Part shown: positions 1-64,000 of the stretch, one piece after another
Position numbering within the stretch: position 1 is the first letter of the stretch
How the letters are laid out: each line of letters opens with the position of its first letter
Source: an uncultured Alphaproteobacteria bacterium
GTDB lineage: Bacteria; Pseudomonadota; Alphaproteobacteria; RF32; CAG-239
DNA length: 64,000 bases
Assembly: GCA_944393225.1 (NCBI GenBank)
Contig: CALXZK010000009.1
Location: 2,104 to 66,103 of the forward strand
Direction of reading: 5' to 3'
Notes under the pieces: generated by a model
The model's database searches: none
Seen by the model: only the letters and a program-made list of their open reading frames with translations
Told to the model about the DNA's origin: nothing
Program-made: the position numbers and the translations under genes

Positions 1-171
1 GCAATACATAGCGGCGCCATGAAATATCAATCGTTTTCATATTAAAAAAATCCTTATGTTATATTGAAAAAAGCTTTACCGGGACGCTGTCTCCTGCCGT
101 AAAGCACCCATGCTTTTATTGCACCGGCATCTTTACTCAAGCATATTTTTGCAAAAGACTCAAGTTTTATG

Positions 172-200
172 TTGCATTTATTATTTTTTCTTTGTATAAC
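172..200 (+). promoter_or_regulatory. sigma70-like promoter for tRNA-Leu
   Basis: TTGCAT (172-177), 17-nt spacer, TATAAC (195-200). The -10 ends 13 nt upstream of the tRNA 5' end. Confidence 0.4.
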
Positions 201-213
201 CATTTTTGTTGAT

Positions 214-300
214 GCGCTTGTGGCGGAACAGGTAGACGCTGCAGACTTAAAATCTGTTGGCCGCAAGGCCGTGCCGGTTCGATTCCGGCCTAGCGCACCA
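214..300 (+). tRNA. tRNA-Leu, anticodon UAA, class II with long variable arm, encoded CCA
   Basis: Cloverleaf read by eye. Acceptor GCGCTTG/CTAGCGC has one T-T mismatch. D arm GCG-GAACAGGTAGA-CGC. Anticodon stem GCAGA/TCTGT with loop CTTAAAA (anticodon TAA). Long variable arm TGGCCGCAAGGCCGTG. T arm GCCGG-TTCGATT-CCGGC. Ends ACCA. Confidence 0.9.
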
Positions 301-304
301 TTTT

Positions 305-350
305 GAAAACAAAGGCTTTCAGCAATTTTGCTCAAAGCCTTGTTTTTTTA
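305..350 (+). terminator. rho-independent terminator of tRNA-Leu
   Basis: Imperfect hairpin AAACAAAGGCTTTCAGCA...TGCTCAAAGCCTTGTTT followed by a T-tract. Confidence 0.7.
307..322. repeat. 16-nt direct repeat AAACAAAGGCTTTCAG, left copy (candidate island junction, attL-like)
   Basis: Identical 16-mer recurs at 16776-16791. This copy starts 7 nt after the tRNA-Leu CCA end. Confidence 0.55.
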
Positions 351-466
351 TTTCAAGATATAAAATTAAAAATTTGTCCCACCATAGTCCCACTTTTTTA
401 GAGTATTTTAGCTGTCTTTATCGTATGTTTTATGGTGATTTTAGCTTATTTGGTATAGATAATTAC

Positions 467-727
467 TCAAGATAACCAATTTTTTATCAGCTTTTCTTTT
501 ATGTTTTGACTGCCTACTGCATTAATAGAGCTGTATAACACGCCCTTTTCAAACAAAAAACCGATAAACTCATCGCTTAAATGTAACTTAGATCCGATTT
601 CTTTATGCTCTGCTTCTTCCGCATTCCAAGCATAAAGTGTCTTACCATCAGTTAAAATACGAACCAGCCTATGATGTTCACACAGCCTATTAAATTGTTC
701 CTTGTTAAGCATTTGATAGTTATTCAT
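467..727 (-). CDS. hypothetical protein, 86 aa, last gene of the WYL operon
   Basis: ORF lies 30 nt downstream of the PD-(D/E)XK gene on the same strand. No motif recognised. Confidence 0.45.
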   Translation of the reverse strand: MNNYQMLNKEQFNRLCEHHRLVRILTDGKTLYAWNAEEAEHKEIGSKLHLSDEFIGFLFEKGVLYSSINAVGSQNIKEKLIKNWLS

Positions 728-757
728 AGTTTTATCGGTTTTTGTTTGTATTATTTA

Positions 758-1771
758 TTACCATTCTTTTGTTTTTAGTAATTTGGCAATTTCTGCAGTT
801 GAAGGAAGCTTGGTCTTATTTTCAAATTCCAAAATTTTCTGTAAATTAAAAATTCTTTTACCCTGAGGGGCACGAGGTGTCGTTTTTCGATAAGATGTTT
901 CATAAAATTGATCTACAAAAAAGAAACGATGCGGACATCTATTCAAATCATAGTCATATTGAGAAGCTTCTTGGAATGCTTTTTTTGCATTTTCTTTCAT
1001 ATCTTTTGACAGCGTTCCATCTATCGCACTAAATTCCAATTTGTCTATGTCGTTATTTTTGGCGGTTACCTCAGCGGTTGCTATAATTTCACCAATATTG
1101 CGAACGGCTTTTTGTTTATATAACCCCAGATACTTGCATTTTTGATACCCCCATGAAGCCGGACAATAATATAAATTTAGTGCTTTGTTTGTTTCATATG
1201 TTGTTCCGCATAAACGTACATCTAATTTCTTGTCCATATCGCTGATAAGACCGCCTTCATAACAATAATTTTCATAGTCTTCCACTATATTCGAAAAATC
1301 ATCATTAGAATCAATAATGTTTTTAATAAAACCAATGAGTTTCTCAAAAGTTAAATGAATATGTTTTACATTAGGATTTTTAGTTTTAATCATATTCTTG
1401 ATTTCTTCTTTTTTCTCTTCTTTTAGCTCTTGCGGATCTAAGGTCAGAAGAATTTTTTCTCCATTATTTTGAAAAGAAGATAAATGGTGTTCCAGTTGTT
1501 TGGTTCCAAAATTATTATAAAGTTTTGTTTCTATCACTATCTTAAAATTCGGTTGAAAGATGACCGCATCAGGCACACTATCTTTTGATTTTTCTTGTAA
1601 TTTCATACTTAATTCAAAATTTAATGGTTCATATTCTTCTTCTAATATATTCTCTATTAAATTGTAAAATTTGGAAGAAGAATGGCTATAGAGTCTTGAA
1701 AATAATAACATAGTATTTGCTGTACTGACATTTTCTTGAGAATGATATCTTTGAAAGTAATGTATCTCCAT
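758..1771 (-). CDS. PD-(D/E)XK nuclease-fold protein with an unknown ~220-aa C-terminal domain, 337 aa
   Basis: N-terminal SQENVSTANTMLLF (E13), then VPDAVIF (D68) and KIVIETK (E81-x-K83). This matches the classical E...PD...(D/E)xK arrangement. Start lies 1 nt after the stop of the upstream 90-aa gene. Confidence 0.6.
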   Translation of the reverse strand: MEIHYFQRYHSQENVSTANTMLLFSRLYSHSSSKFYNLIENILEEEYEPLNFELSMKLQEKSKDSVPDAVIFQPNFKIVIETKLYNNFGTKQLEHHLSSFQNNGEKILLTLDPQELKEEKKEEIKNMIKTKNPNVKHIHLTFEKLIGFIKNIIDSNDDFSNIVEDYENYCYEGGLISDMDKKLDVRLCGTTYETNKALNLYYCPASWGYQKCKYLGLYKQKAVRNIGEIIATAEVTAKNNDIDKLEFSAIDGTLSKDMKENAKKAFQEASQYDYDLNRCPHRFFFVDQFYETSYRKTTPRAPQGKRIFNLQKILEFENKTKLPSTAEIAKLLKTKEW

Positions 1772-1772
1772 T

Positions 1773-2045
1773 TTATTCTCCTTTTTTATCTGATTTTAGG
1801 TCTTTTATATCAAAATTTGGATGTGTGTCCCAAAAATTATTGAACTTTTCAATTGTTTTTAAAATGCCTTTTCCTCTGGATATATTTTTAGCAATAACCG
1901 CTTTTTGTTCTTCTAAATTATCTATGGTTAATATGCTTAACGCATCTTCTATATTTTGTAAAACAGGAGCAAAATCGCAACGAAATGCTTTGGTGAAGCG
2001 GTTTGTTACCTCGTTTCGGATTTGTTTTTCTTTATCTTCTGTCAT
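1773..2045 (-). CDS. hypothetical small protein, 90 aa, probably helical
   Basis: ORF abuts the WYL gene stop (2046) with no gap and the nuclease gene start (1771). This suggests translational coupling. Confidence 0.5.
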   Translation of the reverse strand: MTEDKEKQIRNEVTNRFTKAFRCDFAPVLQNIEDALSILTIDNLEEQKAVIAKNISRGKGILKTIEKFNNFWDTHPNFDIKDLKSDKKGE

Positions 2046-3005
2046 TTATTTTTCCTTATACCAATTTTCCGGTTTGATGACTTTTACATGATTGCCCCAA
2101 ATATAAAGGTGCCAATCCATTTCTAATCTGCCCCCGGCTCTGAACTTAACTGTTAATGTACCGTCTGGATTTCTTGTCTTGCTTTGTGTGGGGTGAAAAA
2201 TATATTGATCTGCATCTTTGGCTACGTCTTTATCAAACAACCATTCAACATCAAAAGGCTCTTCATGATAAGCCCCAAATGACTCTTCAGCATATTTTTG
2301 TAAACTGAAATTCGGTAGTTTTTCGATTACACTATTTAATATTTCCACTTCTCGAATGTTACTTAAAATAAAGTTATGAACCTCGTTTCCATAATATCCA
2401 TCAGTATGATGAGCAACTAAATAATGATTATGTTCTCCATATAAGAAGCCATAAGGATTAAGCGTATTAATACTTATTTTATCCGTACTTTGGTTGTAGT
2501 ATTTAATTCTGATTTGATGACTTTCCAAAATTGCTTGGCGAATTGCAGAAACAATCTTTTCATCTATTACAAGTCTTGGGCCGGGGCGGCAAATAAATCC
2601 TTCAGCTTCAAGCAAGGCTTCCGTATCAGGTTCAATTTTACGGATTACATCCGGTTTAATGCTGGCCCTGATTTTTTCTATCACTTTAACCAAGATTTCT
2701 TTTTTCTCATTCATTTGTTTACTTTCAAACAGCTCTTTAGCTGTTTCTAGAACCGATAATTCTTCGGCAGAAAAATTTATCAAATCCTTTAATGTTCCTT
2801 GTGGAATATACCAGCGTTTGGAATTACCTCCTTCAGTAGTTTCTTCTGCTTGAGGAAAGTATGTGATAATCATATCACGCATACGTTCCGCCGTGCGGCG
2901 CGAAACTTGATATTTTTCAGCAATATCATTTAAACTGACACCTTCACGGGTGGATTGCATCCAGACGGCTAAATCAAGTAAATCGTATGTTTTTTCGTAT
3001 GCCAT
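2046..3005 (-). CDS. HTH-WYL-WCX transcriptional regulator (BrxR/CapW/YafY-like), 319 aa
   Basis: N-terminal wHTH (VSLNDIAEKYQVSRRTAERMRDMI). Central WYL-like segment (IRIKYYNQSTDKISINTLNPYGFLYGEHNHYLVAHH...HNFILSNIREVEIL). C-terminal extension ending WHLYIWGNHVKVIKP. Confidence 0.75.
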   Translation of the reverse strand: MAYEKTYDLLDLAVWMQSTREGVSLNDIAEKYQVSRRTAERMRDMIITYFPQAEETTEGGNSKRWYIPQGTLKDLINFSAEELSVLETAKELFESKQMNEKKEILVKVIEKIRASIKPDVIRKIEPDTEALLEAEGFICRPGPRLVIDEKIVSAIRQAILESHQIRIKYYNQSTDKISINTLNPYGFLYGEHNHYLVAHHTDGYYGNEVHNFILSNIREVEILNSVIEKLPNFSLQKYAEESFGAYHEEPFDVEWLFDKDVAKDADQYIFHPTQSKTRNPDGTLTVKFRAGGRLEMDWHLYIWGNHVKVIKPENWYKEK

Positions 3006-3065
3006 GATTACTTCTCCTATTATTAAGATAAAATCATTTTACGACAAATTTTGACGCGGGCAAGA

Positions 3066-3082
3066 TTATTCTTAAAGAATAA
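3066..3082. promoter_or_regulatory. perfect 8-1-8 palindrome TTATTCTT-A-AAGAATAA, candidate operator of the WYL regulator
   Basis: Lies in the 106-nt divergent intergenic region between the WYL gene (start 3005) and ORF 3112. Confidence 0.35.
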
Positions 3083-3111
3083 GTTATTTTGTAAAATGTG
3101 AAAGGATAGTT

Positions 3112-3573
3112 ATGAAAAAAAATATATTTCTCTTCTTCATGAGTTGTCTTGCTTTATCTGTTTTTATTTTTGATAAAGACCCTTTTCAGAAGATGTTAGA
3201 GCAAACCGTCAACTACTTTGAAGCGAAAGGAGGTCAAATTTTTATTATCAATACCCAAACGCATCAAATTAAAAAAGAATATAAAATCGGAGAATCAGCT
3301 TTTTCTCCTTTAGCTTTTGGAAAAAAATCAGATTGTTTTCGCCAAACATTGCTTGTGAATAGCAAACAGATTGATACATATTCATGCACTCATATAAAAA
3401 AGAATCCCAATCAGGTCGAAACAATTTCATTTGCTAACCTTTCTTCAATCGGGAAAAATTATGAAGTTTGGGTTGTTTTGAATGAACCTAAGCCTAAAAA
3501 AGAGACTTTTGGTTTTGTAACAGCTCCGTGGACTACTCTGCCTCTTTTAAGAAAAATTATTTTGTCTTGGTAA
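3112..3573 (+). CDS. hypothetical secreted or membrane-anchored protein, 153 aa
   Basis: N-terminal hydrophobic signal-like segment KKNIFLFFMSCLALSVFIF. RBS-like AAAGGA upstream. Confidence 0.5.
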   Translation: MKKNIFLFFMSCLALSVFIFDKDPFQKMLEQTVNYFEAKGGQIFIINTQTHQIKKEYKIGESAFSPLAFGKKSDCFRQTLLVNSKQIDTYSCTHIKKNPNQVETISFANLSSIGKNYEVWVVLNEPKPKKETFGFVTAPWTTLPLLRKIILSW

Positions 3574-3579
3574 AAAATT

Positions 3580-3614
3580 GCCCTGATTTTATTTTTAAAT
3601 CAGGGCTTTTCTTT
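3580..3614. terminator. bidirectional rho-independent terminator
   Basis: GCCCTGATTT / AAATCAGGGC 10-bp stem. A-tract on the left and T-tract on the right. Sits between convergent genes. Confidence 0.7.
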
Positions 3615-4224
3615 ATTTTGACATAGGATGATATAATTGATGATTATTTCCTTGATGTGTTTCTCTTTTTAGCCAAATGAGATTGGTTACACTGTTGTTA
3701 AAAGAATTATTATCAATATGATGAACAACACAGGGTTCATTTTCATATGCTTGAGGTTTCTTCAAGAAGAATCGTGCAACTAATTTATGAAGATCATATT
3801 GATCTGAATTTCCGGTTATGTTTAAGCATATTTGACAACCAGAGTTTTTGCGATTTAGAGGAACAAAAGCATTATCTCTAAATAAGTCTTTTAATTCATT
3901 GGAAAAATCTTTCCAGCTTACACCCTGACTATTTTCGTCAGCTTTTTTCAATTCTTCGGGGATGATTGTTGATGCCTTTTCTTTGTCTTCATCTCGAATT
4001 TTTACAACATATCCCAGATTACTGATATAATATTCTTGATAATAATGTTTCCAAACTTCTTCAATTTGGGCTTGACCAATATAGCCCATTTTTTGAACCT
4101 GCTTTTCACATATCGGATGATTTTCCTCGCAATTCCATAGACGCTTGCTAATTTCAAGAATATTGTCGTGAGAACTTAAGCATAGGCGCAATGGAGGATT
4201 AAATATTTGTTCTACTTGTTCCAT
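3613..4224 (-). CDS. HNH endonuclease (NUMOD4/HNH_3-like, phage homing-endonuclease type), 203 aa
   Basis: ISNLGYVVK (NUMOD4-like) and VVHHIDNNSFNNSVTNLIWLKRETHQGNNH (H-N-H core). Confidence 0.7.
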   Translation of the reverse strand: MEQVEQIFNPPLRLCLSSHDNILEISKRLWNCEENHPICEKQVQKMGYIGQAQIEEVWKHYYQEYYISNLGYVVKIRDEDKEKASTIIPEELKKADENSQGVSWKDFSNELKDLFRDNAFVPLNRKNSGCQICLNITGNSDQYDLHKLVARFFLKKPQAYENEPCVVHHIDNNSFNNSVTNLIWLKRETHQGNNHQLYHPMSK

Positions 4225-4295
4225 AATTTTCTCCTTTAGTTGTATATATATTTCCCTTATACTCTATACCTATGACAATTTCTGACATATGCAAA

Positions 4296-4631
4296 TTATT
4301 TCTTTTTCAAATCAAATGAATCTAAAAATTTTAGAAGGTCTTGTTGAGAGGATTCATCTAATAAAGATATTTTATTAATTAGGTTCTCATTGGTGGTTAC
4401 AATGGCTTCGGCTTTTTCGGATATAAGTTGTAAGAGGTCAATATCCAACGCATAAAGGATTTTATATAAAGTATAAGCTCTTGGGTTTTGTTTGCGATTT
4501 TCAATCAGATTAACTGAAGAATAATCAGCATTACTGAATTCTGCTAATTTTTCACAGGAAAGTTTTTTGTTGTTGCGCTGTTTCCTTATAATTTTGCCAA
4601 TTTCGTTAAGAAAATCTTCTTCATTTAACAT
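4296..4631 (-). CDS. XRE-family HTH transcriptional regulator, 111 aa
   Basis: IRKQRNNKKLSCEKLAEFSNADYSSVNLIENRKQNPRAYTLYKILYALDIDL is a typical HTH_3 pattern. Confidence 0.75.
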   Translation of the reverse strand: MLNEEDFLNEIGKIIRKQRNNKKLSCEKLAEFSNADYSSVNLIENRKQNPRAYTLYKILYALDIDLLQLISEKAEAIVTTNENLINKISLLDESSQQDLLKFLDSFDLKKK

Positions 4632-4825
4632 TGTGTAAATCCCATAAAATTTATATGAGATTATACAATCGCTGTTTTCCTTATCTATTGTGTGAAGCCA
4701 ATAAAATATTGTTGACTACTATCTTGTTTTAGCTACTCTGAATATACAGCAGATTTTGATGCGACATATTTTGTCGTACACAAAGTTTATTATTTTGAAT
4801 GAACTACAAAAATAAGGAGATTATC

Positions 4826-5578
4826 ATGCGTAGAGATTTAACATTATATAATTTAGAGTTTCCTGATCAGGATAAGTTAGAAGAATATTGGAATAAAAGA
4901 TATTCAAGCGACTTTCACACCGAGGTTTTGGGAAGAATTAACAATCGCTCAAATAGCTTAAAATCTAAATGCGGTAAAATTTATGAGATTAATGATGAAA
5001 TTCTAAAAGATATTTTTGGAAGCCACAAAAATAATAATGAAAGATGTCTTGGTTGGACATATTTTAAGGTTAAACTGTTAAATGATTTTTACAGCACTGG
5101 AATCCAAGATATTTATACGGTTGTTGAAGATATGATTAAAATCAAAAATCTTGATGAAAATATTAAGAATGGCGATTTTAAAGCAGTAAACGAAATCAGA
5201 GATATTTTTAAGAACAATAAAGAAAACAAAAACAGCCGTGATATTTATTCTTTTGCCACTAAATTCTGCCATTTTTCAAATCCTGATAAGTTTTCTATTT
5301 ATGATCGTTATGTCGCTTATTTATTAAAGGACTATATGATAAAGTGGAAAGATAAATTTACTTCCGCTTTTATTAAATATAATGAAATATCTAAAGAAAA
5401 TAAGATTAATATTGATAAACCGACAGCAAGTGCACTTTTAACCGCTATGAGAGATTATACATTCTTTATGAATGTGGTTGATTTGTTTATGAGTAATTGC
5501 AAAATTTCTAAACGAAATTTAAGAGCAAAAGTTGATAATTATTTGTGGTTAGCGGGAATGAGGGAGTACCGTAAATAA
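4826..5578 (+). CDS. hypothetical protein, 250 aa
   Basis: Start moved to ATG 4826, which has AAGGAG 6 nt upstream. The ORF track starts at 4799. The motif YSFATKFCHFSNPDKFSIYDRYV faintly recalls OGG-fold-like hypothetical proteins (memory only). Confidence 0.5.
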   Translation: MRRDLTLYNLEFPDQDKLEEYWNKRYSSDFHTEVLGRINNRSNSLKSKCGKIYEINDEILKDIFGSHKNNNERCLGWTYFKVKLLNDFYSTGIQDIYTVVEDMIKIKNLDENIKNGDFKAVNEIRDIFKNNKENKNSRDIYSFATKFCHFSNPDKFSIYDRYVAYLLKDYMIKWKDKFTSAFIKYNEISKENKINIDKPTASALLTAMRDYTFFMNVVDLFMSNCKISKRNLRAKVDNYLWLAGMREYRK

Positions 5579-5580
5579 AT

Positions 5581-5930
5581 TATAGAGAGTTGTATAGAGA
5601 TTTAAATTGAGACACTCTATATAAAACCCTAAGGTTTGCAATGCCTTTAGAGAGATAGAAGTTTAATCAAGGATTATATATACCGAGGTATCAATAACAA
5701 ATATTATTAATTCTAAATAAAAAAATATATAAGATTACAGAAAGAATATTAAAATATATATTATATATACTTTGGGTTGTTTTTTTATTTAGACATTTTA
5801 TTTGTTATGATATATATATTGTAACCTGTTTTAATTCTCTATCTCTCTAAAACATACAGTTTCCTTAGTTTTTTTATAGTGAGCCTGAAAGTTTAACTCT
5901 CTAACCTTGTTAAAAACACTCTATATTAGC
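5581..5930. repeat. structured AT-rich non-coding module with nested inverted and direct repeats (candidate inverton, MITE or operator cluster)
   Basis: Left arm 5629-5659 is CTAAGG-12nt-TTAGAGAGATAGA. Right arm 5838-5868 is its inverted copy, TCTATCTCTCTAA-12nt-CCTTAG. The arms flank a 178-nt AT-rich core. Outer 9-nt inverted repeat TAGAGAGTT (5583-5591) / AACTCTCTA (5895-5903). 11-nt direct repeat ACACTCTATAT (5612-5622 and 5916-5926). Confidence 0.6.
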
Positions 5931-6103
5931 ATATCCTTTGTTTTCTAAGCATATAAAAGAACTTTGCATATTCCTATATTTGTTTATCAAAAACATTCAA
6001 AATCTCGTTATATGCGAAGGAAATACAAGTTATTTTAGACTATTAATAAAATATTTTATTTTTAATAGTATTGCTTTATCATAAAGGGGTAAAGGAGCAT
6101 CCT

Positions 6104-7018
6104 ATGGAAAAGCAAATAATTGAAGTTTCGAACAATGGATTTTCTTTATTTTTACATAGAGGTTTTATAGTTATCGAGAATAAAAATATTCCGATAGAAA
6201 CAAAAATTCCATTGGATAATATTTTATCATTAGTAATTAGTGCTAATGATTTGATACTTTCTAAAAATGTAATAAATGCCATAACTGAACAAGGGGCAAA
6301 TATTATTTGTTGTGGTAAAAATTATGTTCCTTCTTCAATTATAATTCCTTGCGAAGGGCATTGGCTAGTCGCATCAAGAGTTCAAAATCAAATAAAATGT
6401 TCTAAGCCTTTACAGAAAAATTTATGGAAGAGTATTATTCAAAATAAAATTTATAATCAATCTAAAATTTTAGAATTCTTTTTTCCCAACCATAGTAATA
6501 TTGCACGACTTAAACAATTAGCTAAGAATACACTTAGTAATGATGTGCGAAATAATGAAGGAGTGGCGGCTTCAATTTATTTCAAATCGTTATTTGGTAA
6601 GAACTTTGTACGAGATAGATTAAGCGGTGACGTTAATATTTTATTGAACTATGCTTACATAGTTCTTAGAGCTATGGTTATAAGAGCAATTTGTGGTAAT
6701 GGATTATTGCCTTTTTTAGGATTAAAGCATTGCGCTAAAACCAACACATTTCCTTTGGCTGATGATTTAATGGAACCGTTTAGGCCGTGGGCTGACAAAT
6801 TAGTATTTGAGGAAATAAATAGACTTGTTAATATTCAAGATATTGAATTGACGCCGGAAATAAAACGAAGATTAACAGGACTGATTTCTATTCCCGTTAA
6901 GACCGGCAAGGGTTGTGTCTTATTAAATGATGCCGTGTTTGATTTTGTAGGAAGTTTGATTGCTAGTTTTGAAGATAAGAAAGTTAAATTAAAATATCCA
7001 GAATTTGAAGATAGTTGA
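6104..7018 (+). CDS. cas1: CRISPR-associated endonuclease Cas1 (type II), 304 aa
   Basis: NNEGVAASIYF, NILLNYAYIVLRAMVIRAI, GLLPFLGLKH and LADDLMEPFRPWAD are Cas1 hallmarks. Start set at ATG 6104 with AAGGAG 6 nt upstream. The stop TGA (7016-7018) lies inside CRISPR repeat 1. Confidence 0.9.
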   Translation: MEKQIIEVSNNGFSLFLHRGFIVIENKNIPIETKIPLDNILSLVISANDLILSKNVINAITEQGANIICCGKNYVPSSIIIPCEGHWLVASRVQNQIKCSKPLQKNLWKSIIQNKIYNQSKILEFFFPNHSNIARLKQLAKNTLSNDVRNNEGVAASIYFKSLFGKNFVRDRLSGDVNILLNYAYIVLRAMVIRAICGNGLLPFLGLKHCAKTNTFPLADDLMEPFRPWADKLVFEEINRLVNIQDIELTPEIKRRLTGLISIPVKTGKGCVLLNDAVFDFVGSLIASFEDKKVKLKYPEFEDS

Positions 7019-7835
7019 CCGTCTAATTAATCTCTGATATGCTTGTTGTGGCAATACTGTTTATAAGATCATAGTTATAGTTGACCGTCTAATTAATCTC
7101 TGATATGCTGCAAACGACAAAGCTGTTCGTGAGTTGATTGTTATAGTTGACCGTCTAATTAATCTCTGATATGCTGTTTATTGAGTTGTTGCTCGGTAAT
7201 AGTACGTTATAGTTGACCGTCTAATTAATCTCTGATATGCTTCCGCTGTTGAACGGAACATATAAAATTCAGTTATAGTTGACCGTCTAATTAATCTCTG
7301 ATATGCTAATATCGGTACGTTACTATCGTTCAAGCGTGTTATAGTTGACCGTCTAATTAATCTCTGATATGCTAAAAGATATGCTATCAAGTTGATATAA
7401 GCTGTTATAGTTGACCGTCTAATTAATCTCTGATATGCTCCTTTTGGCTTGCAATAGTTCTTGAAGTTTGTTATAGTTGACCGTCTAATTAATCTCTGAT
7501 ATGCTCTTAAAACGTCTTTAACGCCCTTGCAATCAGTTATAGTTGACCGTCTAATTAATCTCTGATATGCTAAAGCCGTGATTAATGCTTTCCCGGACTT
7601 AGTTATAGTTGACCGTCTAATTAATCTCTGATATGCTAAATACCTATTGTTGCCCCTTGCAGATCTCGTTATAGTTGACCGTCTAATTAATCTCTGATAT
7701 GCTCTATTCGTTGTGTGACTTCAGATCCTTTTCGTTATAGTTGACCGTCTAATTAATCTCTGATATGCTTATTATGATTGAGTTACGCGACTACCAGCAG
7801 TTATAGTTGACCGTCTAATTAATCTCTGATATGCT
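7008..7835 (+). CRISPR. CRISPR array: 13 x 36-nt repeats, 12 x 30-nt spacers, period exactly 66 nt
   Basis: Repeat is GTTATAGTTGACCGTCTAATTAATCTCTGATATGCT, starting at 7008, 7074, 7140 and so on to 7800. Repeats 2-13 are identical. Repeat 1 has AAG instead of GTT at positions 1-3. Orientation (+) follows from complementarity to the tracrRNA anti-repeat. Confidence 0.97.
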
Positions 7836-7850
7836 ATGTAATAGCACAAA

Positions 7851-7876
7851 GCCTTGAAATAACTAGATTTCAAGGC
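7851..7876. terminator. hairpin between the array end and the cas2 stop
   Basis: GCCTTGAAAT-AACTAG-ATTTCAAGGC, a perfect 10-bp stem. Flanking T-tracts are weak, so terminator function is uncertain. Confidence 0.4.
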
Positions 7877-7910
7877 CTTGCTTTAATAAAAAAATGTTGT
7901 TTGTTTATTC

Positions 7911-8273
7911 CTAAAACAGCAATAGCTGTCCATTTTTTTCGCGAATCTCTTCTTCATTATCTTCAAAATTCTTACCTAAATAGTTCTCGGTCATTAGATA
8001 TTGTTTATCGGTAATATAAATAAACGATACCGAAGAATTATCGGGTATGAATTTGGATAACTTTTTAGTTAAGGTTTGTCCTACCGACAAACTCTTAACC
8101 GGTTTGATGTAAACGGAAAACTGCTTCATCATAAAACCTTCATCAAGTAGGAGATTGCGAAAGCGGGTGGCTTTGCGCATCTCGGTTCGAGTTCTGACTG
8201 GTATGTCAAACATACAGATTATCCACATCATCGACCAACCGGTTAAGGTTTCAAGCCGTTTTTGTCGAGCCAT
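7911..8273 (-). CDS. cas2: CRISPR-associated endoribonuclease Cas2, 120 aa
   Basis: WSMMWIICMFDIPVRTRTEMRKATRFRNLLLDEGFMMKQFSVY is a type II Cas2 N-terminal pattern. Overlaps the cas9 3' end by 23 nt. Confidence 0.85.
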   Translation of the reverse strand: MARQKRLETLTGWSMMWIICMFDIPVRTRTEMRKATRFRNLLLDEGFMMKQFSVYIKPVKSLSVGQTLTKKLSKFIPDNSSVSFIYITDKQYLMTENYLGKNFEDNEEEIREKNGQLLLF

Positions 8274-11200
8274 TGCTTAATATCTTATGTTTTTTCTTTA
8301 TTTTACCAAACGGGGTTAATTCTACCTTACGGGCATTATGTTTTATAAAATAGCTTAATCCTTTATCAGAAATTGTGTCAACAATCATATATGTTATACT
8401 TTTATCTTGAGGAGTAGTCATTCTAGCATCTGACACATAATCTATGGCTAATTTTCCTTCGCTAAACTTCTTGACTTTTGCTAAGCATCTTGGCTTATCA
8501 GTATAGCTTTGCCATTCATCAGGTGTGTCCAACTCAAGCAAATCCCCTTGCTGAATCGACCAGATGATTTTTCCTCCCTGCTGTTGCCATTGGGGGATAA
8601 AATCTTTTTGATTGATGTCAAAACATCTGATAACTTCCCAACCGATTTTTCCATCTTTTTGATAAAAATCTACTCGGTAGTTATTTCTTCCCTCGTAAGC
8701 TGTACCATTAGCTCCATGCTTGGGTATAAAGACAAGAGATGAATTGTTTTCATAACTCCTAAATTTATCGCCTTGCCATAAATCATCCTCTTGAATGAGA
8801 TAAAAAGCCCTAGTTAAAATGCGGCTTTCGGTTATGGCGATTTCTTTTTTGCCTTCAGACACGGCTTTTTCATTTTCTTCAATTAATTTTTGCTCAGCTG
8901 TATTTGCATAAAGTTCAAAGTCTTTGACTAATTGAGCTTGTTTGGCTTTGTCTTCGGCAATGTGCTCATTCCACTCATCTTTAATTGAATCGGGAATGAG
9001 TAATTTGTTTAAGTCTTTCATCGACTTGACGACTTGTAATATCTTGCGTGAATAAACTGTGATTAAGGATTTGTTGTCATCTGGATTGACACATAAAACC
9101 GTTCTACCGGTTTCTTTATGGAGTTTTCCGGCTTTGCTGTGTTCGGGTTTGTGCGAAACGTTAACCTTACTTAATACTTCAATCACTTGGCGGCGAAACT
9201 CTCCGACTGCCTCAATGCTTGTTAACGGCAGGGGTACACGCTGGTGCGGTAAATCGATTTCATTAGCCATATGCTGGATCAGGGAACGATTCATACAAGC
9301 AACAGTTATGGCATCCATGGCGTGATGACGATGGTCAATTCTGGGCTTTGATATCCATTCTTTGTTCTTAGTTTTATCAAAAAATCTCCATTTGCCATCA
9401 ATATTAGGTTGTTTTACTCCTTCAATAATTTCTCCGGTATCTTGCTCAACCCAATAAGGAGAACAATTTACATATCTTGGAATATCCAATCCCATGAGAT
9501 CATATTCCAAACCTTCCAAATTCCAACAACGACGCATATGAGCGGTTTGAGCTCCTTTAACCGGAAGAATCCGATTATGAATCACTTCTTCACTATCAGG
9601 GCTATCAACAATTGCTCTTAAATATCGTGCCGCCATTTTGGAGACATAACGCGTATCTGTTAAATAGCGTGTAGTTTCATCTGCGTCCCCTTCTTCCTCG
9701 AATTTTTCGCGGGCGTCGGCCTCAAACCTCCAGGCTTTAGCAGGTGTCCTCTCTCGGGCATTCTTCAGAATTTCTCGGATAAGTTCTTCTGTTTTTTGAC
9801 CTTTACCGACAAAGTAATCATAGGCAAAATCATTAACTTTAGCATTATTATCATTGCGGTTTACCAGACAAAGGTTGTTATAGGTATCGGTTCCGCCTTT
9901 GGCTCGCGGGATGATATGCTCAATTTCAAAACCTGAAAAATTACGGGGAATGCTAACCGTTGGGTTGTAGGCATCTTTCCATCCTTGTTCTTTGGCTAGT
10001 TTATATTTCAAAATGTTCTTGCCGTTAATAAACAGCTTGTGCTCTTTTAAATATTGTTTGGCCTCTTCATTAAGTTTTTCATTATTTTTTTGCTTTTGCT
10101 CTTCTTGCTTTTTCTTCTTGGTTGACATACCAACATCTCGACCAAGCTCAATGTTAATGTCATACGGTTTGCCGTAAATGCGGATTATATCATTTACCAC
10201 CAAGCGGAGTTGATTTAAAATCATATGAACTGCTGGATTGGCTATTTTGCCCCATTTAACTTCATTTAATAGTCCTTCTTTTTCTTTTCCTGATATTTGT
10301 TTTAGCAATTCAGTTTTGTATTGTTTTATTAACGGCGGTAAGGGTTGCGTATCTGCTTGCAAAATCTCACCATAATAAGGAAGCTCTTGACAATTACCCT
10401 GATTTTGGCTGGCGACTTCTTCCGATGCCATAAATCGGGCATCATTTTTAGCTAAATCATCGGTTATTTCTCTGTGGGTTATTACTTGTTCTTTTAATTT
10501 TTTCAAAATAATTTTTGAGGCACTTTCTCCTAACATCCCGCGACCTTTGGGCAGTTTGGTCAACAGCTTACCGATTTCTTTGTCATTATCTATTTTTAAA
10601 ATCGACTTAAGATGATTAATCAGTTCATCCTCACTGTATAAACGACCGTTTTTATCATTGGGGTTGACCGGATTAGCTAAAAAGTCAACAAGTTTTGCCA
10701 ATTCTTCATCTGAGAGCTTTTGTATATATTCTATTTCTAAGAATTCGGGACGTGAGTATAAATAAGCCTTGATGTTTTTATCATCAAGTAAAGATATTTT
10801 TTGTTGAGCTGAAAGACCTAATAATTTTTTGATAGCTGATTTTCCGGCATTTTTGCCTTGCAATAAAAGCTCGTTGATAATTTTATCTCTTTCTTCTAAA
10901 GTTAGCTTGCGTTTATTGGTGTCGCTTAATACACGGATATTATTTACTTCTTCATAAATACGTCTTAATTCTGATAAAGGATGTGCTTTCAGCAGTCTGT
11001 CTTCATCTTTGAAATAAATACATTTTCCAGTAGCATAAGGAGCTGGTGGACGCTCATAAAACAAGATATCATAAATTTCTTTTTTCAAACCTTCTTTTTG
11101 CATTTGGGAAAAATATTGAGCCTGTGTATTCCAGATTTGATTAAATTCATCTTTTACCAGATAACGAGGAATCGCATAATCAACAATATGTTGTTTTAAG

Positions 11201-11799
11201 GCGTGTTCTTTTTGACGGATTATTCTTTTGTTTGCGTTTGTTTTTACTCCATTTTTATCTTTTTCGTATCCTTCGCGAATTCGTTTGTAAAAAAACTCAC
11301 CGATTGTTTTAGAATTTGTTTCTTTTAAATGCTCGGACATCATGTCGTAAGCTGATTTTTTAGCTTTGGATTTTTCACCTTCTTCCAAAATTTCTTCTTG
11401 TAACTCTTCCGAGGCAGTTACAAATCCGGCACCGCGGTGCTTGGCTATATGCAGAATGGCTCGTCCTATATAATTAGGGTTAGGCAACCTACCATTTAAT
11501 GCGTCATTGCGAATCTTATAAGGAGATTTTGCGCGTAAATGCTCAGTTCCTTCTGGAGTTTCATTTACCCAAAGGTGGTTTTCAAAAAGTTTTTGCGCTA
11601 ATAATTCTAATCTTTGGCGGGTACGAACCTGATTCTTGCGCATTGTTCGTTTGAGGCGACGTTCTTCAGCTCCTTCCGAGACATTAAAAATACGAACTCC
11701 GACATCGATAATCTTTTGAGGATTGTTATAATCATCTAACTCAATAATTGCGCTACCGATGGAGCCAACCCCTAAGTCTAAACCCAAACGATACTTCAT
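8251..11799 (-). CDS. cas9: Cas9, type II-C-like, about 1182 aa
   Basis: RuvC-I is LGLDLGVGSIGSAII. An Arg-rich bridge helix follows. RuvC-II is DINIELGRD. HNH is FEIEHIIPRAKGGTDTYNNLCLVNRNDNNAK. RuvC-III is IDHRHHAMDAITVA. Start chosen at ATG 11799 (MKYRLGLDLG), which has GGAG 6 nt upstream. The track start 11805 abuts the SD. Confidence 0.95.
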   Translation of the reverse strand: MKYRLGLDLGVGSIGSAIIELDDYNNPQKIIDVGVRIFNVSEGAEERRLKRTMRKNQVRTRQRLELLAQKLFENHLWVNETPEGTEHLRAKSPYKIRNDALNGRLPNPNYIGRAILHIAKHRGAGFVTASEELQEEILEEGEKSKAKKSAYDMMSEHLKETNSKTIGEFFYKRIREGYEKDKNGVKTNANKRIIRQKEHALKQHIVDYAIPRYLVKDEFNQIWNTQAQYFSQMQKEGLKKEIYDILFYERPPAPYATGKCIYFKDEDRLLKAHPLSELRRIYEEVNNIRVLSDTNKRKLTLEERDKIINELLLQGKNAGKSAIKKLLGLSAQQKISLLDDKNIKAYLYSRPEFLEIEYIQKLSDEELAKLVDFLANPVNPNDKNGRLYSEDELINHLKSILKIDNDKEIGKLLTKLPKGRGMLGESASKIILKKLKEQVITHREITDDLAKNDARFMASEEVASQNQGNCQELPYYGEILQADTQPLPPLIKQYKTELLKQISGKEKEGLLNEVKWGKIANPAVHMILNQLRLVVNDIIRIYGKPYDINIELGRDVGMSTKKKKQEEQKQKNNEKLNEEAKQYLKEHKLFINGKNILKYKLAKEQGWKDAYNPTVSIPRNFSGFEIEHIIPRAKGGTDTYNNLCLVNRNDNNAKVNDFAYDYFVGKGQKTEELIREILKNARERTPAKAWRFEADAREKFEEEGDADETTRYLTDTRYVSKMAARYLRAIVDSPDSEEVIHNRILPVKGAQTAHMRRCWNLEGLEYDLMGLDIPRYVNCSPYWVEQDTGEIIEGVKQPNIDGKWRFFDKTKNKEWISKPRIDHRHHAMDAITVACMNRSLIQHMANEIDLPHQRVPLPLTSIEAVGEFRRQVIEVLSKVNVSHKPEHSKAGKLHKETGRTVLCVNPDDNKSLITVYSRKILQVVKSMKDLNKLLIPDSIKDEWNEHIAEDKAKQAQLVKDFELYANTAEQKLIEENEKAVSEGKKEIAITESRILTRAFYLIQEDDLWQGDKFRSYENNSSLVFIPKHGANGTAYEGRNNYRVDFYQKDGKIGWEVIRCFDINQKDFIPQWQQQGGKIIWSIQQGDLLELDTPDEWQSYTDKPRCLAKVKKFSEGKLAIDYVSDARMTTPQDKSITYMIVDTISDKGLSYFIKHNARKVELTPFGKIKKKHKILSNGSTKTA

Positions 11800-11858
11800 A
11801 AACATCTCCTTGTCTTATTGTTGTGCAACCATATATAAAACAACTTATAATATTGTAC

Positions 11859-11888
11859 TTGACTTTTCAATCAAAATATTCTTATATT
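11859..11888 (+). promoter_or_regulatory. sigma70-like promoter for the tracrRNA
   Basis: TTGACT (11859-11864), 17-18 nt spacer, TTATAT/TATATT (11882-11888). Divergent from cas9. Confidence 0.5.
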
Positions 11889-11894
11889 ATAAAT

Positions 11895-11999
11895 AATATA
11901 TGTTTTGATTTTTTCAGAGATTAATTAGACGGTCAATACATATATAATAAGGCTTTATGCCGCAAAATGAGGGGGTGAGTAATTGCCCCCATTATTTTT
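11895..11999 (+). ncRNA. tracrRNA
   Basis: CAGAGATTAATTAGACGGTCAA (11915-11936) is a perfect 22-nt complement of repeat positions 8-29. After a bulge, TATAAT can pair with repeat GTTATA. AAGGCTTTATGCCG is a nexus-like hairpin. GGGGGTGAGTAATTGCCCCC plus ATTATTTTT is a terminator. The 5' end is approximate. Confidence 0.85.
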
Positions 12000-13104
12000 A
12001 TATGTTATCAAAAATCATCGGATATTTGTGAAGGAATTTTTGGAAGAGCTTGGTTGCTTCTTTGTTATCTAAAGTTTTGGGAAGTTTAAGCGTGATGCTA
12101 TCGGTATTAACTTGTTTGCCGGAAGTATCAATAATGCAATATTTATTGTTTACGGCAACAAAAGCTTGTCCATTATAAAATTGTCCGACCTTATCAAAAA
12201 TTATCGGAATGATGTTTTTTCCGGTATTGTCCATATATCCCCAGTGATTATGGCAAGTAATCGGTTTAAGCTCTTCTTGGTTGCTTGCCTCTGTAGAACT
12301 ATTAATACTTTTATCGGGTAGACCTGTAACTCCGTATTTACCATCTTCATCTCTAAATATGACTTTTCCGTTGGGAGTTATATCTTCAACCGACTTATTG
12401 GCAAAATTGATTATTTCCTTGCCTTGATAGTCAATAATCGTTTGCCATGAATAGGCTTTGCCTAAATATTCAAAACTCCTTTTTATGCACCAATATTTAC
12501 CATTAGACCAATAGTCTTCTATATTTTCCAGGTTAAAGTTATATTGGCTTTGTAAGTGTTTTATTCGGTATTCTCTTAAATTTAACAGTTTATTTTTAGC
12601 ATAATCGGCAATATTTGAGTTATCGGTTGTTAAATTTGCCCAATTTTCTACAGGTGCATCGCTTCTGATTATGGCATTGTAGAAGTTATCAAACAGTCTT
12701 TTATTAAATGTTTGCTTAAGGCAAAAATCTTCAAAGCCACGCTGATTTACATATTCTTTCATATCTTCCGGAATAAATGCCGCAAGATTATACATATAAT
12801 TCAATAAGTCGCTTTTTTTATGTTTAAGCAGAACAGAGATATATTCAGGAGAGTGAGGCTTGTTTCTGGGTAAAAGCTTCAAAATTCGTGAAATAGCAGT
12901 TTGGGATAGCAGGTTACTTTTACGTTCTAATTTGTTTTTACCAATAGTTATACGCATAGGTTTTGCAAGGGTAATTTTTACATAATAAAAAAAGGGCAAA
13001 GCAAATTCCAGATAGCAACCGCAATCGCCGTTTGCCTGTTTTTGACGGTAAACTTTTATCCATTTGCGGGTATATAAATCCTTATATAAATGTTTTTCAG
13101 TCAT
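11998..13104 (-). CDS. hypothetical protein with C-terminal WG-containing (KWG-type) repeats, 368 aa
   Basis: HWGYMDNTGKNIIPIIFDKVGQFYNGQAFVAVNNKYCIIDTSGKQV resembles WG beta-repeat units. The N-terminal 270 aa are unrecognised. Confidence 0.5.
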   Translation of the reverse strand: MTEKHLYKDLYTRKWIKVYRQKQANGDCGCYLEFALPFFYYVKITLAKPMRITIGKNKLERKSNLLSQTAISRILKLLPRNKPHSPEYISVLLKHKKSDLLNYMYNLAAFIPEDMKEYVNQRGFEDFCLKQTFNKRLFDNFYNAIIRSDAPVENWANLTTDNSNIADYAKNKLLNLREYRIKHLQSQYNFNLENIEDYWSNGKYWCIKRSFEYLGKAYSWQTIIDYQGKEIINFANKSVEDITPNGKVIFRDEDGKYGVTGLPDKSINSSTEASNQEELKPITCHNHWGYMDNTGKNIIPIIFDKVGQFYNGQAFVAVNNKYCIIDTSGKQVNTDSITLKLPKTLDNKEATKLFQKFLHKYPMIFDNI

Positions 13105-13169
13105 CGGTGCCTCTTAGGTTTATTATTTAATATAACAACACTCCACGACAAAATATGACGTATATAAGT

Positions 13170-13754
13170 TCATATCATTTCAATTATTTTTTTATGAGCT
13201 TCGGTATTATACTCAATATATCGTTGTGTTGTGGCTAGGCTTGAGTGTCCGGCAAGCTGTCTGACGTCATTTATCGTTCCTCCGGCTTGGCTGATCATTT
13301 TTGCTGCTTGGGTGATAAAAGTTCTTCTGCCGCTATGAGATGAGCATCCATCCATGTTTAACCCCTTATACAGTAAATAAAAGAAATTAACGATTGCCTG
13401 AGCAGACATTTTCTTATCTCTCTCGGTCGTTATTATATATGAAGATAGGTTCATACTCTCTCTTTTTAAGTCTGTCAGCGACTTTTTTAAGTCTTTATGC
13501 AGCGGTATAATCCGACCGGAATATTTACCTTTAGAAGCGTTATTTGGTAAATTGATGCTGTCTGATATATACCCTTCGCTATCACATACCATCGACCATG
13601 TGAGTTGGGATATTTCCTTGGCCCTTAAACCGGCTTTGAAGCTCAGTAAAAACATTATTTTGTTTCTGAGCGGATATCTGGTATTTTCCAAATAGGATAA
13701 GACCATTGTTTGTTGTTTCGCGTTTAATATTTTTGCTTGTTTTCCTATACCCAT
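13170..13754 (-). CDS. small tyrosine recombinase, catalytic domain only (FimB/FimE-sized), 194 aa
   Basis: GLRAKEISQL (Arg I), HSGRRTF (H-x-x-R) and LAGHSSLATTQRYI (His and Tyr nucleophile). Start set at ATG 13754 with GGAG 6 nt upstream. The track start is 13784. Confidence 0.8.
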   Translation of the reverse strand: MGIGKQAKILNAKQQTMVLSYLENTRYPLRNKIMFLLSFKAGLRAKEISQLTWSMVCDSEGYISDSINLPNNASKGKYSGRIIPLHKDLKKSLTDLKRESMNLSSYIITTERDKKMSAQAIVNFFYLLYKGLNMDGCSSHSGRRTFITQAAKMISQAGGTINDVRQLAGHSSLATTQRYIEYNTEAHKKIIEMI

Positions 13755-14131
13755 AATGTTCTCCAAGTTATTATAATTACACAATATTTTATATAAATTA
13801 TAATGACTTTATTTTAACTATCAGCGGATTTGTTGTTAAAAGCCTTGAAAAATAAGGACTTATTATAAAATATAAAATTTCTAATAAGTTTTTTAAGAAT
13901 AAAATTTTATGTTCCATTGACATTTATAAATAGTTGTGGTAGCTATATAAATGCATATCAATAAGGTTATTTGTCAACCGGATATGTTTTTATATAAGGA
14001 CAAATCTTATATGAAAAGAGTGGCTTTGAAGAGCAGAAAATCGGTGCAACTGCAGAACACAACGTATTTGTGTTGTAATGATGGGAAACACCGTCCATCC
14101 AAAGCCACTTCATCTTTATGAAAGGTTTTTT

Positions 14132-14707
14132 ATGCAAAAGATTTCTATCCAAACTGCTTATGTTAAAGGCCAAAAGCTTAAAAGTAAATTTCCGGCTGCA
14201 GGAGCTGAGTTCATTCTTAAAAGCATAAAACCTTTGCTTATTGGTGAAAAGCTTGTGGCTGTTTTTAATTCAAAGTTTGATTTAGATATAGCAGATTTTA
14301 ACGAAAGTGATGTTTTATCTCCCAATAATCGAAATATGTATAATTGGGAAAAGGCTTTTATTTTTGAAATTGGTAAAAATCTTTTATCTGTCGACTTTTC
14401 AGCTTATTATTGCTACGAAATAGGACTAAACAGTCATGATGTTTCGTCTTGTGTTGATATACAAAATTTAACAATAAAAGAAATTTCTAAGTATAAAGAT
14501 GCTTATATGAATATATCTTTTTTATATAATGATATATTAGGCTGTAAAATTCAAAATATTTATCCAATATTATCTGAAGACAACTTATATCTGTCTGCGG
14601 TTGTTTTAGATTTGGATAATGGTTATAGTGTAGTCATTAGAAAAGATATAGATAACCCAAGAATGGAGGTTATTCCTTCAAAATTTATTACTGATAAAAA
14701 TATCTGA
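14132..14707 (+). CDS. hypothetical protein, 191 aa
   Basis: ORF only. Start moved to ATG 14132 (MQKISIQ), which has AAAGG upstream. Confidence 0.4.
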   Translation: MQKISIQTAYVKGQKLKSKFPAAGAEFILKSIKPLLIGEKLVAVFNSKFDLDIADFNESDVLSPNNRNMYNWEKAFIFEIGKNLLSVDFSAYYCYEIGLNSHDVSSCVDIQNLTIKEISKYKDAYMNISFLYNDILGCKIQNIYPILSEDNLYLSAVVLDLDNGYSVVIRKDIDNPRMEVIPSKFITDKNI

Positions 14708-14732
14708 ATATGTTTTATTGTAAAATAAAATT

Positions 14733-15239
14733 CTAAAAATAATGACTAACATAAATCTTGATGAGAAAATTTAAAAGTCCGAAGATGGCAAAACAAGCTA
14801 TGATATAAGTATTTGGATTTTTTAAAAGATATGAAGTTAATACCATATTTTTCTTGGAATTTTGAGGCGCAAAACTATAATAAATACCCAACAGCATAAA
14901 AATCATCATTACAGCGGTTAAGCCTGTCTTTGTTATATGAGAAGGTAAAAGATGGACAATGCTTATGAATGCAAAACAAAGCGTTGTTATGATTATTGAA
15001 ATATTTCCTTTTTTTCCTAAATCTCGATTTCTTTTTTGAATGATTGCCAATGAGGAATAAAATATAATTCCGAAAGATATTATTTTCAGAAGAAAATTTT
15101 CTGAATTGAACGCAAAATCACCTAATGTTGAAAGCACTAAAACAGCCAGTAAAAAAACTGTGCCATCTATAGTTCCTTTAAAAGAAAAAAAGAATTGTAC
15201 CAAAAATAAAATAGAATTTTTTAATTTGTTTTTGAGCAT
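14733..15239 (-). CDS. integral membrane protein, 168 aa, 4-5 TM segments
   Basis: Hydrophobic segments run throughout. A QKRNRDLGKKG loop vaguely resembles DUF805. Confidence 0.5.
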   Translation of the reverse strand: MLKNKLKNSILFLVQFFFSFKGTIDGTVFLLAVLVLSTLGDFAFNSENFLLKIISFGIIFYSSLAIIQKRNRDLGKKGNISIIITTLCFAFISIVHLLPSHITKTGLTAVMMIFMLLGIYYSFAPQNSKKNMVLTSYLLKNPNTYIIACFAIFGLLNFLIKIYVSHYF

Positions 15240-15325
15240 TGTATTAATCTCTTATACATCAAAATAGGAATTTAGAATATTAAGTTCCTATTTTGATGTC
15301 AAGATTCTATTGAAAAAATAATAAG

Positions 15326-15595
15326 TTATTTAGACTTGAAAATAGTTTTTAATGGGTCTTTAATATATTTTTTTATAGGTTCTTCTAAATATTGTTGTCC
15401 CATTTTTTTATATGCTTTTTTATATATTTTGGCAGGAGATCCAATATCTATTGCAGCATTAGCCACTTTAAGCGGAGTTCCTAAGTTTTGTGATTTTAAT
15501 TTATTTTCAAAATTTTGTTCTTGGCGTGTGTATGCTCCATCAAAAATATTATCACTCCATTTTTTTAAGTTATTCATACTCATTCCATTTGCCAT
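15326..15595 (-). CDS. hypothetical Lys-rich small protein, 89 aa
   Basis: ORF only. Confidence 0.3.
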   Translation of the reverse strand: MANGMSMNNLKKWSDNIFDGAYTRQEQNFENKLKSQNLGTPLKVANAAIDIGSPAKIYKKAYKKMGQQYLEEPIKKYIKDPLKTIFKSK

Positions 15596-15699
15596 TCTTA
15601 AAAATCCCTGTTCTATTCCTTCTCCAAAACCCTTTATCCCTTCTAAAGCGATATCTCCTGCCTCCGAACGGTTTAAATTCGGAGTGTTATTGTAACAAG

Positions 15700-15729
15700 A
15701 AAATCCGAAGAACTTAATCTTCGGATTTT
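15700..15729 (-). terminator. rho-independent terminator after the DUF3768-like gene
   Basis: AAAATCCGAAGA-ACTTAA-TCTTCGGATTTT, a 12-bp stem. T-rich downstream on the minus strand. Confidence 0.55.
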
Positions 15730-15834
15730 GGGTACACTTAACCTAAGTGATAAATTTCATATAACACAATTAAATATAGATTTCAAGTAGATAAGATGTG
15801 TTATTAACAACTTTTAGGAATTTCTTCCTGTTTT

Positions 15835-16164
15835 TTAATATTCATCAGCAAGCATTATGGTTAACACTCGATTGGTGCATTCCTCATTTGCCGAATTGAT
15901 ACTATAAAACAAATACTCGGTATCATAATAATCAATTTTCCAAAAAATCCGGTTACCCTTAAAGTCAAAAGCCCCAAAATCGTGTTCTCCATAAGGGTCA
16001 TTGCTTTTATTAAAAGAATTAAAATTTTGCACCTGTTTAACAATGTTATTCACGTCGTCAGGCGGTAGTAGGGATAAGCCCTTGGTTATCATTACTTTGC
16101 CGCCTGATAAGTTCGTGCGAAAAGAATCGTTTAATTTTTGTATTTTGAGGTGTTCGTTGTTCAT
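15835..16164 (-). CDS. DUF3768-like protein (plasmid/ICE-associated family), 109 aa
   Basis: NDPYGEHDFGAFDFKGNRIFWKIDYYD matches my recollection of the DUF3768 signature. Confidence 0.55.
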   Translation of the reverse strand: MNNEHLKIQKLNDSFRTNLSGGKVMITKGLSLLPPDDVNNIVKQVQNFNSFNKSNDPYGEHDFGAFDFKGNRIFWKIDYYDTEYLFYSINSANEECTNRVLTIMLADEY

Positions 16165-16272
16165 TGTTTACTCCATAAAAGAAAGGAGCCCGAAGGCTCC
16201 TTAGTTATTTAAATCCATTAAAATTTGCAGCTTGCTGAAATTCCCATGGATCTTCGGCTTCTGCCGCTTTCT

Positions 16273-16758
16273 TCACTTTTTCAGTTCATCAGGAATATAG
16301 CGTTCAAAGGTATCTACAAACATATCATAAGAATAATGGTTTGAATTACGACCATTGCAGTTTTTTTGAAAAGTATATATTTTAAATTCCTTCAAAAACC
16401 ATGATAGTTTATGTGCTGTTAAAGGTTTTCCTTTGCTAATTTCGTTCCATGGGGCATCTTCAAGTAAACACAACTTATTCACTAAATCAGCAGATGAAAT
16501 ATCTTCAAAATTATACTCCTTAAAGATATGTATGATATTTTTAAGTAATAAAGTTTTTATACTTTCATTATCTTTTGAAGCTTTTGCTGTAAGTTCTTTT
16601 GCTGCTTTAAGTGTTCTTTCTTCATCACCAATTATTTGAGCGATTGAAATAATACCTTCCCAAACATCACAATCCCTATCTGATAATCCAGCGTTTATTT
16701 TATATATTTTAGAAATTATCTTACATAGATTATTTTTAATTGCAAGACAAAAAAATTT
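16273..16758 (-). pseudogene. 5'-truncated DUF3631-like gene (C-terminal domain of P4-type primase/helicase-associated proteins)
   Basis: My manual translation shows the frame stays open upstream of the 69-aa track ORF to 16758, with no ATG. It reads ...LSDRDCDVWEGIISIAQIIGDEERTLKAAKEL...DLVNKLCLLEDAPWNEISKGKPLTAHKLSWFLKEFKI...YSYDMFVDTFERYIP. No P-loop N-terminal half is present. Confidence 0.55.
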
Positions 16759-16775
16759 TTATTTAAACTCTTAGC

Positions 16776-16791
16776 AAACAAAGGCTTTCAG
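16776..16791. repeat. 16-nt direct repeat AAACAAAGGCTTTCAG, right copy (candidate attR-like junction)
   Basis: Identical to 307-322. Located 18 nt beyond the point where the DUF3631-like frame closes. Confidence 0.55.
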
Positions 16792-16846
16792 AGATATAAT
16801 CGGTTATGTCTGAATAAACTTATGCACAATCGCTGATTTTTGAAGA

Positions 16847-17440
16847 TTGCGCCGAATGTTTGTTGGATACATACCACATAATCAAGATCAAGCAGACTAT
16901 GCTGATCAATATCAAAGCCTTAACGCTTTTGCAAAAGAGAATGGCATTGTAATTGGGTGTGTTCACTCTAGCGATAATTTTGAAAATGTTAAAAGCATTA
17001 TTCAAGCCGATTGTGAAGGTATCCTTATTAACAAAATAAGTAATATCGGTCCTTATTTACAAGATATAAAAGAAAATCTTCAGTTTTGTCAGGAAAGGAA
17101 TCTGAAACTATTTTCGATTGATGAAGGTTATATTTTTGATAATTCCAACTTGACTGACGATTTTTTCAAAGGAATGGATGTTACTATTGATATTCGTAGT
17201 CACTTAATTTCACAATCCACAAGAAAAGTTTTAAGCCAACGCAAAAAAGAAGGCAAAAAACTTGGTCGCCCATTCGGCGCAAAAGTCAAATCCAAGTTAG
17301 AAAAAAATTCAGAAAAAATTTTACAAATGCTTAATGCTGGTATTTCAAAGTCAGAAATAGCAAGACAGCTAGGCTTTAATCGTGCATCCATCTATGCTTT
17401 TGCCAGAAGACACGGAATTTCTTTTAGTCGAGGAGGTTAG
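16847..17440 (+). CDS. resolvase/invertase-like protein lacking the catalytic serine, with C-terminal HTH, 197 aa
   Basis: FVGYIPHNQDQADY aligns to the resolvase motif (I/V)GYARVSTxxQ, but has P-H-N where R-V-S is expected. The C-terminus GISKSEIARQLGFNRASIYAFARRHGI is an HTH_7-like helix. The track start is TTG. The first ATG is at 16856. Confidence 0.6.
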   Translation: MRRMFVGYIPHNQDQADYADQYQSLNAFAKENGIVIGCVHSSDNFENVKSIIQADCEGILINKISNIGPYLQDIKENLQFCQERNLKLFSIDEGYIFDNSNLTDDFFKGMDVTIDIRSHLISQSTRKVLSQRKKEGKKLGRPFGAKVKSKLEKNSEKILQMLNAGISKSEIARQLGFNRASIYAFARRHGISFSRGG

Positions 17441-17553
17441 TAATGCCAAAGGTTTCAGTAAGTATTTCTATTTATAATACAAAGCTAAAATATTCAAAAG
17501 ACGTTACGCAATCTATTTTTACATATACTTACCATTTGTAAAAGGATGATATA

Positions 17554-18672
17554 ATGAATAAACATTTTCGCAATTTGGTTGTGGGAGCCGGTTTAAGCGG
17601 GGCTACAATAGCTCGAAAATTGGCTGAAGAGTTAAATCAGGAGGTTGTCGTTATTGATGCCAAGAATCATGTAGCCGGAAATTGCTTTGATTATAGAGAT
17701 GAAAATGGCATTATGATTCATAAATATGGTTCTCATATTTTTCACACAAATAATGAAGATGTTTGGAGCTTTTTAAAAAGGTTTGCCGATTTTAATCAGT
17801 ATATGCACAAAGTTGTTGCTATTATCGATGGTATAGAAACAACAATTCCTTTTAATTTTAATACATTATATAATGTTTTTCCTAAAACCATGGCAAAACG
17901 TTTAGAAGAAAAACTGTTAGGAAGATTTTCTTATAACAAGAAGATACCGATTTTGGAATTTAAAAAGCAAGATGATGAAGATTTAAAATATTTAGCTGAT
18001 TATGTTTATGAAAAAGTATTTTTGCATTATACAACAAAGCAGTGGGGTGTATCTCCAAATGACGTTGATGGTGCGGTAACGGCACGAGTTCCCGTTTATT
18101 TGAGTAAAGATAATCGTTATTTTCAGGATAAATATCAAGGTATTCCTCTTCAAGGTTATACAAAGATGGTTAACAATATTCTTAACCATCCAAATATTGA
18201 AATTCGCTTAGGGCTGAAATACAAAGATTGCAATGAAAAATGGGATAGAATTTTTTATACCGGTGCAATAGACGAGTTTTTTGATTATAAATTCGGACAA
18301 CTTCCTTACAGAAGCGTCAAATTTAAGTTTGAAGAGCATGATAGAGAATTTTATCAACAAAATTCTGTTGTTAATTATCCTTGCAATTATGATTTTACGC
18401 GAATTCATGAATATAAACATTATCTCAATGATAAATCTTCCAAGACCGTTATTGCAAAAGAATATTCTGAAGCTTTTGAAGTTGGAAAGAATGAAAGATA
18501 TTATCCAATACCCAATGATACTAATGAAACTCTGTATGCAAAATATAAAGAAGAAGCTGAAAAATTGGAAAATGTTTATTTTTTAGGGCGTCTGGGGGAT
18601 TATAAATATTATGATATGGATAAAACTGTTTATAGAGCGTTAGAGCTATTTAACAAAGTTAAAGAGGAATAG
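17554..18672 (+). CDS. glf: UDP-galactopyranose mutase
   Basis: VVGAGLSGATIA (FAD-binding), YGSHIFHTNN, YTTKQWG, DKYQGIPLQGYT and GRLGDYKYYDMD. Confidence 0.92.
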   Translation: MNKHFRNLVVGAGLSGATIARKLAEELNQEVVVIDAKNHVAGNCFDYRDENGIMIHKYGSHIFHTNNEDVWSFLKRFADFNQYMHKVVAIIDGIETTIPFNFNTLYNVFPKTMAKRLEEKLLGRFSYNKKIPILEFKKQDDEDLKYLADYVYEKVFLHYTTKQWGVSPNDVDGAVTARVPVYLSKDNRYFQDKYQGIPLQGYTKMVNNILNHPNIEIRLGLKYKDCNEKWDRIFYTGAIDEFFDYKFGQLPYRSVKFKFEEHDREFYQQNSVVNYPCNYDFTRIHEYKHYLNDKSSKTVIAKEYSEAFEVGKNERYYPIPNDTNETLYAKYKEEAEKLENVYFLGRLGDYKYYDMDKTVYRALELFNKVKEE

Positions 18673-18745
18673 ATGTTTTTAATCCTAAGATAAAAAAATC
18701 TAATAGAAATGTAGATGTTTTCCGTTTAAGAAAGAAAGTAAAAAA

Positions 18746-19909
18746 ATGTATCAACTTGTTATTCGAATTTTAGCTTCTTTTATTCGCGATAAAGAGAAAC
18801 GTAAGAATTTCAGAAGAAAGCTATTAAACTCTGTAAACAATAAATGTTTTAAGGAATATCATTTTAAAAAAAATTTATGTAAAAAAGACGTCGCTCTTGT
18901 TGGGTTGTGGGGAAATGTAAATTATGGAAGTGTATTAACAAATTTTGCTGCTTATCATTTTATCAAAGATTTGGGTAAAAGTGTTTTGCTAATAGAACGA
19001 CCTAAAAAATCATTAGAGGAACCATATGTCGGAAATATTTTTAGGAAAATTCCATATCCCTCTGAGGACGTGTCATGTCAATATGATACTATCGAAGATA
19101 TGAAAGAATTAAATGATGTGTCAGACACTTTTATTGTAAATTCTGATATTTTATATGGAGAATATTCTGTTCGCGTTTTTAGTCAATTCATGCTTTTAGA
19201 TTATATTCATAATGATAAAAATAAATATACCTATGCTGCGTCTTTTGGATTTGATACTTTTACCGGTAATGAAATGCTCCGACAAAAGATAGAGACATCT
19301 CTTAGTTTTTTTAAAAAATTTACAGTCAGAGAAAAAAGCGGAATTCATGTTTCAAAAAAATATTTTAATGTAGATGCAGAGTGGGTGCTGGATCCTCTTT
19401 TTTTGTGTGATATAAATCACTTTAAAGACTTTGCTCAAAGGGGAAAATCGCTCGTTTCTAAAGGACTTTGTTGTTATATATTGGATACGGCAGAACATGA
19501 TGGTTTAAAAGTTGTTGAAGATGTATCGCAAACATTAAATTTAAAGAATTATGTTATTAGTGACTATCAAAGATATGATAATAGGAAAAAAGATGTTACC
19601 ATTGAAGATTGGCTCGCTACATATTTAGATAGTGAATTTATTATTACAGATTCATTTCACGGCACTTGTATGGCCATTATTTTGAAAAAACCATTTATTA
19701 CTATTGCTAATGTCCGTCGTGGTTTTACAAGGTTTGAATCTATTTTAGAATTAGCCGGTTTAAGAGATCGCTTAATTTTAAATTTTGACGAATACAAAGC
19801 TAAAAAAGAAATGCTCTTAAAAAAACCGATAAACTGGGAAGAGGTATCTCTCAATATGCAAGAAAAGATTAAGCGATCTAAAGAAATTTTTAGAGAAATG
19901 ATTGAGTAA
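18746..19909 (+). CDS. polysaccharide pyruvyl transferase family protein, 387 aa
   Basis: FIITDSFHGTCMAIILKKPFI resembles the conserved PS_pyruv_trans C-terminal motif. Glycan-cluster context supports the call. Confidence 0.55.
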   Translation: MYQLVIRILASFIRDKEKRKNFRRKLLNSVNNKCFKEYHFKKNLCKKDVALVGLWGNVNYGSVLTNFAAYHFIKDLGKSVLLIERPKKSLEEPYVGNIFRKIPYPSEDVSCQYDTIEDMKELNDVSDTFIVNSDILYGEYSVRVFSQFMLLDYIHNDKNKYTYAASFGFDTFTGNEMLRQKIETSLSFFKKFTVREKSGIHVSKKYFNVDAEWVLDPLFLCDINHFKDFAQRGKSLVSKGLCCYILDTAEHDGLKVVEDVSQTLNLKNYVISDYQRYDNRKKDVTIEDWLATYLDSEFIITDSFHGTCMAIILKKPFITIANVRRGFTRFESILELAGLRDRLILNFDEYKAKKEMLLKKPINWEEVSLNMQEKIKRSKEIFREMIE

Positions 19910-20091
19910 AATTGGTCGTTTTCATGAAAAAGGTTGATGAAAAAGAATGCACTTAATTTTACCGCTAAAAAAATGCTGTGATTGTTAATTATAATAATGA
20001 TACTTGGGCATACGTGTTTAATTAGAGCAGATTTTTTTAGAGATAAAGCCGTATGAATATTATAAAAGGTTTGGTTGAAGGAGATGAATAG

Positions 20092-21039
20092 ATGGCGACA
20101 GTATCAATAATTATTCCCGTATATAATGTTGATCGGTATTTGGCGCGTTGCCTTGACAGTGTATTATCTCAGACATTTCAAGATATAGAAATTATTTGTG
20201 TTAATGATGGCTGTACTGATAATTCTGCGCAAATTTTGACGGATTATGAAAGAAAAGATAAAAGAATAAAGATAATCACGCAAAAAAATCAAGGCTTGTC
20301 TGAAGCCCGTAACACTGGTTTAAAACATGCAACCGGAGAATATATTTATTTTATCGATTCTGATGATGCTATTGAGCCACAAACAATTGAGATTTGCTAT
20401 AAAACAGCCTTAGCATATCAAGCCGAGTTGGTTTCTTTTTATTTAAAAAAATCTGATGGCATAACGCTTCCTTCTTTAATGTTAAATACAGAAAATATTC
20501 AAGCTGAGATATATAATCAACCTCTATATTGTGGTTGTTCCGGCAAAAAACGTATTCCGTTTAGTGTTTGTACAAAATTTTATAAAGCAAGTTTGTTAAA
20601 AAATTTAGAGTTTATAAAAGGGATTCAATTTGAGGATTATCCTTTTACTTATGCGGTATTATTAAAGCACCCAAAAACAGCCGTTATTCCATTAAATTTA
20701 TATCTATATACCACGAATCTTGCTTCAATATCACATCAAAAATCTACCGTAAAACAAATTGCAGATTATTGGAAAGGCATTTCTTATATTATATCTTTAT
20801 ATTCTCAAAAGGGGTATGAAAAAGAACTGAAATTCTTTACAAGGAATGGTTTGCCTCGCTTATTAAAACATCAATATGTAAAATGCAAACGAGCCTCAGA
20901 TGAAGACAGTTCAGAAATGTGGAGAATTTTTACTAATGAACTTTATGATTTAGAACAAAAGAAATTGCTTTCACCCATCGGACATAATTTATGGAGATAT
21001 TATCAGTATAAAAAGCTTATAAAAAATAAAACATGTTGA
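20092..21039 (+). CDS. family 2 glycosyltransferase, 315 aa
   Basis: VSIIIPVYNVDRYLARCLDSVLSQTFQDIEIICVNDGCTDNS and YFIDSDD (DxD). Confidence 0.88.
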   Translation: MATVSIIIPVYNVDRYLARCLDSVLSQTFQDIEIICVNDGCTDNSAQILTDYERKDKRIKIITQKNQGLSEARNTGLKHATGEYIYFIDSDDAIEPQTIEICYKTALAYQAELVSFYLKKSDGITLPSLMLNTENIQAEIYNQPLYCGCSGKKRIPFSVCTKFYKASLLKNLEFIKGIQFEDYPFTYAVLLKHPKTAVIPLNLYLYTTNLASISHQKSTVKQIADYWKGISYIISLYSQKGYEKELKFFTRNGLPRLLKHQYVKCKRASDEDSSEMWRIFTNELYDLEQKKLLSPIGHNLWRYYQYKKLIKNKTC

Positions 21040-21111
21040 TTTTTTATAAGAATAATGAATCCTTTATAAAAAAAACAACCCGTATTTCTATCTGTTTCTG
21101 AGAGTTAAGTA

Positions 21112-21936
21112 ATGATACAAATATATTCTTGCAACCATAAACCATATACCAGAGTTAATAGCAATATAGTTCTTCCCATTCATGTCGGGAAATCTGTATC
21201 TAAATTGGATTTAGGATATATCGGCGATAATACGGAAGATAATATTTCTGAAAAAAATCCATACTTTTGTGAACTAACCGCCACGTATTGGATTTGGAAA
21301 AATGTAAAGGCAGAAATTGTAGGTTTATTTCATTATCGCAGATTTTTAAATTTTAAAAATGCCGAGACAAAAACAAATAAAATAGATGCTGATTTTGCCT
21401 TAAAATATGGAATAACAGAAGAAAATATAAAAAATATATTTAATGATTATGATCTCATTCTTCCTTGTAAAACCAAACGAACCTCAACATCACTATATGA
21501 TTATTATAGCAAAGAACATTTTGCTTCTGATATGGATTTGGTTTTAGACATTATAAAACAAAAATATCCATCAGATTATCAAATTGCCGTAAGCGAATTA
21601 AAAGAAAATTCTCAAATGTATAGAGGAAATATGCTTATTGCAAAAAAACAAGTATTTGATCTTTATGCTGAGTGGTTATTTAATATTTTATTTGAAGTTG
21701 AAAAACAAATTCATGCCGAGGTCTTAAAAAGAGATAACTATCAGCAACGCGTTTATGGATTTTTGGCAGAGAGATTAATGGGAGTTTTTGTGGCAACACA
21801 TAAAAATTTAAAAGTAAAAGAACTTCCAATGCTTTTTATTGAAGAAGATAAGAAAAAATATAGAAAATATAGATTTAGACAATTAATAAAACGTTTTTTT
21901 GCTTCCATTGGAATAGGAAAAAGATTTATTCTGTAG
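21112..21936 (+). CDS. DUF4422-like glycan biosynthesis protein, 274 aa
   Basis: NPYFCELTATYWIWKN...GLFHYRRF pattern, from memory of DUF4422. Confidence 0.55.
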   Translation: MIQIYSCNHKPYTRVNSNIVLPIHVGKSVSKLDLGYIGDNTEDNISEKNPYFCELTATYWIWKNVKAEIVGLFHYRRFLNFKNAETKTNKIDADFALKYGITEENIKNIFNDYDLILPCKTKRTSTSLYDYYSKEHFASDMDLVLDIIKQKYPSDYQIAVSELKENSQMYRGNMLIAKKQVFDLYAEWLFNILFEVEKQIHAEVLKRDNYQQRVYGFLAERLMGVFVATHKNLKVKELPMLFIEEDKKKYRKYRFRQLIKRFFASIGIGKRFIL

Positions 21937-21979
21937 GTGCGGAATAAAAAAATCAAAAATTATAGATTGCGAGATAAAT

Positions 21980-22918
21980 ATGAAACAAATTCAAAATATA
22001 ATAGATATCATAAGAGGAAAAAAGCACCTTCAATTTCAAGCCAGTCCTAAAGTCATGTCTCCAAACATGCCTGAAATTTATAATAAACAAGGAGAAAAGT
22101 TAGAAACTATATATTTTAAAGATAACTTTTTATCTCCTTATGCATGGCAAGGAGATAAATTATTCTTTGACCGCTATAACTTTGGCTTGGAAAAGCATTT
22201 ATATACTCATCAACATATGTTAAAAACGGATGGAACCCCTCTAAAGAAGTATGGCGCTTTTGTTGAATCTGAAGCGATTGTTCCCGATGATTATAAAATT
22301 TTTAACAAACACAAATTATTGGCACAAGAATTTGAAAAAATATTTACTTGGTCGGAAGATTTATTAAATAAATTACCTAACGCACGTTTTCTTCCTGCGG
22401 CTCGAGCTTGGGTTAAAAATGATGATGAACAATTATTTATGAAAAAAAATAAAATGATTTCTATGATTTGTTCAAAAAAATCAATTACGCAATATCATAA
22501 ATTGAGAATCCAAATAGCAAGAGAATTAAAGAAAAGTTCTCTAGGTGATGTTTTTGGTTCATTTGACGGCGGCTCTAGGTTTGCAAATAAGGAAGATACT
22601 TTACTAGACTATTATTATCAAGTCGTTGTTGAAAATGATGTCCTCGGATATTATTTTACAGAAAAAATATTAGATTGTTTTATGTCATTTACGATACCTG
22701 TATATATTGGGGCTACAAAAATTAGTCAATTTTTTAATCCGGACGGTATAATTCAGATTTCACCCAAGGATTATAATAATATTTCAGAGATAATTAAAAA
22801 ACTTGATAAACAGTATTATGAAGAGCATCTTGATGCGATAAAGGACAACTATTATCGGGCAGTAAAATTAAATGATATAAATTCGTATTTATATCATCAA
22901 ATAAACACCGATAAATAA
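21980..22918 (+). CDS. putative glycosyltransferase (GT10 fucosyltransferase-like C-terminal motif), 312 aa
   Basis: YYYQVVVENDVLGYYFTEKILDCFMSFTIPVYIG resembles the FENS...YxTEK...PVxxG motif. Confidence 0.4.
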   Translation: MKQIQNIIDIIRGKKHLQFQASPKVMSPNMPEIYNKQGEKLETIYFKDNFLSPYAWQGDKLFFDRYNFGLEKHLYTHQHMLKTDGTPLKKYGAFVESEAIVPDDYKIFNKHKLLAQEFEKIFTWSEDLLNKLPNARFLPAARAWVKNDDEQLFMKKNKMISMICSKKSITQYHKLRIQIARELKKSSLGDVFGSFDGGSRFANKEDTLLDYYYQVVVENDVLGYYFTEKILDCFMSFTIPVYIGATKISQFFNPDGIIQISPKDYNNISEIIKKLDKQYYEEHLDAIKDNYYRAVKLNDINSYLYHQINTDK

Positions 22919-22976
22919 AAAATAGTGAGTTTGGCTCCCTACCTATTGTTTTATCTTAGATATTAAAATTATAAAA

Positions 22977-23008
22977 AAACAGCACTGTTTTATAAAACAG
23001 TGCTGTTT
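22977..23008. terminator. bidirectional terminator (32-nt perfect palindrome)
   Basis: AAACAGCACTGTTTTA/TAAAACAGTGCTGTTT, between convergent genes. Confidence 0.7.
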
Positions 23009-23020
23009 GTAGAAGTTTTT

Positions 23021-23290
23021 TTAACAACCGCGATAACGTCTTTCAGTTGTTTTGTTTTTTCGTTCCGTTGGAGGAAATTTTTCTTCACATCCTTCAGCAA
23101 AATGGGAAAACTCGGAATAATAAAAATTCAAAATTTCTTGCTCTTTGCTGTTGGGATTAACGGCTAACGTAATCTCATTGAATCGGCAGACAACGCCTTT
23201 TTTGCTTTGTTGTGCTTTTACAATCATAGCCCTGACCACATCGGCTATACCTTCACCGCTTTTCACTTCATAAAACTCAATGTCTTTCAT
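23021..23290 (-). CDS. hypothetical protein, 89 aa
   Basis: ORF only. Start lies 5 nt after the stop of the upstream gene. Confidence 0.4.
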   Translation of the reverse strand: MKDIEFYEVKSGEGIADVVRAMIVKAQQSKKGVVCRFNEITLAVNPNSKEQEILNFYYSEFSHFAEGCEEKFPPTERKNKTTERRYRGC

Positions 23291-23294
23291 ATCT

Positions 23295-23768
23295 TTAGTT
23301 TTTCACATTTTTTAAGCTATCCGGCATTGTTTTATTTGCTTCTGTGTTGGTTTGAGGTTGGCTGATAATTTGTGCTTTTTCCTCTTTTTCAGAATTTTCT
23401 TTAAAAACAATGCTCAATGCCAATATTTGTTCTTGGCAGATATCCTTAAAACGCTTTTTCACACTATCGGATATGGCAACAACATCTTTTTCTGAAGTTC
23501 CGCCTTGTTTGATGATTTGCTCTTTGGTCAGAACTTTAATCAAATCTTTGGTATCTTCTGCGTTTATTTTTTGCACAGAGACCGTGATATATTCAATTTC
23601 ACACTGCACATTTTGGCTGATATCCGTTTTTATCGTGCCTTTTTGCAATTTGTTTTCGGCCTGTGTTTTTTCTTCCGTAAAATGCGGAATAATATTTTTT
23701 TGATACAAAATAACGCCGGCAATAACAAAAGCCAGCATGATTACGAATGCTGTCACAAAACTTTTCAT
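23295..23768 (-). CDS. membrane-anchored hypothetical protein, 157 aa
   Basis: N-terminal TM segment FVTAFVIMLAFVIAGVILY. Confidence 0.45.
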   Translation of the reverse strand: MKSFVTAFVIMLAFVIAGVILYQKNIIPHFTEEKTQAENKLQKGTIKTDISQNVQCEIEYITVSVQKINAEDTKDLIKVLTKEQIIKQGGTSEKDVVAISDSVKKRFKDICQEQILALSIVFKENSEKEEKAQIISQPQTNTEANKTMPDSLKNVKN

Positions 23769-23868
23769 AATGATAATTTTTAAAATTGTTAAACATAAAA
23801 ATTAATTTGTAATCGTATGTTTAACTTTTTTGTGTTTTTTGTCAATATTTTTTATCTGCAGCGATTTT

Positions 23869-25815
23869 TTATTTTTTCTCAGTTTCCGGAACCTGTTTTT
23901 CTTCCTCTTGCTCGGTTTTGCGACCACGCAAGTTGGCTAAAAACTGCGCTTCCATTTTCATATATTGCGTCAACAACCAGCGCGATTGGAACAAAACCAA
24001 TACCGTACCGCAAAGCATGAGTATAATCACCTCAACATTTTCGGTTAAGAAATGGTGCACAACGGTTACGATGAAAAAGCATATCAACAACAAACGCAAA
24101 CTGGTCATAACTGCCAAAGGCAAGCGGTTGCTCTTTTTTGCCATCCAGAGTTTATAATAAATTTTTGCCAAAACGCTGTTGGAAACAAAAAAGTTGCGGA
24201 CGTTTTCAACATTTTCCGACCAACCGCTGAAAAAGTCAAATTTGTCTTCCAACTTTTTGACGACACCTTCTTTATTTTCGCCCTCACCTTCTGTGGCTTC
24301 CGTTACTTTGGGTTTTTTCCAGAAAAAGAGATATCTTATTGTACCGATAATAAAGCTCGGCAAAATAGCTTCCCAGCCAATGAGCGCTTTTAAGAACGGA
24401 GCCATTAAGACCAAGGTGATGGTTGTGGTGGTGATGCGTCCCCATAATCCCGGAAAGAGCGTATGCATAAAGGGCTGAATGTAGCTACCGGAAATGATGA
24501 TGATAAAGTATAGAATCATCGAAAACAAAATCAGGCGCAAGAAGTAGTTTTTAAATAACTCTCCCCACATTTTTTCTTCTGACGGTGTGGCACTTGGTGC
24601 TTTTTCGGTCTTATTAAAATATTCCGCCAATTTTACCGGCATAATTCCCATCAATTTTTTATAAAACGGATCAGCGGCTTTTATCATCATCGGGGTGAAA
24701 AACGTGGTAATGACGCACACGGCAACGATAATCGGATAAACATTGGCATCCAGCACGCCCAAGCTCATACCTAAAGAAGCAATAATAAAGGCAAACTCAC
24801 CGACTTGTGCTAAAGAGAAACCACCCGAAATTGCTGTTTTTAACGGCTGACCGGAAACAATAAATCCTAAGCAAGACAAAGTGGTGTTTCCAATCATCAC
24901 GATGGCCGTAATCACCAAAATCGGTTTAGCATATTCAATAAACAATATCGGATTAACCATCATACCGACAGAAACGAAAAAGACCGCGCCGAAAAAGTCT
25001 TTCAAAGGCTTGATGTTCTTTTCAATCTTATCAATCACTTCGGTTTCTGATAAAATGGAACCCATTAAGAATGCTCCCAAGGCTGAAGAAAAGCCAAATC
25101 CCGTTGCCAGCAAAACCATGCCGAAACACATGCTGACCGTGATTAAGAGCAACATCTCGTCATTCAAATATTTACTGATTTTATTCAAAAATGTCGGAAC
25201 CAGATAAATACCGATGATAAAGCACAAAATTAAAAAGAAGAACAACTTTGCAGCGCTGATAAGGAGTTGTCCGCCGTCAATACTACTGCCGACTGCAACC
25301 ATCGGTAACATCACCAACATTAAAATACCGACCAAATCTTCTACCACAAGCACGCCAAAAACCAAATCGGTAAACTTTTGTTTTTTGATATTTAAGTCAT
25401 CAAAAGCTTTGATAATAATGGTAGTTGAGGACATGGATATCATGCTGCCCAAAAAGAAGCTGTCCATGGTGGACCACCCTAACAACAAGCCCGTACTATA
25501 ACCGATGAAAAGCATGAATAATACGTTGGAGTTGGCTGTTATCATCGCTGACTTGCCCACATTCATCATTTTTTTGAAGCTAAACTCTAAGCCCAAGCCA
25601 AAAAGCAAGAAAATGACACCGATTTCGCCCCATAAGGTTAGATTTTCTTTATCACTCACGGTCGGTAAAAAGTTAAAATGCGGTCCAGCTAAAATACCGG
25701 CCAAGACATAGCCCAAAACAATCGGCTGTTTGAACTTTTTGCAAAATAATGTGGTCAAACCGGCATAAATCGTGATTAAAGTTAAATCCACAATCAGCGT
25801 ATGAATCGAGTGCAT
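23869..25815 (-). CDS. cation:proton antiporter (CPA2/Kef-type) with extra C-terminal TM region, 648 aa
   Basis: Multi-TM Na_H_exchanger-like N-terminal ~400 aa (PIVLGYVLAGILAGP, GLEFS). No KTN domain seen. Confidence 0.75.
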   Translation of the reverse strand: MHSIHTLIVDLTLITIYAGLTTLFCKKFKQPIVLGYVLAGILAGPHFNFLPTVSDKENLTLWGEIGVIFLLFGLGLEFSFKKMMNVGKSAMITANSNVLFMLFIGYSTGLLLGWSTMDSFFLGSMISMSSTTIIIKAFDDLNIKKQKFTDLVFGVLVVEDLVGILMLVMLPMVAVGSSIDGGQLLISAAKLFFFLILCFIIGIYLVPTFLNKISKYLNDEMLLLITVSMCFGMVLLATGFGFSSALGAFLMGSILSETEVIDKIEKNIKPLKDFFGAVFFVSVGMMVNPILFIEYAKPILVITAIVMIGNTTLSCLGFIVSGQPLKTAISGGFSLAQVGEFAFIIASLGMSLGVLDANVYPIIVAVCVITTFFTPMMIKAADPFYKKLMGIMPVKLAEYFNKTEKAPSATPSEEKMWGELFKNYFLRLILFSMILYFIIIISGSYIQPFMHTLFPGLWGRITTTTITLVLMAPFLKALIGWEAILPSFIIGTIRYLFFWKKPKVTEATEGEGENKEGVVKKLEDKFDFFSGWSENVENVRNFFVSNSVLAKIYYKLWMAKKSNRLPLAVMTSLRLLLICFFIVTVVHHFLTENVEVIILMLCGTVLVLFQSRWLLTQYMKMEAQFLANLRGRKTEQEEEKQVPETEKK

Positions 25816-25839
25816 CTACAATCCTCAAACAAATATCAG

Positions 25840-26751
25840 TTATAATTCTTGTAACAAGTCTTTGTAATAGTTTAGTACTGCACGGTTTTTAGGAATATCT
25901 TTGCTGCCCTGATGCGTTATCAGATGCAAAGAAATGTTGCTTTGGCACGGCAAATGCTCTAAATGGAACATTCCTTCTTGTTTGAAACGCAACGGCATGA
26001 TGCCTATTCCCAAACCGCTTTTCAAAACTTCATACATATAATAACTAACATTTGTTGCAAAATTATTACTTTTTGCTTTTTTTAAGACATCTTCCCAACC
26101 TTCAATATATTTTTCATAGCCGATTTTATTGATGATTTGGTGATTGGAAATTAAATCTTGCATATCTTGCGGACAACCATATTTGGAAATGTATTGCGGT
26201 GCGGCAAAAAAGCCGAATTCCACTTTTTTTGAACAGATTATCACAGAATCGGAATCTGTTGGCAAACTTAAAGAAAGGGCTATATCGACATCAGAAAACG
26301 GAATTGTTTTTTGCCCATCTTCATTACGAATCAGGTGCAATAATTTGATTTGCGGATATTGTTCATGAAAAGAAACCAAATCTTTGCTGAAAAGAGCCGA
26401 TGCCGCAATTGATGATATGGCTACGCGCACTTCCCCCGCAATTTCCTTGCCATCTTCGGCATTGCTTTTGACATCGTCCAAAAGACTTTCGATTATGGCT
26501 GATTTTTTTAATAACTCTTTACCGCGTGGGGTTAAAAAAGAGCCACGAACATTGCTGGAAAGAACTTTGTATCCAAGCTCTTGCTCTAAATTGTCGATGT
26601 ATTTATTTAAAGTATCTATCGAAACGCCGAATTTTTGCGCGGCTTGCTTTTTGCCTGAGTATTTTTCAATGATTTGTAAATAGCATATGGCTTGTAATAA
26701 ATTGATGTCTTTGATATTCAATTTTGCCTCCGCCTTTTTTATTAGCCACAA
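25840..26751 (-). CDS. LysR-family transcriptional regulator, 303 aa
   Basis: N-terminal HTH (GKKQAAQKFGVSIDTLNKYIDNLEQELGYKVL) plus a substrate-binding-domain length C-terminus. Confidence 0.8.
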   Translation of the reverse strand: MWLIKKAEAKLNIKDINLLQAICYLQIIEKYSGKKQAAQKFGVSIDTLNKYIDNLEQELGYKVLSSNVRGSFLTPRGKELLKKSAIIESLLDDVKSNAEDGKEIAGEVRVAISSIAASALFSKDLVSFHEQYPQIKLLHLIRNEDGQKTIPFSDVDIALSLSLPTDSDSVIICSKKVEFGFFAAPQYISKYGCPQDMQDLISNHQIINKIGYEKYIEGWEDVLKKAKSNNFATNVSYYMYEVLKSGLGIGIMPLRFKQEGMFHLEHLPCQSNISLHLITHQGSKDIPKNRAVLNYYKDLLQEL

Positions 26752-26818
26752 AAAAGTTTACATGGAAGCTTATAATGATTACCAATAATTGTAAAGGATT
26801 ATTCTTTTTTACAAAAAA

Positions 26819-27709
26819 TCAATCACCGTAATAAGCACCTTTGGTGTTTTTTAAAATCATGGAAATGTTAGCTTGGTTATTTTTCTGCGATGAACGTGCT
26901 TCTTTTGCTTCTCTTTCCTCGGAAAAATCTTTGGCATATTTGTAGGTCTTGCTAATTTTCTTATCTAAATACCTTTCATCAGCCTTGGTTCCATCTTTTT
27001 CATATTGCTCTGATAAATGTGCTATACGTTTGGTTTCTTTTGCCAATTCTGCCATTTTCTTATAACTCTTCAGCATATCTTTGCCATGTTCGCGAGATAT
27101 TTTTTTGATGTCTTTTAAATCTTTCTTTTCTATATTTTTATCCTGTGCCGTTACCAATTTATCTACGATTTCAGACATTTTGTCTGACATATCAAGTACA
27201 CCTTCCATCGCAGGCAACATGTTTTCGTGCATTACTTGAGACATCTCCAACTCTATGGCACTCAGGGCTAAATCTAATTTAACATCATACTCCAATTCTT
27301 GTTTGCCATAGCCTTCATCTTCACATTCTCCCATAAAGTCGACGCATATATCATAATGCATATCTTCATCAATATTTTTAATCTCATTATAATCGACTTC
27401 GACATCTTCTTGTGCTTGCTTGGGCATATTAAGCGTCGGCAAAGATGTATCCATTTCCGCTACAGGAATTGAGCTTGCTCGTTCTGCAACGGGTAACGGC
27501 ATGGCAATGGTATCTGCCGGAATCTCTTCTGATAAAATGTTTTGAGAATTTTGTTCTGAACTTAAATTTTGGGTTACAGGTTCAATTTTTTTATCAACTT
27601 CCGGTCCCTGCATGACTTTTCCGTCGCCTGATTCAAGGGCAACCGTGGTCAGACCTGCGGCTAAAACACCTCTCAGCATTTTTATTTTATTCAAAACTTT
27701 TTTTTCCAT
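26819..27709 (-). CDS. acidic secreted hypothetical protein, 296 aa
   Basis: Signal-like MLRGVLAAGLTTVAL. E/D/K-rich. Confidence 0.45.
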   Translation of the reverse strand: MEKKVLNKIKMLRGVLAAGLTTVALESGDGKVMQGPEVDKKIEPVTQNLSSEQNSQNILSEEIPADTIAMPLPVAERASSIPVAEMDTSLPTLNMPKQAQEDVEVDYNEIKNIDEDMHYDICVDFMGECEDEGYGKQELEYDVKLDLALSAIELEMSQVMHENMLPAMEGVLDMSDKMSEIVDKLVTAQDKNIEKKDLKDIKKISREHGKDMLKSYKKMAELAKETKRIAHLSEQYEKDGTKADERYLDKKISKTYKYAKDFSEEREAKEARSSQKNNQANISMILKNTKGAYYGD

Positions 27710-27840
27710 TTTTTTACACCATGGTCTGTTTTTTGTTTTAGTTTAGCATAATTTATTGCTTATCGCCATATTTTTATTTGCAAGAGTAGTTTTCTGTATT
27801 ACTAATAAAGCAAATAATATTTTGAGAGAAAGGATTTAAT

Positions 27841-28509
27841 ATGACAAAAATTACTTGGAAACCGGGAACTTTGTTAGCTCCTGTTCCGCCGGCACTTATC
27901 TCTTGCGGTACTCTTGAAAAACCTAATGTTATGACCGCAGCCTGGACCGGTATTATTGCCTCAGATCCGGCCATGACTTATGTTTCCATTCGTCCGTCAA
28001 GATACTCTCATCAGCTCATTAAAGAAAGCGGCGAATTTGTTATTAACCTCACACATTTGCCGTTAGTCAAAGCTGCTGACTGGTGCGGGGTAAAATCGGG
28101 CAAAAATGTTGATAAATTTAAGGAAATGGGCTTAACCGCAGCGCCTTGTTCCAAAATTAAAGCTCCGCAAATTGAAGAAGCGCCCGTTTCTCTTGAATGC
28201 AAAGTGAAGAGTGTGACCAATTACGGCACACACGATATGTTTTTGGCTGAAATTGTTGCCGTTGATGTTGATGATAAATACATTGATGAAGATGGCAAAC
28301 TTTGGCTCGAAAAAGCCGGTTTGATTGCTTACGTTCACGGTTTTTATTATACACTCGGTCGCAAAATCGGCAAATTTGGATTTTCGGTGGAAAAAAATCC
28401 GAAAAAAGTGAAAGAAAAAGATTTTCAACCGAAAGAAAAAATTGCAAAAAATAAAACAATTGCTCCGCAAAAAAAGAAAAATTTAAGCAAGCGAAAAAAA
28501 GCTTATTAA
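27841..28509 (+). CDS. flavin reductase-like (FMN-binding split-barrel) protein with a ~45-aa Lys-rich tail, 222 aa
   Basis: PPALISCGTLEKPNVMTAAWTGIIASDP and following residues are typical of Flavin_Reduct. The tail reads KKVKEKDFQPKEKIAKNKTIAPQKKKNLSKRKKAY. Confidence 0.75.
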   Translation: MTKITWKPGTLLAPVPPALISCGTLEKPNVMTAAWTGIIASDPAMTYVSIRPSRYSHQLIKESGEFVINLTHLPLVKAADWCGVKSGKNVDKFKEMGLTAAPCSKIKAPQIEEAPVSLECKVKSVTNYGTHDMFLAEIVAVDVDDKYIDEDGKLWLEKAGLIAYVHGFYYTLGRKIGKFGFSVEKNPKKVKEKDFQPKEKIAKNKTIAPQKKKNLSKRKKAY

Positions 28510-28519
28510 ACATATTGCA

Positions 28520-28552
28520 AAGCCGCAGATTGCTAAGATTTGCGGCTTTTTT
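28520..28552 (+). terminator. rho-independent terminator
   Basis: AAGCCGCA...TGCGGCTT stem followed by TTTT. Confidence 0.75.
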
Positions 28553-28713
28553 ATGCTCGATTCCATATGGATTCTATAAATTTTAGTCAATTTTGCGACA
28601 AAAAATATTTTCAATTGGATATTTTTTTATTTTTTAAGCTCGATTCTTTTCTTTGTTTTTCCTCTTCAAAGGAGCAGATTCCCTTGTTATATAAAATGTT
28701 GTAGACTTAAAAC

Positions 28714-28742
28714 TTGACAAAATTTTAAAAATTTATTAATAT
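28714..28742 (+). promoter_or_regulatory. near-consensus sigma70 promoter
   Basis: TTGACA (28714-28719), 17 nt, TAATAT (28737-28742), 37 nt upstream of ORF 28779. Confidence 0.55.
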
Positions 28743-28778
28743 GAGGTGCGTAATGCAGCGAACTTGGGAGTTTGATAA

Positions 28779-29396
28779 ATGCTGAATTTTGATGACACTA
28801 GAACCAAAGAATTTGAAAAATTATTTTCTCAAAAAGATATTATCGGTTTGGAAAATTTTATTGAAAAGAACCTTGAATACAAAAAAATATATGACCTATT
28901 CAAAGGTCGTTTCTACTTCGACACCAAAGATATTTTCACCTTCAAGATATCACCTTCTCACAAAACAGCCGCCCTTATCTCTCTTCTTGACGAAAAACCA
29001 AAATCTTCTTCCTTCTTCTCCACCCCCTCTCCTCAATATAATCTCGAAATTTTAATTGCGCGTTTCGGCTCCGACGGAAATTTTCATCGTGCAGAACAAA
29101 TCAGATATGACTATTCCGATAACATGAATTTTATTGATTTGGAAGATGATGCCGTTTTGCTTTCTAAAAATGACAATCCACAACAAATTATCAGACGTTT
29201 TCTTCGCTCTGCCAATGAAATGAAATCTATTCCTAAAATGGAGTTGTTAGCAAGAGAAGAACTTGAGCTCAAAAAACAACAACTCATTATTATTCGCGAT
29301 GAATATAAAAACAGAATGGCCGGAAAACCCAAAGAAAGACAACCTTTGCGCCCAAACTTTTTGGCTATGGAAAATCAATACAAGCGCAGTGTTTAA
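28779..29396 (+). CDS. hypothetical protein, 205 aa
   Basis: ORF with GGGAG RBS. No motif recognised. Confidence 0.5.
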   Translation: MLNFDDTRTKEFEKLFSQKDIIGLENFIEKNLEYKKIYDLFKGRFYFDTKDIFTFKISPSHKTAALISLLDEKPKSSSFFSTPSPQYNLEILIARFGSDGNFHRAEQIRYDYSDNMNFIDLEDDAVLLSKNDNPQQIIRRFLRSANEMKSIPKMELLAREELELKKQQLIIIRDEYKNRMAGKPKERQPLRPNFLAMENQYKRSV

Positions 29397-29440
29397 TAAT
29401 ATAAGAAAGGCGGAGAAAACTCCACCTTTCTTATTACTTT

Positions 29441-31231
29441 TTATTTTCCAAAAACTTTTTTATCAAGTTTTTCAAGCTCATCAATATAACCGGAGATAAG
29501 CTTCAAACCCATGTTCCAGAATTTTGGATCATTGGGGTTCAAACCAAAGGGTTTTAACAACTTGTCATAATCGGTGATGGCTGTTTTTTCCAACATTTGC
29601 AGATATTTCTTCGGAAAATCTTTAACACTGCCGTCTTGGCTGACTTGATACAACGAGTTGACCAAGCAATCCGCAAAAGAATAAGCATAAACATAAAACG
29701 GCAAGAAAAAGAAATGCCCGACTTGCAACCAAATATATGCCGAATTTTCATCAACATTGACATAAGGTCCTAAGACATCTTTTTGAACCTCTACCCAAAT
29801 ATCTGCCAAGCGTTGTTCCGATAACTCACCGGCTTTTCTTTCTTCATGCGCTTTGCTTTCAAAGAAGTGGAAAGCGATTTGACGGAAAGCGGTGTTAATC
29901 ATGTCATTGACTTTGGAGGCGATTAAGCACAATTTGGTTTTGTCATCCTTAATGTTTCTTAACATTGACTGGAAGGTAATCATCTCACCAAAAACAGAAG
30001 CAACTTCTTCTGAGGTCATGCGCGAAGTTTCATTCAAATCACCATTCTTTTGTCTAAGGCGCATATGGCAACCGTGTCCCAACTCATGAGCCAAAGTCAA
30101 AACATCATTTTGTTTGCCGACAAAGTTCAGCAACAAATATGGATGTTTAACGCTACTGGTTCCAGCCGCAAAAGCGCCGCTTCTTTTACCGTCACGCGGC
30201 GGAACATCAATCCAAGCGTTTTCAAAGAAGGGCAAAGCTGTTTCATAGAGTTCGGGAGAAAATTCTTTATAAGCATTCAACACGGTTTGAACGGCTTCAT
30301 CCCAGCTATAATGCAAATCTGCCGAAAAGGGCAAAGGTGCGTTTCTGTCCCAATATTCAATTTTATCAACGCCCAACCATTTGGCTTTTAATTTATAAAA
30401 ACGATGGCTGATGTTTTTATAATTCTCTTTTACCGTGTTGGCTAAAGCATCAACAACTTCATCTGTAACATTTTCGCACAGATTACGCTCAGATACCGGC
30501 TTTTTATATTTTCTTTTGTTATCTTCAATAGATTTATCTTTAATAACCATATTGTAGATAAAGGTAAACAAAGGAGAATTTTCTTTGCTGACGCGATTTA
30601 ATTCTTTGCCGGCTTTTTCTCTGACTTTTGCATCTTTATCCTGCAAAAGCTTAGATATTTCGGCATCGTTATATTCTTTTCCATCAATTGTGAACTTCAA
30701 ACGTGAAGACTGTTCTTCATACAAACGAACCCATGCGGCAGACGAAGTGACGGATTTCTCCAGCAACACTTCTTCTACTTCTTCGCTCAGCTCATGTTTT
30801 TTGAAGCGCAAAACACGTTCAAACCATGGTTTGTAAAAGCTTACTTTTTCATCTTTCAACCATTCTTTGATTTTTTTATCGGAAAGTTGGTTGATTTCCA
30901 AAGAAAAGAAAACCAAGGGTTTGGCATACTCGGTCAAAGCTTCGGCTGTATTTTGATAAAAGGCCATGGCTTCGCCGTTTTTCATTTGCGTGCACATATT
31001 CAAATAAGCAAACTCACCCAAGATGGTGCTCAAGGTATCCAAATGCTCATATTCTTTTAATGCAGCATAAATTTTTTTAGCGTCCATATCAGCCAATTTG
31101 CCTTTATATTTTTTGGCAAAATCGGCAGCTTTTTTCTTATATTCCGCTAAATCTTTTTGAATTTGAGGATCTTTGGTACTTTTGTATAAGTCCGACAAAT
31201 TCCATGCCGGAAGTTCATTTTTTTTGTTCAT
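29441..31231 (-). CDS. pepF: M3B oligoendopeptidase F family metallopeptidase, 596 aa
   Basis: HELGHGCH zinc motif. Family-typical length and flanking sequence. Confidence 0.85.
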   Translation of the reverse strand: MNKKNELPAWNLSDLYKSTKDPQIQKDLAEYKKKAADFAKKYKGKLADMDAKKIYAALKEYEHLDTLSTILGEFAYLNMCTQMKNGEAMAFYQNTAEALTEYAKPLVFFSLEINQLSDKKIKEWLKDEKVSFYKPWFERVLRFKKHELSEEVEEVLLEKSVTSSAAWVRLYEEQSSRLKFTIDGKEYNDAEISKLLQDKDAKVREKAGKELNRVSKENSPLFTFIYNMVIKDKSIEDNKRKYKKPVSERNLCENVTDEVVDALANTVKENYKNISHRFYKLKAKWLGVDKIEYWDRNAPLPFSADLHYSWDEAVQTVLNAYKEFSPELYETALPFFENAWIDVPPRDGKRSGAFAAGTSSVKHPYLLLNFVGKQNDVLTLAHELGHGCHMRLRQKNGDLNETSRMTSEEVASVFGEMITFQSMLRNIKDDKTKLCLIASKVNDMINTAFRQIAFHFFESKAHEERKAGELSEQRLADIWVEVQKDVLGPYVNVDENSAYIWLQVGHFFFLPFYVYAYSFADCLVNSLYQVSQDGSVKDFPKKYLQMLEKTAITDYDKLLKPFGLNPNDPKFWNMGLKLISGYIDELEKLDKKVFGK

Positions 31232-31712
31232 CTTGCTTTTCCTCTTTTGTTGTTTTGCCTTCTTTTATTGTAGCGATGTGTTTATCCAGTTCATCACTCA
31301 TTTTGATTAAATTTTGCATATCTAATTCCGGAGTTATGCCTTTTTCTTTATACTCAGCATAAAATTCATCATCTTCATCTGCAACTTTTAATGTTTCCGG
31401 CTCAAAAATATAATTTGCCCAAGGTGTTGCTTGCTTTCCTTGCCACCAATATTGCCAGCCTTTGCCTATGACTTTTATATTGCACCAGCTGTTTGCCAAA
31501 ACGTGCTTTATGCCACAGCTATATTTATTATCTTTCGGACAGGTCTGCAAATTTTGCACCAAAGTTTCGGTACAAGGAATAAAGCCTCGTTTTTGTATAT
31601 CATAACGCGGTGAAACCAAAATAAGCAAAAAAAGCATAAAACCTGCCAACAAAATAAAACTCATCAGCAAGCCAAACCAATAATATTTTAAGAAAGCGAG
31701 CAGTTTTCTCAT
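31215..31712 (-). CDS. membrane-anchored hypothetical protein, 165 aa
   Basis: N-terminal TM segment. Overlaps both neighbours (4 nt and 17 nt), suggesting an operon. Confidence 0.5.
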   Translation of the reverse strand: MRKLLAFLKYYWFGLLMSFILLAGFMLFLLILVSPRYDIQKRGFIPCTETLVQNLQTCPKDNKYSCGIKHVLANSWCNIKVIGKGWQYWWQGKQATPWANYIFEPETLKVADEDDEFYAEYKEKGITPELDMQNLIKMSDELDKHIATIKEGKTTKEEKQDEQKK

Positions 31713-32449
31713 GCAGATTTCTTTCCGTTTCTTTCCTGCAACAATTGTTCCAACAAAGCCAATTCTTCTCTGGTATTGGCAGCAGATGCCTCATAAACAG
31801 AACATTCTACGGCACTGCATTTCCAACCTTTGGCCAAAGCAATTTTAACGGCATCGGTCAAATAATATTCACCGGCAGCATTGTTGTTATCAATGGCATC
31901 AAGAATTTCAAACATTTTTTCGCCATCAAAGCACATCATGCCTGAATTGCAGAATTTAACGGCTTTTTCTTCATCTGTTGCATCTTTATATTCAACAATA
32001 CGTTCCAACTCACCGTTTTTCATAATCAAGCGACCGTAACGAGCAGCATCTTCAGGACAAAAGCCCAAGCAAACAACGGCATAGCCTTCTCTTCTTTTGT
32101 TCAAAATCTTTTCAATTGTTTCTTTAGTATAAAGCGGTTGATCGCCAAAAATGACCAAAACATCACCCTTAAAGCCTTTTAAGGCTTCTTTAGCGCATTT
32201 AACGGCGTGTCCGGTACCGAGTTGTTGGTCTTGAACACAAGTCTTATACGGTGCAACTTCTTTTTTTACCAAATCGCCATCGGGAGAAACAACGACGACA
32301 ACTTCATCAACCTTTTCGGCTTCCAAAGTGTCTAAGATGTGGCGAATCATCGGTTTGCCGCAAACAGGCATCATGACTTTGGGTAAATCTGATTTCATTC
32401 TGGTACCTTTGCCTGCGCCTAAAATTATGGCTGCTACTTTATTATTCAT
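31709..32449 (-). CDS. GlmU-like UDP-GlcNAc pyrophosphorylase domain only (no LbH acetyltransferase domain), 246 aa
   Basis: AAIILGAGKGTRMKSDLPKVMMPVCGKPMI, QLGTGHAV, NSGMMCF and EYYLTD match the GlmU N-terminal domain. The ORF ends about where the linker would begin. Confidence 0.75.
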   Translation of the reverse strand: MNNKVAAIILGAGKGTRMKSDLPKVMMPVCGKPMIRHILDTLEAEKVDEVVVVVSPDGDLVKKEVAPYKTCVQDQQLGTGHAVKCAKEALKGFKGDVLVIFGDQPLYTKETIEKILNKRREGYAVVCLGFCPEDAARYGRLIMKNGELERIVEYKDATDEEKAVKFCNSGMMCFDGEKMFEILDAIDNNNAAGEYYLTDAVKIALAKGWKCSAVECSVYEASAANTREELALLEQLLQERNGKKSA

Positions 32450-32537
32450 ATGCTTTTCTCCTTTTATAATCTTTTATTAATTAATATCAGTCTATATTAT
32501 CAGAGGTATAATTTTTGTTAATATTGACGAGGCTTTT

Positions 32538-34679
32538 ATGAGAAAACTTTTTCTTGCAATTTGTTTCACTCTTTGTCTTGATCCGGAAGTTGCATTCTCG
32601 GCAATCCGAAGTGTATCTAATTTGGTTGAAGCTCAAAAAGATGCCGGCTCTGAAAACCCTTTACAAAGATCACAAGAATTGATGGAAGAAAAACAATATT
32701 TTCGCAATATGAATCAAGAGCAAATGCGAGAATATCTTAAAGATCGCTTGTTCCACGTTGTGACCACCGAATTGGAAAAAACTGACGGTCTTGGCGGCGA
32801 TGGCGCAATCAGTGTGCAAAAATCTGCTTTGCAAGAAGAAATTGAAGCTCAAAATAAGAAAAGTATTTTTGAAAAAATTTACGATAAGGCGATGAACAAC
32901 CTTATTAATATTACAGAGCCCAGACCCGCGGCAAAAATTTATACCGATGACAGCAATATGCGTCCGCAAGCTGCCGAAGAAGCCGAAAGAATGCAAATGC
33001 AACAAGCTGCTTTGCGGCAAGCTTGGCTCAATAGTAACGTTGAAATGATTGATGTGGAATTACCTCCCTTTAATCAAAAAACTCTCGTTCCGGCACAAGA
33101 GCATATTCCATATCTCTTTTCCAGAATTGAACTTTTGCCCGACGGTTTGGTAAAAATTACCGACACCATTACCGTGGTTGCCAACGGAGAAAAACTTAAA
33201 GACAGCATTCAACGTGCTTTTCCAAAATTTGTTTTTGACCGAGAAGGTAACCGACAAAAAGTTGACTTCAACCTGCTTGGCGTTTCTATCAACGGCAACC
33301 CCGTTGATTATAAACTCACCGACAGAAACAATTATGTGTTTATGGAACCCTCGCAAAAGTTAGAGCTTGTTCCAGGCGTTTATGAATATCAATTTGACTA
33401 TACTATTGATAATCAGATTTTTTCTTATGACGAATTTGATGAATTTTATTGGAATTTGACCGGTAGCGTATGGAATCTCATTATCTCTCGCGCAGGCGCT
33501 GCCATCATTTTGCCACCCAACACAAAAACGCTCGGACAAACCTCGCTCTCCGGTTATAACGGATATTGGCGTGAAGATATGGTTACCATCACACAAGAAC
33601 AAGACAATGTTTTGGGTTTTGTTTCAAAATCGCCTTTGTTTATTGGTCAAGCTATGGAAATGATTGTATCTATTCCCAAAGGCGCCGTTTCTAACATTTC
33701 TTGGAGCAAAAAGTTTTTGCGCCTGATTAATGCATATGGCGATGTTATTTTCTCTGCCTTTGGTTTAGCTGCCATTTTCTTGTCTTATATGGTTTCTTGG
33801 AACTATATTCGAAAAAACAAAAATATGCCGACCAAAGGAATTTATAAAGATGCCGCTTTGGCACGCTATTTGGCCAAAGGTGTTATTGATAAAAAAACTT
33901 TCGGTGCCTTTTTGCTTGATCTTTATCGTAAAAATATCATTGATATTGAAGAAAATGACAACAATATATTGCTGGTTAAGAAAACAGATAATTTGGCTTC
34001 TTTATCAAAAGCTGAGAAAAAAGCCGTTCATTTGTTATTCGGCAGCGAAGAATCTATCTTAAACATTAATTCTTATGCCAAGTTGAAAATGAATAAAGTG
34101 GCTGAGCTTGTTAAAAATGACGTTTCCAAAAAAGTGAAATTACTCAACTTCAAAATCAACATTGGTTATTTGTTGTTTAGTATCGGAATGTTATTATTTA
34201 CGGAAGCCGCAATTTCTTATCTTAACTACGATTTTCTTTATAACTTTGTTTTCTTAACCTTAACTACACTCATGCTGGTCTTTTGCTTGTGGTTGTTCCA
34301 ACAAAAATTTGCTCCGGCATGGAAGAATAAATTAGCGCGAGTTTCTTCGATATTTTTAGCCATGGTTACGGCATTTATTATGCTCGCCATTGTTAATTTG
34401 ACAACAATTATTCTTATCGCCGTTACTTTGCTTGTCATTCAAGAATATAGCAAATTATATGCGCAAAGAGATGGATTGCTTGCTGCTTACGTTACAGAAG
34501 TTCAAAACTATGCGCATTTGCTAAAAAATAAAGTTGAAGCCATCAGTTTGGGAAAAGACTTTGTTAAAAATCAGCCTATCATTTTTGCGTTGGATTGCGA
34601 GGATGAATATAGTGAATCCGAACACAACAAAAATGTATATAAACTCAATGTAATATCCAAACTGCTGGAAAAATTCTAA
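32538..34679 (+). CDS. DUF2207-like membrane protein, 713 aa
   Basis: Signal peptide. YEYQFDYTI...FDEFYWNLTGSVWNLIISRAGAAIILPPN pattern. C-terminal TM cluster. Confidence 0.6.
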   Translation: MRKLFLAICFTLCLDPEVAFSAIRSVSNLVEAQKDAGSENPLQRSQELMEEKQYFRNMNQEQMREYLKDRLFHVVTTELEKTDGLGGDGAISVQKSALQEEIEAQNKKSIFEKIYDKAMNNLINITEPRPAAKIYTDDSNMRPQAAEEAERMQMQQAALRQAWLNSNVEMIDVELPPFNQKTLVPAQEHIPYLFSRIELLPDGLVKITDTITVVANGEKLKDSIQRAFPKFVFDREGNRQKVDFNLLGVSINGNPVDYKLTDRNNYVFMEPSQKLELVPGVYEYQFDYTIDNQIFSYDEFDEFYWNLTGSVWNLIISRAGAAIILPPNTKTLGQTSLSGYNGYWREDMVTITQEQDNVLGFVSKSPLFIGQAMEMIVSIPKGAVSNISWSKKFLRLINAYGDVIFSAFGLAAIFLSYMVSWNYIRKNKNMPTKGIYKDAALARYLAKGVIDKKTFGAFLLDLYRKNIIDIEENDNNILLVKKTDNLASLSKAEKKAVHLLFGSEESILNINSYAKLKMNKVAELVKNDVSKKVKLLNFKINIGYLLFSIGMLLFTEAAISYLNYDFLYNFVFLTLTTLMLVFCLWLFQQKFAPAWKNKLARVSSIFLAMVTAFIMLAIVNLTTIILIAVTLLVIQEYSKLYAQRDGLLAAYVTEVQNYAHLLKNKVEAISLGKDFVKNQPIIFALDCEDEYSESEHNKNVYKLNVISKLLEKF

Positions 34680-34696
34680 GGAAAAAGCCGCTTTTT

Positions 34697-35503
34697 TTAA
34701 GCGGCTTCTTCTTTCTTTCGAGATTGATTGTAAAAATAGATAAAGTACTGATAAATATGTGCCAAAAATGAGGCTTTCAGCGCTTCATTAAACAGACTTA
34801 TCATTACTAACGCAAAGCTGAAAAGAAAATTGATGAGCCAATTTTCGCTACCAACGGCAAAATATAAAGTTGTCATAACTATACTTGCCAAAGTCATTGG
34901 AAGGCTAATAGCTACCGCACCCCAGAATATGGTATTGATATTGCCTTTGGTTAATTTGTATGATGTTTCAAAATCAATTTCTTTATTTTCTAAGGCAATT
35001 GCCGGAAAAACCAATGCATAACGTGACAAAAACATGCCAACAAAAAAGAAACTTATCAGAGAAACAACTAAGCTTACTTGCTTTACACTACCCAAGCCTA
35101 AAGCGTGAAAAATAAGACCAAATAACAAACCAACCATAAAAGATATGATTATTCCGGCAAAAATTAACTTTATCATCGTCCAGATGTATTTAAAGTTTTT
35201 CTTTGCCCAAAACAAATTAAAAAATCGGCTAAATTCCGTACGCTCAATAACATATACAATATAAGATACGGAAATTGAGACGCCGGCAAAAAACATGATT
35301 AAGATATATAAATTTCCGCCTTTTTGAGCCATGCAGTTTTCATCTCCGGCATAGCACAATGAAGGAAAACCTTCCAAAGCATCCGTTCCGGCAATAATCA
35401 ATCCCCATAAAAGGCTGATTTTAAAAAATGTATCAATATGATTGAAGGCAAAATAAAAACTACGTTTAAGAGCTTCTTTCAGCGGCAACTTAATTTCTGG
35501 CAT
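34697..35503 (-). CDS. polytopic membrane protein, 268 aa, paralogue of the upstream gene
   Basis: PEIKLPLKEALKRSFYFAFNHIDTFFKISLLWGLII resembles KKIKLPLFRLMFSPFNQILDNGKIFFALIIPTALII in the neighbour. Confidence 0.55.
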   Translation of the reverse strand: MPEIKLPLKEALKRSFYFAFNHIDTFFKISLLWGLIIAGTDALEGFPSLCYAGDENCMAQKGGNLYILIMFFAGVSISVSYIVYVIERTEFSRFFNLFWAKKNFKYIWTMIKLIFAGIIISFMVGLLFGLIFHALGLGSVKQVSLVVSLISFFFVGMFLSRYALVFPAIALENKEIDFETSYKLTKGNINTIFWGAVAISLPMTLASIVMTTLYFAVGSENWLINFLFSFALVMISLFNEALKASFLAHIYQYFIYFYNQSRKKEEAA

Positions 35504-36394
35504 TTATTCCTCCTTAACCGAAATAATTTCATATTGCAAATTGAGGTTGTTTAAGATGCTGATGTATATAAATGAGGCAAAAATGTCATAAATATATTCA
35601 CTCATCAACATATTATAAAGGCTTATCTGACTGACCAAACCTCTGAAATTGGTATATAAATTGCCAAATATAAACATTCCGAGTGTCAATATGAGTAAAA
35701 AGCTTAAAAAGATTTTGATTGTGTTTCCAGATGTCTTGCGCCATGCTGCTGAAATGCATGGAAGTTTTTCTCCTCTCATAACATAACCCAAAATATAGTA
35801 AAAACGCAATAAGACTATCGGCATAATGAAACCAATTGATACAAAGGCAAAAAACGCCATTTCAATACGCCAATCCGGATTGGGTACACGAACATATAAA
35901 ACCCACCAAGAAAGCATGGGCAACATGTTGAGAACTAAAAAGAGTAAAAGCAAAGCGGCAAATTTTAAGCATCTTTTATCAATTGTAAAAATTGTTTTTT
36001 TGTTAAACTCTACACCGGCAAAAACATAATCATACCATTTAATGCCTAAATAACCCCAAACCAGCATTTTTATCAGACTATGCAACAAATATCCCAACAA
36101 AGAATTAGAACAAAAAAGCTCGGAGCTTGGTGCCGGTGAATAGGCGCATAAATAATTGAAACCAAGTAACGTTGATGCCAGACAAATGATTAACGCAGTT
36201 GGTATGATGAGCGCAAAAAAGATTTTTCCGTTATCTAAAATCTGATTAAACGGAGAAAACATCAATCTAAACAATGGCAACTTAATTTTTTTAGGCATGT
36301 TTTTTTCATCTGCCGGAGCCAGAAAACCGTCTTTTTGAAACAGCGGATTTTTTGAGTATTTTTGTTGTAATTTGGTCAGCAGTTTGTTCAACAT
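35504..36394 (-). CDS. polytopic membrane protein, 296 aa
   Basis: Start moved to ATG 36394 (MLNKLL), 2 nt after the dnaE stop. The track's N-terminal extension overlaps dnaE. Confidence 0.55.
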   Translation of the reverse strand: MLNKLLTKLQQKYSKNPLFQKDGFLAPADEKNMPKKIKLPLFRLMFSPFNQILDNGKIFFALIIPTALIICLASTLLGFNYLCAYSPAPSSELFCSNSLLGYLLHSLIKMLVWGYLGIKWYDYVFAGVEFNKKTIFTIDKRCLKFAALLLLFLVLNMLPMLSWWVLYVRVPNPDWRIEMAFFAFVSIGFIMPIVLLRFYYILGYVMRGEKLPCISAAWRKTSGNTIKIFLSFLLILTLGMFIFGNLYTNFRGLVSQISLYNMLMSEYIYDIFASFIYISILNNLNLQYEIISVKEE

Positions 36395-36396
36395 GG

Positions 36397-39300
36397 CTAA
36401 AGTTCCTTTATGGTTGTTACCCCCAAGATGGCTCTGATTTTGCTCATGGTATCGTTCACAAAAGCAAAACCGCCGGCGAGTTCTATTCTGACATCCCATT
36501 CGGGGACGTCCGGTTTGATATAAATTTTGTTCACCCCGTTATTATCGTGGCGCAAAACTTCATGTATCGGTTTAACCGCGGTCACATCGTTGACATAAAT
36601 AATCAGCCCGCTTGAAACATTGGCAATGGCTTGGTCTAAGGTTTCGACCAAGTTTATCATCGTGCGCGGCATGGCTTCTTCATTTTCTTTGGTGATAGAC
36701 ACGCTCACCAATAGCGGCAAACCGGAATTGATAACCTCTTCATATTTTGCCAAACCATCAGAGAAAAGCAGTCCCTCAAAATTGCTGCTGCCGTCTGATA
36801 ATTGCAAGAAGGCATATTTGTTACCCGATTTACTGATACGTTTTTGGAAGGAGGTAACACAACCGGCTAACTTGGCACGAATATTATCTCCGACACGCAC
36901 GCCGCTATAAACCTCGGCAGCAGGCTTAACACCCAATTTTTCCATACCTTCGTGATAACTATCCAAGGGGTGAGCCGAAATATAAAAACCGATAGCTTCT
37001 GCTTCTACCTTCAATTTCTCCAATTCCGGCCAATCGGGTTTATCTGCCAACTTCACTTTGGTATGCAGCTCTTCGGTTCCAAAGAGTGATGCTTGCGAAC
37101 TGGTCTTGAGCTCGGTTGAAGAATAAATATGTTGCATAATGGTTTCAATATTGGCAAAAATCTTACCGCGATTTTTTTCCAAACAATCAAAAGCTCCGGC
37201 TTTGCAGAGTTGCTCCATCTGGCGGCGGTTAATTTGTTTGAAATCGGTACGGTGGATGAAGTCCGACATATCTTTATACGGACCGTGTTTTTTTCTCTCT
37301 TCCACAATACTTTGCATATTGGCGGCACCCACACCTTTGATGGCACCCAAGGCATAGCGAATGTTGCCGTTTTCAACCGCAAAGTCGGCTTCGGAATGGT
37401 TAATATCCGGCGGCAAGACCTTAAAGCCAAGTTTTTTGCATTCTTCTTTATAACCTTGCAATTTATCTACGTTGGTCATATCCAAGGTCATAACGGCGCA
37501 CATAAAAGCAACCGGATGGTGCGCCTTCAAATATGCGGTTTGGTAAGACACCAAAGAATAAGCCGCCGCGTGAGATTTGTTAAAACCATAAGACGCAAAT
37601 TTTTCCATTTGGTCGAAAATGGCCGTTGCCGTGGCTTCGGGAATGCCTTTTTTCAAAGCACCTTCGGTAAACATGGCGCGTTGCTTCGGAATCTCATCGC
37701 GCATTTTTTTACCCATAACCTTACGGAGCTTATCCGCACCGCCCATGGTATAGCCACCCAAAACCTGCGCAATTTTCATAACTTGCTCTTGGTATACCAT
37801 AATACCATAGGTTTCGCCCAAAATCGGCGCTAAATCGGGGTGGAGATAGGTAATTTCTTCTTCACCGTGCTTACGTTTAATATAAGTCGGAATGTTGTCC
37901 ATCGGGCCCGGACGATAGAGGGACACGATAGCGATTAAATCTTCAAAACGGTCAGGACGGATTTGTTTGTGAACATCTTTCATACCCGGAGATTCAAATT
38001 GGAACACTGCCGTGGTATCACCGCGAGAGAGCATTTGGTAAGTGTCTTTGTCATCTAGCGGAATATTATCAATGTCTAAATCTATTCCCTCACTGATTTT
38101 GACCCAATCGACGGCTTTTTTGATGACAGTTAAGGTTTTCAAACCCAAAAAGTCAAACTTAATCAAGCCGGTTTCTTCCACAAACTTCATATCATATTGA
38201 GTAACCGGCATATCTGCCTTAGGATCTTTATACAAAGGCACAAGCTCATCTAACGGGCGGTCTCCGATTACCACGCCGGCTGCGTGCATACCGGACTGAC
38301 GATACAAGCCCTCAAGCTTCATGCCAATATCAAACAGCTTATTAATCTGCGGGTCGTTTTGGCGCATTTCTTCGAGTTCCGGAACTTGCTCCAAAGACTC
38401 TTTCAATGTGGGGTTTTTACCTTGAACCCCGGGGGGAATCATCTTAGAAATTTTATCTGCCTGAGCATAAGGCATTTGCAAAACGCGCGCCACATCGCGG
38501 ATTACGTTTTTGGCTTGCAATTTACCATAGGTGATAATTTGCGCCACATGGTCAAAACCATATTTGTTTTGCACATATTCAATGGTCTTGTAGCGGTTTT
38601 CTTGGCAGAAGTCGACGTCAAAGTCAGGCATGTTAACACGTTCAGGGTTCAAGAAACGCTCGAACAGCAAGTCTAACTTCAACGGATCCAAATCAGTAAT
38701 TTTCAAAGACCAAGCCACAATGGAGCCTGCACCGGAACCACGTCCGGGACCAACCGGCACGCCATGCCCTTTCGACCAACGGATAAAGTCGGACACGATT
38801 AAGAAGTAGCCGGGGAAGCCCATTTTTTTGATAACGCTCAACTCATATTCCAAGCGGGCATAATAGCGCTCATCAATTTCCTTTTTTTCTTCCGGCGTCA
38901 TGCCTTCATAATAGACATGAACCTTCATGCGCTCGTTCAAGCCTTTATAGGCTTCTTCGGTAATGAACTCATCCTGTGTTCTACCGCCTGGACATTCAAA
39001 AATCGGCAACAATGGCTGAACTTTTTGTGAAATAAAGTTGCAGCGCATGGCAATATTAACGGTGTTTTCTATGGCTTCGGGCAAATCTTTGAAAAGCTCA
39101 ATCATCTCCTCAGAGCTACGGAGGCGGTTGTTCGGCGAAAATTTGCGGCGGTTTTCATTGGCTACATATTCACCTTCGGCAATACAAATCAAAGCATCGT
39201 GCGCTTCATACATTTCGGCATTCATGAAGTAGGCTTCGTTTGTTGCCACTAAAGGAATGTTGTATTTATAAGCCCAGTCGACAAAGGTGTCTTCGGTCTT

Positions 39301-39867
39301 TTTTTCTTGCTCCAAGCCGATACGGGAGATTTCCATATACAGGCGGTTGCCAAATATTTCATGCAGCTTAACGATATGTGCTTCCGCTTCTTCTCTACGG
39401 TTTTCAAGGAGCAAGCGTCCGACTTGTCCTTCCCAACCACCGGTTAAGCAAATCAAACCTTCATTTAGTTCTTCCAAATCGCTCATTTTGAGCTGAGCAC
39501 GCTCGCCTTTGGGCGGATTGTCCAAATAGGAGCGTTTCATCAAGTGCATGAGGTTTTTATAACCGGTTTCATTCATCACCAAAATAATAATTTTATCCGG
39601 CTCAATTACGCGTCCTTTAGACTTTAACAAATCATCGGCATCGGGATTACGCAAAAAGAACTGCGTACCAAGAATCGGCTTTACACCTTCATCGGAGGCA
39701 TATTTTGACAAAGCCTTACCGCAAAACAAATTGGCGGTATCGGTAATGGCAATGGCGGGAATGTTGTTATCGTGCATATAGTGGATTAATTTGGGCACAA
39801 GAATAGCGCCTTCCGATAATGAATATGCGGAATGAACGCGTAAATGAACAAATTTTGGTGCCGACAT
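36397..39867 (-). CDS. dnaE: DNA polymerase III alpha subunit
   Basis: PHP N-terminus (FVHLRVHSAYSLSEGA), PDFDVDF and the FESPGM region. Length is 1156 aa. Confidence 0.97.
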   Translation of the reverse strand: MSAPKFVHLRVHSAYSLSEGAILVPKLIHYMHDNNIPAIAITDTANLFCGKALSKYASDEGVKPILGTQFFLRNPDADDLLKSKGRVIEPDKIIILVMNETGYKNLMHLMKRSYLDNPPKGERAQLKMSDLEELNEGLICLTGGWEGQVGRLLLENRREEAEAHIVKLHEIFGNRLYMEISRIGLEQEKKTEDTFVDWAYKYNIPLVATNEAYFMNAEMYEAHDALICIAEGEYVANENRRKFSPNNRLRSSEEMIELFKDLPEAIENTVNIAMRCNFISQKVQPLLPIFECPGGRTQDEFITEEAYKGLNERMKVHVYYEGMTPEEKKEIDERYYARLEYELSVIKKMGFPGYFLIVSDFIRWSKGHGVPVGPGRGSGAGSIVAWSLKITDLDPLKLDLLFERFLNPERVNMPDFDVDFCQENRYKTIEYVQNKYGFDHVAQIITYGKLQAKNVIRDVARVLQMPYAQADKISKMIPPGVQGKNPTLKESLEQVPELEEMRQNDPQINKLFDIGMKLEGLYRQSGMHAAGVVIGDRPLDELVPLYKDPKADMPVTQYDMKFVEETGLIKFDFLGLKTLTVIKKAVDWVKISEGIDLDIDNIPLDDKDTYQMLSRGDTTAVFQFESPGMKDVHKQIRPDRFEDLIAIVSLYRPGPMDNIPTYIKRKHGEEEITYLHPDLAPILGETYGIMVYQEQVMKIAQVLGGYTMGGADKLRKVMGKKMRDEIPKQRAMFTEGALKKGIPEATATAIFDQMEKFASYGFNKSHAAAYSLVSYQTAYLKAHHPVAFMCAVMTLDMTNVDKLQGYKEECKKLGFKVLPPDINHSEADFAVENGNIRYALGAIKGVGAANMQSIVEERKKHGPYKDMSDFIHRTDFKQINRRQMEQLCKAGAFDCLEKNRGKIFANIETIMQHIYSSTELKTSSQASLFGTEELHTKVKLADKPDWPELEKLKVEAEAIGFYISAHPLDSYHEGMEKLGVKPAAEVYSGVRVGDNIRAKLAGCVTSFQKRISKSGNKYAFLQLSDGSSNFEGLLFSDGLAKYEEVINSGLPLLVSVSITKENEEAMPRTMINLVETLDQAIANVSSGLIIYVNDVTAVKPIHEVLRHDNNGVNKIYIKPDVPEWDVRIELAGGFAFVNDTMSKIRAILGVTTIKEL

Positions 39868-39958
39868 GTAATCCCTTTTATCTAAGAAAATTTTCTTTTC
39901 CGATTATAGCAACTTTGTTTGCTCTGGCAACCACAAAAATTAATATATCATTACAAAA

Positions 39959-42394
39959 TTAACGTTCGTAGCTATCTATCTTCTGCAAAGACGTTTGATT
40001 GTTTTTTATTTGTTCTTGCCGAGAATCTATTGCTTGAGGTTGCAGATTTTCATTTATTCCATGTCTTAGATTATAAAGATATTTGCCAAAATCATGAGAA
40101 GATGTTTTTAAATTATCTTCCTGCTTCTCTGGATTTATGTTTTCAATTATATTTTTATCTTGAGAACTTTCTTTACTAAAAGAAACGCCCATTTCTTGTG
40201 AAAACTGCTCTGGAGAAACGTATATTGCTTTTCCTATATTATCTCCAAATTTTTCAATCAATTCTTCTTTTTTATCTAACGGAGCTATTATTTTGGCAAC
40301 ACCATCTTCTTCTATCATCAAGGGAATATTGGGAAGTGTCTTGTTTTCTTGTTTTACCTGATTAAAAAATTCTGTTGAATCATTAACCATTAAAACCCCT
40401 ACATTTTTGCAATCACATTTTTCAAGAAAAGACAATTCTTTGCTATCATTAATAGAAAACGCACCATCAAGCGCAATCGAAGCTCCTTCCGGAATGTTTA
40501 ATTTTGATATGCCTTCTATTTCTGTTCCCAAACCTTTAAACTGGATATTATCTATAGCTTGAAAATCATAGCGATCTTTATAAGCAACTATTTTCTCCAA
40601 CATTTCATTACCGACGCTACAATTTCCTTGAAATTTGATTTTTTCATCAAATGATATATTGTTTAGTCCTATATTATTTAATGAATCTATTTCTGCATCC
40701 TTAAATACATAGCTTGTGTCTGAGGATTCATTTTCTGTTATGACACACGGTATTTTGTCTTCTCTGCTAGCGGATAATTCCTTATAGTCCTCAATACTTG
40801 AAAAACTTAAAAGCTTTATACCTGATATATCAATGCTATTTTTATCTTTAATCAAATTAATGTCTGATATTGAAAAATAGCCAGACAATTTAATTTGTTT
40901 TGCTGTTTGTATATGTTCGTCGGTTAAAAATCCATCTAATGATGTTGATGCTTTATCCGATAATAATGTTAATTCTGTCTGGCTTAAATCTACCCCTTTA
41001 TTTACCTGAGAATCTTTTAAAATAATTGATGAAGGAACAATTGCTCCATTTTGCAATGTCGAATTTTCTAAATACAACTCATCAACCGAGGAAAAATCTT
41101 CTTGGCATACATGGTTAACTATTCGTGCTTTTTTTATATGCAATTCATTGATACATTCTGGAATAGCTGTTTTTTCATCAAAAGAAACTTGTTTTTCTAT
41201 TAGATATTTACCATTACTATCCGTAGACACTTCTGCTTCTAAAAAATTACTTTTAACATAGTCTTGCGGGGAAATATGTTTATCGTAGTGAAATTCTTCT
41301 AAAGGATTTTCTCGGCTATATGGAATTATCGCCGAGGGATCATCTTTTTCTAAAAGCTCTTTCTGCTTATTTCCTCGTTGTCTCATAAATTCGTTGCTTG
41401 CCAGAGAATATCCTTTATGCAATTCCATAAAATCTTTCCATTCAGAATTTATATATTCTCCCTTTTCTCCCGCAATTTTATAGACATCATTTCCGTTTAC
41501 AATATATATGCTATCTATTTCATTTCTATGCGAAAAGACATCTGTTTCATATGTTCCCTCTGATTTTTGCCCACATTCTATCATCGATGCGGCGTAAATC
41601 TTTTGATCTGGTGTTGCTTTGTAACCAACCAAAAAACCATAATCTCCCGTATTGAACCCATTGACACCTTTGGCATAACCTTGAGCCGTTAACATGCTCG
41701 GCGTTGCATATATCAAATCTCTATTTCTGCGGACATTTATAATTTCATAGGGATTACAAGTGCGTCCGCTATATATAACAGATGGATTATCTTTTTGCTG
41801 AGCATCAATTTCTGCTGCATTTATTTTTGGTAAGGTTGATAAACTTTCTAACTGTTTGGATATAAAAGAACTTACACTATAACCTTGCTCTGCAAGACGT
41901 TTGGATACTTCTGAATTTTCGTTATTCTTTAATACATCTATGCTTTGTTGCTTTTTATCAGTATAATAAGTAAAATTTTCTTTTGTTTTTGGCAATGCAT
42001 AGCCATTTATTCTTTGCCCTTTGTCATAAAGAACATCCACAATATCTGTCGTGGCTTTTAATGCATCTTCAGCATCCATAATTGGTGTGCTAATACCACT
42101 TTCATCAACAACAAAACGGTTAGGCTCTGCTGCCTGAGGACAATTATAAGGAACTGCATCTATTCCTTTTTCTCTCAATATATTAACAATATTAAGAACA
42201 TCATTATTTTTCTTAGTCTGAATTCCGCCTACATCAAAAAATGATGCTAAGCCTAAAGAAACTGACACTCCGCCTTCTAATCCTTCAAAATTGTGATAAA
42301 TGACTTTTTTCACATAATAATCATTTTCTGATTTTGAAATTATTTCATTAACTTTTTCTGACGATAATTTAGCACTCATGACTAGGACTTTCAT
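39959..42394 (-). CDS. large hypothetical protein, 811 aa, no recognisable domain
   Basis: Long uninterrupted ORF with its own transcription unit, separated from prfA by a terminator. AT-rich relative to its neighbours. Confidence 0.6.
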   Translation of the reverse strand: MKVLVMSAKLSSEKVNEIISKSENDYYVKKVIYHNFEGLEGGVSVSLGLASFFDVGGIQTKKNNDVLNIVNILREKGIDAVPYNCPQAAEPNRFVVDESGISTPIMDAEDALKATTDIVDVLYDKGQRINGYALPKTKENFTYYTDKKQQSIDVLKNNENSEVSKRLAEQGYSVSSFISKQLESLSTLPKINAAEIDAQQKDNPSVIYSGRTCNPYEIINVRRNRDLIYATPSMLTAQGYAKGVNGFNTGDYGFLVGYKATPDQKIYAASMIECGQKSEGTYETDVFSHRNEIDSIYIVNGNDVYKIAGEKGEYINSEWKDFMELHKGYSLASNEFMRQRGNKQKELLEKDDPSAIIPYSRENPLEEFHYDKHISPQDYVKSNFLEAEVSTDSNGKYLIEKQVSFDEKTAIPECINELHIKKARIVNHVCQEDFSSVDELYLENSTLQNGAIVPSSIILKDSQVNKGVDLSQTELTLLSDKASTSLDGFLTDEHIQTAKQIKLSGYFSISDINLIKDKNSIDISGIKLLSFSSIEDYKELSASREDKIPCVITENESSDTSYVFKDAEIDSLNNIGLNNISFDEKIKFQGNCSVGNEMLEKIVAYKDRYDFQAIDNIQFKGLGTEIEGISKLNIPEGASIALDGAFSINDSKELSFLEKCDCKNVGVLMVNDSTEFFNQVKQENKTLPNIPLMIEEDGVAKIIAPLDKKEELIEKFGDNIGKAIYVSPEQFSQEMGVSFSKESSQDKNIIENINPEKQEDNLKTSSHDFGKYLYNLRHGINENLQPQAIDSRQEQIKNNQTSLQKIDSYER

Positions 42395-42419
42395 TCGTTA
42401 TATCTAATATATTATTATA

Positions 42420-42455
42420 CAAAAAAAGATTTCAAAATTGAAATCTTTTTTTTTG
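42420..42455. terminator. bidirectional rho-independent terminator after prfA
   Basis: AGATTTCAA/TTGAAATCT stem flanked by A7 and T9 tracts. Confidence 0.7.
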
Positions 42456-42463
42456 TATTTAGA

Positions 42464-43537
42464 TTAATCTAATTCAGAGAGCTTTTGTGCCTGATCTTCG
42501 GTTATCAAAGCATCTATAATCTCATCCAAAGCATCGCCGGAAACGACCTCATCCAACTTATACAAAGTCAGGTTAATGCGGTGGTCGGTCACGCGTCCTT
42601 GCGGATAGTTATAGGTTCTGATTCTCTCAGATCTATCACCGGAGCCAACTTGCAATTTTCTTTTTTCAGAATACGCCGAATCGATACTTGCTTTTTGCAT
42701 ATCATACAACTTAGCGCGCAAGTGGTTCATGGCTTTTTCTTTGTTCTTATATTGTGAACGGTCATCTTGGCACTGAACAACAACACCGGTCGGAATGTGG
42801 GTGATACGTACCGCAGACTCGGTTCTGTTTACGTGTTGTCCGCCGGCACCTGATGCGCGGTAAACATCAATTTTCAAATCTGCCGGATTGATGTACATAT
42901 CCACTTCTTCAATCTCGGGCAAAACGGCAACCGTTGCCGCAGAAGTGTGAACGCGACCTTGAGATTCCGTTACTGGAACACGTTGTACTCGATGCGCACC
43001 GGACTCAAATTTCAGTCTGGCAAAAACATCTTTACCGGTAATTTTGGCTGTGGCTTCTTTATAACCGCCCAACTCGTTTTCGGTTACATCGTTAACCTCA
43101 AACTTCCAGCCCATTTTTTGTGAATAGCGTTGATACATTTCAAACAAAACTGCCGCAAACAATGCAGCTTCATCACCACCGGTACCGGCTCTGACTTCCA
43201 AAATGGCGTTCTTTTCATCTTCTTCATCTTTGGGAAGCAGAAGAATTTTAACCTTCTTTTCCAACTCGGGCAATTTTTCTTTGAGTTCATAATACTCAGC
43301 CTCTGCCATATCACGCATTTCTTTATCTAATTCTGCATCTTCCATCATGGCTTTGGCATCGTTCATATTTTGCTCGGCATGGCGCATTTCGTTAACGGCT
43401 TCAACAACCGGTGTTAAAGCTGCCAACTCTTTATTCATGCGCACCAAATCTTCCGAGCTGATATTCGGCTCAGACAACAATGCCTGAATTTCATCGTGGC
43501 GATTGACTACATTACTTAACTTTTCTGCAAATGACAT
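42464..43537 (-). CDS. prfA: peptide chain release factor 1
   Basis: PVT-region tripeptide and [23 protein letters not shown] (GGQ). Confidence 0.96.
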
Positions 43538-43555
43538 CTATTCTTTCTTTCCTTA

Positions 43556-44632
43556 TTATCCTATTTTTTTAACTCTTTCTTCTACCAAACGAACCAATTC
43601 GTCAACAATATTTTCATTTTTAACTTTATGATCGGGCTTGCCGCCGATGAAAATCATGTTTTCACCCCCTCTTCCGCCGCAAACACCAAAGTCGGTATGT
43701 CCGGCTTCTCCGGGGCCATTGACCACGCAGCCCATAACCGCCAAGCTCAGAGGTTGATTGATATGTGCTAATCTTTCTTCCAAAGCCTCAATGGTCTTTT
43801 GAACATCATAGCCTCTTCTGGCGCAAGTCGGGCAAGAAACAATGCGAATCCCTCTGTGTCTTAAATCCAGCGCTTTCAAAATCTCGTATCCGGCTTTGAC
43901 TTCTTCTTCAACATCTGCGGTCAAAGAAACGCGCAAGGTATCACCAATACCTTCCATCAATAAAGCGCCGATACCCATGGCAGACTTGATGGTTCCGGTT
44001 CTTAAACCACCGGCTTCGGTCACGCCCAAGTGCAAAGGATAATCACAAGCAGCTGCCAATTTTTTATAAGCATCAATCATCATCATGGTGTTAGAAGATT
44101 TCACGCTGATTTTAAACTCTCTAAAATCATTATCTTCCAACATTTTGGCTTGTTCTAAAGCGCTTTCGACCAAAGCATCGGCACAAGGTTCGCCATATTT
44201 TTCCAATAATTTTTTATCCAATGACCCACCATTTACGCCAATGCGAATCGAACAACCATGGTCTTTTGCTGCTTGCACAACAGCTTTAACTCTATCTGCT
44301 CCGCCAATATTTCCGGGGTTGATTCTTAAGCAAGCGGCTCCGTTTTCGGCAGCCAGAATGCCCAAACGATAATCAAAATGGATGTCGGCAACAACCGGAA
44401 TTTTAACCTCTTTAGTGATGATTTTCAAGGCTTTTGCAGAATCTTCATCGGGACAAGAACAACGCGTGATATCGCAACCAACAGCTTCTTGTCTTTGAAT
44501 TTGTTCAATTGTGGCCTTGGCATCTGAGGTCAACGTGTTGGTCATAGACTGAACGCTAATCGGGGCATCTCCGCCGACGGCTACATTACCGACCATGATT
44601 TTGCGACTCTTGCGACGAACTATTTTTTCCAT
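43556..44632 (-). CDS. ispG: 4-hydroxy-3-methylbut-2-enyl diphosphate synthase
   Basis: [27 protein letters not shown] and GCVVNGPGE. Confidence 0.95.
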
Positions 44633-44704
44633 TTCAATTATTCCTTATATAACAAAAGGAAAATAGCAGAACAATCTGCTATTTTCCAACTTGTATAGTG
44701 TTTG

Positions 44705-45784
44705 CTAATCTTGTGCTCCGGCAATAATTTCATCAACCGAAATATTCATCTTTTTGTTCGGAGCAATTTCATAGGCTTTTTTGCCGTTATACATAATTTC
44801 AACGCCATCAGCTTTGCCTACAGACAATTTCAAATTGCTTGCTTTGGGCAAAGTATAGCTATCACCGGCTTGCAAAACCTTGCTGATGTACAAAGTTTTT
44901 TCGTTTTTAACCTCAATCCATGTTTCTTTCAAAACATTAACGGTTACGCCGCTTTTTGCCGGTTTTGCTGCTTTTTCTTGCTCGACAACAGATTGTTCTT
45001 GAGTTTCTTCTGCGTTCTTTGCGTTTTCAATAGTTTTGCTTTCAGCTTGTGTTGTTTTTTCAGCTGCCGGCTCAACAAAACTTTTATCCGTCATGGTGAC
45101 TTGTTGAGTGTTTTCTGCAGATGTAACATCGACTATCGGCAAGCTTTCTTTTTCAGCTTCTTTTGCGTCTTCACTTGCATTTTCTTCTGTTGCTTGAGTT
45201 TCAACATTGGTGCTGTAATCTTCGACTTTGAGCGGAAAATCAACATTAGCATCATCAACAACAATGGTTTCTTCTGCCGGAGCTTCTTCTGCCGGTGTTA
45301 AAATAAATTGATTATAAGCACTCCATGCTGCATAAACAGCAATCAGGGCAATCAGACTAATCAACAAATATTTGCGGTTGGGAACGGTTGCTTCAACTTG
45401 CGGCTCCATAACAAAATACGGATGATTTTTTCTGAAATCGGCCTCAGCTTCGTCTTTATACATTTTGACAATGTTGTTACCGTCCAAGCCCAAATAGTCG
45501 GCATAAGAGCGGATAAAGCCAATGCCGTAAGGATATTCGGGAATATTGTTGTAATCGCTGTTTTCGATTGCTTCCAAATAGCTTTTACGAATGCACAAAT
45601 CTTGAGAAATTTCGGCAAAGGTTTTGCCTTGTTTATTGCGCATTTCTTTTAGCAACAAGCCTACTTTTCCTTCTTCGGCTTTTTCTGCTTTTTTCTCAGC
45701 TGTTGTAACAGATGCAGGCATTGACTTTACATCTGATGCTTCTGCTTTTGCTTCTTCTTTCACTTTTTTGGTTTCTTTTGACAC
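44705..45784 (-). CDS. rodZ: RodZ-like cytoskeletal protein (HTH + TM + DUF4115), 359 aa
   Basis: HTH (LLKEMRNKQGKTFAEISQDLCIRKSYLEAIE), one TM segment, and a C-terminal DUF4115-like beta domain. Lies upstream of ispG (rodZ-ispG order), as in many proteobacteria. Confidence 0.75.
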   Translation of the reverse strand: MSKETKKVKEEAKAEASDVKSMPASVTTAEKKAEKAEEGKVGLLLKEMRNKQGKTFAEISQDLCIRKSYLEAIENSDYNNIPEYPYGIGFIRSYADYLGLDGNNIVKMYKDEAEADFRKNHPYFVMEPQVEATVPNRKYLLISLIALIAVYAAWSAYNQFILTPAEEAPAEETIVVDDANVDFPLKVEDYSTNVETQATEENASEDAKEAEKESLPIVDVTSAENTQQVTMTDKSFVEPAAEKTTQAESKTIENAKNAEETQEQSVVEQEKAAKPAKSGVTVNVLKETWIEVKNEKTLYISKVLQAGDSYTLPKASNLKLSVGKADGVEIMYNGKKAYEIAPNKKMNISVDEIIAGAQD

Positions 45785-45834
45785 TGTATATCTTCCCTTT
45801 GATATTTTATGTTTGCTTGATTGTTACACATTTT

Positions 45835-48099
45835 TTAATAGATTTCAATACCATGGTCATAGGCATAGGAAATTAATTGTGGTCTTAATGTTTTTTTGTT
45901 TGATTTCAATAGGGTATGAACATAATCTGCCACTTCTTCAACATTAATACTTCTAACCATGCTTTTTACGCGTCCGAAAGATGAGCCGGACATGGATAAA
46001 TTGCGATAGCCCAATCCGATTAACGCCATAGCTTCAATCGGGTTTGATGCCATTTCGCCGCAGACTGAGCAATAAACATGATGTTGGTTGGCTTTGGTAA
46101 TGATTTCATTCATCACATTCAAAAACGGAGCCGACAAAACATCATAACGTTCGGTCAAGCGTGGATTTCCTCTATCGCAAGCAAAAATGAACTGAGCTAA
46201 ATCGTTGGTACCGATGGAAATAAAATCGGCTTGTTTGAGAAGCGAATCTAATTGAAAGATGACCGACGGAACTTCTATCATCAAACCAACATTGACTTTT
46301 GTAGGAATCTTATCGCTTTTGCGTTTTTCTTTTTCCAGCTCCAACATCAATGTTTCTTTAGCCTCTTCAAACTCTGATAAGTTGGTTATCATCGGAAACA
46401 TCACATTGAGCTCTTTGCCGGCAGCCGAACGTAAAAAGGCGCGAATCTGTTTTCTTAAAATGGCTCTTCTATCCAACGTAATGCGAATCGAGCGCCAGCC
46501 GATTGCCGGATTTTCCTCCCCGACATTTCCCCAATAAGGCAATAACTTATCGGAGCCAACATCCAAACTACGAAAGATGACTTTTTTGTCGCCGCATTTA
46601 TCCATCAATTCTTGATAATATGATATTTGACGGTCAACATCGGGCATCATCTCCGAGGCCATAAACGGAATCTCGGTACGGTACAAGCCAATACCATCAC
46701 AATTGGTGCTGTCGATATAGTCTAAATCAAAAGCCAAACCTACATTCAAATATAAATGAACATTCACCCCATCTTTGGTTTGCGCCGGAAGCTCTTTTAA
46801 CTCGGCTAATTTGGCTTGCAGACGCTCGCGTTCGGCGATTTTGGCTTTGAACTTTTCTTGTACCAATGCGGACGGACGTATATAAACATAGCCGTCCATG
46901 CCGTCAACGGCTATTGGTTCACCGGTTTTAACTTCGCTGAAAATGCCTTTTATTTTGGCAACGACCGGAATATTCAAAGCCTTTGCCACAATGGCAACGT
47001 GCATGGTCGGGGTGCCGTCTTCAATAATCAAGCCGCGGATTTTGGTATAATCATAATCCATTAAATCTGCCGGTCCCATGGTTTGAGCGACGACAATGAT
47101 ATCTTTGGCATCCACGCCTTTGGCGGAACCAAAATCGCCACTCAAATAAGAAGACAATCGGTCAGAAACATCGCGTAAATCATGCAGACGTTCTTTCAAA
47201 TAAACATCCGTGGTTCCGGACAAACGGTTCCACATATCTTCATAAGCGCGCTCTACCGCTGCTTCTGCCGTCAAACCGCTTTGAATGTTATTTACAAGTT
47301 TTTTATACCACCCTTTATCACTGGCAAACATACGGTAGGCATCTAAAATATCAACATGCTCACCCATACCGAGCTTGGCTTCCGCCAACTTTTTATCCAA
47401 ATCGGCATTCATCTGACCAAAAGCGATTTCCAAACGATGCACTTCTTTTTCTTTATCTTCAGCAAAGATTTTGGTAACGACCTGACGGCGGCGGTGAACC
47501 ACGGCAACGCCCATGCCATAACCCTTGCTCAAGCTCAGACCTTTGAGCTTATCGCGCTCATTGATATTGTTATTTTTATCAAAATTTTTGCGCCATTCTG
47601 CCATTTCGTCAGAAGAAACGATTTCGCTCAAAACCATGGCAACCGTTTCTAAAATTTCAACATCCATGGCAGAGTATTCATGAACTTCTTTGCTTTGCAG
47701 AGCCAAAACACCAATTGAACGGTGCCAACGAATTAACGGCACGCCGATATATGATTTATAGTTATCTTCCTCCAATTCCGGCTTATGAACAAACTTAGGA
47801 TGGCTCCAAGCATCGGCAACACTCAAGGTCCGGCTGTTTTGGGCAACTTCGCCGGTCAGTCCCTCGCCAAAACGGAAAATGACTTTGTTCAACGCCTCGG
47901 GGTTCATTTGATGCGCGGCAAACAAGACTAAGCGATTGCCGCCAATGGTAATATAGCAAGCCGCAGCATCTGCAGACATTTGCTCCGCAATCATTTTTAC
48001 AATTTTATTTAATTTTACCTCTATGGCATCGTTACCTTCGCTTACGCTGCGAAGTTCTTGTAAAATTTCCATCGCCTTGTTAATTGCCGGAGACTGCAT
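45835..48099 (-). CDS. ptsP: phosphoenolpyruvate-protein phosphotransferase PtsP (EI-Ntr, GAF + PEP-utilising domains)
   Basis: N-terminal GAF domain. Phospho-His region GTPTMHVAIVAKAL. C-terminal FISIGTNDLAQ. Confidence 0.9.
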   Translation of the reverse strand: MQSPAINKAMEILQELRSVSEGNDAIEVKLNKIVKMIAEQMSADAAACYITIGGNRLVLFAAHQMNPEALNKVIFRFGEGLTGEVAQNSRTLSVADAWSHPKFVHKPELEEDNYKSYIGVPLIRWHRSIGVLALQSKEVHEYSAMDVEILETVAMVLSEIVSSDEMAEWRKNFDKNNNINERDKLKGLSLSKGYGMGVAVVHRRRQVVTKIFAEDKEKEVHRLEIAFGQMNADLDKKLAEAKLGMGEHVDILDAYRMFASDKGWYKKLVNNIQSGLTAEAAVERAYEDMWNRLSGTTDVYLKERLHDLRDVSDRLSSYLSGDFGSAKGVDAKDIIVVAQTMGPADLMDYDYTKIRGLIIEDGTPTMHVAIVAKALNIPVVAKIKGIFSEVKTGEPIAVDGMDGYVYIRPSALVQEKFKAKIAERERLQAKLAELKELPAQTKDGVNVHLYLNVGLAFDLDYIDSTNCDGIGLYRTEIPFMASEMMPDVDRQISYYQELMDKCGDKKVIFRSLDVGSDKLLPYWGNVGEENPAIGWRSIRITLDRRAILRKQIRAFLRSAAGKELNVMFPMITNLSEFEEAKETLMLELEKEKRKSDKIPTKVNVGLMIEVPSVIFQLDSLLKQADFISIGTNDLAQFIFACDRGNPRLTERYDVLSAPFLNVMNEIITKANQHHVYCSVCGEMASNPIEAMALIGLGYRNLSMSGSSFGRVKSMVRSINVEEVADYVHTLLKSNKKTLRPQLISYAYDHGIEIY

Positions 48100-48197
48100 T
48101 GTTTTTAACCTTAAAAATTTTTTCTATTGTGATTTTCTTTATATTATTTATATTATCTTTCATCAAGTTAATTTTTATAAATTAAAGGATAAAAAAT

Positions 48198-48560
48198 ATG
48201 ACAAATAACTATAAAAGAGGCGATAAAGATACTCGTCCATGGGGTACTTGGGAAGTTTTGGACAGCGGAGACGGTTTTTGCGTTAAAAGAATCTGTGTTA
48301 CTCCGGGAAATATTCTTTCTTTGCAACTCCACCACTATCGTGCAGAACATTGGATTATTGTTAAAGGCGAAGCCGTTGTTACCCTCGGCGAAGAAAAACT
48401 CGTTAAAAAAGCTAACGAAGCCGTTTATATTCCTGCCGAAACCAAACACCGCATTCAAAATAACACCAAAGAAAATATGGAATTTATCGAAATTCAGACC
48501 GGTGAAAATTTGGATGAAAACGACATTGTTCGTTTTGAAGACAGTTACGGTCGCGCTTAG
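48198..48560 (+). CDS. cupin, type II phosphomannose isomerase C-terminal-domain-like, 120 aa
   Basis: RPWGTWEVL...SLQLHHYRAEHWIIVKG...IPAETKHRIQN. Confidence 0.8.
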   Translation: MTNNYKRGDKDTRPWGTWEVLDSGDGFCVKRICVTPGNILSLQLHHYRAEHWIIVKGEAVVTLGEEKLVKKANEAVYIPAETKHRIQNNTKENMEFIEIQTGENLDENDIVRFEDSYGRA

Positions 48561-48583
48561 ACATAAATTTTTGTATCAAGTTC

Positions 48584-48612
48584 AAGAGTCGGTTGATTGC
48601 CGACTCTTTTTT
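48584..48612 (+). terminator. rho-independent terminator
   Basis: AAGAGTCGG-7nt-CCGACTCTT followed by TTTT. Confidence 0.75.
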
Positions 48613-48698
48613 ATAGAAAAGATTCCAAAATAGACAAATTTTCCTTGATTTTTTCTTTTTCGGCTATATAGTTTAAGAAATTTTCAAGGACATTTATC

Positions 48699-49631
48699 AT
48701 GACAAAACATATTTTACCAAGCACGGAAGAAATTCTTTTTGCTATGAGCGAACAGCCCCTTGGTGAAGGCGCTGAAGCTAAAGTTTATAAAATTCACACC
48801 AACCCAAAATATACCACTCGTGTTAGTTTGGAGTGTCCTCCGCTTAACGAGCTGGCAAAAATTATCAATGAAAATCCGTTAATTGAACAAAAAAACATTT
48901 TCGGTGAGCGTAACTTTGCGCAAACATTGGCTTATTGGAAAGACCCTAGAGACCAAAGTCTGGCTCTTTTGACAATCAATCTTTATTGTCCGGGAATTTC
49001 TATTGAAGTTTACAAAGCCGGACGCCCGAAGCCCGATGCCGAAGAAGCTCTTATCCGAACAAAGGTTTTGAGTGAAACCATTCTTAACTTGCCGGATGAG
49101 GCTATTGATATGCTCTATGATGATTTGCATTTTCTTTCTTCTCGCAAACATTCTCTTGATGTTGGCGGCGAATTATTTAACAATACCGGAAATATTTTAT
49201 ATTCTGCCGTTGACAACCGCATGTTCATTATTGACTTACAGCCATTTAGAAAAGAGTACCCCGGCATTAACCCCAACAACAAAAAAGGCTTTAACACACC
49301 GCTTTATTTAACCAGAGGTTTAATGCCCGGTGCATTCTGCTATCGTAAAGAACATGCTCAAGATCCGGATTTAATCAAATATCGTACTGAAATTGTTAAT
49401 CGCGTTATTGCCGGTGCCGAAAGAAACCATTTGAATGATGTGGGGGGATATCTTCCCGGCGATATGAATAAAATGCTGTATTATTGGGATTTGCAAATTA
49501 AAGCATTAAATATTCCCGAAAAATATCATGATAATTTCTTAAAAAGAATCGGCTCGGTTAAAGATCAACCACGTTACAGTGTTTCCAAAGAATTGCTCAC
49601 TTACGTTCGTGTTGTCGGTAATGATTTATAA
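48699..49631 (+). CDS. hypothetical protein with protein-kinase-like motifs, 310 aa
   Basis: LGEGAEAKVYKI (G-loop-like), LDVGGELFNNTGN (catalytic-loop-like D...N) and FIIDLQ (DFG-like position). Confidence 0.45.
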   Translation: MTKHILPSTEEILFAMSEQPLGEGAEAKVYKIHTNPKYTTRVSLECPPLNELAKIINENPLIEQKNIFGERNFAQTLAYWKDPRDQSLALLTINLYCPGISIEVYKAGRPKPDAEEALIRTKVLSETILNLPDEAIDMLYDDLHFLSSRKHSLDVGGELFNNTGNILYSAVDNRMFIIDLQPFRKEYPGINPNNKKGFNTPLYLTRGLMPGAFCYRKEHAQDPDLIKYRTEIVNRVIAGAERNHLNDVGGYLPGDMNKMLYYWDLQIKALNIPEKYHDNFLKRIGSVKDQPRYSVSKELLTYVRVVGNDL

Positions 49632-49633
49632 TC

Positions 49634-49672
49634 AAAAAAATCCCCTTTCCAAAACGGAAGGGGATTTTTTTT
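49634..49672. terminator. bidirectional terminator
   Basis: ATCCCCTT...AAGGGGAT stem flanked by A7 and T8. Confidence 0.7.
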
Positions 49673-49684
49673 GAATTGTTTGAA

Positions 49685-50230
49685 CTAGGTTCTTTTTGCC
49701 CAAACTTCCTTAAATTCTGAACTGCGAGAATTTTCCAGCCATTCAAAAATGGCCATTTCGACGGTTACAACATCTACACCATTGTGCAGCAAACGCTGAA
49801 CGCCTAATGCACTTTGCATCTCGTTACGAGAAGAGCACGCATCTGCCACAACAAAAACCTTATATCCTTCTTTTTGCAAATCTAATGCCGTTTGCAAAAT
49901 GCAAATGTGGGTTTCCAAACCGGCAATCACAATTTGTTTTTTTCCGGATTGTTTTATCTTTTCGCGAATCTCTTCATTTTTATAGCAAGAGAAAGTATCT
50001 TTTTCATAGTAAGTGACATCATCACCGAGCACAATGCGCAAATCGATCATCGTTGGTCCAAAGCTATTGTGATTTTGTTCTGCAACAATAAACGGAACAT
50101 TTAGCTTTTTAGCGATGTCTAACAGAGCGGCGCAACCGTTGATTACGTCTCTCGGGCTCTCTTGTGCCGGCGCCAGGTGTTCCTGCACGTCTATGATTAA
50201 CAGTAAAGAATCATCCTTCTTCATCAACAT
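49685..50230 (-). CDS. isochorismatase-family cysteine hydrolase, 181 aa
   Basis: LLLIIDVQ, IAGLETHICILQTALD and VVADACSS (catalytic Cys). Confidence 0.85.
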   Translation of the reverse strand: MLMKKDDSLLLIIDVQEHLAPAQESPRDVINGCAALLDIAKKLNVPFIVAEQNHNSFGPTMIDLRIVLGDDVTYYEKDTFSCYKNEEIREKIKQSGKKQIVIAGLETHICILQTALDLQKEGYKVFVVADACSSRNEMQSALGVQRLLHNGVDVVTVEMAIFEWLENSRSSEFKEVWAKRT

Positions 50231-50325
50231 TTCGCCCCTCCTTGTTAAATAGGTTATTGACTATCTTAACAAAATACATAATACTTCGCAATAAATAATT
50301 AAACCTTAAAATCAGAAGAAATATC

Positions 50326-51267
50326 ATGAATTTTATTGAATTAGGATTAAGTGAAAAAACCGTACAAGCCATTGAAGAATATGGCATCAAAAAAGCAACA
50401 ACCGTACAATGTGACGTTATTCCGTCGATTTTGCAAGGAAAAGACGTGTTTACAATCGCCCCGAGCGGATGCGGCAAAACCATGTCTTATGTTTTTCCGC
50501 TTGTGGATATTATCAGCAACAAAGACGGTCAAAATATTTTGATTATTACGCCGGATTCAGAACAATCTGTTTTAGTTTCCGACAGATTATCCGTTTTCAA
50601 TAAATATCATGAAATCAATGAAGCAACCGTCAAAGATGCCGATGAAGATATTGATAATGAAGCCAATGTGGTTATCGGCTCCCCCGATTTGCTGGTAGAT
50701 TTGGTTGAAAACAGCAAATTTGACTTTTCTAAAACCAACATTTTAGTTGTTGATGATATTAATCTGATTAAGAAAAACAAACAACTTAACAATTTGGAAA
50801 AAATCTTGGCTATTTTGCCGGCAGAAAAACAAAATATTGTTTATACCAACCGTCGCTCCAAAGAGACACAATCCATTTTGGAAAAAATCTTAAAAGCTCC
50901 GGAAGAAATTAAAGTTGATAAAGACAAAGAGCAAGAAGCTTCTCAAAACCAACCTTCCGAAAATGCTCAGCCTGTTGCCGAAACAATTGCTGCTGAAACT
51001 CCGGTTGAAAACAAAGATAACCGCAAAGCTAGAAACAATCGTAAAGATAAAGCCGAGAAAAACAAAAAGGTTGAAAACGCCAAACCGGCAAAAGCTAATT
51101 TATCTTCCAACCCGCAACGCGATTATGAAGCTGTTGAAATTGCCAAGAAATTTAAGTCTTTTAACGGCAAAGCTCCGGAATTTATCTTAAATAAAGGAAT
51201 TTTGGCTGATGATAAAGATTGCAGCTCTTGCTACATGGATAATTCTAAGGTTTCCAGCCCATATTAA
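50326..51267 (+). CDS. degenerate DEAD-box-like RecA1 domain protein with low-complexity basic tail, no helicase C domain, 313 aa
   Basis: Q-motif-like ATTVQ. Motif I APSGCGKT. Motif II is VVDD instead of DEAD. After ~200 aa the sequence is K/E/N/A-rich low complexity. Confidence 0.6.
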   Translation: MNFIELGLSEKTVQAIEEYGIKKATTVQCDVIPSILQGKDVFTIAPSGCGKTMSYVFPLVDIISNKDGQNILIITPDSEQSVLVSDRLSVFNKYHEINEATVKDADEDIDNEANVVIGSPDLLVDLVENSKFDFSKTNILVVDDINLIKKNKQLNNLEKILAILPAEKQNIVYTNRRSKETQSILEKILKAPEEIKVDKDKEQEASQNQPSENAQPVAETIAAETPVENKDNRKARNNRKDKAEKNKKVENAKPAKANLSSNPQRDYEAVEIAKKFKSFNGKAPEFILNKGILADDKDCSSCYMDNSKVSSPY

Positions 51268-51287
51268 TTTTTTCTTATAAAAATCAA

Positions 51288-51320
51288 AAAGCTCCGAAAT
51301 TTCGGAGCTTTTCTTTTCTT
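51288..51320. terminator. bidirectional terminator
   Basis: Palindrome AAAGCTCCGAAATTTCGGAGCTTT. Confidence 0.7.
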
Positions 51321-51323
51321 AGC

Positions 51324-51473
51324 TTACCAAGGAATGCCGTTGATGCAGCGTTCCGGTTTGGTTTGGCAAATATCATTACCCATATCATAAAGTTTTTTTC
51401 TATCGGGTTTCATTTCACCAACCGTGCAGGCGCTGATTAAAAACAACAAAAGAATGCATATTATTTTTTTCAT
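51324..51473 (-). CDS. small lipoprotein, 49 aa (below the ORF-track cutoff)
   Basis: Manual translation gives MKKIICILLLFLISACTVGEMKPDRKKLYDMGNDICQTKPERCINGIPW, with lipobox LISAC. Terminator immediately downstream. Confidence 0.5.
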   Translation of the reverse strand: MKKIICILLLFLISACTVGEMKPDRKKLYDMGNDICQTKPERCINGIPW

Positions 51474-51488
51474 CTATCTTCTCTTATC

Positions 51489-51857
51489 TTATAAAATTGA
51501 CCAAATGTTTATTGCCAAGAATGCTGCTATCAATAAACGAGATAAAAATTTTAAGATATTGCTACGCTCAAAACTTGCTGAACTACGCAAGGTCCCCAGC
51601 CAAACACAGATGCTGTAATATAAGAAAAAGATAACGGCTCCAACATAGCATAAAGTAAAGAAAATGGCCCAGCCGTTAAATTTAATCGGATTAAAATAGT
51701 GCAAATAATAATCGACCAATCTTAAATTGCCGATTTGCTTTTGCAGCAAAAACTCAAAAATGCGGACAAAGAAATGAACAACCAAAACGCCAAATATACC
51801 AAACTTCCAAAAAGTTTCGCCTAAACCAAACTCTCCACTCAAAAGTTTTTTTATCAT
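51489..51857 (-). CDS. small membrane protein, 122 aa
   Basis: Start moved to ATG 51857 (MIKKLLSGEFGLGETFW), which has GAGGA 5 nt upstream. The track start is 51953. Confidence 0.5.
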   Translation of the reverse strand: MIKKLLSGEFGLGETFWKFGIFGVLVVHFFVRIFEFLLQKQIGNLRLVDYYLHYFNPIKFNGWAIFFTLCYVGAVIFFLYYSICVWLGTLRSSASFERSNILKFLSRLLIAAFLAINIWSIL

Positions 51858-51985
51858 TTTGTTCCTCTTATTTGTTATCGATACGCAAATAGTCTTATAA
51901 ATTTGCTCTTTTAGCAAGCAAAACAAGACGATTGCACACAAAAAAAGCCCCAAAGTTGTTCTTTGAGGCTTTTAATTTTGATATA

Positions 51986-53368
51986 TCAGCAGTTTGCTAC
52001 ATTAACAGCCAAACCGCCCAAAGATGTTTCTTTATATTTATTATTCATATCGCGACCGGTATCAAACATGGTTTTGATAACGCTATCCAAAGATACCAAG
52101 TGGTTGCCATCTCCTTTCATGGCAATACGCGCGGAATTAACCGCCTTCACGGCACCCATGGCATTGCGCTCAATACACGGAACTTGCACTAAGCCGGCTA
52201 AAGGATCGCAAGTTAAACCTAAATTGTGTTCCATGGCAATTTCAGCCGCATTTTCAATTTGTTTTGGTGTTCCGCCCATTGCTGCTGCTAAGCCTGCGGC
52301 TGCCATTGAGCAGGCAACCCCCACCTCTCCTTGGCAACCGACTTCGGCACCCGAGATGGAAGCATTGGTACGATATAAGCTGCAAATGGCCGATGCCGTC
52401 AGCATAAAGTTTTGCAAACCTTCTTCCACGCTAAACTTAGACTTGTTGGCGGCAAAGCGCTCATAATAGCGCAAAACTGAAGGCATGACACCTGCTGAAC
52501 CCATGGTCGGTGCAGTGACGATTTGTCCGCCGCAAGCATTTTCTTCGGCAACGGCAAAGCCCCACAAATTTATCCAGTCTATCATCAATAACGGATCATA
52601 ATCGTTATTGCGGAATTTTTCTTCCAAGCGCAAATAAATGTCATGCGCACGGCGCGGAATGTTCAATCCTCCGGGGAGAATGCCGCTTGACTTCATGCCA
52701 CGTTCAATGGAATTTTGCATAATACCATAGATTTTATGAATACCTCTGACAACTTCTTCTTTGGGGCGAAGCGCGCATTCGTTTGCCATAACCAGTTCAG
52801 CTATACTCATATTATTTTTTTCGCAAAGCTCAATTAACTCAGCGCAGGTATCAAAATTATACGGTACGTTATAAGGCTCGCGCTCGATACGTTTGGAAAT
52901 TTCATCTTGGCGCGCAATGGTTCCGCCACCAACTGAAAAATAGGTTTCTTCAAGTAGCAAATTACCATCGGCATCGTAAGACTTAAAGGTCATACCGTTG
53001 GAATGTTCCGGCAAGAAAATGTCTTTTTTGAAAATAATGTCTTTTTCAATATCAAACGGTATCACTTTTTCGTGATCTGCTTGCAAGGTCTTATCGCGCT
53101 CAATCGCCAACATATAAGCATGTTCGGGATTGATTTCATCTGCTTCCAAACCCATCAGTCCGTAACAAATGGCTTTAACCGTTCCGTGTCCGACACCGGT
53201 TAAGGCCAAAGAACCATACAATGTTGTTTCAATTTTTGCCAATGCGGCAAATTTTCCGCTCGCACGCAGATTTTTGATATATCTTTTGGCGGCGCGCATC
53301 GGACCGACCGTGTGAGAACTTGACGGTCCGATACCAATAGAAAATATTTCAAAGAAACTGTAATACAT
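51986..53368 (-). CDS. sdaA: L-serine ammonia-lyase (Fe-S dependent, single chain)
   Basis: [20 protein letters not shown]-terminus, the [10 protein letters not shown] region, and the C-terminal alpha-domain pattern. Confidence 0.92.
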
Positions 53369-55080
53369 TAGAAATATGTCCTGATTTCAATATAAGGTTT
53401 GATACCGATTTCTTGCAAAGTTTTGGCAATATATTTATGAATGTCTTTCCATTCGGTATATTTATCAATAAATTCTTTGGCTTTTTGTGCCGATTTGGAA
53501 AGTTGAACCTCAATTGTTTCTGCCAAAATTTTATTCATGACTTCCGGCAATTTGGCAAAGTCAATCTCCAATTTGTTATCGCCATTAAAACGAATGGCTC
53601 CGTGTTCCAACAAATAGTTAAAGTGGATTAAATCGCCCATGCGGTGCGGCTGAATCAGCTGCGGTTTAGCTTTCAAGAAAATGCGAACAATCCATGTGGT
53701 GTAAACTTCTTTCAAGGTCTTTTCATCAATGATACCGGCTTTAACATATTGCGGCATCATAGCGATAGAAACGACATCGGCTTTGTTTTCTTCAATGGTG
53801 TGTTTGTATAAGCCCAAAGAATTTTTGAAGCTGCTGTCCGGTCCTAAAGAGTGACCGTTTTCATGACCGATGACAAAAATATGTTCTGCTTCGGGATTAT
53901 AATATTGATGCAGATTTTCTGCCACCAGCGCATTTAACAACTTTTTAGCACGCTCTTTATCTTGGCTCATTCTGACCTGACGGTGATATACGTTTCTTCT
54001 GCCACCGCCGGTTTTGATAGAAAGTTTATCGTCATTCGGCAAGTTTTGAGCTGTGGTAATCCCTCCGCGGCATTGAGCATAATCGCCTTTCAAAGCAATC
54101 AAATCCACATCGACCATGGTTTGCTTCAAATCATTACCCGATGCGATATTTTGTTTGTATTTATCGGCATAGGGCATTAAACCTGCCAAGTTTTTCATTT
54201 GTTCCTTAAATGTCAGCAATAAATCCGTGCCTTTTTTATTAACGATGCCGACACGAACGCCCAACATATCTTTGGAATTTACCTCAATGCCCAAATTGTC
54301 CAACATAGATTTCAACTCGGCATTATCGCAAATGGTCGGGGTCATTTCATCGTCATAATTTTCGCGGCTGATTGTAAATTCCAGTGGTGAATTTTGCAAA
54401 ACCGCCCAATGCTTATCGGCCAACATATCCATGTCTTCATTATTTTGAATCAAGGCTTGAGCTTGCCAACCGAGATATTCTTTGAAAGCTTCATCCGTGG
54501 TATAATGTGCGGCAACTTCAAGCTCATTGGCAATGGCAGAAAATTGTTTTTCAAAATATTTGGTATAGTCAATACCTTCAAGCTCATCACCTTTTCTTCG
54601 AACCATGGTACGAGCGCTCAAAATGCGACGAACTTCTTCATTTTTTCCTGCCTGCAACATTTTTTTGATGATGTGATGAAACTCTTCTACGCTCAAATCT
54701 GCCGGATAAAAATTGCGTCCGGGAATGATTTTGACGTCTTTGAAAATTTGTACCGGTTCAGGGTCTATTCCGTTTAAGCCGGCAACACCGTTAAAGCAAT
54801 TGAACAAGCGCAAAGCTTTGGCTGCATGACTGTTGTTCGGAGCTGCTTGTTCCAAAGCCTTTTTCAGACGAAAATTGAGCGGGTGGTCTTGTTCCAAAGA
54901 AACATCATTCATAATCTCGGCTGCTTTTACCAAATGAGTGATAACTTTCTTTTCGCTTTCAGGCAAATTTTTATAGCCGTCAAACTCCGGCGTTATCAAT
55001 TCTATCGGGCGCAACTTCTTGGCAAAGATTTCATCTAACTCTTCTTCGCTCAAGTTTAATTCATATCCGTCAATTTTCAT
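53368..55080 (-). CDS. zinc metallopeptidase, DPP-III/M49-like, 570 aa
   Basis: VIGHENGHSLGP (HExxH) followed by IEENKADVV (EExxAD-like second zinc motif). Confidence 0.55.
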   Translation of the reverse strand: MKIDGYELNLSEEELDEIFAKKLRPIELITPEFDGYKNLPESEKKVITHLVKAAEIMNDVSLEQDHPLNFRLKKALEQAAPNNSHAAKALRLFNCFNGVAGLNGIDPEPVQIFKDVKIIPGRNFYPADLSVEEFHHIIKKMLQAGKNEEVRRILSARTMVRRKGDELEGIDYTKYFEKQFSAIANELEVAAHYTTDEAFKEYLGWQAQALIQNNEDMDMLADKHWAVLQNSPLEFTISRENYDDEMTPTICDNAELKSMLDNLGIEVNSKDMLGVRVGIVNKKGTDLLLTFKEQMKNLAGLMPYADKYKQNIASGNDLKQTMVDVDLIALKGDYAQCRGGITTAQNLPNDDKLSIKTGGGRRNVYHRQVRMSQDKERAKKLLNALVAENLHQYYNPEAEHIFVIGHENGHSLGPDSSFKNSLGLYKHTIEENKADVVSIAMMPQYVKAGIIDEKTLKEVYTTWIVRIFLKAKPQLIQPHRMGDLIHFNYLLEHGAIRFNGDNKLEIDFAKLPEVMNKILAETIEVQLSKSAQKAKEFIDKYTEWKDIHKYIAKTLQEIGIKPYIEIRTYF

Positions 55081-56524
55081 CTTTACTTATCTCCACTGCT
55101 TTAAAACGATAAACCTTAATGCGGTTTGACCAATATGCCGGGCTCATACCGGTTTTTATTTTTAGATTGTTCAAAAACTCTTGCGGTTTGGGATATTTTT
55201 TCCATTCTGAGGGCAAGAACACACCTTGTCTATTGCCGTCACGAATCACCAAGCCATCACTTCCAACTTGAATCTTCTTTAACAAATCGGCTTCATTTTT
55301 ATAATTAATGCGTTCAAAACCGGTTAGCAAGCTCAGGCTGATTTTGATTTGCGATAATTCATCTTTACTAATTGGGGTGAAATTTTTATCTTCCAGCGCT
55401 GCCGAATAGGCATTTTGTGCCGCAGCAAAAGCAACAGCTTCCGTAGGCAAAAGGGAGCCGGAACTTCCTCTCACTTCACCATTCTTATACAACGTAATAA
55501 ATGCGGCGCCGCGGTTGAACAAAATATCATCATAATTTTCGCGTTCCGGCTTAAAAGTTTTATGATTAACTACGGCTTCATCCAAAGAAACTTTGGCTAT
55601 TTTCAGTAAATCCATTCCATATAAATGAGCAAAGGACTTCAAGCTTTCAAGTTCTTGCTCTAAGGTGCTCAATGGTTTCTCATTTTTTAATTCGGACAAG
55701 CGATAGTTTTGTTCGGCAATATCTTCAAAATTGACTAAATCAAAAACTTTGGGATAGAGATGAGCTTTTTGCGCCAAATTTACAACTGCATCAACATTTT
55801 CTTGAGCTTTGACATTTTCGGGTTCGGTATAATAACCTGACATATCAGCCGAAAAGATAAGAAGGCTGTGTTTGTCATGAGCAAAGGGCAACAATATATT
55901 TTCAACCTCGGTAGATTTATCAGCATCATAAACCAAAGCGGCAAAATTTATTTTCTGACCAAAAATTTGATTGATGAGCGGAACCTGAGCTGATATTGCT
56001 GCAAACTTGCTTAAATCTTGGCTTGCTAATTTATGAGATGCCTTTTTTTGTAAAAACTCCGTCAATGCCGGACTGATATTTAGCGTTTTTTTATCAGCGC
56101 TTAAAGAAGCATATTTGTTTATATATATGTTGCCGGTTTGCGGTTTGTCATTCTGTGCCACCAAAATCACATTTTTTATTTTATCTTTCCATGGCAGCAA
56201 CCAAGCATAAGCTTTGGCTACGTTCTGTTCCGAATATAAATAGCCGGAATAAGGAACAACAAAAATACGCGGATTGGTTTGTGAAGCCAAAACCTTGCGT
56301 CCACTTTTGCCGTAAGGATAAAAAAAGACAGAACTTACCGGAATGCGAAATTTGTTAATATTATTATCAATAGCAATAAAATTGTTAATCCGCTCCGGAT
56401 TAGATGAAATGTGCTTGGAAAAATATAAATAATTAATCCAGCCCAAAGCAAACACCAAAAGCAGTATCAGAATTATGTTCCAAATTCTGCTTTTTGCATC
56501 TATTTCATCATCTTCATTGCTCAT
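55070..56524 (-). CDS. membrane-anchored Memo-like + AMMECR1 fusion protein, 484 aa
   Basis: N-terminal TM segment. VVPYSGYLYS and FSADMSGY are Memo-like. C-terminal AFITLYKNGEVRGSSGSL...GLVIRDGNRQGVFLPSEW is AMMECR1. Confidence 0.7.
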   Translation of the reverse strand: MSNEDDEIDAKSRIWNIILILLLVFALGWINYLYFSKHISSNPERINNFIAIDNNINKFRIPVSSVFFYPYGKSGRKVLASQTNPRIFVVPYSGYLYSEQNVAKAYAWLLPWKDKIKNVILVAQNDKPQTGNIYINKYASLSADKKTLNISPALTEFLQKKASHKLASQDLSKFAAISAQVPLINQIFGQKINFAALVYDADKSTEVENILLPFAHDKHSLLIFSADMSGYYTEPENVKAQENVDAVVNLAQKAHLYPKVFDLVNFEDIAEQNYRLSELKNEKPLSTLEQELESLKSFAHLYGMDLLKIAKVSLDEAVVNHKTFKPERENYDDILFNRGAAFITLYKNGEVRGSSGSLLPTEAVAFAAAQNAYSAALEDKNFTPISKDELSQIKISLSLLTGFERINYKNEADLLKKIQVGSDGLVIRDGNRQGVFLPSEWKKYPKPQEFLNNLKIKTGMSPAYWSNRIKVYRFKAVEISKDEN

Positions 56525-56582
56525 GGGCGAATCCTTAATTGTCTTTATTGCTCTTTTATACTTCAGACTCTTTAACTTTTCC

Positions 56583-57269
56583 CTAATTTGCTAAATTTTG
56601 TAATGTGTTAAAAAACTCTTCAAAAGAAGAAAAATGCAAAACGCCTGATGGTAAGGTCTTAAGGTTGCCCCAAATGGAGTTTCCTATTCTGATGGGATAA
56701 GCTTTGGCAGCTAAAGCGCAATCGCTGTCCATATCACTATCCCCCACGACCCACACTTTCTCGGGACTAAAATCTTTTGGTTCAAGCCAGTCTTTTAAGG
56801 CAAACCATGCTTGCTCGGGATATGGCTTGTCTTTTGGGGCTTCATGTCCGGCTACTATCCTATCAAACAAAGACTTATCAAACAGCAGAGGCAATTCAAA
56901 ATCCAACAATTTACGGTCTTTGTTGGTTAAAATGACAATTTTTTTACCCTGCGCTTTCAAAAATTCTAATGTTTCTTTCACTTTGGGAAATGTGGTCAGC
57001 ATATGAACAACATTTTTCTTATAAAGTTCGGCATATTCTTGATAAGCCTGTTGAGCCAACTCTTTTCCAAAAACATTAGGAAAATTGTCACGAAAAGATA
57101 AATTGGGATCTCGTTTTGCTTTTTGATGTTCCCAATCTGCCAAATTATATTTTTTTAAGATTTCATTGACCGTTGTCACCAAGCAGGTGCGGCTTTCCGC
57201 CAAAGTATTATCCCAATCAAACAAAATATATTCAACTTGTTGTAAATTAAGCATTTTCTCTTCTCTCAA
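56583..57269 (-). CDS. HAD-superfamily hydrolase (phosphoglycolate phosphatase-like), 228 aa
   Basis: ILFDWDNTL (DxD), ILTNK and VGDSDMD. Confidence 0.8.
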   Translation of the reverse strand: MREEKMLNLQQVEYILFDWDNTLAESRTCLVTTVNEILKKYNLADWEHQKAKRDPNLSFRDNFPNVFGKELAQQAYQEYAELYKKNVVHMLTTFPKVKETLEFLKAQGKKIVILTNKDRKLLDFELPLLFDKSLFDRIVAGHEAPKDKPYPEQAWFALKDWLEPKDFSPEKVWVVGDSDMDSDCALAAKAYPIRIGNSIWGNLKTLPSGVLHFSSFEEFFNTLQNLAN

Positions 57270-57317
57270 GACAGCAAAAAAGCGCCCTTACGGACGCTTT
57301 CTGCCATACAATAACAA

Positions 57318-58604
57318 TTATGCGTTTTTACCGATTTTGGCAACGCCACCCATATACGGGCGCAATTTTTCAGGAATGTTAACGGTACCATCGGCATTTT
57401 GGTGATTTTCAATAAACGGAACCAAAGCGCGCGGGGTGGCAATTCCGGTATTGTTCAAAGTGTGAACAAACTTAACTTTGCCATCGGCATTGTCGCGATA
57501 ACGCAAGTTGGTGCGGCGAGCTTGCCATTCGGTAATGTTGGAGCAAGAGTGGGTTTCACGATAGCAATTTTGAGACGGAACCCAAGCTTCCAAGTCATAT
57601 TGACGATATTTCGGAGCGCCCATATCACCGGTGCAAACTTCCAAAACTTGATAAGGCAATTCCAAATCTTGCAAAACTTCTTCAGAAATTTGCAACAATT
57701 TCTTGTGCCATTTTTCACTTTCGGCAACATCATTTTTGCAAATGACGAATTGTTCGGTTTTCATAAATTGGTGAACACGAACCAAGCCTCTGGTATCTTT
57801 TCCGGCAGCACCGGCTTCACGACGGAAGCAAGGAGAAAATCCGGCATAGAGAATCGGGAGTTCATTTTCTTGCAAAATTTCATCAGCGCGCAAAGAGTTC
57901 AAAATCAACTCTGCGGTACCGGACAAATACAAATCATCTGCCGGCATATAGTAAACTTCATCGCGAGAGAACGGCAAATAGCCTTGACCGTACAAGGGTT
58001 TCTCTTTAGAAATTGACGGAACGGTAATTACGGTAAAACCGTTGGCGCGCAATTTATCCAAAACCATCATGTGCATAGCCAATTCCAATTTTGCCAAATC
58101 GTTCTTAATGGCATAGGTACGAGAACCGGAAACTTTGGCAATTCGTTCCATTTCTGACCAATCATTCAATTCCATTAATTCGATATGGTCACGCGGGGTA
58201 AAATCAAACTTCGGCAATTCACCGACTTTACGACGAACAACGTTTTCAGAATCGTCTTTTCCAACCGGGCTTTCAGGGCTGGGCATATTGGGCATGCGCC
58301 ACATAACCATATCAAACTTTTCTTGTTCGGCAGCAAGTTTTTCTTGTTCAACTTTTAATTCTTCGCCAATTTGCTTACTTTTAGCGATGATAGCCGGACG
58401 TTCCTCAGCGGAAGCGGATTTGATTGAGTTACTGAGTTTGTTTTTTTCTTCGGACAGAGCTTGGGATGAGGTTTTTAATTTGTTTATGTCTTTGTAAAGC
58501 GCAATCAACGCATCAATATCAATATCTTCTTTGGTGTATCCTTTTTTGGCCAATCCTTCTTTAATGATATCCGGATTTTCGGCAATATATTTAATATCTA
58601 ACAT
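57318..58604 (-). CDS. serS: seryl-tRNA synthetase
   Basis: N-terminal coiled-coil arm, class II motifs (FRREAGAAGKDTRGLVRVHQF) and GIATPRALV. Confidence 0.96.
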   Translation of the reverse strand: MLDIKYIAENPDIIKEGLAKKGYTKEDIDIDALIALYKDINKLKTSSQALSEEKNKLSNSIKSASAEERPAIIAKSKQIGEELKVEQEKLAAEQEKFDMVMWRMPNMPSPESPVGKDDSENVVRRKVGELPKFDFTPRDHIELMELNDWSEMERIAKVSGSRTYAIKNDLAKLELAMHMMVLDKLRANGFTVITVPSISKEKPLYGQGYLPFSRDEVYYMPADDLYLSGTAELILNSLRADEILQENELPILYAGFSPCFRREAGAAGKDTRGLVRVHQFMKTEQFVICKNDVAESEKWHKKLLQISEEVLQDLELPYQVLEVCTGDMGAPKYRQYDLEAWVPSQNCYRETHSCSNITEWQARRTNLRYRDNADGKVKFVHTLNNTGIATPRALVPFIENHQNADGTVNIPEKLRPYMGGVAKIGKNA

Positions 58605-58691
58605 TATTTTCTGTCCTATTTATTTTGTTATTTAACTCAAACAGGCACAGAATAACAATTTTTGAAATAAAAACAACAGAAATTTGCATTT

Positions 58692-58739
58692 AAAAAACAG
58701 AAAAACCTTTGACAGCATCAAGCTATCAAAGGTTTTTTT
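58692..58739 (-). terminator. rho-independent terminator after the Glu/Arg-repeat gene
   Basis: AACCTTTGA...TCAAAGGTT stem with a T-tract on the minus strand. Begins 4 nt past the stop at 58743. Confidence 0.7.
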
Positions 58740-58742
58740 GCA

Positions 58743-59573
58743 TTACCAGCCACCGTCATCCTCATCATCACCATTATCATCACTCTGATCATAATAATCA
58801 TCATTGTCATAATCCTGATCATCGTCGGGATCATTATTATCCCAAGGATCATCATTATTATCCCAAGGATCATCATTATAGTCCCCAGAATTCTCGTGAT
58901 AATCATCAAATAGACTGTGACTTTCTTCCTGATGTTCGTCATAGTAACGATCATCATGGTCTCGCCGGTCATCTTCTTCCTCTTCGCGTTCTCTTTCTTC
59001 GCGTTCCCAGCGTTCATGTTCTTCTTCCTCTTCGCGTTCACGTTCTTCACGTTCATATCGATCACGTTCTTCTTGTTCTTCACGTTCTCTCTCTTCACGT
59101 TCCCAACGTTCACGCTCTTCCTGCTCTTCCCGCTCTTTTTCTTCACGTTCCAATCGATCGCGTTCTTCTTGTTCTTCACGTTCTCTCTCTTCACGTTCCA
59201 ACCGATCGCGTTCTTCTTGTTCTTCTCGCTCTTGGCGCTCACGTTCTTCTCGTTCAAGCCGTTCAAGCTCTTCACGATACTCTCGCTCCTGACGCTCACG
59301 TTCTTCTCGTTCCTTACGTAAACTTTCAGAATGATAACGCCTTTCTTCAGCTTGCCGATATTCTTCATAGTCATGAGCTTTGGTTTCATCCAAAAAGCCA
59401 TCATCTTCAGATGAAGAAGGGGTTTGCTTAGGAGTTGGAGCTTCATCTTCATTGAAGTATCCGTTACCGTAACCAAAAGCATTCGAACAAGGGCACAATC
59501 CTCTGCGGCGCAGGACGCTTACTCTTTGCCCCATGGCTAAGCAGTAGCCATTATAAATTTTTCCACAATTCAT
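58743..59573 (-). CDS. Glu/Arg-repeat (ER/K-type charged helix-like) protein with Cys-containing N-terminus and poly-acidic tail, 276 aa
   Basis: This is the only one of four overlapping frames with a non-repetitive N-terminus (MNCGKIYNGYCLAMGQRVSVLRRRGLCPCSN) and a matching downstream terminator. The core is about 6 x 16-aa units of REEREREEQEERDR[LWY]E. Confidence 0.6.
   Translation of the reverse strand: MNCGKIYNGYCLAMGQRVSVLRRRGLCPCSNAFGYGNGYFNEDEAPTPKQTPSSSEDDGFLDETKAHDYEEYRQAEERRYHSESLRKEREERERQEREYREELERLEREERERQEREEQEERDRLEREEREREEQEERDRLEREEKEREEQEERERWEREEREREEQEERDRYEREEREREEEEEHERWEREEREREEEEDDRRDHDDRYYDEHQEESHSLFDDYHENSGDYNDDPWDNNDDPWDNNDPDDDQDYDNDDYYDQSDDNGDDEDDGGW
58975..59300 (-). 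repeat. 48-nt tandem coding repeats (alternating variants, 96-nt super-period)
   Basis: For example, CGATC[A/G]CGTTCTTCTTGTTCTTCACGTTCTCTCTCTTCACGTTCC recurs at ~59058 and ~59154. Confidence 0.8.
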
Positions 59574-59743
59574 CTAAGATAATTTTAGTTAATAATTTTT
59601 TTGTGATAAATATTATAACATCTATCCAATATTATGGCAACCTTAAATAAAAAATTTCTTTTTTCCTGCTTATCTCTTGATTTTATCAGCGCTTTAGGCT
59701 ATTTTATTGCCAATTTGTAAAGATTATACATACGGAGAATTTT

Positions 59744-60760
59744 ATGTTTGAAAACAAAACTGTTTTAACCGGTGTTAAACCGACCGGAAAGCCGCATCTC
59801 GGCAACTATCTCGGCGCAATCAAACCAGCAATTGAACTGGGCAAACAAGCCTTGGCTCAAGGCGGCAAACATTATATGTTTATTGCCGATTATCACGCCA
59901 TTAATGCTGAGAAGAATCCTGCCGTTTTGAACGAAATGACCAAAGAAATTGCCTGCATTTATTTGGCTTGCGGCTTGGACCCGAAAAAATCTTATTTCTA
60001 TCGTCAATCCGATATTCCCGAAATTCCGGAAATCACAACCATTTTGTATGCATACACACCCAAAGGTTTTATGAACAAAGCACACGCATACAAAGCTGCC
60101 GTTGATAAAAACCGCGAAGCAGGCAAACCTGATGACGATGGTATCAACATGGGGCTTTATACCTACCCTACTCTGATGGCTGCCGATATTTTGGCTTATG
60201 ATTCCGATATTGTACCGGTGGGCAAAGACCAAGTTCAACATGTGGAAATCGCCCGCGATATTGCCGGCGCCATCAATGCACATTATGGCAAAGAGCTCTT
60301 GAAATTGCCGACTTATCGTTTTGATGAAAATGTGGCTGTTGTTGCCGGTATTGACGGTCGCAAGATGAGCAAATCTTATGGCAACGTCATTCCTTTGTTT
60401 GAAGATGATAAGGCAATCAAAAAAGCAATTTTCTCTATTAAGACCGACTCTCGCCCGATGGAAGAACCTAAGAATCCGGATGAAATTTTGGTTTATGAAA
60501 TTTATAAATCAATTGCCACACCGGAACAACTTCAAGAAATGGGAGATGGTTTGCGCCAAGGTAAACTCGGTTACGGTCACATCAAAAATATGTTGCTTGA
60601 TGCGGTTGTCAATGAAATCAAAGACGCAAGAGAAAAATATAATTACTATATGACGCACTTCAACGAAGTGGAAGAAATGTTGTTGGAAGGTGCCGAAAAA
60701 GCACGCCCTGTTGCCAAAGCAACTTTGAAACGTCTTAAAGACGCTGTCTTTGGTCGTTAA
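59744..60760 (+). CDS. trpS: tryptophanyl-tRNA synthetase
   Basis: GKPHLGNYLGA (HIGH) and KMSKSYGN (KMSKS). Length is 338 aa. Confidence 0.95.
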   Translation: MFENKTVLTGVKPTGKPHLGNYLGAIKPAIELGKQALAQGGKHYMFIADYHAINAEKNPAVLNEMTKEIACIYLACGLDPKKSYFYRQSDIPEIPEITTILYAYTPKGFMNKAHAYKAAVDKNREAGKPDDDGINMGLYTYPTLMAADILAYDSDIVPVGKDQVQHVEIARDIAGAINAHYGKELLKLPTYRFDENVAVVAGIDGRKMSKSYGNVIPLFEDDKAIKKAIFSIKTDSRPMEEPKNPDEILVYEIYKSIATPEQLQEMGDGLRQGKLGYGHIKNMLLDAVVNEIKDAREKYNYYMTHFNEVEEMLLEGAEKARPVAKATLKRLKDAVFGR

Positions 60761-60781
60761 TTTTAGATTTTTTCTAATGCT

Positions 60782-60808
60782 AAAGCCCTCATTTGAGGGC
60801 TTTTTTGT
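60782..60808 (+). terminator. rho-independent terminator of trpS
   Basis: AAGCCCTCA-TT-TGAGGGCTT followed by TTTT. Confidence 0.8.
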
Positions 60809-60889
60809 TGGAATAAAAAAATTTTTTATCAAAAGGCAAAAATTATACTTGATTTTTATGATAATTGTTTGTATGTTTCTTTCGTTGTC

Positions 60890-60964
60890 GCCGCTGTAGC
60901 TCAGTGGTAGAGCACGTCATTGGTAATGACGGGGTCGCAAGTCCGATTCTTGCCAGCGGCACCA
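60890..60964 (+). tRNA. tRNA-Thr, anticodon GGU, encoded CCA
   Basis: Acceptor GCCGCTG/CAGCGGC. D arm GCTC-AGTGGTA-GAGC. Anticodon stem CGTCA/TGACG with loop TTGGTAA. T arm GCAAG-TCCGATT-CTTGC. Ends ACCA. Confidence 0.92.
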
Positions 60965-60966
60965 TT
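60947..60966. repeat. 20-nt direct repeat TTCTTGCCAGCGGCACCATT, copy 1 (3' end of tRNA-Thr)
   Basis: Exact second copy at 61173-61192. Confidence 0.85.
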
Positions 60967-61005
60967 AAAACACAAAAGCGCCCTTTTGGGGCGTTTTTGT
61001 GTTTT
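60967..61005 (+). terminator. long hairpin terminator directly after tRNA-Thr
   Basis: AAAACACAAAAGCGCCC...GGGCGTTTTTGTGTTTT, a near-perfect 17-bp stem. Confidence 0.7.
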
Positions 61006-61172
61006 AAAAGTATTGTTAGTGAGTAATCGGCCTTGCGGGGGCAAGAGCAAGTCCGGAGCGGATAGTTGGCGAAAACGAGAGTTGAGCTTTAGCGAATAGC
61101 TTAGCGCAACACGAAGTTTGAGGCTTACGGCGCGAAAGGGGCCCGTTGGCTTAATGCCAATGGGAATTTACC

Positions 61173-61192
61173 TTCTTGCCAGCGGCACCATT
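61173..61192. repeat. 20-nt direct repeat, copy 2 (orphan tRNA-Thr 3' fragment, att-like scar)
   Basis: Identical to 60947-60966. No upstream tRNA body. Confidence 0.85.
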
Positions 61193-61201
61193 TTTGATTA
61201 T

Positions 61202-61224
61202 GCACCGTTAAAGGTGCTTTTTTT
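61202..61224 (+). terminator. rho-independent terminator after the orphan tRNA 3' fragment
   Basis: GCACC-GTTAAA-GGTGC followed by TTTTTTT. Confidence 0.7.
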
Positions 61225-61432
61225 GTATGTATTCTAAGCCTTTGAATCAGTCCGAAACTTCTCTTAGCTTTGCGAGGGAGGAACGACCGCGGCAAAGGTT
61301 AGTTATTCGCGCAAGTAAGAAAGCTTTAGCTTTCTGTAGCGGCGCATTTTGAGGATTTTGAAATTAGCGATTTTTGATGATTTATCGGACTTTTTATGTG
61401 AAAATAAAGATATTTATTCCTTGTTATATAAA

Positions 61433-61464
61433 TAAAAAAAACAGCACCTTTTTGAGATGCTGTT
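61433..61464 (-). terminator. rho-independent terminator of ORF 61480-62118
   Basis: ACAGCA...TGCTGT stem with a T8 tract on the minus strand. Confidence 0.65.
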
Positions 61465-61479
61465 TTGTGTTAGATTTCG

Positions 61480-62118
61480 TTACTGTACCTCAACCTCAGA
61501 AAAGATGTCATAGTAAAACAAGTCTTCTCCGAAGTACTCTTTTAAGATATCATCCTCAGCGTAGCTCACTTCGACAATTTTGTTGCCACATAATGCAGCA
61601 ATTAACTTGTCTTTGAGGATTTTATCTGTTGCTTCAGCATCCATATCCGAAGGCAGCCAATATTCCTCTTGCAAATTTGCAATTGTCTTTGCAAATTTAC
61701 ATTTGTTAAAAGTCCAAACGTAATTGAACTTTTCGGGGCAACTGCTTCCGTCAGAGTTTTGACATATTACGCGCCAACATATTCCTTCGCGCATAACTTC
61801 GGCTTCGTCTTCATCCGGATAATTTACGGCTTCACTAGGGTCAATTCTCTGAACTGCTCCAATGAGGTGGATAATACTAACTTCCCCCCATCGATGCGAA
61901 ACAGCAATATAGCCGTCATAATGTTCATTGGGCTTGAGCCGATTTGAACTACCATAGATTGCAAGCAGCTCATCAAAACTCGCATTATAGCTTTCAAAAG
62001 CCATTGCTTGTTCATAGGTAAGCTTTACAGCTTTAAACTCTGAACCTCTTGGCGTTTTTGCTATCATGTCCTCCAATGCTGATACTGAAATTTTCAGATT
62101 TTTTTTTATTCTGTTCAT
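61480..62118 (-). CDS. hypothetical protein, 212 aa
   Basis: ORF with a downstream terminator. No motif recognised. Confidence 0.5.
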   Translation of the reverse strand: MNRIKKNLKISVSALEDMIAKTPRGSEFKAVKLTYEQAMAFESYNASFDELLAIYGSSNRLKPNEHYDGYIAVSHRWGEVSIIHLIGAVQRIDPSEAVNYPDEDEAEVMREGICWRVICQNSDGSSCPEKFNYVWTFNKCKFAKTIANLQEEYWLPSDMDAEATDKILKDKLIAALCGNKIVEVSYAEDDILKEYFGEDLFYYDIFSEVEVQ

Positions 62119-62373
62119 AATTATATCTTATTAATATGTTTATAAGGAAATTATATCATATTTTGAATAAGTATACAACACAAAATTTAGACAAAATTGC
62201 ATTTTTCATTCATTTTCTTACTCAAAAGCTTAAAATCATCATAGACATTAGTCCGATAATTGCTTTTGTTTTGCTCCATAAAAAAGCTCTTTCGCGTGAT
62301 TTTATTTATATTGACCTTGACAAGAAGGATATAAAGACAAACAATAATCGCATTGTTAAAGGAAAGTGCTTTT

Positions 62374-63143
62374 ATGAAAAAGATTTATTCTCTGTTTTTT
62401 TTGATGTTTTGGGTTGTGGCTTGCGATATGAATAAGCAAGAAAATTTGCTTGTTGGGCATTGGGTAGAAATCATGCCGGTTAATAAACAGATTGTGCAAG
62501 GAATCAATTTGAATGCGGACGGAAGCGCCTCTTCTGTCGGCATGGAAACATTAAAATATAAAAGCTGGGAACAAAAAGATAAGCAACTCATTTTGCATGG
62601 AATGAGCATCGGAAATGGTCAAACAATCGATTTTACCGAAACTCTGGATATTGTTGAAATCACGCCTTATCGTATGAATTGGGCAAGTTTGGACAGTATC
62701 AAGTTGACTATTATCGCGTAGATAAAAATCCTGATATTCAAGATATGAATGATTTGCCTAATTTACTGCAAAAATTTGAAGGCTGCGGTGAATTGCAAAC
62801 GCGCGTATTTGAAGGAACTTTGCCAGCGGCATCAAATCCGGGGATTGTTTACAATATAACATTATATAACTACAAAAACAGCGGTGATGGTATTTTCAAA
62901 GCAAAATTGACATATTTGGAAGCAGAACAAGGAAAAGATATTGCTTTTGAATTTGGCGGCAGACAATTTACCTTAAAAGGCAGCGCCGAAGATAAAAATG
63001 CAACTGTTCTGCAATTTATTCCTTTCAACAATCAAGAAGAAACCATGAACTTTTTATATCAAGACAACAAATTGATTATGCTTGATAAAGACATGAAAAG
63101 AATTCAAAGCAAATTAAATTATACTTTGACGAAAAAAGAATAA
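62374..63143 (+). pseudogene. frameshifted lipoprotein gene (lipocalin-like N-domain + NlpE_N-like C-domain)
   Basis: ORF A (MKKIYSLFFLMFWVVACD, lipobox) ends at 62721. ORF B is in another frame, open from 62658, with no ATG or signal peptide. It carries the NlpE_N-like motif FEGTLPAASNPGIVYNITLY. The two frames overlap at 62658-62721. Confidence 0.45.
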
Positions 63144-63347
63144 TTCAAGTTGTTCTATTGAGATTTGCCTGTTGACAGCAATAACAATTGTAATATAAAT
63201 AAAACCCTTATTTTAGTTATTCGGTTCTATTATTTTGTCAGGCAATTTTCATATTTCTTTTGAAAAATGATTAATTCAAAATAACGGAGCTTTTTATTTA
63301 TCAAAATGAAAGATTGTCTGGTCTTTTGTTTTAAAATTTTTAACAAT

Positions 63348-63869
63348 ATGAAAAAATTTGTATTATTTTTCGTTGGCATTATTTTAGTGCTGTTTTCAAC
63401 TTCTGCTTCTGCCAGACCTTATGACCCGATTTGGATTGGTGATGAATATGTTTTTAAATGGACGGGAAATGAATTGTTACTTATGAAGTTTGCCGACATG
63501 GTTGATGAGCAAGAAACAGTAGAATATGACGGGAGCATTATGCAAAAAGGAATGCCCGTTCTCCCCGAAGTAACCGTATTTTCGGCTCGGGCTTGGGATG
63601 TTGATGAAAGTTATAGTATCGGAGAAAGCGCCAGCGGAATGCGTCCTGCCCAATATATTTCTTGCGCTCCCGGTCTATATAAGGAAGTGAATCAGATTCT
63701 TTCCGTCAGTTATGTTTCCGAACAAGATAAAACAGCCGTGGTTTATTTGACTTTTGATTTGACTATCGAGAAAGGAAAAATGACACTGGTGATAAAAAAA
63801 ATAGTATATCGTGACGGTAAAGAAGAATCTGAAAACGATATATTGCAAAGAGTTTATCTCACCAGATAA
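63348..63869 (+). CDS. secreted hypothetical protein, 173 aa
   Basis: Start moved to MKKFVLFFVGIILVLFSTSASA (signal peptide). Confidence 0.5.
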   Translation: MKKFVLFFVGIILVLFSTSASARPYDPIWIGDEYVFKWTGNELLLMKFADMVDEQETVEYDGSIMQKGMPVLPEVTVFSARAWDVDESYSIGESASGMRPAQYISCAPGLYKEVNQILSVSYVSEQDKTAVVYLTFDLTIEKGKMTLVIKKIVYRDGKEESENDILQRVYLTR

Positions 63870-63884
63870 AAGATGCCAAACAAA

Positions 63885-63926
63885 AACCCTCGTTGAGAAA
63901 AAGCTCTGCGAGGGTTTTGTTTTTTA
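63885..63926 (+). terminator. rho-independent terminator
   Basis: AACCCTCG...CGAGGGTT stem followed by TTGTTTTTT. Confidence 0.7.
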
Positions 63927-64000
63927 TCAGTTTATTTCAACTTTTGCACATTTATTGTTGCCGATATGGTGTCTTTGCCATGCGGAGCAAGCTTGACACA

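What the first reader, a model, noticed from the sequence alone, without database searches (positions are those of the whole stretch)
5581..5930. Inverted-repeat-flanked AT-rich module upstream of cas1: possible invertible promoter (inverton) or MITE
Two 31-nt arms face each other around a 178-nt extremely AT-rich core. The left arm (5629-5659) reads CTAAGG-N12-TTAGAGAGATAGA. The right arm (5838-5868) is its inverted copy. The 6-nt and 13-nt blocks are perfect and keep identical 12-nt spacing.

The core contains a promoter-like TTAGAC-16nt-TGATATATA (about 5789-5816), currently pointing toward cas1. Outside the arms lie more copies of the same TAGAGAG/TATAGAG motif: a 9-nt inverted repeat at 5583-5591 and 5895-5903, and an 11-nt direct repeat at 5612-5622 and 5916-5926.

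The island also encodes a FimB/FimE-sized tyrosine recombinase (13170-13754). That class flips promoter segments bounded by inverted repeats. Phase-variable control of a detached cas1 would be novel. Alternatively, this is a ~350-bp non-autonomous element that inserted here.
Basis: partly seen in the sequence, partly recalled or inferred. Interest (0 to 1): 0.62.

Follow-up and report, generated by a model that had tools for sequence, protein, structure and literature searches.

The report
Fixed palindromic promoter spacer, not a switch
The inverted repeats are real, but they close a single-copy 346-bp AT-rich palindrome between two defence-island genes where RNA for the downstream genes begins; no assembly shows it flipped or copied elsewhere, and it sits next to cas1 only because a restriction-gene cassette is missing here.

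Summary
The arms are where stated, and the perfect block is 14 nt (5646-5659 / 5838-5851). The 178-nt "core" is itself palindromic. The whole of 5581-5926 folds as one long hairpin (z about -5).

The main interpretations fail. About 21 independent assemblies or contig sets all show one orientation. The arms carry 1-2 uncompensated mismatches in relatives. The nearby recombinase is not FimB/E-like and does not co-occur with the module. Flipping a palindrome with mirror-image promoters would switch little. It is not a dispersed MITE either: no second copy turned up in the window, in 93 related loci, or in the metagenome, viral, plasmid and phage searches.

The module follows the upstream gene (p259, family PF27257 HI_0787_N), not cas1. 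In most relatives a GmrSD restriction gene starts about 25 nt after the palindrome. One relative keeps the module and has no cas genes.

In two metatranscriptomes, long RNA contigs for the downstream cargo begin exactly at the inner edge of the right arm (equivalent to window 5837).

Best reading: a fixed-orientation palindromic promoter/boundary module that is structurally unstable (deletion alleles exist). Interest is modest.

The parts
5581..5926 (.). Composite AT-rich imperfect palindrome (346 bp, 77% A+T) centred at ~5749. It fills the spacer after the p259 stop codon.
   Evidence: Folds as one long hairpin: DNA z = -5.6, 0 of 100 shuffles as good. The TAGAGAG/TATAGAG motifs run + + - + [core] - + - -. 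It is collinear in L001, L002 and L081-L086.
5641..5868 (.). Inner palindromic element (~228 bp). It is the segment missing from the empty allele (L007 and one X8 allele).
   Evidence: L007 reads ...CCCTAATATTTCCA|TTTTTTTATAGAGAG.... An X8 loose end at 5632 reads the same. Self-reverse-complement match is 67% over 228 nt. Fold z = -4.5 to -5.3.
5646..5659 (+). Left terminal arm, 14 nt perfect in the window (TTTAGAGAGATAGA).
   Evidence: Relatives read TTAGAGGGATAGA, so they mismatch the right arm at position 7.
5838..5851 (-). Right terminal arm, 14 nt perfect in the window (TCTATCTCTCTAAA on the + strand).
   Evidence: L002 reads TCTATCTTTCTAA.
5712..5725 (+). Left half of the inner perfect 14-nt inverted repeat. 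Its partner is 5780-5793.
   Evidence: It is in register with the outer arms, which shows that the core is palindromic.
5780..5793 (-). Right half of the inner perfect 14-nt inverted repeat.
5629..5634 (+). Outer 6-nt block CTAAGG (partner CCTTAG at 5863-5868). It is window-specific and probably a chance match. In the window only, it places the hairpin base directly before the T7 run at 5869-5875.
   Evidence: Not kept as an inverted repeat in L001, L002 or L081. The left copy is flank, because it is present in the empty allele L007.
5789..5816 (+). Promoter-like site P1: TTAGAC, 16 nt, TATATA, with TG at 5808-5809. It points toward cas1.
   Evidence: Read from the sequence. It is conserved as TTGGAC-16-TATATA in L081 and L085. 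Its -10 ends 21 nt upstream of the mapped RNA 5' end.
5673..5700 (-). Mirror-image promoter-like site on the - strand: TTGTTA, 16 nt, TATAAT. It points toward the 3' end of p259.
   Evidence: 10 of 12 matches. It is not well conserved in L085 (read from the L085 sequence printed).
5836..5837 (+). Position equivalent to the RNA 5' end of the downstream cargo transcript.
   Evidence: X29 (7471 nt, depth 77) and X30 (2316 nt, depth 37) contigs both start at L085:1619, and X29 has Illumina adapter fused there. The same contig laid on the window starts at 5836 and on L001 at 5270/5272.
5926..5932 (.). Junction where relatives carry a 2.47-kb GmrSD cassette (593 aa and 213 aa genes). It lies right after ACACTCTATAT, the right end of the palindrome.
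   Evidence: L001:5361-7829. X4 and X5 loose ends match it. L081 and L085 have it too. Pfam GmrSD_N and GmrSD_C, PADLOC HEC-06 at 5e-49.
4799..5578 (+). p259, a PF27257 (HI_0787_N) family protein of unknown function. This is the gene the module travels with.
   Evidence: The module is present only where p259 is present.
6104..7018 (+). cas1. It has an RBS AAAGGAG at 6091-6097, and its stop codon lies inside the first, 5'-degenerate CRISPR repeat.
   Evidence: Pfam Cas_Cas1 at 1.8e-27. Sequence. Conservation of the overlap.
6037..11998 (.). The CRISPR-Cas II-C block (cas1, array, cas2, cas9, tracrRNA), which behaves as one swappable cassette.
   Evidence: L085 and the X8, X29 and X37 alleles diverge from the window at 6036. 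L085 resumes at 11998 with four unrelated ORFs in between.
13170..13784 (-). Small tyrosine recombinase, catalytic domain only. It is not tied to the module.
   Evidence: Pfam Phage_integrase. Xer-like in NCBIfam, with the FimB/E invertase model at 13 bits against a cut-off of 221. Co-occurrence with the module fails.

Best explanation
Window 5581-5926 is a single-copy, fixed-orientation, AT-rich imperfect palindrome. It forms the spacer between a PF27257 (HI_0787_N) gene and whatever cargo lies downstream in a variable defence island. It acts as an expression boundary. RNA of the upstream gene is low and fades out in the left arm. Abundant RNA for the downstream cargo has a defined 5' end at the inner edge of the right arm (window 5837 by homology).

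That 5' end could arise in two ways. Or the long RNA hairpin in read-through transcripts could be cut at its base, as RNase III does for Correia elements.

In most relatives the first cargo gene is a GmrSD restriction enzyme that starts ~25 nt after the palindrome. The window lacks that cassette, so the same start now faces cas1, 267 nt away. No predicted terminator lies between them. The cas1 stop codon is inside the first repeat, so such a transcript would run on into the CRISPR array.

The palindrome is structurally unstable. Alleles that lack its central 228 nt, and probably its central 101 nt, co-exist with full alleles.

Shown: the anatomy, copy number, orientation, the linkage to p259, and the RNA 5' end in relatives. 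Inferred: which promoter fires or whether the end is processed, read-through into cas1 in this genome, and the deletion direction of the polymorphism.
For: Anatomy:
- One long hairpin, z = -4.5 to -5.6, with no shuffle as good.
- Nested perfect 14-nt inverted repeats in register.
- Mirror-symmetric motif order.

Single copy:
- No second copy in the window or in 80 related loci.
- A two-terminus pattern scan of 241 million metagenome records gave 6 hits, all at the orthologous locus.
- None in viral contigs, plasmids or phages.
- Long k-mer contigs cross the module unbroken in X3, X5, X6 and X11.

Fixed orientation: identical in the window, L001, L002 and L081-L086. There are no strand-switch joints in 12 metagenome contig sets.

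Linkage:
- The module is present wherever the close p259 allele is (L001, L002, L081-L086; L007 keeps the outer part).
- It is absent upstream of cas1 in L003-L006 and L008-L010.
- L085 has the module but no cas genes.
- GmrSD has its RBS and ATG ~25 nt after the palindrome in L001, L081 and L085.

RNA:
- X29 and X30 cargo contigs both start at L085:1619, with adapter fused in X29. This confirms on L001 and on the window.
- The p259 contig has depth 5.6 against 77 for the cargo, and it ends 32 nt into the left arm. No RNA contig covers the core.
- The X29 contig continues across the 5932-6036 spacer into the next cargo.
- No terminator-like site lies between 5400 and 7850.

Instability:
- Empty allele in L007 and X8. 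A contig that skips 101 nt at the centre is in X8.
- The L007 flank is nested among the filled alleles, and the distant human-gut relatives are filled. This favours deletion.
Against: - The RNA 5' end rests on two samples of one study, and on assembled contigs that carry no strand information. Three other studies were too thin to replicate it.
- The mapped end is 21 nt past the end of P1's -10, too far for a simple start from P1.
- The better-placed P2 has a poor -10 in the window (TGTTTT). So the window's own copy may fire weakly or not at all.
- No RNA from a window-type locus (palindrome followed by cas1) was found.
- cas1-bearing relatives without the module share only ~60 nt of upstream DNA with the window (6041-6103). 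So cas1 probably has its own proximal promoter, and the palindrome's contribution may be minor.
- The arms evolve at about the neutral rate (83-89% against 84% at p259 third-codon positions). Hairpin pairs break without compensation: 14 broken, 7 one-sided, 1 compensatory. Selection on the structure is therefore not demonstrated.
Confidence: 0.6

Rival explanations
1. Relic of a mobile palindromic element (MITE-like). A ~220-bp non-autonomous element with ~14-20-bp terminal inverted repeats inserted once into the loop of an older small palindrome. It is now immobile, and its outward promoter has been co-opted. This rival concerns origin and is compatible with the function proposed above.
For: - Clean empty site in L007 and in an X8 allele.
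- Terminal inverted repeats and full-length hairpin potential.
- Possible 5-bp target duplication: TTTCC is on the left in L002 and L081 and on the right in the window, L001 and L081, and occurs once in L007.
- Between the window and L001 the inner element is 95.6% identical, against ~88% for its immediate flanks and 85% at p259 third-codon positions. This would fit a younger or exchanged segment.
- One 1.1-kb X8 contig carries both ends of the element and then an unrelated right flank straight after the right arm.
- Correia elements show that such elements can supply promoters at their ends and RNase III sites (PMC2649163).
Against: - No second copy anywhere searched.
- Metagenome contigs are not broken at the element's edges.
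- The proposed duplication is imperfect, and 3 extra bases separate it from the flank.
- The inner element shares its centre and its motif with the outer palindrome. A central deletion predicts this; an unrelated insertion does not.
- The L007 flank is nested among filled alleles, and the most distant relatives are filled.
- No transposase with matching ends is in the window.
Confidence: 0.25
2. Invertible promoter (inverton). The nearby tyrosine recombinase flips 5660-5837 between the arms and turns the downstream genes (cas1 here) on and off.
For: - Inverted repeats bracket a segment that holds a promoter-like site, and an RNA 5' end lies at the arm's inner edge.
- A small tyrosine recombinase lies 7.3 kb away.
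- Contigs drop rare variants, so a minority orientation cannot be excluded.
Against: - There is one orientation only in the window, 8 related assemblies and 12 metagenome contig sets, with no strand-switch joints.
- The arms carry 1-2 uncompensated mismatches in relatives.
- The segment is palindromic with mirror promoter-like sites, so inversion would swap like for like.
- The recombinase scores 13 bits against the FimB/E invertase model, cut-off 221, and is Xer-like.
- L005 has the recombinase without the module. L081 has the module with no recombinase on its 13-kb contig.
- L007 lacks the segment altogether.
- Ordinary promoters flanked by inverted repeats are common and distinct from invertons (PMC11602134).
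Confidence: 0.04
3. Pure RNA-level element with no internal promoter. p259 and the cargo are co-transcribed. The long hairpin is cut by RNase III or a similar enzyme, or it acts as a terminator or attenuator. This yields an unstable upstream fragment and a stable cargo mRNA that starts in the right arm.
For: - The 5' end lies in the terminal stem, not at a canonical distance from P1.
- A hairpin of ~75 pairs forms on either strand as RNA, z = -4.7 and -5.3.
- Most arm mismatches in relatives are G-U compatible on the + strand (7 one-sided changes that keep the pair).
- In the window the hairpin base (CTAAGG/CCTTAG) is directly followed by T7.
- There is a Correia/RNase III precedent (PMC2649163).
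Against: - The depth step between p259 and cargo is more than 10-fold. This model would have to explain it entirely by RNA stability.
- The p259 contig ends at L085:1465, which is not opposite the 1619 cut.
- There is no covariation.
- The terminator-like geometry exists only in the window, and the terminator scan does not call it.
Confidence: 0.2
4. Functionless AT-rich palindromic DNA. It would be a by-product of an inverted duplication that drifts neutrally, and the RNA contig starts would be assembly artefacts.
For: Divergence is near-neutral, there are no compensatory changes, and deletion alleles are tolerated.
Against: - Two independent samples give the identical start, and one has the sequencing adapter fused.
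- The arms are shorter than the assembler's 31-nt word, so they cannot by themselves break contigs.
- The GmrSD gene needs a promoter, and its RBS lies only 25 nt beyond the palindrome.
Confidence: 0.1

Closest known systems
Correia repeat enclosed elements (CREE) of Neisseria, and similar small palindromic intergenic repeats (ERIC/IRU, RUP, Rickettsia palindromic elements)
   Same: Short and non-coding, closed by inverted repeats, and able to fold as a hairpin in RNA. It lies between genes and is associated with a transcript start at its end. CREE can generate promoters at either or both ends and can be cut by RNase III (PMC2649163 abstract). It also shows presence/absence polymorphism between strains.
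   Different: - Those families have tens to hundreds of dispersed copies per genome. This element was found only at one locus.
- It is longer (228 bp inner, 346 bp composite) than CREE. The CREE size of roughly 100-160 bp is from my own knowledge.
- The termini look unrelated by eye (no alignment was run).
- No clean target duplication.
Invertons such as E. coli fimS and the Bacteroides capsule promoters
   Same: A promoter-bearing segment of a few hundred bp bracketed by short inverted repeats, with a tyrosine recombinase gene in the neighbourhood.
   Different: No second orientation is seen, the arms are not kept identical, and the segment is palindromic. The recombinase is not in the FimB/E family and does not co-occur with the module.
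Ordinary 'inverted repeat promoters' (regular promoters flanked by inverted repeats, as distinguished from invertons in PMC11602134)
   Same: Fixed orientation, with inverted repeats around a working promoter region. This is the category it fits best by behaviour.
   Different: The repeats here are not just flanks but the tips of a ~100-bp-arm palindrome. It is also polymorphic for a large central deletion.
Long AT-rich palindromes that are prone to deletion through hairpin or cruciform formation (palindrome instability; SbcCD and replication slippage in E. coli; from my own knowledge)
   Same: Long imperfect AT-rich palindrome. It has alleles with deletions that remove the centre, and the centre diverges fastest (73% against 84-89%).
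   Different: Instability is inferred from natural alleles only. No mechanism was tested.

Membership tests
Inverton (invertible promoter) | Inverted repeats bracket the segment | tested here: met
   14-nt perfect arms 5646-5659 / 5838-5851. In relatives they carry 1-2 mismatches.
Inverton (invertible promoter) | Both orientations occur within or between populations | tested here: not met
   There is one orientation in the window, L001, L002, L081-L086 and 12 metagenome contig sets, with no strand-switch joints. Only contigs were available, not raw reads, so a rare minority orientation is not excluded.
Inverton (invertible promoter) | A directional promoter inside, so that flipping changes downstream expression | tested here: inconclusive
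   A rightward RNA 5' end exists. But the segment is palindromic, with a mirror promoter-like site on the - strand, so flipping would put a similar site in place.
Inverton (invertible promoter) | A cognate invertase that co-occurs with the site | tested here: not met
   The recombinase is Xer-like. The FimB/E model NF007370 scores 13 bits against a cut-off of 221. It is present without the module in L005 and absent from the module-bearing contig L081.
MITE (miniature inverted-repeat transposable element) | Short and non-coding, with terminal inverted repeats | tested here: met
   ~228 bp, no ORF of 60 aa or more, 14-nt arms.
MITE (miniature inverted-repeat transposable element) | Multiple dispersed copies | tested here: not met
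   No further copy in the window or 80 loci. The metagenome pattern scan gave only orthologous sites. None in viral, plasmid or phage collections. The whole source genome could not be searched.
MITE (miniature inverted-repeat transposable element) | Target-site duplication at the insertion | tested here: inconclusive
   An imperfect TTTCC lies on both sides and occurs once in L007. Three extra bases remain, and the junction equally fits slippage across a hairpin.
MITE (miniature inverted-repeat transposable element) | Filled and empty sites among relatives | tested here: met
   L007 and one X8 allele are empty. The direction (insertion or deletion) is unresolved and leans toward deletion.
MITE (miniature inverted-repeat transposable element) | A parent IS with the same termini | tested here: inconclusive
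   The arm sequence occurs nowhere else in the 64-kb window. The rest of the genome was not available.
Intrinsic terminator | A stable hairpin directly followed by a U run | tested here: inconclusive
   In the window the CTAAGG/CCTTAG base of the long hairpin abuts T7 (5869-5875). This geometry is absent in relatives, and the scan's short-stem model does not call it. p259 RNA does end within the left arm.
tracrRNA or CRISPR leader of the adjacent type II locus | An anti-repeat complementary to the CRISPR repeat (tracrRNA), or a position next to the acquiring end of the array (leader) | tested here: not met
   The anti-repeat CAGAGATTAATTAGACGGTCAA with a terminator lies at ~11905-12000. The module is 1.1 kb from the array, beyond cas1 at the degenerate-repeat end, and it persists in L085 without any CRISPR.
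Known RNA families (Rfam 15) | A match at the gathering score | tested here: not met
   Only two tRNAs in the whole window.

The most novel reading that the evidence does not exclude
The palindrome is the entry module of a cargo slot in a defence island. It would be a portable promoter-plus-insulator, and possibly a folded recombination site. Behind it, whole defence systems are exchanged: GmrSD, a complete type II-C CRISPR-Cas block, or an unknown four-gene system. The conserved small tyrosine recombinase at the far end of the slot might carry out the exchange, which would make this an integron-like arrangement for multi-gene defence cassettes.
Probability: 0.06. Interest if true: 0.7.

Novelty: new member of a known kind. 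Interest (0 to 1): 0.3.

Why it matters
- It removes a tempting but wrong call. Inverted repeats, a promoter and a nearby recombinase do not make an inverton. Here the comparative and contig evidence argues against switching, and the adjacency to cas1 is an accident of a lost cassette.
- If the RNA start holds, the module shows how one fixed palindromic spacer can separate a weakly expressed gene from strongly expressed, exchangeable defence cargo. In this genome it would supply upstream transcription to cas1 and, through cas1, to the CRISPR array.
- The locus is also a clear natural example of a long palindrome with co-existing full and centrally deleted alleles.
- None of this changes current understanding of CRISPR regulation or phase variation.

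Tried and rejected
- tracrRNA hypothesis for the module: rejected. The tracrRNA is at ~11905-12000, upstream of cas9.
- CRISPR leader: rejected. The module is on the degenerate-repeat side beyond cas1, and it persists without CRISPR.
- Rfam: no family matches.
- Exact-protein look-ups for Cas1 (two starts, plus one frame error of mine) and for p259 found nothing on record.
- Covariation support for the hairpin: none. There were 14 broken pairs, 7 one-sided changes and 1 compensatory change. A first script timed out.
- Constraint test: the arms evolve at about the third-codon rate.
- Distant p259 homologues (L087-L093) have unrelated, mostly short downstream spacers with no TAGAGAG motifs. L088 has its own AT-rich stretch bracketed by ATAGCG/CGCTAT, which I did not pursue.
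- PADLOC, PHROGs and NCBIfam give no function for p259.
- Replicating the RNA 5' end in three other studies failed for lack of coverage. No window-type cas1 RNA was found.
- attC-like site: considered and dropped. The module is far longer than the usual attC size range, I saw no R-box consensus by eye, and the recombinase is not an integron integrase (TIGR02249 scores 13 bits against a cut-off of 265).
- The 1.1-kb X8 contig with a different right flank could not be resolved, because only 30 nt of its flank are visible.
Full report
**1. The observation**

Left arm 5629-5659 reads CTAAGGTTTGCAATGCCTTTAGAGAGATAGA. The reverse complement of 5838-5868 reads CTAAGGAAACTGTATGTTTTAGAGAGATAGA. The perfect inner block is in fact 14 nt (5646-5659 / 5838-5851), and a second perfect 14-nt inverted repeat lies inside it in the same register (5712-5725 / 5780-5793).

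The outer 9-nt inverted repeat and the 11-nt direct repeat are also present. The core is 178 nt and 83% A+T.

This is more than chance:
- Only 47 of 2000 dinucleotide shuffles of this AT-rich spacer give any perfect 13-nt inverted repeat.
- Four of the window's five TAGAGAG heptamers lie in these 350 nt.

**2. Anatomy: one long palindrome, not arms around a core**

The ~240-nt segment 5636-5875 matches its own reverse complement at 67% over 228 nt. It folds as a single hairpin of about 75 pairs. The z-scores are -4.5 as DNA and -4.7 and -5.3 as RNA of the two strands, and no shuffle out of 200 does as well.

The TAGAGAG/TATAGAG motifs outside the arms run + + - + [core] - + - - about the same centre (~5749). 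The whole of 5579-5930 folds as one hairpin (z = -5.6). So the module is a composite 346-bp imperfect palindrome.

**3. Context**

The neighbourhood is a type II-C-like CRISPR locus in a low-GC gut alphaproteobacterium known only from metagenome-assembled genomes (chicken and human gut). Its parts are:
- cas9, 8251-11805 on the - strand.
- cas2, 7911-8273 on the - strand.
- An array of 13 repeats, 7008-7835.
- cas1, 6104-7018 on the + strand.
- The tracrRNA, on the + strand at ~11905-12000.

The module is therefore neither the tracrRNA nor the leader. Rfam finds only two tRNAs in the window.

The gene just upstream of the module, p259 (4799-5578), belongs to the uncharacterised family PF27257 (HI_0787_N). 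A WYL/WCX regulator and an XRE protein lie further upstream.

**4. Comparative evidence**

Cas1-based retrieval gave a graded series of relatives.

- L001 (96% Cas1) and L002 (94%) carry the module in the same place and orientation.
- L007 (81%) has an empty site. It reads ...CCCTAATATTTCCA|TTTTTTTATAGAGAG..., where the others hold ~228 nt (window 5641-5868). It keeps the outer palindrome, which still folds (z = -2.5).
- The same empty allele occurs in metagenome X8 alongside filled alleles. A further X8 contig skips the central 101 nt.
- A pattern requiring both termini, scanned over the metagenome collection, returned six contigs. All are the orthologous locus in a more distant human-gut relative.
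- No copy exists elsewhere in the window or the 80 loci. None exists in viral contigs, plasmids or phages.
- Long metagenome contigs cross the module unbroken.

The outer 6-nt block is not an inverted repeat in any relative, and its left copy is present in the empty allele, so it is flank. The 13-nt arms are perfect only in the window. L001 and L081 have one mismatch and L002 has two.

**5. The module belongs to p259, not to cas1**

- The module is present wherever the close p259 allele is, and absent upstream of cas1 in L003-L006 and L008-L010. Those loci share with the window only the last 0-60 nt before the cas1 start codon.
- In L001, L081 and L085 (and in X4 and X5) a GmrSD type IV restriction gene begins ~25 nt after the palindrome's right end. 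It has its own RBS. The cassette is 2.47 kb and sits exactly at window 5926|5932.
- L085 keeps p259, the palindrome, GmrSD and the 5932-6036 spacer, and has no cas genes. Window 6037-11998 is replaced there by four unrelated ORFs.

The CRISPR block is thus one exchangeable cassette. The palindrome lies near cas1 in the window only because the GmrSD cassette is missing.

**6. The inverton test**

- The orientation relative to the flanks is the same in the window, in eight other assemblies, and in contigs from 12 metagenomes. No strand-switch joint was reported. Only contigs were available, so a rare minority orientation cannot be excluded.
- The recombinase at 13170-13784 is a catalytic-domain-only, Xer-like enzyme. 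The FimB/E invertase model scores 13 bits against a cut-off of 221.
- It accompanies the locus in L005, which has no module. It is absent from the 13-kb L081 contig, which has one.
- The segment is palindromic and carries a mirror-image promoter-like site on the - strand (TTGTTA-16-TATAAT, 5700-5673). Inversion would therefore replace one outward-facing site with a similar one.
- Ordinary promoters flanked by inverted repeats are a recognised category distinct from invertons (PMC11602134).

**7. RNA evidence**

Two random-primed chicken-gut metatranscriptomes from one study hold long contigs that start at exactly L085:1619. This is the base before the right 13-mer. The contigs run through GmrSD and beyond: X29 is 7471 nt at depth 77, and X30 is 2316 nt at depth 37. 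In X29 the end of the Illumina adapter is fused at that position. The same start maps to L001:5270/5272 and to window 5836/5837.

The p259 contig in X29 has depth 5.6 and ends 32 nt into the left arm. No RNA contig covers the core. The X29 contig crosses the equivalent of window 5932-6036 into the next cargo.

Two promoter candidates precede the start:
It is conserved, but its -10 ends 21 nt upstream of the mapped end.
- P2 is TTGTTA-17-TATTTT. It is well placed, but its -10 is degenerate in the window (TGTTTT).

The end could equally be a processing site at the base of the RNA hairpin, as described for Correia elements and RNase III (PMC2649163). Three other studies were too thin to replicate it. 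No RNA from a window-type locus was found.

**8. Selection**

Against the distant L086, the arms are 83-89% identical. p259 third-codon positions are 84% identical, and the centre of the palindrome is 73%. Relative to the window's hairpin, the L081-type sequence has 14 broken pairs, 7 one-sided changes and 1 compensatory change, yet it still folds (z about -3.9). So the palindrome looks inherited and drifting, not maintained by covariation.

Between the window and L001 the inner element is more alike (95.6%) than its flanks (~88%). This could reflect recombination or a younger origin.

**9. Explanation**

The best-supported reading is a fixed-orientation, single-copy palindromic spacer that marks an expression boundary. 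Upstream-gene RNA is low and ends in the left arm. Cargo RNA begins in the right arm.

In this genome the cargo is cas1. The cas1 stop codon lies inside the first repeat, and no terminator is predicted before 7851. A transcript from the module would therefore also feed the array.

The filled/empty polymorphism is most simply a deletion of the unstable palindrome centre:
- The L007 flank is nested among the filled alleles.
- The most distant relatives are filled.
- The inner and outer parts share a centre and a motif.

An old insertion of a palindromic element cannot be excluded. I put about 0.6 on the boundary/promoter module, 0.25 on a mobile origin (compatible with that function), 0.2 on a purely RNA-processing mechanism, 0.1 on no function and 0.04 on an inverton.

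**10. Novelty and score**

Inverted-repeat promoters and small palindromic intergenic elements that create promoters and RNase III sites are known kinds. This one is an undescribed, locus-specific example in an uncultured lineage. The proposed phase-variable control of cas1 is not supported. Interest is 0.3.

Noticed in passing
window 6104-11805; L001-L010: Unusual type II-C layout. cas1 is on the opposite strand and on the far side of the array from cas9-cas2 (cas1 -> array <- cas2 <- cas9). This is conserved in ten relatives down to 65% Cas1 identity. A 50% relative (L011) has the usual cas1-cas2 adjacency.
   Followed up: partly
window 7008-7018; L001, L002, L004, L008 (remnants in L003, L005, L009): The cas1 stop codon lies inside the first, 5'-degenerate CRISPR repeat. 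Every cas1 mRNA must therefore run into the array on the crRNA-sense strand. L006, L007 and L010 have a gap instead.
   Followed up: partly
window 7015-7835, + strand: Each of the 13 repeats carries a sigma-70-like promoter (TTGACC, 17 nt, TATGCT, with an upstream TG) that fires into the next spacer. This is the arrangement described for Neisseria and Campylobacter type II-C arrays (from my own knowledge). A terminator-like hairpin follows the array at 7851-7876.
   Followed up: no
window ~11905-12000, + strand: Putative tracrRNA divergent from cas9. It has the anti-repeat CAGAGATTAATTAGACGGTCAA, a nexus-like AAGGCTTTATGCCG, and the terminator GGGGGTGAGTAATTGCCCCC followed by a T run. Rfam does not call it.
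   Followed up: no
window 6037-11998 versus L085:4300-8957: The whole CRISPR-Cas block is replaced in a human-gut relative by four ORFs (142, 219, 934 and 252 aa) with no Pfam match. They lie between the same flanks: the p259 palindrome on one side, and the WG-repeat gene plus tyrosine recombinase on the other. This is probably another defence system in the same slot.
   Followed up: partly
L001:5373-7797; also L081 and L085: A GmrSD-family type IV restriction gene (593 aa) plus a 213-aa partner form a 2.47-kb cassette. It is present or absent at window 5926|5932 among close strains, and it is highly expressed in chicken-gut metatranscriptomes.
   Followed up: partly
window 2046-5578; L087, L089: A WYL/WCX regulator sits near the PF27257 (HI_0787_N) gene in distant relatives too. 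An XRE-type small gene lies between them in the window, in L001 and probably in L087. This suggests a regulated defence-type module of unknown function.
   Followed up: no
window 3112-4224: Two genes, a 153-aa secreted-looking protein and a 203-aa HNH homing-endonuclease-like protein, sit between the WYL and XRE genes. They are absent from that position in L001, which is another indel in the island.
   Followed up: no
metagenome run X8, contig of 1111 nt (window 5645-5720 + 5822-5849): This contig carries both ends of the inner element without its central 101 nt. It then continues into unrelated sequence (CAGCTTATGGTTTTATTGATT...) straight after the right arm. It is either a second genomic context or a rearranged allele. 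I could not resolve it.
   Followed up: partly
metagenome runs X26/X27, window 5964: A further allele joins sequence identical to L002:6412-6441 directly to window 5964. It therefore lacks p259 and the whole palindrome upstream of cas1.
   Followed up: partly
L088:3898-4044: Downstream of a 49%-identical p259 homologue lies a different AT-rich stretch bracketed by ATAGCG ... CGCTAT motifs. The architecture is similar but the sequence is unrelated.
   Followed up: no
window 58972-59313: A long imperfect tandem repeat (periods 48 and 96) in a region of about 40% GC, presumably inside a coding sequence.
   Followed up: no
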